Shown here in pieces: positions 1 through 25,250 of a stretch of DNA of 25,250 nt. A model generated the notes under the pieces. The model was not told the origin of the DNA. It did no database searches and was given only the letters and a program-made list of their open reading frames with translations. Positions within the stretch are counted from its first letter, which is position 1; each line of letters opens with the position of its first letter. The translations under genes and the position numbers were made by a program. The DNA comes from Candidatus Aenigmatarchaeota archaeon (GTDB lineage Archaea > Aenigmatarchaeota > Aenigmatarchaeia > Aenigmatarchaeales > Aenigmatarchaeaceae), in the NCBI GenBank assembly GCA_017608545.1, contig JAFCFQ010000001.1, positions 1 through 25,250 on the forward strand, read 5' to 3'.

Positions 1-1356
1 GGTAAACAATTAGTTAATTGTGATCCTAATGGAAGATTGGCTGCTGTTATAACTAAAATTACTTATGATCCTCATGCTGGAATGATATCAACTGCCAGAA
101 TCTTTTCTGGTAAATTAACTAAGGGGCAAGATGTTCATATTGTTGATACTGGTAGAACAGCAAAAATTCAACAAGTTACAACATTTATTGCTTTAAGGAG
201 AATACCAGTTGAATATGCGCTTGCAGGAAATGTTGTTGGTATAGTTGGTTTATCAGAAGCTGCTGTTGGTCAAACTATAACAGAACCAAATTTCTCTTTA
301 GAAACATTTAAAGCAATAAAACATATTTTTGAGCCAGTTGTTACAAAATCTATTGAACCCAAACATCCACAAGATTTACCTAAATTAATAGAAATTCTTA
401 AAACGTTAAGTAGAGAAGACACTACATTAAAAGTTCAAATAAATCCAGAGACTGGAGAAACTTTAGTTTCAGGTCTAGGAGAATTACATTTGGATGCGAA
501 GGTTGAAAGAAAAATTAGAGAAAAAGGTATAGAAATCATATCATCACCACCAATTGTTGTTTACAGAGAAACTGTACTTACAAAGTCTCCTGTTATAGAA
601 GGAAAATCTCCAAATAAACACAATAAATTTTATATTTCCGTTGAGTCACTTCCTAAAGAAATTTATAAAGCAATGATAGAAGGTGAAATAAGGGACGGAG
701 AGATAAAGAAAAAGAATTTGGAATTGAGGAAGAAATTGGAAGAAATGGGAATGAGTAGAGAAGATGCGAAAAATGTTATTTTAATTCATAATCATTGTAT
801 GTTTTTAGATTGTACAAAGGGTATTCAATACCTAAATGAAGCTATGGAAGATATAAAAAATGCATTCAAAGACGTTATGGATGGTGGACCTTTAGCAAAA
901 GAACCTTGTGCAGCTGTTATTGTTAGATTGCATGATGCTGAATTACATGAAGATGCTGTTCACAGAGGACCTGCTCAAGTTATGCCAGCTATTCGCCATC
1001 CAATTAATCAAGGTATGCTTAAAGCAGGTGTTACCTTTTTAGAGCCTAAACAAATAATAAGAATAGATACTCCACAAGAGTATATAGGAAACGTAACTGC
1101 TGAAGTAGGAAATAGAAGAGGAGAGATTTTGAATGTTGAACAAGAAGAATATACAGCAGTTATAACAGCAAAAATTCCTGTTGCTGAAATGTTTGGTTTT
1201 GAAGGTGCTTTAAAATCTGCTACTGGTGGTAAAGGTTTTCAATCTTTAATGGATGTTGTATTTGAAAAAATACCAAGTGAATTAAGAGATCAAGTTGCTT
1301 TAAAAATTAGAGAAAGAAAAGGATTACCAAAAGAGATTCCTAAACCACAAATTTAG
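1..1356 (+). CDS. fusA: Translation elongation factor aEF-2, 5'-truncated by the window edge
   Basis: Frame is open from base 1 ([13 protein letters not shown]...). Contains GLGELHL, the diphthamide-target loop [17 protein letters not shown] and C-terminal IRERKGL. Lies directly upstream of EF-1alpha. Confidence 0.97.
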
Positions 1357-1374
1357 AATCTCAAATCATAAACA

Positions 1375-1410
1375 TTTAAATAATTATATTATAAATAAGC
1401 TAAAAGGTGA
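1375..1410 (+). promoter_or_regulatory. Putative TATA box (TTTAAATA 1375-1382) and SD (AGGTGA 1405-1410) for tuf
   Basis: Matches archaeal TATA consensus. SD lies 4 nt before ATG 1415. Confidence 0.6.
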
Positions 1411-1414
1411 TTTA

Positions 1415-2704
1415 ATGGTTTCAAAACCACACTTGAATTTAGTGACAATTGGTCATGTAGATCATGGGAAATCTACTTTAGTGGGTAGATTAATGTACGA
1501 TACTGGTAACATTAAAGAAGAAGATTTGAGGAAATTAAAGGAATTAGCGAAAGAATTGAAAAAAGAAACCTTTGAATTTGCATTCGTCATGGATAGATTA
1601 AAAGAGGAAAGAGAAAGAGGATTAACGATAGATGTGATGCATAGAAGATTTGATACTCCAAAATATTATTTTACAGTTATCGATGCACCAGGACACAGAG
1701 ACTTCGTTAAAAACATGATAACAGGTGCTTCTCAAGCAGATGCAGCTTTACTAGTTGTTTCAGCAAAACAAGGAGAATTTGAAGCAGGTACTGGGCCAAC
1801 TGGACAAACAAGGGAACACATATTTTTGATAAAAGTTTTAGGAGTAAATCAACTTGTTGTTGCAATAAACAAGATGGATACAGTTAACTATGATGAAGAA
1901 AGATATAAAAAAGTTAAAGAAGAGATTGAAAAACTTCTAAAAACAGTCGGTTATGACACAAGCAAAATACTATTTGTTCCAACTTCAGCTTGGGAAGGAG
2001 ACAATGTTGCTAAGAAATCAGAAAAAATGAAATGGTATAATGGACCAACTTTAGTTGAAGCATTTGATACTTTCATTGTACCACCAAAACCAGTTGACAA
2101 ACCTCTAAGACTTCCTGTTCAAGATGTTTATACAATAACTGGTATTGGTACTGTGCCTGTTGGAAGAGTGGAGACAGGTGTTTTGAAAGTAGGAGATAGT
2201 GTAATATTCATGCCACCTGGTGTAAAAGGTGAAGTAAAATCAATAGAGATGCATCATGAACAAATACCAGAAGCAAAACCAGGAGATAATGTTGGTTTTA
2301 ATGTCAGAGGTATAAGTAAGACTGATGTGAAAAGAGGAGATGTTGTTGGAAAAGCAGATAATCCACCAACAGTTGCGAAAGAATTTATAGCTCAAATAGT
2401 TGTACTACACCATCCAAATGTTATAACAAAAGGTTACACTCCAGTATTTCATTGTCATACAGCACAAGTTGCATGCAAAATAACAGAAATACAAAAGAAA
2501 ATTGATCCTAAAACAGGAGCAACAATTCAAGAAAATCCAGATTTTATTAAAACAGGAGATGCAGCAATTATAAAATGTGTCCCAACTAAACCACTAGTCA
2601 TTGAGAGTTCAAAAGATTTTCCAGAGTTAGCAAGATTTGCAATTAGAGATATGGGTCAAACCGTTGCTGCAGGAGTTTGTTTAGAAGTTACTCCTGCCAA
2701 ATAA
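1415..2704 (+). CDS. tuf: Translation elongation factor aEF-1alpha
   Basis: [54 protein letters not shown]. Confidence 0.99.
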
Positions 2705-2750
2705 TTTCTTCTTTATTAATTTTTTGTATATTTGATTTCTTTTTATCAGT
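2705..2750 (+). terminator. Putative T-rich archaeal terminator after tuf
   Basis: Oligo-T tracts (TTTTTT, TTTCTTTTT) immediately after the stop, ahead of a convergent gene. Confidence 0.4.
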
Positions 2751-2794
2751 AAATTATTTAAAAATTTACTTGAGTTACCAGCACATTTATTTCT

Positions 2795-3094
2795 TCATTT
2801 TCTTTTTCTCAATTTATCATAAATCCAGACTATGAGACAAGAGAGGAGATAATTTATTAGGGGAGAAAAAAGAAACAAATTATCAAAAAATGCTACAGAA
2901 TTCCAATCCACAAAAAAAGAAATTTGATAAAATATTATATTTGAATAACGACAACCAGAATGACATGGTTGATTAGCTACACATTTAACAACAAAACAAT
3001 CTTCAGAAACAAATGGATTAAAAAATATTGATAAAATTACAAATATCACAACCTTTCTCCAATCTGGTTTCAAGAATTGTTTTATAGTGGTCAT
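2795..3094 (-). CDS. Hypothetical small 2-TM membrane protein with Cys-rich loop
   Basis: 99 aa. Hydrophobic segments near both ends, loop DCFVVKCVANQPCHSGC, basic tail KLRKRK. 4-nt overlap with the upstream 3091-3576 gene. Confidence 0.7.
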   Translation of the reverse strand: MTTIKQFLKPDWRKVVIFVILSIFFNPFVSEDCFVVKCVANQPCHSGCRYSNIIFYQISFFVDWNSVAFFDNLFLFSPLINYLLSCLIVWIYDKLRKRK

Positions 3095-3576
3095 TTCTTT
3101 TTACCTTTTTTACCTTTTCTAACAATAACAAAGTAGATAATTATTGTTATCAATGATATTACTATAATTGGAACAATTATAAACAAGAAAACTAATCCAC
3201 CAATCACTATCCAACCAAGTAAAGCTTCTCCTAGACCACCAGTAGGTAGTTTCTCTTTAGTTGTTTCACCGATATTTCCTGAAACAAAAGTATAACCTAA
3301 TTGATTACAACACTCTTCAAATCCATTAGTTCTAGGATTAATACTACAATTACCAATTTCTGTTTCAACAAATCCGCTAGTGTAATTAATATAATAAGAT
3401 TTCCACCCCCTCGGTAATTCATAATATGTAAATTCATCACCTGCCCAATACATAGCACATTCTTTAGTTTCATGATTTAATGCAAGGCGTTGTGGTGCAG
3501 GAACAGAATAACCTATATTTACAAAAATAGTGATTGTAATTATTGTTGCTATGAAAATAATCCATCTATTCTTCAT
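3091..3576 (-). CDS. Hypothetical secreted, C-terminally anchored protein
   Basis: 161 aa. N-terminal signal-like segment, 4 Cys in the ectodomain, long C-terminal hydrophobic stretch, then RKGKKGKKK. Confidence 0.75.
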   Translation of the reverse strand: MKNRWIIFIATIITITIFVNIGYSVPAPQRLALNHETKECAMYWAGDEFTYYELPRGWKSYYINYTSGFVETEIGNCSINPRTNGFEECCNQLGYTFVSGNIGETTKEKLPTGGLGEALLGWIVIGGLVFLFIIVPIIVISLITIIIYFVIVRKGKKGKKK

Positions 3577-3630
3577 ACTTACAATTTAGAAATCTTGGCT
3601 TAAAAATATGCTTATGTTTTAAGTAAATTA

Positions 3631-3638
3631 TTTAAATA
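3631..3638 (+). promoter_or_regulatory. Putative TATA box for rps10
   Basis: TTTAAATA ending 22 nt before ATG 3661. Confidence 0.55.
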
Positions 3639-3660
3639 CTTTAAGAAATACATAGTGAAT

Positions 3661-3981
3661 ATGCAAAAGGCAAGAATAAAATTAATGAGTACAGATCCTA
3701 AGAAGCTAGATGAAGTTTGTAAAGAATTAAAAGCAATAACAGATAGGTTTGGTGTAGCCATGCGTGGCCCCATCCCATTACCAACAAAAAAACTAAAAGT
3801 TGTTACAATGAAAACTCCTTGTGGGGATGGGACAGGTCATGGAAATGCCACTTGGGATAGATGGGAAATGAGAATTCATAAAAGAGTTATTGATATTTCT
3901 GCAGATGAGAGGACATTAAGGCAAATAATGAGAGTAACAATTCCTGATGGAGTTTCAATAAGTATTCAATTAAGGGATTAA
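3661..3981 (+). CDS. rps10: 30S ribosomal protein uS10
   Basis: [34 protein letters not shown] 3661 preferred over GTG 3655. Confidence 0.98.
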
Positions 3982-4038
3982 ATTTATTTCTTGATTCATT
4001 TTAAATATAAAAAGTTCTATCAAATAACTATTCATTAT

Positions 4039-4137
4039 GCCGAGATCGCATAACCTGGTAGTGCGCTAGATTAATAAAGGCGAACCTGGAGAGCTAGTGG
4101 GCGAAAGCCCGTGTGGGTTCGAATCCCACTCTCGGCG
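4039..4137 (+). tRNA. tRNA-Ser(GGA) with 15-nt intron (4070-4084) at position 30/31; CCA not encoded
   Basis: Acceptor stem GCCGAGA/TCTCGGC, D stem GCAT/GTGC, T arm GTGGG-TTCGAAT-CCCAC, long variable arm GGGC-GAAA-GCCC, discriminator G73. Splicing gives CTAGC-CT-GGA-GA-GCTAG. tRNA-Ser after rps10 is known archaeal synteny. Confidence 0.93.
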
Positions 4138-4224
4138 CAAAATTTATTTTATACATTGTAAAAAGAAGAAAAAGAGATGAGTTTGCAAAATATCTTTAAA
4201 TAATTCATTTTCTTATCTTTCTTT

Positions 4225-4689
4225 ATGTTTGAGAAAACAGCAATGGTCATTGTAGCTAATATTTTACCTTCCCTTGAACAGCTAGGTGGTATACCATTAG
4301 GAATAGCACTAGGTTTAAATCCTATTTATGCTTTTTTAGTTTCTCTATCTGTTAATTGTCTTTTATTCTTTCCCGTTTATTTTGGATTAAAATTGTTTTA
4401 TAAAAGTTTAATATCAAAAATAAAACTTTTTAATAAGTATTTAGAAAGAGTTAGAAAAGTAGGTAAACCTTATGTAGACAAATATGGAATTATTGGGTTA
4501 ACTTTGTTCATTTCATTGCCTACTCCATTAACAGGAACTTATACAGCTTCGATTTTGAGTTGGTTTTTAGGTTTAGACTGGAAAAAATCTTTTCTTGCAA
4601 TAGCTTTAGGTTCTACTATAGGTGGAATAATTATTTTGTTAAGTTCTGTTGGATTTTTAAATGTCTTGAAGTTTATTTTGAATTTTTGA
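4225..4689 (+). CDS. Small multi-drug export family membrane protein (COG2426-like)
   Basis: EQLGGIPLG and FISLPTPLTGTYTA resemble the family motifs ELRGGIP and PLPGTGAWT. About 4 TM segments. TTTAAATA at 4195-4202. Confidence 0.8.
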   Translation: MFEKTAMVIVANILPSLEQLGGIPLGIALGLNPIYAFLVSLSVNCLLFFPVYFGLKLFYKSLISKIKLFNKYLERVRKVGKPYVDKYGIIGLTLFISLPTPLTGTYTASILSWFLGLDWKKSFLAIALGSTIGGIIILLSSVGFLNVLKFILNF

Positions 4690-4764
4690 TTTTTAATTAA
4701 TTTTATATACTTTCTAATTCTATTATTTTCGGAAAGTTTTCGCAAACTACGTGTTCTGAGAAGA

Positions 4765-4772
4765 TTTAAATA
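4765..4772 (+). promoter_or_regulatory. Putative TATA box of the ribosomal superoperon
   Basis: TTTAAATA ending 34 nt upstream of rpl3 ATG 4807. Confidence 0.55.
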
Positions 4773-4806
4773 GGTTTAAAATTTCATATATATAAAATGT
4801 GATTAA

Positions 4807-5748
4807 ATGCCACAGAGAAAAAGACCTCAAAAAGGGAGTAAAGCATTTTTTCCTAGAAAAAGGGCTAGACGTATCTATCCGAGAATAAAATCATGGCCAA
4901 AAATTAAAGAAGTAAAACCTTTAGGTTTTGCTGGTTACAAGGCTGGAATGTCTCATGTGATATTGGTTGATACTAATCCTAACTCTCCATCAAAAGGTCA
5001 AGAAGTAGCGAAACCAATAACTATTCTTGATTGTCCTCCTATCTTTGTTTTAGGTTTTAGATGTTATACAAATAATAAATCTTCTTTTGATGTTTTTTCA
5101 GAAAAGTTTGACAAAAATTTATCAAGAAAATTAAAAGTTCCTAAAAAACCAAAAACTCTTGAGGAACAATTATCAAAACTACCAAAAAATATTACTAAAA
5201 TAAATTTAATTTGTCATACAAACCCTAGCTTTAAGAAAAAACCTGAAATTTTTGAAATTGCTCTAGGAGGTTCTGTTGAGGAACAGTTAAAGTATGCTAA
5301 AGAAATTTTAGGAAAAAAGATTAGAGTTTCGGATGTATTTAAAGAAGGGGATTTAGTTGATGTCGTTGCTGTAACAAAGGGTAAAGGTTTTCAGGGTCCT
5401 GTTAAAAGATTCGGAGTGAGAACTCATGGAAGAAAAGCTCAACAAATGCAGAGACATGTTGCTCCGTTGGGTCAAAATGAACCAGGAAAAGTTAGATGGA
5501 CAATTCCTCAGGCAGGTCAGGCAGGTTTTCAAACAAGAACAGAATTAAATAAAAGAATTTTGAAAATATCTAATGGTTTTAATGTTAAGGGTGGATTTGT
5601 AAATTATGGTAATATTTCTGGAGATTGTATTTTATTGGAAGGTTGCGTTTCAGGCTCTAAAAAAAGATTGATAAGATTAAGGTTTGCTATAAGACCTAAA
5701 AAAGTTTACCCAATTGAAATTAAACATATTCCAACAGAAAATAAATAA
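4807..5748 (+). CDS. rpl3: 50S ribosomal protein uL3
   Basis: FPRKRA, GYKAGMSH, TKGKGFQGPVKRFG, PQAGQAG. Confidence 0.98.
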   Translation: MPQRKRPQKGSKAFFPRKRARRIYPRIKSWPKIKEVKPLGFAGYKAGMSHVILVDTNPNSPSKGQEVAKPITILDCPPIFVLGFRCYTNNKSSFDVFSEKFDKNLSRKLKVPKKPKTLEEQLSKLPKNITKINLICHTNPSFKKKPEIFEIALGGSVEEQLKYAKEILGKKIRVSDVFKEGDLVDVVAVTKGKGFQGPVKRFGVRTHGRKAQQMQRHVAPLGQNEPGKVRWTIPQAGQAGFQTRTELNKRILKISNGFNVKGGFVNYGNISGDCILLEGCVSGSKKRLIRLRFAIRPKKVYPIEIKHIPTENK

Positions 5749-5759
5749 GGTGTTTAAAA

Positions 5760-6557
5760 ATGAAAACAGTAATTTTTGATGTTCAAGGAAACAAGAAAGG
5801 TGAAATTGAGTTACCAAAAGTATTCAATACAGATTTTAGACCGGATTTAATAAAAAGGGCTGTGTTGGCTATTCAAAGTCATAAAAGACAACCATATGGT
5901 TCAGATAAATTGGCTGGGAAAAGAACATCAGCACATTATCATGGAGTAAGAGTGGGTCCATCGCACATGATGAACATAGAAAGAGCTAGAATGTCGAGAA
6001 TTCATGGAGGCCCTCCAAATTTACAATTAACAGCAAGGTTTGTTCCTCAAGCAGTTAAAGGAAGAAGAGCTCATCCTCCAAAGGTTGAAAAAAATTGGTA
6101 TGAAAAAATTAATAAAAAAGAAAGAATTTTTGCTATAAAATCGGCTATTGCTGCAACAGCTTTTAAAGATATTGTATCAAAAAGAGGACATTTAATTGAT
6201 GATGTTAATTTGCCTATTGTTGTTGATGATTCCTTACAAGAAATTAAAAAAACAAAAACTCTTAAAGAATTTTTAGAAAAGATAGGCCTGAAAAAAGAAT
6301 TAGAAAGAGCAAAAGTTAAAAAAGTTAGGGCTGGTAAAGGAAAGATGAGAGGTAGAAAATACAAGAGAAAAAAATCTATTCTTTTTGTTATTTTTGAAGA
6401 CAAAGGAATTTTGAAAGCTGCAAAAAATATTCCAGGAGTCGATGTTTGCCTAGTAAAAAATTTAAATGCTGAATTGTTAGCTCCTGGAACTCATCCAGGA
6501 AGGCTTACCATATTTACAGAATCAGCAATAAAAAAGCTTGGTGAAATTTATGGATAA
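5760..6557 (+). CDS. rpl4: 50S ribosomal protein uL4
   Basis: FRPDLIKRAV, GRRAHPPK, RAGKGKMRGRKY, LAPGTHPGRLTI. Confidence 0.98.
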   Translation: MKTVIFDVQGNKKGEIELPKVFNTDFRPDLIKRAVLAIQSHKRQPYGSDKLAGKRTSAHYHGVRVGPSHMMNIERARMSRIHGGPPNLQLTARFVPQAVKGRRAHPPKVEKNWYEKINKKERIFAIKSAIAATAFKDIVSKRGHLIDDVNLPIVVDDSLQEIKKTKTLKEFLEKIGLKKELERAKVKKVRAGKGKMRGRKYKRKKSILFVIFEDKGILKAAKNIPGVDVCLVKNLNAELLAPGTHPGRLTIFTESAIKKLGEIYG

Positions 6558-6831
6558 TTTATGGAAAGAAGAAAAATCAAATTTTTTCACTAAATTAAGA
6601 AGAAAAATTAAAAGGGAAAAATGGCTTGTTCATTCTGAAAAACAGGAATTTTCTATACTCATAAAGTATCCTACTACAATTTTAGGTTTATTGATATTTC
6701 CTGATAATTCCTATAATGTTACAGTATTTCATAACGGAAACCAGATAAAAACTTTTGATAAAATACCAGAACATTCTTTAGAATATATGTTGAAAATAAT
6801 TGGAAATGAAATGGTGAATAAATATGCCTGA
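6550..6831 (+). CDS. Hypothetical soluble protein (93 aa) inserted between rpl4 and rpl23
   Basis: ATG 6550 follows GGTGA (the ORF track starts at 6538). Overlaps rpl4 and rpl23 by 8 nt each and fills the gap exactly. Confidence 0.7.
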   Translation: MDNLWKEEKSNFFTKLRRKIKREKWLVHSEKQEFSILIKYPTTILGLLIFPDNSYNVTVFHNGNQIKTFDKIPEHSLEYMLKIIGNEMVNKYA

Positions 6832-7120
6832 AAAAGCAAAAGAAGAAAAACCATTGCTAGTAGATCCTTGGAGTATTTTGCTTTATCCTTTATTAACAGA
6901 AAAGGCGATCGGAAAAATTGAAAGTGAAAACAAGTTAATTTTTATCGTTAATAGAAAATCAAATAAGAGACAAATAAAATGGGCAACTGAAAAGGCTTTT
7001 AACGTTAAAGTTGAAAAAGTTAGAACTTTAATTGATAGAAAAGGAAGGAAAAAAGCTTGGATAAAACTCTCAAAAGAATACTCAGCAAGTGATATTGCTA
7101 CTAGATTAGGTATGTTGTGA
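6824..7120 (+). CDS. rpl23: 50S ribosomal protein uL23
   Basis: YPLLTEKA, ENKLIFIV, KKAWIKL, IATRLG. SD GGTGA at 6813. Confidence 0.97.
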   Translation: MPEKAKEEKPLLVDPWSILLYPLLTEKAIGKIESENKLIFIVNRKSNKRQIKWATEKAFNVKVEKVRTLIDRKGRKKAWIKLSKEYSASDIATRLGML

Positions 7121-7124
7121 TGAT

Positions 7125-7814
7125 ATGGGAAAAAGAATAATTCAAAGAGCTAGAGGAAAAGGCGGGCCAAGGTATCGTGCTCCTAGTCATAGGTATGTAG
7201 GTAAAGTTAAATATGGTTTCAAAAAAGGTGAAGTTGTTGATATTGTTCATGATCCTGGAAGAGATGCGCCTCTAGCTAAAGTGAAAACTGATGAAAAAGA
7301 AGTTTTTATAATAGCTGCTGAGGGTTTAAAAGTTGGTGATACTGTAGATTTAGAAGGTGAGGCAAAAATAGGTAATGTTTTACCACTAAGTAAAATACCA
7401 AAAGGTTCTTCTATTTTTGCTATAGAGAATTATCCTGGCTCTGGTCCAAAGCTTTGTTGTTCTCCTGGAACAAGAGCGCTCATAGTTTCTCATGAAGCAA
7501 AAAAAGTTATTGTTCAAATGCCTTCAAAAGAATTCAAATCCCTTAATCCTAAATGCTTGGCAACAATAGGAATACCAGCTGGTGGTGGAAGAAGAGATAA
7601 ACCTTTTGTTAAAGCAGGTCAAAAATTTTATTTAATGAAAGCAAGAAACAGGCTTTGGCCAAGAACATCTGGTGTAAAAATGAATCCAGTTGATCATCCG
7701 TTTGGTGGTAGAACAAAGCCAGGAATTCCAATGACAGTGTCGAGACATGCTCCTCCAGGAGCAAAAGTAGGATCAATAGCAGCTAGAAGAACTGGTAGAA
7801 GGAAGAAGAAGTGA
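7125..7814 (+). CDS. rpl2: 50S ribosomal protein uL2
   Basis: MGKRII, HDPGR, MNPVDHPFGG, PPGAKVGSIAARRTG. Confidence 0.98.
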   Translation: MGKRIIQRARGKGGPRYRAPSHRYVGKVKYGFKKGEVVDIVHDPGRDAPLAKVKTDEKEVFIIAAEGLKVGDTVDLEGEAKIGNVLPLSKIPKGSSIFAIENYPGSGPKLCCSPGTRALIVSHEAKKVIVQMPSKEFKSLNPKCLATIGIPAGGGRRDKPFVKAGQKFYLMKARNRLWPRTSGVKMNPVDHPFGGRTKPGIPMTVSRHAPPGAKVGSIAARRTGRRKKK

Positions 7815-7818
7815 TAAT

Positions 7819-8199
7819 ATGCCTAAAGTATTCACTTATAAAGGCAAAACAATTGAGGAACTACAAAAAATGAGTTTAGAAGAGTTTGCAAAGTTAGTTT
7901 CAGCAAGAGAGAGAAGAAGTTTATTAAGAGGTTTTAATGATGTCGAAAAAAAGTTTTTACAAAAAATAAGAAAATCTGATAAGCCTGTTAGAACACATTT
8001 AAGAGAAATGGTAATAATACCTGAAATGCTTTTCAAGAAAGTTTTAGTTCATAATGGTAAAGAATGGATATTACTTGAAATAAAGCCTGAAATGCTTGGA
8101 CATCGTTTAGGTGAATTCGCTTTAACAAGGAAAAAAGTTGTCCATTCAGCACCTGGAGTAGGTGCTACAAAATCATCAAAGTTCCTTCCGTTAAAGTGA
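7819..8199 (+). CDS. rps19: 30S ribosomal protein uS19
   Basis: FTYKGKTIEELQKM, RTHLREM, EMLGHRLGEF, GVGATKSSKFLPLK. Confidence 0.98.
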   Translation: MPKVFTYKGKTIEELQKMSLEEFAKLVSARERRSLLRGFNDVEKKFLQKIRKSDKPVRTHLREMVIIPEMLFKKVLVHNGKEWILLEIKPEMLGHRLGEFALTRKKVVHSAPGVGATKSSKFLPLK

Positions 8200-8203
8200 T
8201 GTT

Positions 8204-8617
8204 ATGAAGTATTCCATAAAAACAAAAGAAAAAGTTCGTGCTTTAGGTACATTTTCAATTTCACCAATAAATGCGACAAAAGTCTGTAGAGCATTAAATA
8301 GAAAAAAATTTAGTGATGCAAAAAAGTTTTTAGAAAAATTAATTAACAAAGAAGTCTCAATAAATGGGAAATATTTTACTAAGACTTCTAAAGAAATTTT
8401 AAAACTTTTAGATCAATTGGAAAACAATGCAAAAGCTATGAACTTGGATGCAAATTCATTAAATCTTTTTATATCTGCACATAAAGGTTCTACAATGTAT
8501 AGAGCTAGAAGAGATAGAAGGCATGGTATTAAATTAAAATCAGCTCATATACAAGCTGTTTTAAGTGATAAAAATGGCTTTGGAAAAAAAGTTCGTGAAA
8601 GAAGCAATAAGAAATAG
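8204..8617 (+). CDS. rpl22: 50S ribosomal protein uL22 (short, divergent)
   Basis: Syntenic between rps19 and rps3. ISPINATKVCRAL, LENNA, SAHIQAVL. Confidence 0.9.
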   Translation: MKYSIKTKEKVRALGTFSISPINATKVCRALNRKKFSDAKKFLEKLINKEVSINGKYFTKTSKEILKLLDQLENNAKAMNLDANSLNLFISAHKGSTMYRARRDRRHGIKLKSAHIQAVLSDKNGFGKKVRERSNKK

Positions 8618-9242
8618 AGATGTAGAAGAATTTTTAGCAAACCAATTCGCTAAAGCTGGTTATAGTCATTGTGAAATACAAAGAACACCGTTGAGTATAA
8701 GAATTACGGTTTATGCTCACAAACCAGGATTAATAATTGGGAGGGGTGGAAAAAACATAGATCTCATTATACAAACTTTGAAGGAAAAATTTGGTTTTGA
8801 AAATCCACAATTAGATGTTCAAGAGGTAAAAGTTCCAGATTTAGATCCATACATTATTTCAAAATGGATAGCATCTGCAATTGAAAGGGGCATAAATTAC
8901 AAAAGAGTTGCACATTTGGCTTTAGAAAGAGTTATGGATGCAGGTGCTGTTGGTGTTGCAATAAGGATATCTGGAAAAATAGGAGGTGATATGGCAAGAA
9001 CAGAAAAATTTTCTGCTGGTTATTTGAAATATTCGGGAGAACCTGCAGAAACTGATGTAAAAACAGCCTATGCGCAAGCAAATGTTAAATTAGGAACAGT
9101 AGGAATTCAAGTTAGAATATTAACTGAACCTCCAAAAGAATTAGAGCTTTTAAAAAAGATCGAAAAACTATCAGAAAAAATTGAAGAAGTTGAAGAAAAG
9201 GGGGTAGAAGAAGTTGGCGATAATAAAGAAAAGACAGATTAA
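8574..9242 (+). CDS. rps3: 30S ribosomal protein uS3
   Basis: KPGLIIGRGG, GVAIRISGKIGG, KLGTVGIQVRI. ATG 8574 preferred over GTG 8565. Confidence 0.98.
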   Translation: MALEKKFVKEAIRNRDVEEFLANQFAKAGYSHCEIQRTPLSIRITVYAHKPGLIIGRGGKNIDLIIQTLKEKFGFENPQLDVQEVKVPDLDPYIISKWIASAIERGINYKRVAHLALERVMDAGAVGVAIRISGKIGGDMARTEKFSAGYLKYSGEPAETDVKTAYAQANVKLGTVGIQVRILTEPPKELELLKKIEKLSEKIEEVEEKGVEEVGDNKEKTD

Positions 9243-9423
9243 AGAAATGTCTCATAATGATCTTATCAAAAGATTAAATGAGTTAAAATTGGAATTGGTA
9301 AAAGAAAAAGGACAGATTGCTATTGGAGGAACTCCAAGCAATCCTGGAAGAATTAAGGAAATTAAAAAAACAATAGCAAGAATTTTAACTGAACTAAAAA
9401 GGAGGGGTGAAAAAGCTGCCTGA
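9214..9423 (+). CDS. rpl29: 50S ribosomal protein uL29 (TTG start)
   Basis: LKLEL, NPGRIKEIKKTIARILT. GGGGTAG lies 6 nt before the TTG. Confidence 0.96.
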   Translation: MAIIKKRQIKEMSHNDLIKRLNELKLELVKEKGQIAIGGTPSNPGRIKEIKKTIARILTELKRRGEKAA

Positions 9424-9721
9424 AGTATGTCCAATATGTGGTTTGCCTAAAGAGCTCTGCATTTGTAAAGAGATGGCAAAGGAAGAAGCAAAGATAAAAG
9501 TCTACCTTGTGAAGAGGTCTTATGGAAAATCAGTGACCATAATAGACGGAATTGATGAAAAAGCAAATCCTAAAGATTTGACAAAGAAGTTAAAAACAAA
9601 ACTTGCATGCGGAGGAACTTATAAGAACGGCAAAATAGAACTCAGAGGTGATCATAGAAACAAGATAAAAAAGCTCTTGGTTGATGCAGGGTTTCCAGAA
9701 GAGAAGATTGAAGTTGAGTAA
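9407..9721 (+). CDS. sui1: Translation initiation factor SUI1/aIF1
   Basis: CPICGLPKELC, LKTKLACGGT, IELRGDHR. GTG start after GGAGGG. Confidence 0.96.
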   Translation: MKKLPEVCPICGLPKELCICKEMAKEEAKIKVYLVKRSYGKSVTIIDGIDEKANPKDLTKKLKTKLACGGTYKNGKIELRGDHRNKIKKLLVDAGFPEEKIEVE

Positions 9722-9722
9722 A

Positions 9723-10001
9723 ATGATTTCAGCAAAAAATTTGATTAGGCATGAATTAATAGGCTTAAAAGTAGAAGTTGTTGATAGTACAAACAAATTT
9801 CATATTGGTATAAAAGGTTTGGTTGTTGATGAAACAAAAAACCTTTTAATTATAGAAACAGAAAAAGGAATAAAAAAAATTCAGAAAAAAGGAACCACAT
9901 TTGTGTTTGAAATTCCAAACGGTAAAAAAGTTAAAGTTAACGGAACAATAATTGCAAAAAGACCTGAAGATAGGATAAAATTAAAGGTGAAAAAATGGTG
10001 A
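9723..10001 (+). CDS. rnp1: RNase P protein component 1 (Rpp29/POP4)
   Basis: [29 protein letters not shown] 9723 just after the sui1 stop is preferred over 9681. Confidence 0.95.
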
Positions 10002-10333
10002 AACAAAAAGTTAGAAACATAGGGATAGAAGCTAAACCACCTGAAAAGACTTGTAAAGATGTTAAATGTCCTTGGCATGGAAAGCTTCCAATCAGAGGTA
10101 GAGTTTTCGTTGGTAAAGTTGTTAGTGATAAGGCCTCAAAAACTGTAATTGTTAGGTGGGATTATCATCACTACATTCCTAAATATGAAAGATATGAGAG
10201 AAGGCATACCAAAGTTGCAGCCTATAACCCTGAATGCATAAATGCTAAAGAGGGAGACATTGTTAAAATTGCTGAGTGTAGACCATTATCAAAAACTAAA
10301 AAATTCGTTGTTATTGAAAAGGTGAAGAAATGA
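9995..10333 (+). CDS. rps17: 30S ribosomal protein uS17
   Basis: [24 protein letters not shown]. Confidence 0.98.
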
Positions 10334-10728
10334 AGCCTGTATCAGCAAAAATAACAAAAGGTTTGCAAGTCGGAAGTTATGTTAAATGTGTTGATAATTC
10401 AGGTGCAACATTACTTCAAATAATAGCCGTTAAGGGTTATAAAGGAGTGAAAAGTAGAATTCCTAGTTGTGGGGTGGGTAGTTGGATTATCTGCTCTGTA
10501 AAAGAGGGAGATCCGAAACTAAAACATCAAGTTGTTAATGCTGTTATAGTTAGACAAAAAAAGGAATATAGGAGAAAAAATGGAATAAGAGTAAAATTTG
10601 AAGATAATGCTGCTGTTTTAATCAATGAAAAAGGGGAACCAAGAGGAACTAAAATCAAAGGACCAATAGCCAAAGAAGTTGTTGAAAGATTTTCAACTAT
10701 AGGTAAAATTGCTACTATGGTGTTGTAA
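10330..10728 (+). CDS. rpl14: 50S ribosomal protein uL14
   Basis: [31 protein letters not shown]. Confidence 0.98.
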
Positions 10729-11126
10729 TGAAATCAAAAAAACCAAGAAAACAAAGGAAAGCTTTGTATGAGGCACCTTTGCATAAAAGGCACAAGTTGT
10801 TATCAGCTCATTTATCAAAAGAGTTGAGAAAAAAATGGAATAAAAGATCGTTACCAGTTAGAAGAGGTGATGAAGTAAAAGTTATGAGAGGAAAATTCAA
10901 AGGAACCATAGGAAAAATTTCAAAAGTCGATTTAAAAAAATTAAAAGTTTATATTGAAAATGTTAAAAGAAAAAAAGTTTCGGGAGAAGAAGTTCATGTT
11001 CCAATACATCCTTCAAATTTGTTAATTTTGAATCCTGTTATGGATGATAAAGAAAGATTAAAAGTGATTCAAAGAGCGAAAAAGGTGAAAGAAAATGGCA
11101 AAACTAAAAAGACTAACAGCACCTAA
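10728..11126 (+). CDS. rpl24: 50S ribosomal protein uL24
   Basis: SKKPRKQRK, PVRRGDEVKVMRG, IHPSNL. Confidence 0.98.
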   Translation: MKSKKPRKQRKALYEAPLHKRHKLLSAHLSKELRKKWNKRSLPVRRGDEVKVMRGKFKGTIGKISKVDLKKLKVYIENVKRKKVSGEEVHVPIHPSNLLILNPVMDDKERLKVIQRAKKVKENGKTKKTNST

Positions 11127-11763
11127 ATGGTGGCCCATTGAAAGGAAAACAAAGAAATTTACAGTTGCTCCTAGAGGTCCTCATCCAAAGAACCTTTCAT
11201 TACCTTTATTGATATTAATAAGAGATGTTTTCAAGTTAGCAGAAACAGGAAAAGAAGCTAAATCAATAATAAAAAGAGGCGAAGTTTTAGTAGACGGTAG
11301 GAAAATAAAAGATCCAAAATTTGGTGTTGGAATTTTTGATGTTATTGAAATCCCAACCTTAAAAAAAGTTTGGAGAGCTATACCAAAAAGAGGTTTAAGT
11401 TTCATAGAAATTCCAGAAAAAGAAAAGAAATTAAAAATTTGTAAAATAATTGACAAAAAAACTTTGAAAGGAAATAAAATTCAATTAAATTTAAATGATG
11501 GAAGAAACATTTTAACAAATGAAAAATATTCTACTAAAGATTCTTTACTAATAGAAATACCAGAACAAAAAATAGTTGAGCATATAAAATTTGAGAAAGA
11601 TTCTCTTGCAATGGTTCTTGGCGGAAAAAATGCTGGTAAAATTGCTAAAATAAAAGAAATAGAAAAAAATAGAGTTTTATTGGAAGGAGAAAGAACTTTT
11701 GAAGTTCCTAAAAAATTGCTAATCATTGTTGGTAAAGATAAACCCTTGATAAAGTTGGAGTGA
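11095..11763 (+). CDS. rps4e: 30S ribosomal protein eS4
   Basis: LKRLTAPKWW, GPH, VLVDGRKIKDPKFGVGIFDVI, LNDGRN. Confidence 0.97.
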   Translation: MAKLKRLTAPKWWPIERKTKKFTVAPRGPHPKNLSLPLLILIRDVFKLAETGKEAKSIIKRGEVLVDGRKIKDPKFGVGIFDVIEIPTLKKVWRAIPKRGLSFIEIPEKEKKLKICKIIDKKTLKGNKIQLNLNDGRNILTNEKYSTKDSLLIEIPEQKIVEHIKFEKDSLAMVLGGKNAGKIAKIKEIEKNRVLLEGERTFEVPKKLLIIVGKDKPLIKLE

Positions 11764-11767
11764 TTAA

Positions 11768-12268
11768 ATGAATCCTATGAGAAAAATCCGAATAGAAAAA
11801 GTAACGATAAATATTGGTTGTGGAGAAGCCGGAGAAAAGCTTGAGAAAGCTAAAAAATTATTGGAGAATTTAACTAATAGAAAAGTTGTTATAACAAAAA
11901 CTCACAGAAGAACAACATTTGGAACTGCTAAAGGAAGGCCAATTGGTTGTAAAGTTACTTTGAGAGGAAAAGAAGCGGAAGAATTTTTAAAAAAAGCCTT
12001 TGATGCTATAGATAATAAATTACAGAAAACAGTTTTTGATGCTCAAGGAAATTTTTCTTTTGGTATAAAGGAACATATTGATATTCCAGGAGTAAGATAT
12101 GATCCTGAGATTGGTATTTTTGGTATGGATGTTTGTGTAACTCTGGAAAGACCTGGATTTAGAGTTAAGAGAAAAAAGTTATCCAGTAAAATAGGCAAAA
12201 AACATTTAATAAAACCTGAAGAAGCAATCGAGTGGGTTTCTAAAATCTATGGAGTTGAAATAATATGA
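11768..12268 (+). CDS. rpl5: 50S ribosomal protein uL5
   Basis: NPMRKIRIEKVTINIGCG, GNFSFGIKEHIDIPG, YDPEIGIFGMD. Confidence 0.98.
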   Translation: MNPMRKIRIEKVTINIGCGEAGEKLEKAKKLLENLTNRKVVITKTHRRTTFGTAKGRPIGCKVTLRGKEAEEFLKKAFDAIDNKLQKTVFDAQGNFSFGIKEHIDIPGVRYDPEIGIFGMDVCVTLERPGFRVKRKKLSSKIGKKHLIKPEEAIEWVSKIYGVEII

Positions 12269-12621
12269 AAAGGGATATTATGATAATTTTATCTTTATCT
12301 TTTATTATTTTGGCTTTGATATTTTTTATTCAAGAATATTATATTCCAATGAAAAAAGTTCAATATAAATATTCACCAACAGATTTTATAGAACCTTCCA
12401 AAAATTTTATAAAATGTTATGAAAACTCAGATTGTATAAAAGTTAAAGGTTCTGTCTGTCCTGTAACAATGACGTGCGTGAATAAAAATTATCTTCAAGA
12501 ATACAACTCAAAAATAGAAAATTTAGCAGGGAATTTATGGGAGGCTGAATGCCCTGAAAAAACTATAACAGATAACTATGAATGTTTTTGTGTTAATAAT
12601 ACTTGTAAATTGGTGAGTTAA
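12265..12621 (+). CDS. Hypothetical membrane-anchored Cys-rich protein
   Basis: 118 aa. N-terminal TM/signal segment and 8 Cys (CYENSDC...CP...C...CP...CFC...C). Overlaps rpl5 and rps14. Confidence 0.8.
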
Positions 12622-12779
12622 TGAAACCAATGAAAAAAAAGAGGAAATTCGGAAAAGGTTCAAGACAATGCCGTCGTTGTGGAAGTCATAAGGGAGTAAT
12701 TAGAAAATATGGTTTATTTTACTGTAGAAGGTGTATTAGAGAAATAGCTAAAAAGTTGGGATTTAAAAAATATTCGTGA
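12621..12779 (+). CDS. rps14: 30S ribosomal protein uS14 (missed by the ORF track)
   Basis: Manual translation: [52 protein letters not shown]. Zn motif CxxC...CxxC. Confidence 0.97.
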
Positions 12780-12784
12780 TATTT

Positions 12785-13171
12785 ATGAGGCACGATTTGT
12801 TATCAGATGTTTTGTCTGCAATAAAAAATGGTGAAAAAACAGGAAAAAGAGAAACAATTACACCTTTTTCTAAATTAGTTAAAGATGTTTTATTAATACT
12901 ACAAAAACACAACTACATAGGAGAGTTTGAATATATAGACGATAAAAGAGGTGGAAAATTTAGGATACAACTTTTAGGAAAAATTAATGACTGCAATTCG
13001 ATTAGACCTAGATTTTATGTTAAAAAAGATGAATACGAAAAATGGGAAAAAAGATTTTTACCAGCTGCTGGTTTAGGTTTTCTTATAGTTTCTACATCTC
13101 AAGGCATAATGACTCATGATGTTGCAAAGAAGAAAGGAATAGGAGGAACATTGCTAGCTTATGTTTATTAG
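12785..13171 (+). CDS. rps8: 30S ribosomal protein uS8
   Basis: [40 protein letters not shown] 12785. Confidence 0.98.
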
Positions 13172-13178
13172 TGATATT

Positions 13179-13703
13179 ATGGAAAGAGTAGTTGAAATTC
13201 CAGAGGGAATACAAGTGGAACTAGATGATTTTAAAGTAAAGATTACAGGACCTAAAGGAACTTTGGAAAGAGATTTTTATAGTCCTTTATTTAAAAAAGA
13301 TATAACAATAAAGAAAGTTGATAATAAAATCTTAATATCTTCAGAATCCAAAAGAAAAAAAGTTAAAGCAATGTTAGGTACAATTCAAGCTCATATTCTC
13401 AACATGATTAAAGGGGTAACAGAAGGATTTACAGCAAAATTAAAAATAGTTTATATGCATTTTCCATTCACTGTTAAAATTTCTGGCAAAGAAGTTATAA
13501 TAAATAATTTCTTGGGTGAAAAAACTCCTAGAAAGACTAAAATTGTTGGTGATTGTAAAGTTGAGATTAAAGGCGATGAAATAATTGTGACAGGGATAAA
13601 CAAAGAAGATGTTGGACAAACTGCATTAAATTTAGAAAGAGCAACAAGAATAAAGGCTAGAGATCGCCGTGTTTTCCAGGATGGGATTTTCCGTTTAATG
13701 TGA
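13179..13703 (+). CDS. rpl6: 50S ribosomal protein uL6
   Basis: GPKGTL, HFPF, NFLGEK, DRRVFQDGI. ATG 13179 after GTGA is preferred; 13161 is possible. Confidence 0.97.
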   Translation: MERVVEIPEGIQVELDDFKVKITGPKGTLERDFYSPLFKKDITIKKVDNKILISSESKRKKVKAMLGTIQAHILNMIKGVTEGFTAKLKIVYMHFPFTVKISGKEVIINNFLGEKTPRKTKIVGDCKVEIKGDEIIVTGINKEDVGQTALNLERATRIKARDRRVFQDGIFRLM

Positions 13704-13707
13704 TTTT

Positions 13708-14109
13708 ATGAAAGCTTTAAAATTGAGACTTAAATTAAAAAGGAAGAAACCAAAGTTCATAAGGCAAGGAGGAAAGAATTTAAAAAGATTAGGAGGAAAA
13801 TGGAGAAAACCTCGTGGTAGTCAATCAAAACTCAGAAAACATAAAAAGGCTAGGGGTCATATACCTCATCCAGGTTATGGTTCTCCTAAATCTGTTAGAG
13901 GTTTACATCCTTCTGGCTTCAAAGAAGTATTAGTTTATAATCTAAAAGATTTAGAGAAAATTAATCCAGAAAAGCAAGCATGTAGAATTGCTTCTACTGT
14001 TGGGAAAAAGAAAAGACTTGAAATTATGAAAAAGGCAGAAGAATTAAAAATAAAAGTTTTAAATCCATTAAGAATTGAAACTGAAAAGAAAGATGGTGAA
14101 AATAAATGA
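13708..14109 (+). CDS. rpl32e: 50S ribosomal protein eL32
   Basis: KKPKFIRQ, WRKPRG, GYGSP, RGLHPSG. Confidence 0.97.
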   Translation: MKALKLRLKLKRKKPKFIRQGGKNLKRLGGKWRKPRGSQSKLRKHKKARGHIPHPGYGSPKSVRGLHPSGFKEVLVYNLKDLEKINPEKQACRIASTVGKKKRLEIMKKAEELKIKVLNPLRIETEKKDGENK

Positions 14110-14726
14110 AAATAAAATTTTTAGGTCATTCGGCATTTTTGATCGATGATTTGCTCATAGATCCTTTTATTAAAGATAATCCAATTTGTCCTGTTAAAAT
14201 TGAAGATATAAAATGTAAAATAATTTGTATAACTCATGATCATTGGGACCATATAGGAGATTCTTTTGAAATAGCTAAAAATAACGATGCAACGTTAGTT
14301 GGAGTTTCTGATACAGTTAAAAAAGCAGAAGAAGTTGGAATAAAAACAGAACATATGAACATTGGAGGAATGGTAAAACTAGGGGACTGGGAAATAATTT
14401 TAGTGCCTGCAACACATTCAGGAAATCCAAGTGGTTTCATTTTGAAAAAAGATAAAACAGTTTATCATGCTGGTGATACTGGATTGTTTATGGACATGAT
14501 GTTAATAGGGGGTTATAATATTGATGTTGCTCTTTTACCTATTGGTGGAAGGTACACAATGGATATTGAACAAGCTGTTGAAGCATGCAAATTATTAAAA
14601 TGTAAAAAAGCTATACCAATGCACTATAACACTTGGGAGGTTATAAAAGCAAATCCAGAAGAGTTTAAGAAGAAGGCTCCTTGTGAAGTTATAATTTTAA
14701 AACCTGGAGAAGAGTTCGAGGTATAA
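14106..14726 (+). CDS. Metallo-beta-lactamase-fold metal-dependent hydrolase (UPF0173-like)
   Basis: LGHSAF, IDPF, THDHWDH (HxHxDH), HAGDT, LPIGG, IPMHYNT. Confidence 0.92.
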   Translation: MKIKFLGHSAFLIDDLLIDPFIKDNPICPVKIEDIKCKIICITHDHWDHIGDSFEIAKNNDATLVGVSDTVKKAEEVGIKTEHMNIGGMVKLGDWEIILVPATHSGNPSGFILKKDKTVYHAGDTGLFMDMMLIGGYNIDVALLPIGGRYTMDIEQAVEACKLLKCKKAIPMHYNTWEVIKANPEEFKKKAPCEVIILKPGEEFEV

Positions 14727-14728
14727 TT

Positions 14729-14890
14729 ATGTATTTAATTGGAAAGAAAAGATGTCCAAACTGTGGAGTAAAAGGAAAATTATGGAAGAAAAATCCAGAT
14801 GTTTTTGTTTGTCCAGATTGTAAGACTTTTTTTAATGAATTTGGTATTATTTTAGAACCAGAAATTAAAAAAGAAGATGTGATTACATGA
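14729..14890 (+). CDS. Small C4 zinc-ribbon protein, 53 aa (missed by the ORF track)
   Basis: MYLIGKKRCPNCGVKGKLWKKNPDVFVCPDCKTFFNEFGIILEPEIKKEDVIT. Starts 2 nt after the upstream stop; ATGA overlap with rpl19e. Confidence 0.8.
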   Translation: MYLIGKKRCPNCGVKGKLWKKNPDVFVCPDCKTFFNEFGIILEPEIKKEDVIT

Positions 14891-15315
14891 ATTTACAAAA
14901 AAAACTTGCAGCAAAAATATTGAAGTGTGGTGTTGAAAAGATTTGGATAGATCCAAAAAATGAAAAAGTAAAACAAGCGATGACAAGAAAAGATATAAGA
15001 AGATTTATTAAAGAAGGTGTTATAAAAAAACTTCCTAATAAGAAAAAGCCAAAAAGAAAAATAAAGAAAAAACAACAAAGAAGAACCGGGAGTAGAAAAG
15101 GTTCAAGAAAAGCTAGAGTAGGTAAAAAAACTGAATGGTTAAAAGTTGTTAGACCTCAGAGAAGATTAATAAAAGAATTAAAAGAAAAAGGAAAATTAAA
15201 GCCACATGTTTATAGAAAAATTTACAAAATGATAAAAGGTAATGCTTTCAGAAGTAAGGCTCATCTCATGTCCTATTTGAAAAATAAGGAGCTTTTAAAA
15301 GAGGAGAAAAAATGA
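14887..15315 (+). CDS. rpl19e: 50S ribosomal protein eL19
   Basis: QKKLAAKILKCG, IWIDP, GSRKGSRKAR, KGNAFRSK. Confidence 0.97.
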   Translation: MNLQKKLAAKILKCGVEKIWIDPKNEKVKQAMTRKDIRRFIKEGVIKKLPNKKKPKRKIKKKQQRRTGSRKGSRKARVGKKTEWLKVVRPQRRLIKELKEKGKLKPHVYRKIYKMIKGNAFRSKAHLMSYLKNKELLKEEKK

Positions 15316-15800
15316 AAAGTTCATATTTAATTCCATTTAAAAGGCGAAGGAAAAAGAAAACAAACTATAAGAAAAGGTTAGCTTTATTAAAATCTGGAAA
15401 AATGAGGCTAGTTATAAGAAAAAGCCTTTCTAATATTTCTATTCAATTCATTAAATTTAACCCTGAAGGTGATGAGACAATCGTTTCTGCAAATTCAACT
15501 GAATTGAAAAAATTCGGTTGGAATAGAACCGGAAATATCCCTGCCGCATATTTAACAGGTTTGTTAGCAGGAAAAAAAGCAAAAGAGAAAAAAGTAGAAG
15601 AAGCAGTTTTAGACTTAGGTTTACAAACTTCAACAAAGGGTTCAAGACTTTATGCAGCACTAAAAGGAGTTTTAGATTCAGGAATAAAAGTTCCTCATTC
15701 CGAAGATGTTTTACCTAGTGAAGATAGAATTAGAGGAAGACACATATCCGAAGAGATCGAAAAAAAGTTTGAAGAGATTAAAAATAAAATAGTTGGTTAA
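15312..15800 (+). CDS. rpl18: 50S ribosomal protein uL18
   Basis: KTNYKKRLALLKS, GNIPAAYLTG, LDLGL, GIKVPHSE. Confidence 0.97.
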   Translation: MKSSYLIPFKRRRKKKTNYKKRLALLKSGKMRLVIRKSLSNISIQFIKFNPEGDETIVSANSTELKKFGWNRTGNIPAAYLTGLLAGKKAKEKKVEEAVLDLGLQTSTKGSRLYAALKGVLDSGIKVPHSEDVLPSEDRIRGRHISEEIEKKFEEIKNKIVG

Positions 15801-15801
15801 T

Positions 15802-16587
15802 ATGACAAGAGAACCAAAAAAACAAGAAATTGAAAAAGAAGAAAATATAGAAGAAGCAGAAGAAATGGTTAAAGAAAAAGCTAAAGTTACGATTCCTGAA
15901 GGATGGGAACCTAAAACAACTTTGGGGAAGAAAGTTTTATCAGGAGAAATAACAGACATAGCAGAGATTTTTGCAAAAGGAATTAAAATTGCTGAACCTC
16001 AAATAGTTGATGTTTTGCTTCCTAATCTTGAAAGGGAGATAATTCTTATCGGTGGTTCTACAGGAAAGGGTGGGGGAATAAGAAGAACTCCTTTCAGGAG
16101 GACATCAAGAATGCATAAGAGTGGAAGAAGATATAGGATATCCACTATGGTAGTTGTTGGTAATAAAAATGGTTATGTGGGTGTAGGCTTAGCTTCTGGT
16201 CCACCAGGAAAACATCAAGAAGTTATTGAAAAAGCTACGAATAAAGCTAAATTAAATATAATTCCTATAAGAAGAGGTTGTGGTTCTTGGGAATGTTTGT
16301 GCGGAACAAACCATTCCGTACCATTTGCTGTAAAAGGTAAAAGTGGTTCTGTCGTAGTTGAACTTTTACCTGCTCCTAAAGGTGTCGGTCTTTGTGTTTC
16401 TGATGAAGTTAAAAAATTAATGAGGTTGGCAGGCATAAAAGATGTGTGGTGTAAAACTAGAGGGAATACACAAACAAGAATTAATTTAATTAGAGCTTTT
16501 TTTAATGCCCTCAAGAAATTAAATACTTACAAAACAAAATCAGAATTTGAAAAAAAAGTCGGTATGGCAATTGGAAAGGTGGGATAA
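15802..16587 (+). CDS. rps5: 30S ribosomal protein uS5
   Basis: WEPKTTLG, VGNKNGYVGVG, RRGCGSWE, PAPKGVGL. ATG 15802 preferred. Confidence 0.97.
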   Translation: MTREPKKQEIEKEENIEEAEEMVKEKAKVTIPEGWEPKTTLGKKVLSGEITDIAEIFAKGIKIAEPQIVDVLLPNLEREIILIGGSTGKGGGIRRTPFRRTSRMHKSGRRYRISTMVVVGNKNGYVGVGLASGPPGKHQEVIEKATNKAKLNIIPIRRGCGSWECLCGTNHSVPFAVKGKSGSVVVELLPAPKGVGLCVSDEVKKLMRLAGIKDVWCKTRGNTQTRINLIRAFFNALKKLNTYKTKSEFEKKVGMAIGKVG

Positions 16588-16588
16588 T

Positions 16589-17014
16589 ATGTATGCTGTC
16601 ATTAGAATAAAAGGATTAGTCAAAGTAAGAAAAGAGGTTAAGGATACATTAAAGATGCTTAGATTAAATAGAAAAATGCATTGTGTTTTATTAAAAGAGA
16701 ATGATGTCGTAAAAGGAATGTTACAAAAAGTTAAAGACATGGTGACATGGGGAGAAATTGATGATAATACATTGAAAATTCTAATTGAAAAAAGAGGAAG
16801 AAAACCAGGTAATAAGAGATTAATAAAAGAAGAAGCAGAAGAAGTTTTCAATAAAATAAAAGAAGATCAAAAAGTCCCCAAAATAATAAAACCCGTTTTT
16901 AGGTTAACACCTCCGTCTAAAGGATTTAAAAAATCTATTAAACAACACTACCCAAAAGGTGAATTAGGATATAGAGGAAAAGAAATTAATGAATTATTAA
17001 AAAGGATGATTTGA
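16589..17014 (+). CDS. rpl30: 50S ribosomal protein uL30
   Basis: MYAVIRIKG, TLKMLRL, VTWGE, FRLTPP, LGYRG. ATG 16589 (the ORF track starts at 16547). Confidence 0.97.
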   Translation: MYAVIRIKGLVKVRKEVKDTLKMLRLNRKMHCVLLKENDVVKGMLQKVKDMVTWGEIDDNTLKILIEKRGRKPGNKRLIKEEAEEVFNKIKEDQKVPKIIKPVFRLTPPSKGFKKSIKQHYPKGELGYRGKEINELLKRMI

Positions 17015-17427
17015 TGGTTGTTCATAGGAAGAAAAAAATTTTAAAGAAAAGAGGAAGCAGAACATGTGGTTATGGTAGTCATAAAAAGCATAGGGGAGGA
17101 GGTTCAAGAGGTGGAAGAGGAAAGTCAGGAAGGTTTAAACATAAGAAGTCATGGGTTTATAGATACCAACCTGATTATTATGGGAAAAGAGGATTCAAAA
17201 TTCCTCCTAAAGCAAAAAAAGAAGTAAAAGCAATAACTTTGAGAGAGATTGATGTTCTTGCTAAAAAATTAAATAAGACTGAAATTAATCTTTCTGAATT
17301 AGGCTATGATAAAGTCCTTTCAACAGGAAATTTAACTCAAGCATTGACGATAAAAGCAAAAAAAATTGTTGAAAAAGCAAAACAGAAGATTGAAAATGTA
17401 GGTGGAAAGGCGATAGAAAATGTTTGA
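17014..17427 (+). CDS. rpl15: 50S ribosomal protein uL15
   Basis: RGSRTCGYG, RGGGSRGGRG, YGKRGF, KVLSTG, IENVGG. Confidence 0.97.
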   Translation: MVVHRKKKILKKRGSRTCGYGSHKKHRGGGSRGGRGKSGRFKHKKSWVYRYQPDYYGKRGFKIPPKAKKEVKAITLREIDVLAKKLNKTEINLSELGYDKVLSTGNLTQALTIKAKKIVEKAKQKIENVGGKAIENV

Positions 17428-18952
17428 TTTAGTTAAAATTGCATCTTATATACCAACGGTTACACAACCTGTTCAAAAATTAACTTTTAGAGAAAAAGCT
17501 AAATGGACCTTAATAGTTCTAGTTTTATTTTTTGTTTTAGGCTCAATTACAGTTTGGGGAGTTAATCCTAATGCAATTGCAAGATTTGAATTTTTGGAAA
17601 TAGTTTTTGGATCTAGATTTGGTTCAATAATAACTTTAGGTATAGGACCAATAGTTACTGCATCAATAATATTACAGCTACTAGTAGGAAGTAAGATAAT
17701 TAACTGGGATCTGACTAATGAGGAAGACAAGAAAAAGTTTAGTGCCACACAAAAAATATTGACAATTGCATTTTGTTTTATAGAAGGAATAGCTTACGTA
17801 ATTGCTGGCGCAGTCCCTCCTGCAACACCTGATTTTGGTTTAATAGTTTTTATTATCCTACAGCTTTCATTAGGTGGGATAATTATAATGTTTATGGACG
17901 AGGTTGTTTCAAAATGGGGTTTTGGTTCAGGTGTTTCTTTGTTTATTGCAGCTGGTGTTTCTAAAACAATACTTATCAGAACACTAAATCCTTTGACTCA
18001 AGCTGGTACTTTTCCTATTGAGGGAGAATATCCTGCAGGAATAATACCCTTGTTAATTACTACGTTTCTAGAAGGAGCACCAGCTTTTATTAACTTACTT
18101 CCTTTATTGGGGACTATTTTAGTTTTTATAATAGTAGTTTTCATTCAAGATGTAAAAGTTGAAATACCAATGGCATTTTCTTTACCTTTCGGAAAATTTG
18201 CTGCTAGAAGATGGCCGCTAAAATTTTTGTATACATCGAACATACCAGTCATTTTAACTGCTGCTGTTTTGGCAAATCTGCAAGTTATAGGAAGGCTACT
18301 TTATGAAAGAGGAATAACTCTTTTAGGAACTTACAGTGAACAAGGAAATCCAAATCCAGGAAGCTTAATGTATTATTTATCTAGACCATCCGGTGAAATT
18401 GGCATAATAGTGATTACTATAATAAGTAGCATTGTTGCATTATGCTTTGTTGTATTAGCTTTAAGAGTTTGGAAGAAAAATGCATTTAAAATGTGTATTT
18501 TAGGGGCGATTATTGGAATAATATTAGGTTATTTTCTAGTTTCATATTATAATCTCCCAGAAATAACTTTAGATAGTGTATTACATGCTTTAGTTTATAT
18601 TAGTGTTTATGTTATAGGTTCAACAATATTCTCTATTTTTTGGACTGCTACATCAGGTATGGATGCGAAATCAATAGCTGAGCAATTTAAAACATATTTT
18701 ATAATGATTCCTGGATTTAGACATGATCCAAGAATTGTTGAAAAAGTTCTAGATAGGTATATACCAGCATTAACTGTGATGGGTGGAGCATTTATTGGTT
18801 TTTTAGCAGCGTATGCAGACTTAACATCTGCAATTGGGACCGGAACAGGTCTTCTCTTGGCTGTTATGATTGTTTATCAATTTTATGAACAAATAACTTA
18901 TCAACATAAAGAAGACATACCAGCCCCAATTAGAAAATTTTTGGGTGAGTAA
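17420..18952 (+). CDS. secY: Preprotein translocase SecY (Sec61alpha) with an internal hydrophobic insertion
   Basis: LGIGPIVTASII, SKWGFGSGVSLFIAAGV, PLKFLYTSNIPVIL, IPGFR, GTGTGLLLAV. Confidence 0.98.
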   Translation: MFDLVKIASYIPTVTQPVQKLTFREKAKWTLIVLVLFFVLGSITVWGVNPNAIARFEFLEIVFGSRFGSIITLGIGPIVTASIILQLLVGSKIINWDLTNEEDKKKFSATQKILTIAFCFIEGIAYVIAGAVPPATPDFGLIVFIILQLSLGGIIIMFMDEVVSKWGFGSGVSLFIAAGVSKTILIRTLNPLTQAGTFPIEGEYPAGIIPLLITTFLEGAPAFINLLPLLGTILVFIIVVFIQDVKVEIPMAFSLPFGKFAARRWPLKFLYTSNIPVILTAAVLANLQVIGRLLYERGITLLGTYSEQGNPNPGSLMYYLSRPSGEIGIIVITIISSIVALCFVVLALRVWKKNAFKMCILGAIIGIILGYFLVSYYNLPEITLDSVLHALVYISVYVIGSTIFSIFWTATSGMDAKSIAEQFKTYFIMIPGFRHDPRIVEKVLDRYIPALTVMGGAFIGFLAAYADLTSAIGTGTGLLLAVMIVYQFYEQITYQHKEDIPAPIRKFLGE

Positions 18953-19597
18953 ATGAGATTAGTAGTAATCGGTCCACCGGGTTCAGGAAAAGGGACTTAT
19001 GCCTCGAGGTTGAGCCCAATATTAAAGGTACCTTATATATCAACTGGAGATATTTTTAGAGAAAATATAAGCAAAGGAACATCTCTAGGTAAAAAAGTGG
19101 AAAAATTTTTAAATTCAGGTTTACTTGTTCCAGATGATATAACAATAGAAGTTGTGAAAAAAAGATTAAAGGAACCAGATTGTAAAAATGGTTATATTTT
19201 TGATGGTTTTCCTAGAACACTCAAACAAGCAGAAGAATTAGAAAAAATAGCATCTCCAGATGTTGTTCTTTATCTTAGTGTTCCTGAATGGTTATTAATT
19301 AAAAGGATATCTTCAAGAGTAATATGTAAAAATTGTGGAAAAATTTATAATCTCTTAAATGTTAAGCCTAAAAAAGAAGGAATATGTGATGTGTGTGAAG
19401 GAGAATTAATTCAAAGGAAAGATGAAACACCAGAAGCAATTAAAATAAGATTAAATGAATATGAGAAAAAAACAAAACCAATTATAGAGTATTATAATAA
19501 TAAGGGTATATTAAAAATATTTTCAAATGATAAACTTGATTTAAAACCAGAAGAAGGTGTTAAAAAAATATTGGAAATTTTAGGTGTGAGAAAATGA
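18953..19597 (+). CDS. adk: Adenylate kinase, bacterial type with Zn-binding LID
   Basis: GPPGSGKGT, ISTGDIFR, LVPDD, DGFPRT, LID CKNC-x16-CDVC. Confidence 0.96.
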   Translation: MRLVVIGPPGSGKGTYASRLSPILKVPYISTGDIFRENISKGTSLGKKVEKFLNSGLLVPDDITIEVVKKRLKEPDCKNGYIFDGFPRTLKQAEELEKIASPDVVLYLSVPEWLLIKRISSRVICKNCGKIYNLLNVKPKKEGICDVCEGELIQRKDETPEAIKIRLNEYEKKTKPIIEYYNNKGILKIFSNDKLDLKPEEGVKKILEILGVRK

Positions 19598-20031
19598 GCT
19601 TATTAGGTTTGTCAGCAGGCATAGAAGAAATGTTAGTGTCAGCCATTATTATATTTTTTATTACTTTAATTTACAAATTTTTAATAAATCAAGATAAACT
19701 AAGAGAATTAAAAGAAAAACAAAGAGAAAAACAAGAAAAAATAAAGGAATTACAAAAAACAAATCCAGAAGAAGCAAAAAGAGTTATGGCTGAAATGTTA
19801 AAGCTTTCTAACAAACAGCTCAGAATGAGTATGAAACCAATGTTTGTAAGTTTATTGATATTTATTGTAATAGTTTTCCCTATATTACCCAATTTATTTC
19901 CAGGAGTTGTTGTTTATTTACCATTTTCACTTCCATTTCTCGGTAATGATCTTGGTTGGTTAGCTTGGTACATAATAGTTTCAATTCCTTTGAATTCAAT
20001 ATTTAGAAAATTTTTGGGTGTTGAGTTATGA
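19594..20031 (+). CDS. DUF106 / EMC3-TMCO1 (Oxa1 superfamily) membrane insertase
   Basis: TM, cytosolic coiled coil, two further TM segments. MKPM and GWLAWYIIVS motifs. Conserved position after secY-adk. Confidence 0.9.
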   Translation: MSLLGLSAGIEEMLVSAIIIFFITLIYKFLINQDKLRELKEKQREKQEKIKELQKTNPEEAKRVMAEMLKLSNKQLRMSMKPMFVSLLIFIVIVFPILPNLFPGVVVYLPFSLPFLGNDLGWLAWYIIVSIPLNSIFRKFLGVEL

Positions 20032-20273
20032 GGATTTCTAAATCAATAAAAAGATATAAAGTTAAAACTCCAGGAGGAAGAACAGTTATTCACTTCAGAA
20101 AAAAGAAACCTAGTTATTCTAGATGTGGAAAGTGTGGTGCAAAGTTAAACAGACCAAAGTTAACTGTTAAGGAACTTAAAAAATTACCAAAAACTAAAAA
20201 GCGTCCTGAAAGGCCATTTCCAGAATTATGTCCTAAATGTATGAGGGAATATTTAAAAGAAAAGGTGAGATAA
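20028..20273 (+). CDS. rpl34e: 50S ribosomal protein eL34
   Basis: KTPGG, CGKCG, RPERPF, LCPKC. Confidence 0.95.
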   Translation: MRISKSIKRYKVKTPGGRTVIHFRKKKPSYSRCGKCGAKLNRPKLTVKELKKLPKTKKRPERPFPELCPKCMREYLKEKVR

Positions 20274-20588
20274 ATGTTAGAGATTGGTAGAGTTTGTATG
20301 AAAATAGCAGGTAGAGAAGCTGGGAAATATGCAGTAATCATTGATAAAATTGATGACAATTTTGTTTTGATAACAGGTCCTAAGTCAATAACAGGTGTTA
20401 AAAGAAGAAAATGTAACATTGATCATTTAGAACCAACTGAACACAAATTCGATATTGACCCTAAAACTGATGATACTTCTATTGAAAATTTATGGAAAAA
20501 TTCTGGTTTAATTGAGAAACTTGGGATAAAACTTCCTGTAAAAAGAGAATTTAAAAAGGAACAGAACGAAACAAAGAAGCAACAATGA
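20274..20588 (+). CDS. rpl14e: 50S ribosomal protein eL14
   Basis: EIGRVCMKIAGREAGK, ITGPK, VKRRKCNIDHLEPT. Confidence 0.96.
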   Translation: MLEIGRVCMKIAGREAGKYAVIIDKIDDNFVLITGPKSITGVKRRKCNIDHLEPTEHKFDIDPKTDDTSIENLWKNSGLIEKLGIKLPVKREFKKEQNETKKQQ

Positions 20589-20643
20589 ACACCATAAGTA
20601 TTGCTATAATTAACCATATTATCAAATAATTCCAAGCTTTCAT
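20551..20643 (-). CDS. Candidate 30-aa single-TM peptide
   Basis: MKAWNYLIIWLIIAILMVFIVASLFRSVPF. SD-like GGGGTAG 6 nt upstream; TATA-like TTTTATAA further upstream. Confidence 0.45.
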   Translation of the reverse strand: MKAWNYLIIWLIIAILMVFIVASLFRSVPF

Positions 20644-20732
20644 TCCTTTCTACCCCTTTCTCTTATAAAAATACTCTTCTTTAAGCTATAAAAGTTTACT
20701 TTAAGTATACAAAAATCAAAATAATTTTATCT

Positions 20733-21659
20733 ATGGGTTGGTTAATAAAAAAATTTGAAGCATCGTTAACACCTTTTGGTTGTTATCCTGGTGCAAGAAA
20801 CTTAGAAGAACATATAAGAAATGGAATAATAATAATTGATAAACCTTCAGGTCCTACTTCTCACCAAGTTGATAAGTGGATTAAAGAAATTCTTGGTATA
20901 AGTAAAGCTAGCCATGGAGGTACATTGGATCCACGTGCATCTGGTGTTTTAGTAATAGCCTTAGAAAATGCAACGAAATTAATGCCAATTCTTTTATCGT
21001 CAAAAAAAGAGTATGTAGGAATAATTCATTTGCATGAAGAAGTTGATAAGAAAAAACTTGAAAAAGCATTAAAAAGTTTTATTGGAAAAGTTAAACAAAT
21101 ACCTCCTAAAAAATCTGCAGTTGCTAGAAAAGAAAGGGAAAGAGAAGTTTATTATTTGGAATTGCTAGAATTAAAGGGAAGAAACGCCTTATTTAAAATT
21201 GGTTGTGAGGCAGGATTCTACGTTAGAAGACTTGCAGACGATTTAGGAAAGAAATTAGGAACAGGGGCACATTTACAAGAATTGAGGAGAACAAAAAGTG
21301 GTAATTTTTCTGAAGATTCCGCAATCACTTTACAAGATTTAGTTGATGCTAAAGAAGAGAACAGATTGAAAGAAATTATAAAACCTATGGAATTGGTTGT
21401 TGAAAACATAAGAAAAATCATAATATCAGATAATGCTATAGCTAACATTTGCAATGGTGCACCTTTGGCTGTTGGTGGAATTGTTAGGTTTGAAGACAAT
21501 ATAAAAGAAAATGATATCGTTGCTATGCTTTCTTTGAAAGGCGAGTTGATAGCTATCGGAAAAGCTTTAATGAATTCTGAAGCTATGTTAACCAGAAAAA
21601 GAGGTTTGGCAGTCAAAACCGATAGAGTTTTAATGGAAAAAGGAACATACCCTAAATGA
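20733..21659 (+). CDS. truB: Pseudouridine synthase Cbf5/TruB with PUA domain
   Basis: IDKPSGPTSH, HGGTLDP (catalytic Asp), LRRTKSG, C-terminal PUA domain. TTTAAGTA at 20700-20707. Confidence 0.97.
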   Translation: MGWLIKKFEASLTPFGCYPGARNLEEHIRNGIIIIDKPSGPTSHQVDKWIKEILGISKASHGGTLDPRASGVLVIALENATKLMPILLSSKKEYVGIIHLHEEVDKKKLEKALKSFIGKVKQIPPKKSAVARKEREREVYYLELLELKGRNALFKIGCEAGFYVRRLADDLGKKLGTGAHLQELRRTKSGNFSEDSAITLQDLVDAKEENRLKEIIKPMELVVENIRKIIISDNAIANICNGAPLAVGGIVRFEDNIKENDIVAMLSLKGELIAIGKALMNSEAMLTRKRGLAVKTDRVLMEKGTYPK

Positions 21660-21742
21660 TTAAAACTTTTGTAACTTTTAAAAAGATGCAAAACTTTATA
21701 AATTAGTAAATACATTTTATAAGAGGCATTTTGGAGGATAAA

Positions 21743-22945
21743 ATGAGTAATATAGTCATTGAAGACTTACATGCAATTCCTGTTTCTGAGCAAATGGTAG
21801 AGGTTGTTGAAAGAAAAGGGATTGGACACCCTGATACAATTTGCGATTCTTTAATGAATAAAGTTTCTATAGAGCTTTCAAAATATTATTTAAACAAATT
21901 TGGAGTGATACTACATCACAATATTGATAAGGGTCTTTTGGTTGCAGGAGAAGCTGAACAAAAGTTTGGAGGCGGAAGAATAAAAACTCCAATGCTTCTA
22001 GTTTTTGGAGATAGAGCCACTTATGAGTTTAAGGGGGAATCGATCCCTGTCTCTGAAATTGCTGTTGATACTGCAAAAAAATGGTTTAAAGAGAATCTAA
22101 GATTTGTTGACCCTGAAAATGATGTAAAGTATCAAGTTGAATTAAAAAGAGGTTCTGCTGCTCTCAGAGATATATTTTTTAGAAAAGGAGAAATTCTTGG
22201 AGCAAATGATACATCAGCAGCAGTTGGTTATGCTCCGTTAACAGAAACTGAAAAAATAGTTTTGAATACAGAGAAATTTCTGAATGATAAAAGTTTTAAA
22301 AAAAGATTTCCGGAATCAGGGGAAGATATAAAAGTAATGGGTTTGAGAAGTAATGGAGAGTTACATTTGACAATAGCGATGCCTTTGGTTGATAGATTTG
22401 TCGAAAGCGAGAATGATTATTTTAGAAAAAAAGAAGAATTGATTGAAGAAATTAAAAATTTTGTTATTAACAAAACTGATATTAGAACTTTTGTTTTCTT
22501 GAATACTTTAGATGCTAAAGGAAGAGGTATAAATGGCTGTTATTTAACTGTTACTGGAACTTGTGCAGAAGATGCTGATTGTGGGCAAGTTGGTAGAGGA
22601 AATAGAGTTAATGGTCTAATACCATTGAATAGACCTGTTAGCAATGAGGCAGCTGCTGGAAAGAATCCAGTTAGTCATGTTGGGAAAATATACAATCTTT
22701 TGAGTCATAGAATTGCCAATGAAGTTTACAAAAATGTTGGTGGTATAAAAGAAATTTATATTTGGCTTTTGAGCCAAATTGGAAGTCCTATTAATAAGCC
22801 AAAAATTGCTGCTGCACAAGTTATAATGAATTCTGGTTCTGTTAGTGAAGTGAGAAAAGAGATTAATGAGGTTATTGAAAAAGAGTTATCAAACATAAGA
22901 CAGTTTTGTTTAGATTTAGCTCACGGAAAATATGAAATTTGTTAA
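21743..22945 (+). CDS. mat: Archaeal-type S-adenosylmethionine synthetase
   Basis: ERKGIGHPDTICD, GANDTS, GEDIKVMG, GKNPVSHVGKIYN. ATG 21743 follows GGAGG; TTTATAAA at 21696. Confidence 0.96.
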   Translation: MSNIVIEDLHAIPVSEQMVEVVERKGIGHPDTICDSLMNKVSIELSKYYLNKFGVILHHNIDKGLLVAGEAEQKFGGGRIKTPMLLVFGDRATYEFKGESIPVSEIAVDTAKKWFKENLRFVDPENDVKYQVELKRGSAALRDIFFRKGEILGANDTSAAVGYAPLTETEKIVLNTEKFLNDKSFKKRFPESGEDIKVMGLRSNGELHLTIAMPLVDRFVESENDYFRKKEELIEEIKNFVINKTDIRTFVFLNTLDAKGRGINGCYLTVTGTCAEDADCGQVGRGNRVNGLIPLNRPVSNEAAAGKNPVSHVGKIYNLLSHRIANEVYKNVGGIKEIYIWLLSQIGSPINKPKIAAAQVIMNSGSVSEVRKEINEVIEKELSNIRQFCLDLAHGKYEIC

Positions 22946-22998
22946 TTTGTAGTGCGTTTTAAGTTAAGTATTTAAAATTTGGCTCCTATTTTTAATCT

Positions 22999-23286
22999 AT
23001 GGAAGAAAAAATTGAGTTAAATGTGTTCTTAAATAAGTTGGTATCTTCTATCACGAAAAAATTTGAAAAAATTGAAAATGACATAAAAAGAATAAAATCC
23101 GATATTGAAAAACTCAAACAATCTAAAGAGGAAAACACTTTAAAAGAGATTGAAAATAAATTAAGAAATCTGGAGGTTTCAGTGAATTCTTTGAAAACTA
23201 AAAGTCAGATAGATAAATCCATATTAAAACTAATTGAAAGCGAAGAGCAAGAAAGAAAAAGTGAAACGTATGGAAGAAGACTTTGA
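22999..23286 (+). CDS. Hypothetical coiled-coil protein
   Basis: 95 aa, K/E-rich with heptad-like hydrophobic spacing. Confidence 0.7.
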   Translation: MEEKIELNVFLNKLVSSITKKFEKIENDIKRIKSDIEKLKQSKEENTLKEIENKLRNLEVSVNSLKTKSQIDKSILKLIESEEQERKSETYGRRL

Positions 23287-23632
23287 AACGATTATAAGGT
23301 CACAATTAAGAACACTAAAAAATCAAATGGATATAATAAAAGACTACATTAACAAATATGAAGAAAGAAGCATTAAACTTAAAAAAACTATAACAAACGA
23401 ACTTATAGATGCATTAATAAAGAGATTTGAAAGGAACGAGAAATTGATACAAGAATTAAATGAGAAACTGGAGTCAATAAACCTTAAGCTTCAAGAAAAT
23501 TTATCTAGATCTATTAAAGAATTGAGAGAAGAAATAACAGAAGCTGAATTATCTAAAGCTATTTCAAAAATATTTGAAGAAAAGGAAATAAAGATAAGCT
23601 CAAAAGCTTTGGATGAATTAAAAAAACTTTAG
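23270..23632 (+). CDS. Hypothetical coiled-coil protein
   Basis: About 120 aa from ATG 23270 (the ORF track starts at 23234). Helical, K/E/I/L-rich. Confidence 0.7.
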   Translation: MEEDFETIIRSQLRTLKNQMDIIKDYINKYEERSIKLKKTITNELIDALIKRFERNEKLIQELNEKLESINLKLQENLSRSIKELREEITEAELSKAISKIFEEKEIKISSKALDELKKL

Positions 23633-23633
23633 T

Positions 23634-23906
23634 TTATATAAATTTTAATGGATTTCTAAACAACTCTATCATTTGAAAAATGCCTACTGAAATAAATGTT
23701 AATACAGCAATTGTCACGATTGCTATCCAAATATAAACTATTATTTTGTAATTAATTTTTTTATCTAGTATATAGATTGTTGTTGTAATACCAATTGTAA
23801 TTAAAATAAAAATAAAGCCAATAAAAAGTCCTCCCTCAAAAGATAAATAAATAGAGTATAAAATACCAAATAAAAATAGCAACAAAATGCTAAGTTTTCT
23901 TTTCAT
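23634..23906 (-). CDS. Hypothetical small membrane protein (about 3 TM)
   Basis: 90 aa, three hydrophobic segments. Overlaps the upstream surface-protein gene by 17 nt. Confidence 0.65.
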   Translation of the reverse strand: MKRKLSILLLFLFGILYSIYLSFEGGLFIGFIFILITIGITTTIYILDKKINYKIIVYIWIAIVTIAVLTFISVGIFQMIELFRNPLKFI

Positions 23907-25250
23907 TTAACTCATCTTTACTATAAACATATTCAACTTCTTCAGTTTTTCTCTTCCTTTCAATAAAAATTACAAATATTAAAACAATTACAACCACTAA
24001 AACAATTACAACAAAAAACATATTAAATTCAGTTTTTGTCACTTTAACGATATATTCATCAGAGACTGACCATTCATTATTTGTATCATTTGCATATATT
24101 TTCCAAGCAATCACACCACTACTTGAATTGAGAGTTTTTGTAATATTAATCCATCCGTTACTTCCTGTTAATGGAGTCCAAGAATCATTTTTCCATACTC
24201 CCGAATCATTTGAAGAAAAAATATAGCCTGACAAACCATTATCATCAGACCACTCAAGAGAAAATGTTGCTTCTGCTCCTTTGCTTGTTAAATTGGTATA
24301 GCCCATAAAAAGTGATGGTGGTCTGTTTTGAATTAAAGCAGTTATTTTAATTTCTGAATTTTTTTCAGCAGTTACAATTTTTCCATCAGAAGTGTTCCCA
24401 ATAACATTTATTGTTATAGGATAATTTTTTGCTTCTGCATCTATTGGAATACTAAAGTTTATTTTTACTTCTTTTGTTTCTCCACCATAAATATAAGAAG
24501 GCTGAGTTGTTGTGTACCAATCTTGTGAAATTCCTTTCAAATTTATTGTTATGTTAAAGATATTTTTTGTCATTTCATTTACTAAATCAAAACTACCTTC
24601 CACACTTTCTCCAGCTTTTATTGATGGAAAATTTAAGTTCATTATTTTAAGTTCTCCTGTTATGTTTTCTCTTTCTGGAGGAGGTGCCGCTAAAACAATT
24701 ATAGTTTTTGTTATGCTTTGGTTTGTGTAATTTGCTGTTCCACTTGTGTTGCAAGTAAAATTATAAGTTCCCACACTTAACAAGAAAGTATCCATCCTTG
24801 TTGAAGAACTTATATTTTCTATTAATTCAGAATCTTTGTAAAATTTGAAATCAGAACTTGAAATTTCTAATGGATTAATTGAATAGCATGTTGCTGTAAC
24901 TTGAGTTCCTTCTCTTATGTTCGTTGAAGGCAATATTTCCATTACCAGAGGACTCATTTTTAATATTTCATAATTAAAGAAGTCTGTAGAACTTTCATCG
25001 TTTAAGTCATCTTTTGCATGCCATTTATAAGAGAACTTTCCAGCACCTAAATCTTTTATTATTATCCAGAAAGTTCCAGACGAATTTTGAACAGGAGGAT
25101 CTGAATCATAGTAATAATTTTTCATTGTTCCAGTATAATTCGATTCGAACCAAACATCAACTAATGTTGCATCTTTAACAGTTACTTGAAACTTGTATTC
25201 AACATCAGGAACATAACCAACAGGGCTACTTGGTGTTGAAGATAAGCCTG
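23890..25250 (-). CDS. Large cell-surface glycoprotein with Ig-like domains and C-terminal TM anchor, 5'-truncated
   Basis: Frame stays open upstream of ATG 25125 to the window edge (GLSSTPSSPVGYVPDVEYKFQVTV...). Beta-rich S/T/N composition, about 15 N-x-S/T sequons, TM FFVVIVLVVVIVLIFVIFI followed by ERKRK. Confidence 0.85.
   Translation of the reverse strand, partial: GLSSTPSSPVGYVPDVEYKFQVTVKDATLVDVWFESNYTGTMKNYYYDSDPPVQNSSGTFWIIIKDLGAGKFSYKWHAKDDLNDESSTDFFNYEILKMSPLVMEILPSTNIREGTQVTATCYSINPLEISSSDFKFYKDSELIENISSSTRMDTFLLSVGTYNFTCNTSGTANYTNQSITKTIIVLAAPPPERENITGELKIMNLNFPSIKAGESVEGSFDLVNEMTKNIFNITINLKGISQDWYTTTQPSYIYGGETKEVKINFSIPIDAEAKNYPITINVIGNTSDGKIVTAEKNSEIKITALIQNRPPSLFMGYTNLTSKGAEATFSLEWSDDNGLSGYIFSSNDSGVWKNDSWTPLTGSNGWINITKTLNSSSGVIAWKIYANDTNNEWSVSDEYIVKVTKTEFNMFFVVIVLVVVIVLIFVIFIERKRKTEEVEYVYSKDELNEKKT

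Follow-up and report, generated by a model that had tools for sequence, protein, structure and literature searches.

A tRNA-Ser(GGA) gene of Aenigmatarchaeota with a 15-nt intron at position 30/31 and a relaxed bulge-helix-bulge motif

The window analyzed here is a stretch of 25,250 nt from a Candidatus Aenigmatarchaeota archaeon, corresponding to contig C19 of the source assembly (557 kb in 118 contigs, 29% G+C, rated 83% complete). According to Rfam, the sole RNA gene in the window is a tRNA on the + strand at 4039-4137 (RF00005, 42.4 bits with a gathering score of 29, E = 5e-06, model positions 1-71). It lies between the genes for ribosomal protein S10 and a small membrane protein (Sm_multidrug_ex), with the gene for ribosomal protein L3 on the far side of the latter (Table 1). 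CCA is not encoded at its 3′ end. A TATA-box-like, A/T-rich stretch upstream of the gene is its putative promoter, and a similar A/T block is found at the matching distance upstream of tRNA-Ser in orthologs; a T-rich tract on the 3′ side may act as the terminator.

Table 1. Features of the tRNA-Ser(GGA) locus, in window coordinates; the last three lines give three of the 18 catalytic endA genes read from relatives
Feature	Coordinates	Strand	Basis or remark
Ribosomal protein S10 gene, upstream neighbor, synteny anchor	3655..3981	+	PF00338, E = 6.2e-28
TATA-box-like A/T-rich stretch, putative promoter, about 26-39 nt upstream of the gene	4000..4013	+	From the sequence
tRNA-Ser(GGA) precursor body, position 1 to discriminator G73	4039..4137	+	Rfam RF00005 and cloverleaf score
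5′ exon, positions 1-30	4039..4069	+	5′ halves of intron-less orthologs identical or near-identical
Acceptor stem	4039..4045 with 4130..4136	+	Cloverleaf layout
D-arm	4048..4064	+	Cloverleaf layout
G24, sole outer pair of the motif, with C32 (4086)	4063	+	G-C in 8/8; competes with the D-stem pair C11-G24
Central 4-bp helix, 5′ strand (C25 G26 C27 U28)	4064..4067	+	Pairs with 4082-4079; 4/4 pairs kept in 8/8 intron-bearing Ser tRNAs
G26	4065	+	Cloverleaf layout
C27 U28 A29 G30	4066..4069	+	Cloverleaf layout
5′ 3-nt bulge, A29 G30 / A4070; predicted cut 4069/4070	4068..4070	+	AG/A in 8/8 homologous introns
Intron, 15 nt, position 30/31	4070..4084	+	Removal restores the anticodon stem; missing in six syntenic orthologs
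Inner hairpin h′, 2 bp (4071-4072 with 4078-4077), loop 4073-4076	4071..4078	+	3-5 bp in orthologs
Central helix, 3′ strand (intron GGCG)	4079..4082	+	U28-G to U28-A in G025 (one-sided change)
3′ 3-nt bulge, A4083 A4084 / C31; predicted cut 4084/4085	4083..4085	+	AA/C in 6/8; AA/T and AT/C once each
3′ exon, positions 31-73	4085..4137	+	Read from the sequence, with cloverleaf fit
C31	4085	+	Cloverleaf layout
Anticodon loop, C U G G A G A	4086..4092	+	Cloverleaf layout
Anticodon GGA	4088..4090	+	Same anticodon in orthologs
Positions 39-43	4093..4097	+	Cloverleaf layout
Discriminator G	4137	+	Cloverleaf layout
T-rich tract, putative terminator	4143..4150	+	From the sequence
Small membrane protein gene (Sm_multidrug_ex), downstream neighbor, synteny anchor	4225..4689	+	PF06695, E = 2e-26
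Ribosomal protein L3 gene, synteny anchor	4807..5748	+	PF00297, E = 2.4e-71
endA of a same-genus relative (178 aa), locus L053	1273..1809		
endA of a relative, locus L066	1256..1792		
endA of a relative, locus L067	1337..1864		

Removing the intron joins G30 to C31 and leaves an 84-nt type II tRNA-Ser(GGA) with a complete cloverleaf (stems 7/7, 4/4 with one G-U, 5/5, and 5/5; cloverleaf score 28.0). The spliced anticodon stem has 5 bp, formed by 4066-4069 and 4085 with 4093-4097, and encloses a 7-nt loop with U33. A variable region of 15 nt with a 4-bp stem and a T-arm complete the molecule. Archaeal tRNA-Ser identity rests on a type II long variable arm, the discriminator G73, and a Ser anticodon, and the gene has all three: the long arm, G73, and GGA. 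Together with the Rfam match and the cloverleaf fit, these features confirm the tRNA-Ser(GGA) identity proposed in a preliminary description of this DNA, in which every base-level statement about the sequence proved correct.

The placement of the intron was scored with a script of our own, in which every deletion flanked by a motif resembling a bulge-helix-bulge (BHB) is rated by the cloverleaf fit of the remainder. The best deletion is 4070-4084, with a score of 28.0, and the next different intron placement or anticodon reaches 22.4; a tie at 28.0 is the same deletion with a further, spurious cut placed in the variable arm. The explicit cloverleaf score replaced a screen in which ARAGORN was run over all BHB-compatible deletions, since that program accepts too many spliced candidates (seven at this locus, with four different identities).

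The intron lies within a BHB motif. Its two 3-nt bulges are on opposite strands and 4 bp apart, and the helix between them consists of C25-G, G26-C, C27-G, and U28-G, that is, three Watson-Crick pairs and one G-U pair. By the textbook rule, a BHB is cut after the second nucleotide of each bulge, and both intron borders fall at exactly these points. A strict hBHBh′ motif has outer (h) and inner (h′) helices of at least 2 bp each; in the present motif h′ has 2 bp, and h is the single pair G24-C32, followed by a U-U mismatch. Because its outer helix is only one pair, we class the motif as relaxed rather than strict.

Chance occurrence of this arrangement is rare. Among the 2990 combinations of a 5′ and a 3′ site in the 99-nt RNA, four have a 4/4 central helix together with an inner helix of 2 bp or more, and the combination that restores the cloverleaf is one of these four. 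When the 15 letters of the intron were shuffled 100,000 times, the motif returned at the splice sites with a frequency of 0.00064.

The computed fold energies qualify the strength of the motif. The best fold with the BHB enforced has −32.2 kcal/mol, compared with −38.6 kcal/mol for the unconstrained, cloverleaf-like minimum, and the BHB conformer has a share of about 3e-05 in the computed ensemble. The preliminary description held that the precursor folds into a well-formed BHB. Its anatomy of helices, bulges, and outer pair is right, and since the BHB fold lies 6.4 kcal/mol above the minimum, "well-formed" is true of the helix and bulge geometry and not of thermodynamic dominance. Its further statement that the junction of the D-stem and the anticodon stem has to refold agrees with the competition between C11-G24 and G24-C32 and with these energies. 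On the model calculations, the enzyme would have to capture or induce the BHB conformer.

The strongest support for the intron comes from comparison with related genomes. We searched 61 genomes, comprising the source genome and 60 related ones and including all 21 genomes of the source genome's family, with the 99-nt sequence, and 29 of them (the source genome included) gave a match. In 10 relatives the tRNA-Ser gene is flanked by the rpS10 and membrane protein genes, and rpL3 is also seen at five of these 10 loci. Six of the 10 (G002, G003, and G004 of the same genus, and G017, G018, and G020) carry an intron-less, 84-nt tRNA-Ser at this locus, which at the intron site matches the predicted exon-exon junction letter for letter. 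The remaining four (G001 of the same genus, G009, G014, and G019) have an intron of 18-21 nt at 30/31 whose helix and bulges are the same. The exact borders 4070-4084 claimed earlier for a 30/31 intron are thus borne out twice, by the restored cloverleaf and by the junction in the intron-less orthologs. Rfam scores are 55.5-59.5 bits for the intron-less orthologs and 39.5-40.3 bits for those with a single intron, compared with 42.4 bits for the gene in the window. Two of the intron-bearing orthologs have more than one intron: the tRNA-Ser genes of G001 and G009 are also interrupted at 8/9, and that of G009 a third time in the T-loop.

Homologous 30/31 introns occur in three further Ser isoacceptor genes (GCU in G019 and G024, and CGA in G025), and in two other Ser tRNAs (of G013 and of the Aenigmatarchaeota record L082) the intron sits at 29/30 and the helix is displaced by a single base. 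In all eight Ser introns at 30/31, the central helix reads C-G, G-C, C-G, U-G (U-A once), and the inner hairpin has 2-5 bp; the motif in the window, with one outer pair and two inner ones, is the weakest of the eight. Across these eight tRNAs, 97.1% of 70 pair cells are paired, compared with 38.6-65.7% when the partners are slid. The inner helix shows compensatory changes from U-A to C-G at two pairs. Conservation and these two compensated pairs point to a motif under selection, in a small sample of eight related sequences. Between 19 and 29 of 500 shuffles equal or exceed the observed covariation, a modest outcome that is to be expected of eight related sequences. In the central helix, we found no two-sided covariation among the eight intron-bearing Ser tRNAs, so this helix is backed by conservation and not by compensation.

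In G019, the Ser-GGA (L021) and Ser-GCU (L049) genes are almost the same in their 30/31 introns (21 and 19 nt) and in their 5′ exons, and the Ser-GCU ortholog in G020, of the same genus as G019, has no intron (L029). Such a pattern would fit an intron that spread from one isoacceptor gene to another by gene conversion.

The ribosomal protein L3 encoded in the window has its closest named relatives, at 84-85% identity, under the labels "uncultured archaeon" and "Candidatus Aenigmatarchaeota archaeon," and more distant relatives (47-73% identical) are labeled Aenigmatarchaeota. A ribosomal protein L3 66% identical to that of the window is encoded on a 4.7-kb contig (L079) that bears the label "Candidatus Aminicenantia bacterium"; this contig is probably archaeal and was misbinned with a bacterial genome.

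Rfam detects 19 tRNA genes in the source genome, of which 18 are distinct, two matches being the same Leu(GAG) gene at contig ends. By our scan, seven have no intron (Val-UAC, Asp, Arg-CCU, Leu-GAG twice, Pro-CGG, and His) and five have one intron at 37/38: Val-GAC (14 nt), Ala-GGC (11 nt), Gly-CCC (14 nt), Arg-GCG (13 nt), and Met (33 nt, ambiguous between 37/38 and 38/39). Three have one intron after position 30, namely, Thr-UGU (20 nt), Leu-CAA (36 nt), and Ser-GGA (15 nt), and a further three (Gly-UCC, a tRNA with the anticodon UAU, and Gln-CUG) have two introns, after positions 29 and 37. Lys-CUU falls outside the fit of the scan. An intron at 29/30 or 30/31 is therefore present in six of the 19 genes, and the Ser-GGA intron is typical of its genome. 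The other five tRNAs with introns at these positions have three or four of the four central pairs. The scan relies on our own script, and Leu-CAA (3/4 central pairs), Met, and Lys are its weaker cases, read without an ortholog check. Rfam overlooks orthologs that have two or three introns, and the genome therefore probably conceals additional tRNA genes with heavy interruptions.

The tRNA-Lys(CUU) gene (contig C54, about 14506-14640, − strand) has an apparent 8/9 intron of ∼22 nt with 4/4 central pairs and some 15 extra nucleotides in the variable region, and the first 8 nt of the tRNA stand twice in tandem just upstream. The tRNA-Ser genes of G001 and G009, which have 8/9 introns, likewise have the 5′ strand of the acceptor stem repeated upstream. 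These upstream repeats may be a trace of how introns insert. The introns of tRNA-Met (C55:2387-2494) and Leu-CAA (C1:2639-2760) interrupt their tRNAs at different positions (37/38 or 38/39 in Met, 30/31 in Leu) but have a stretch of 17 nt in common, with 16 identities, which may point to a shared origin or to the transposition of an intron.

At the DNA level, four sequencing runs were compared with the locus; contigs cover 3805-4097 and 4076-4238, and those of two runs cover the intron. No joint in them spans the intron, and these contigs thus contain no intron-less DNA variant. The genome encodes an RtcB ligase (E = 4.9e-125). The RtcB gene is split into overlapping frames of 140 and 306 aa (contig C35:1407-2736, − strand), a frameshift or an assembly error; depth in the DNA runs is only about 3-6.

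We detected no gene for the splicing endonuclease EndA in the source assembly: PF01974 has no match there even at E ≤ 10, and neither tblastn with three same-genus EndAs nor a beta-subunit profile returns anything. The sole weak match to TIGR00324 (C112, E = 0.015; C112:227-1540) is a 437-aa DNA methyltransferase (PF01555 and PF01170) and not an EndA. The two genes that flank endA in relatives, for a 183-aa protein on the upstream side and a CBS protein of 379 aa on the downstream side, are missing from the assembly too, apart from weak partial matches elsewhere. Because the assembly is 83% complete and the whole syntenic neighborhood of endA is missing, a gap in the assembly is the likely explanation.

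PF01974 is found in 56 of the 61 genomes searched (counting the source genome, which has no match). The four same-genus genomes each have one endA gene, coding for 175-178 aa in the three that we read; in G004, a frameshift divides the gene. A second EndA subunit is found in none of the four, where the beta-subunit profile picks out just the one gene. Tandem endA genes occur in the seven sister families of the order and in two genomes of the window's own family. In the four tandem pairs read, the order is beta-alpha, the upstream copy being beta-like and without the catalytic His, and in the other genomes of the family that we read, three of the window's genus included, an alpha-type gene stands alone at the same place. 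This distribution suggests that the structural subunit was lost in the window's family.

The EndA of G003 has the PF02778 and PF01974 domains and finds its best matches among solved structures in the alpha4 EndA of M. jannaschii (E = 4e-33) and the catalytic subunit of N. equitans (E = 2.2e-31). Between the catalytic Tyr and His, the same-genus enzymes have a Lys-rich insertion of seven residues, in common with N. equitans alpha and ARMAN-2 (3IEY_A, 4FZ2). Kaneta et al. (2018; PMC5829648) use the name L3 for an insertion of this type and describe alpha4-type EndAs bearing it in several DPANN lineages with heavy disruption of tRNA genes. Judged by their sequences, the relatives fit this L3-alpha4 picture, with a single alpha gene, N- and C-terminal domains, an insertion near the catalytic His, and heavily disrupted tRNA genes. 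Unlike the five solved archaeal EndAs in our alignment, all of which have the canonical catalytic Lys, each of the 18 catalytic EndAs of the class that we read has Ala, Ser, or Thr at this position, whereas the Tyr, the His, and an insertion of the form K-(K/R)-G-P-K are conserved in all 18. The lysines of the insertion might take over the role of the catalytic Lys. We saw no mention of a replaced catalytic Lys in our reading of PMC5829648.

These observations change the picture of the enzyme given in the preliminary description, which expected the genome to encode an alpha2beta2 or epsilon2 EndA on the premise that non-canonical introns occur mainly in lineages with these forms. Two subunit genes, or one three-unit gene of ∼390 aa, would mark such an enzyme; the source assembly has no detected endA, and each same-genus relative has one short gene of the alpha type. 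The assignment to alpha2beta2 or epsilon2 is therefore unsupported. What stands of the expectation is a type of enzyme linked to tRNA disruption, in the form of the relatives' single alpha-type gene with a loop like that of Nanoarchaeum and ARMAN-2, and the classification applies to these same-genus relatives. The premise itself was too narrow, because PMC5829648 also ties L3-loop alpha4 EndAs of DPANN to heavy tRNA disruption.

Taken together, we put the probability at about 92% that 4039-4137 is a functional Aenigmatarchaeota tRNA-Ser(GGA) gene with a 15-nt, protein-spliced intron at 30/31, in the 5′ strand of the anticodon stem. The gene, the borders of its intron, the motif, its conservation, and the absence of the intron from orthologs are direct observations; cleavage, ligation, and the enzyme responsible are predicted from the sequence. 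A decaying or non-functional copy, in which the 15 nt are an unspliced insertion that enlarges the anticodon loop, would sit well with the minimum-free-energy fold, in which the cloverleaf persists (4-5-bp stem, 22-nt loop) and no BHB forms, as well as with the failure to detect endA in the assembly. We nevertheless regard decay as highly improbable: the 19 detected tRNAs include no other for Ser, the gene lies in a conserved ribosomal-protein locus with all its other stems intact, the inserts of seven other Ser tRNAs keep the helix and bulges and show compensatory changes in the hairpin, and eleven other tRNAs of the genome also require splicing.

The least probable alternative is an intron located elsewhere in a tRNA of different identity, either Arg(GCG) with a 7-nt intron, which is what ARAGORN calls when introns are allowed, or a tRNA with an intron in the loop and the anticodon UAA or AAU. 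Rfam indeed places a 20-nt insertion in the anticodon loop, and brute-force use of ARAGORN accepts alternative deletions (Leu-taa, Ala-agc, and Leu-gag), but these alternatives have at most three of the four central pairs and cloverleaf scores of no more than 22.4, the long variable arm and the discriminator G fit Ser and not Arg or Ile, and the intron-less orthologs at the locus show the exon bases directly. As improbable as decay, in our view, is a genuine 30/31 intron that is recognized through a bulge-helix-loop or the shape of the mature domain instead of the two-bulge motif. The retention of 3-nt bulges 4 bp apart in 8/8 homologous introns, and also in the 29/30 variants, is what BHB recognition predicts, even though the outer helix is a single pair, the motif is thermodynamically minor, and the EndA of the relatives is unusual in its single subunit, its L3-type loop, and its replaced catalytic Lys.

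With a spliced tRNA-Ser(GGA) as the preferred reading, processing could proceed as follows. In the precursor, nucleotides 25-28 would leave their cloverleaf partners and pair with the GGCG of the intron, forming the 4-bp helix between two 3-nt bulges of a relaxed BHB. The archaeal splicing endonuclease EndA would then cut at 4069/4070 and 4084/4085, after the second nucleotide of each bulge, and the RtcB ligase would join the exons. Refolding of the anticodon stem and the D-stem would give the 84-nt mature tRNA, to which CCA would be added afterward.

The kind of intron found here is already known, and the mechanism is a textbook one. The review PMC4090602 includes 29/30 and 30/31 among the published positions of non-canonical archaeal tRNA introns and reports BHB introns at these positions in Crenarchaeota/Thermoproteales and Nanoarchaeota. 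The present intron resembles those covered by the review in its anticodon-stem position, its shortness, and its two 3-nt bulges 4 bp apart, as well as in the presence of canonical 37/38 introns and multi-intron tRNAs in the same genome. It differs from them in its host, a member of the Aenigmatarchaeota (DPANN), and in that its presence or absence varies within one genus at a syntenic locus. According to the same review, tRNA-Lys(CUU) is split at 30/31 in N. equitans and Staphylothermus; the point of disruption and the processing logic are the same as here, but the halves of our gene are contiguous, separated by a cis intron, and are not separate genes.

With respect to motif classes, PMC5829648 sets a relaxed BHB (HBh′) against the strict hBHBh′. 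The motif in the window has the central helix, both bulges, and the inner h′ of the relaxed form, and with an outer h of one G-C pair it is neither the textbook strict form nor one that lacks a bulge. PMC5829648 mentions the phylum Aenigmatarchaeota once, and our literature search turned up no paper on tRNA intron positions in Aenigmatarchaeota.

The gene is easily lost to standard tools. ARAGORN in default mode reports no tRNA in the window, and with introns allowed it reports tRNA-Arg(gcg) with a wrong 7-nt intron, i(35,7), much as the preliminary description had anticipated in warning that annotation may miss or miscall the gene. Rfam recovers it with the lowest score of the genome's 19 tRNA matches, and the G001 and G009 orthologs, with their extra introns, fall under the gathering score and go unreported. 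The low count of 19 detected tRNA genes in a genome rated 83% complete is explained in part by default tRNA finders, which overlook such genes or give them the wrong label.

Our results add a documented non-canonical 30/31 tRNA intron in Aenigmatarchaeota, with borders that are set by intron-less orthologs and therefore go beyond motif prediction. At one syntenic locus, members of a single genus either have or lack the intron, and this variation provides material for the study of gain and loss of archaeal tRNA introns. A joint reading of all these observations, which we offer only as a speculation that is rather unlikely to hold in full, would have a young family of introns moving between Ser isoacceptor genes (GGA, GCU, and CGA), gained or lost at a fixed locus within a genus. 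Alongside it, a class-wide EndA would process relaxed motifs, with its catalytic Lys replaced and the K-(K/R)-G-P-K insertion supplying positive charge, and the structural beta subunit would have been shed in the window's family. If true, this EndA would combine broad specificity with a single subunit and a rewired active site.

Follow-up and report, generated by a model that had tools for sequence, protein, structure and literature searches.

A SecY of twelve membrane helices with a hairpin in outer loop 7 in Aenigmarchaeota

The secY gene, its operon and its core fold

The window, by which we mean the whole stretch of 25,250 nucleotides analysed here, is AT-rich (GC about 30%), and the part around secY is an archaeal ribosomal-protein operon in which L34e is followed by a small open reading frame and then by Cbf5. 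S5, L30, L15, SecY and Adk were identified by Pfam, and secY lies after L15 and before Adk, the operon place that it occupies also in M. jannaschii. The genes are tightly packed: the L15 stop and the SecY start overlap by 8 nt (17420-17427), the Adk start falls directly on the base after the SecY stop (18952-18953), and overlaps of 4 nt join both Adk to DUF106 (19594-19597) and DUF106 to L34e (20028-20031). The small open reading frame between L34e and Cbf5 (20274-20588, plus strand) specifies 104 amino acids and finds no match in Pfam at E 1e-5, and from its position and its KOW-like start it is probably L14e. The features that concern us are the following.

17420..18952, plus strand: secY gene, recognised by its open reading frame, Pfam and Foldseek, in the operon S5-L30-L15-SecY-Adk-DUF106-L34e
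18242..18307, plus strand: core TM7, the C-terminal side of the lateral gate (residues 275-296), an AlphaFold2 helix placed by alignment to M. jannaschii
18365..18379, plus strand: loop-7 mini-helix around YYLS on the outer side (residues 316-320), an AlphaFold2 helix
18389..18559, plus strand: inserted segment (residues 324-380), delimited by the split phmmer match and by alignments
18398..18472, plus strand: extra helix A (residues 327-351), running from outside to inside, AlphaFold2 pLDDT 82-89, Kyte-Doolittle 3.05
18464..18490, plus strand: basic turn R349-K357 (RVWKKNAFK), predicted cytoplasmic from K/R content, with column identities
18482..18547, plus strand: extra helix B (residues 355-376), running from inside to outside, AlphaFold2 pLDDT 77-89, Kyte-Doolittle 2.29
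18503..18529, plus strand: glycine zipper of helix B, G362-x3-G366-x3-G370, lined up along a single face and recognised by its conservation
18569..18652, plus strand: core TM8 (residues 384-411), an AlphaFold2 helix that aligns to M. jannaschii TM8
19594..20031, plus strand: DUF106 gene, EMC3/TMCO1-like (YidC superfamily), two genes downstream of secY, Pfam EMC3_TMCO1 at E 1.6e-15

The product of secY, a protein of 510 amino acids designated P0001, matches the Pfam SecY family (PF00344) with an E-value of 3.5e-65 and 220.8 bits against a cut-off of 32.2, the match covering the profile from end to end (positions 1-306 of 306), and is 39% identical to M. jannaschii SecY. When compared with the M. 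jannaschii SecYE-beta complex (PDB 1RHZ/1RH5), the ten core helices, the plug region, the YYLSxP motif and the GFR loop between helices 8 and 9 can all be aligned, and in a Foldseek search the P0001 model was matched to the chains 1rhz_A and 1rh5_A with E about 1e-25 and a target TM-score of 0.83-0.87. The YYLSxP motif is common to P0001, other archaeal SecY and Sec61-alpha, and the residues P431, G432, F433 and R434 of loop 8/9, which makes the cytoplasmic contact with the ribosome, are invariant in 75 SecY sequences. The Plug_translocon profile attains 19 bits on residues 35-68, its cut-off being 22.1, and this region also aligns well to M. jannaschii SecY. The ten canonical SecY helices are all present, and with two extra ones the count departs from ten: M. 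jannaschii SecY has 436 residues and 10 helices, whereas P0001 has 510 residues and 12 helices.

Structure, topology and conservation of the loop-7 hairpin

The extra material comprises residues S324-P380 of P0001. The YYLSRP motif occupies residues 318-323 and VLHALVY begins at residue 387, such that 63 residues lie between P323 and V387, where a preceding reading of the DNA, made from the sequence alone, had counted about 65; that reading had also held that only a short stretch is present here in a typical archaeal SecY, and M. jannaschii SecY indeed has about 10 residues at the same place. In a phmmer search against all PDB chains the match to M. jannaschii SecY was split into query residues 3-329 and 369-508, leaving some 51 residues of P0001 with no counterpart in that protein.

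Within the insert a hydrophobic run (residues 327-348), the basic string RVWKKNAFK (349-357) and a second hydrophobic run (358-377) succeed one another, as the sequence-only reading had described, and two kinds of prediction concur in its interpretation of the runs as helices. A Kyte-Doolittle 19-mer scan of P0001 yields 12 hydrophobic segments, with the most hydrophobic 19-mer of all (3.05) in helix A and a value of 2.29 for helix B. The modelling of SecY alone that the reading had proposed, carried out with AlphaFold2 on an alignment of 75 sequences (mean pLDDT 79, pTM 0.78), predicts helices at residues 327-351 and 355-376 (pLDDT 77-89), with three residues forming the turn between them. 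Each insert helix, at 22-25 residues, has the length and the hydrophobicity needed to cross the membrane, and the turn contains four positive charges. The SecY of the window is consequently a protein of twelve helices, in which a hairpin occupies outer loop 7 between TM7 and TM8 while the ten core helices are unchanged.

The turn of the hairpin is predicted to be cytoplasmic because it is rich in K and R and contains few D and E. Over 41 insert-bearing SecYs from 22 families the turn contains on average 3.3 K/R versus 0.27 D/E, with never fewer than two K/R, and the flanks of the hairpin in the same 41 proteins are neutral or acidic. In P0001 itself the linker between helix B and TM8 consists of seven residues and is acidic (NLPEITL, then D385), and a 12-helix model of the whole protein places 18 K/R inside and 4 outside. 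These counts agree with both topological arguments of the sequence-only reading, namely that an even number of added helices preserves the topology downstream and that the basic linker is placed on the cytoplasmic side by the positive-inside rule.

The same reading had regarded the hairpin as a selected structure, a view with which the pattern of conservation accords. In 120 close homologues, which share 57-87% identity with P0001, are 500-550 amino acids long except for two shorter and apparently partial ones, and belong to Aenigmarchaeota where named, G362 and G366 are invariant (120 of 120) and G370 is present in 104, while column identities amount to 0.92 for K353, 0.89 for F343, 0.86 for L341, 0.83 for K352, 0.80 for A340 and 0.76 for G370, with A340, L341 and F343 forming a conserved stripe on helix A. 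Across the phylum G366 is retained in 40 of 41 insert-bearing SecYs, and 31 of the 41 have either G or S at position 362. Taken as whole segments, helices A and B are nevertheless the least conserved of the membrane segments, with column identities of 0.43 and 0.41 versus 0.51-0.95 for the core helices. Comparison of the insert with that of a same-genus genome gives 16.5 synonymous and 12.5 non-synonymous differences, and the resulting dN/dS of 0.156 (compared with 0.11 and 0.15 for the flanking parts, all from one genome pair with small counts) is consistent, at the level of sequence comparison, with a hairpin under purifying selection like the rest of the gene.

Distribution, gain and loss within the phylum

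None of the 120 best homologues, which come from independent NCBI, JGI, ENA and Logan assemblies, lacks the insert. A survey of the phylum as GTDB defines it covered 201 genomes from a single class, in which P0001 was matched either whole or in two pieces with the break at residues 325-338, and 65 secY genes of this set were fetched and aligned. The hairpin is carried by 41 of these SecYs, which represent 22 families: f1-f8 (the window's own order), f10, f14, f15, f17, f20-f24, f29-f32 and one genus of f16. Eleven families have a clean short loop in its place, namely f9, f11-f13, the rest of f16, f18, f19 and f25-f28. The hairpin is thus missing from about half of the families of the phylum, which the sequence-only reading had not anticipated, and if genomes are assigned through their families roughly half of those sampled bear it. 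The insertion site is always identical, and the hairpin is retained down to about 45% SecY identity.

This distribution also bears on the most trivial explanation, that of an artefact, whether misassembly, frameshift, chance or a segment that fails to cross the membrane. Misassembly had been named by the sequence-only reading as an observation that would overturn it; the reading frame is uninterrupted, and more than 160 independently assembled SecYs (all of the best homologues and 22 families among them) share the insert. The length of the helices, their Kyte-Doolittle values of up to 3.05 and the four positive charges of the turn argue against a segment outside the membrane. We regard the probability of an artefact as practically nil.

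For a wider comparison, P0001 was searched against 1.84 billion cluster representatives, and 107 full-length proteins among the best 150 of 2003 matches were aligned. The stretch from YYLS to TM8 (query residues 318-392) measures 75 amino acids in P0001 and 21 in most of these archaeal and eukaryotic representatives, while in others it varies from 18 to 58 amino acids without the signature of two helices and a basic turn. Within the same 107 proteins from the best 150 of 2003 matches, that signature recurs only in P0121, P0122, P0125 and P0133, the last of which has Aenigmatarchaeota as its source label, and an equally long segment is thus not typical of archaeal SecY in this sample, in keeping with what the sequence-only reading had expected of such an alignment. 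In P0129, P0141, P0149, P0180 and P0209, which belong to other archaeal SecY lineages, the loop-7 stretch is 46-58 amino acids long and aromatic or proline-rich; such long stretches imply that this loop is a general hot spot for length change.

Other modifications of the same outer region were encountered. In P0133 (NCBI MFH1630843.1; L068:1-1647; MAG GCA_043818435.1) the stretch from YYLS to TM8 extends to 141 amino acids and comprises four hydrophobic helices together with two basic turns, the outer pair of helices being similar to helices A and B in the nearest relative, from family f32. From its sequence, this protein possibly contains a second hairpin nested in the first, with 14 helices in all, the gene being cut at a contig start and known from one contig only. 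A two-cysteine piece, LxCGxLGCFD, occurs in the outer loop after TM7 in many families (L005-L008, L011-L015, L035-L040 and others) and is longer by about 17 residues in the family of L062; it aligns to residues of about 296-305 of the window SecY, from which it is absent, and could, judging by its cysteines, form a disulfide-stapled loop.

How the present distribution arose was approached by means of a SecY tree from which the loop-7 columns had been removed and to which eight outgroup sequences were added. The phylum is monophyletic with respect to the outgroup, and the window's own order constitutes one insert-bearing clade with full support, but insert-bearing sequences are found in all three basal groups. 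On this tree the insert state requires at least seven changes, at least three of them forced by well-supported branches, and a single insert clade is rejected by an AU test (log-likelihood difference 252, p about 5e-116) in which the group was defined after the tree had been seen. Counts alone do not separate gains from losses, and this is a single-gene tree on which transfer or recombination of secY is possible; however, that a homologous hairpin should have been gained several times over at one site is much less likely than that it was cleanly deleted, and the constancy of the site together with the retention of G366 in all but one of the 41 insert-bearing SecYs supports a single origin. What fits best, on the comparison of sequences, is thus one early gain in Aenigmarchaeota with several clean excisions later. 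Since it has apparently been lost repeatedly, the hairpin must be dispensable.

As to where the hairpin came from, the insert alone retrieved nothing from Pfam but a sub-threshold match to DUF1614, and no usable match from the ESM Atlas. One conceivable source is the protein itself, the hairpin being a degenerate internal duplication in which TM8-TM9, a hairpin oriented in the same way, was copied in shortened form. When nine SecY sub-profiles were compared by hhalign, TM8-9 was indeed the best, with helix B and the turn placed on TM9 (score 19.1, E 0.0028), and phmmer put query residues 369-385 on the same M. jannaschii stretch as query residues 318-329. Yet the hhalign probability is only 11%, a value that any two membrane helices may attain, and no similarity was seen for helix A, so that we consider a duplication highly improbable; in any case it concerns the origin only and would be compatible with every functional reading discussed below.

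The hairpin and the lateral gate

The linkers that join the hairpin to the YYLS mini-helix and to the outer end of TM8 are only 6-7 residues long, and because of this the hairpin is expected beside TM7 and TM8; from these short linkers we infer that it adjoins the lateral gate. TM7, TM8 and the loop 7/8 between them move as a rigid body in gating (Itskanov et al., bioRxiv 10.1101/2020.12.14.422728), and Sec61 function suffers when loop 7 is mutated or removed (Tretter et al., PMC3897919). The reading that we favour, while rating its chances a little short of even, is that the hairpin is a built-in accessory pair on the TM7-loop7-TM8 gate unit, one that tunes the channel and is inessential to it. 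The hairpin would lie in the lipid directly against this unit, its two helices packing by their small-residue faces, with the GxxxGxxxG stripe of helix B set against the A340/L341/F343 stripe of helix A, and the KK turn would be held at the cytoplasmic face near the ribosome-binding loops. In this position it might act on the C-terminal jamb of the lateral gate, bracing or biasing it, or, alternatively, offer an extra lipid-facing surface where signal peptides and nascent helices exit. Repeated loss implies that the hairpin can only be a modulator, and any gating effect may be small or absent, as the ten-helix core works without it. A more ambitious version appears to us doubtful: as a regulator or mini-chaperone of the gate encoded in cis, and covalently bound to the mobile TM7-loop7-TM8 unit, the hairpin would determine the extent and the ease of gate opening or would provide a lipid-facing cradle for nascent helices.

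The main rival to a gate accessory is that the hairpin is a tolerated passenger, a neutral structure in a permissive outer loop with no role either in gating or in binding a partner, whose retention would reflect nothing more than the need for a harmless fold in the membrane. In favour of this, losses of the hairpin within the phylum number at least 3 and probably 5-7, no other membrane segments of the protein are as weakly conserved as its two helices, the same loop varies between 18 and 58 amino acids in other archaea, and no core position follows the presence of the insert consistently over five contrasts. In an MI-APC analysis of covariation between insert and core (161 sequences, effective N about 89) the clade signal was dominant, the top pairs combining the clade markers G362, F343 and R349 with variable cytoplasmic loops, and the conserved glycines may serve packing within the hairpin alone. 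What speaks against neutrality is the persistence of the hairpin over a deep divergence in 22 families, the near-invariance of G366 and the strong retention of A340, L341, F343, K352 and K353 in the window's own order, a dN/dS equal to that of the core, and its location where SecY tolerates perturbation least. On balance a mere passenger seems to us rather unlikely.

A different role would be that of a docking platform, with the hairpin and its KK turn recruiting the DUF106/YidC-like insertase, signal peptidase, oligosaccharyltransferase or ribosomal RNA. The inferred position next to the gate would suit such a platform, the WKK/KK turn shows a specificity of conservation beyond what the positive-inside rule alone would require, and the DUF106 gene lies two genes downstream, the circumstance from which the sequence-only reading had conceived DUF106 docking. 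This neighbourhood is however not specific to the insert, DUF106 also following secY in three of the five insert-lacking genomes checked, so that this part of the reading gains no specific support. Neither was a co-varying partner found, and Sec61-beta (PF03911) is equally frequent with and without the insert, being present in 183 of the 201 genomes, in insert-bearing and insert-lacking families alike and in both same-genus genomes. We accordingly regard docking as improbable.

The same frequencies dispose of the idea that the insert replaces Sec61-beta. PF03911 was not found in the window's own genome (G000, 83% complete), probably as a consequence of genome incompleteness, nor in three genomes of family f2 (G001, G039 and G116, 92-98% complete). 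The only SecE-like match in G000 is partial and sub-threshold and lies at the very start of a contig (C31:6-119, L066; E 8.5e-4).

Parallels in known translocons

Two-helix accessories of the translocon are known from other organisms. In E. coli, SecG is a small hairpin of two helices with both ends outside and a cytoplasmic loop, and is a non-essential accessory of SecY; it is a separate protein located on the N-terminal half of SecY, and archaea have the single-helix Sec61-beta in its stead. The orientation of SecG is the same as that of the insert, although no similarity between the two was detected.

The sequence-only reading had drawn its analogy instead with the Sec62 pair (PDB 7KAI/7KAL), a two-helix unit situated before or beside the lateral gate. 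The pair shifts the TM7-loop7-TM8 rigid body, and the analogy with the hairpin might thus be a functional one; however, in Sec62 a lumenal loop joins the two helices and both ends are cytosolic (Itskanov et al., bioRxiv 10.1101/2020.12.14.422728), an orientation opposite to that of the hairpin with its external ends and cytoplasmic basic turn, so that the analogy is a weak one. Moreover, Sec62 forms a subunit of its own that post-translational import cannot do without, whereas the hairpin has apparently been lost repeatedly, and no sequence relation between Sec62 and the insert was found. In eukaryotic Sec61-alpha, by contrast with the SecY described here, lumenal loop 7 is soluble and devoid of membrane helices, with 21 amino acids from YYLS to TM8, and insertions, point mutations and the deletion of this loop alter import, ERAD and gating (PMC3897919).

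In the literature on SecY of Aenigmarchaeota, DPANN and archaea in general we found no description of a SecY with twelve helices or of such an insert, and hence no earlier publication of a twelve-helix SecY with a loop-7 hairpin. SecY/Sec61-alpha is treated as a universal channel of ten helices, and an archaeal lineage with a selected version of twelve helices breaks this uniformity, with consequences also for annotation pipelines and topology predictors that assume ten. The hairpin may serve as a lineage marker within Aenigmarchaeota. Close relatives devoid of it constitute natural matched pairs for the study of gating, signal-sequence stringency and membrane-protein insertion, and channels of 10, 12 and possibly 14 helices make up a ready-made series for the mechanics of the lateral gate. 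Should the hairpin prove to be a cis-encoded regulator or chaperone of the gate, it would do in cis, in archaea of reduced genome, what SecG, Sec62, RAMP4 or partners of the YidC type do elsewhere.
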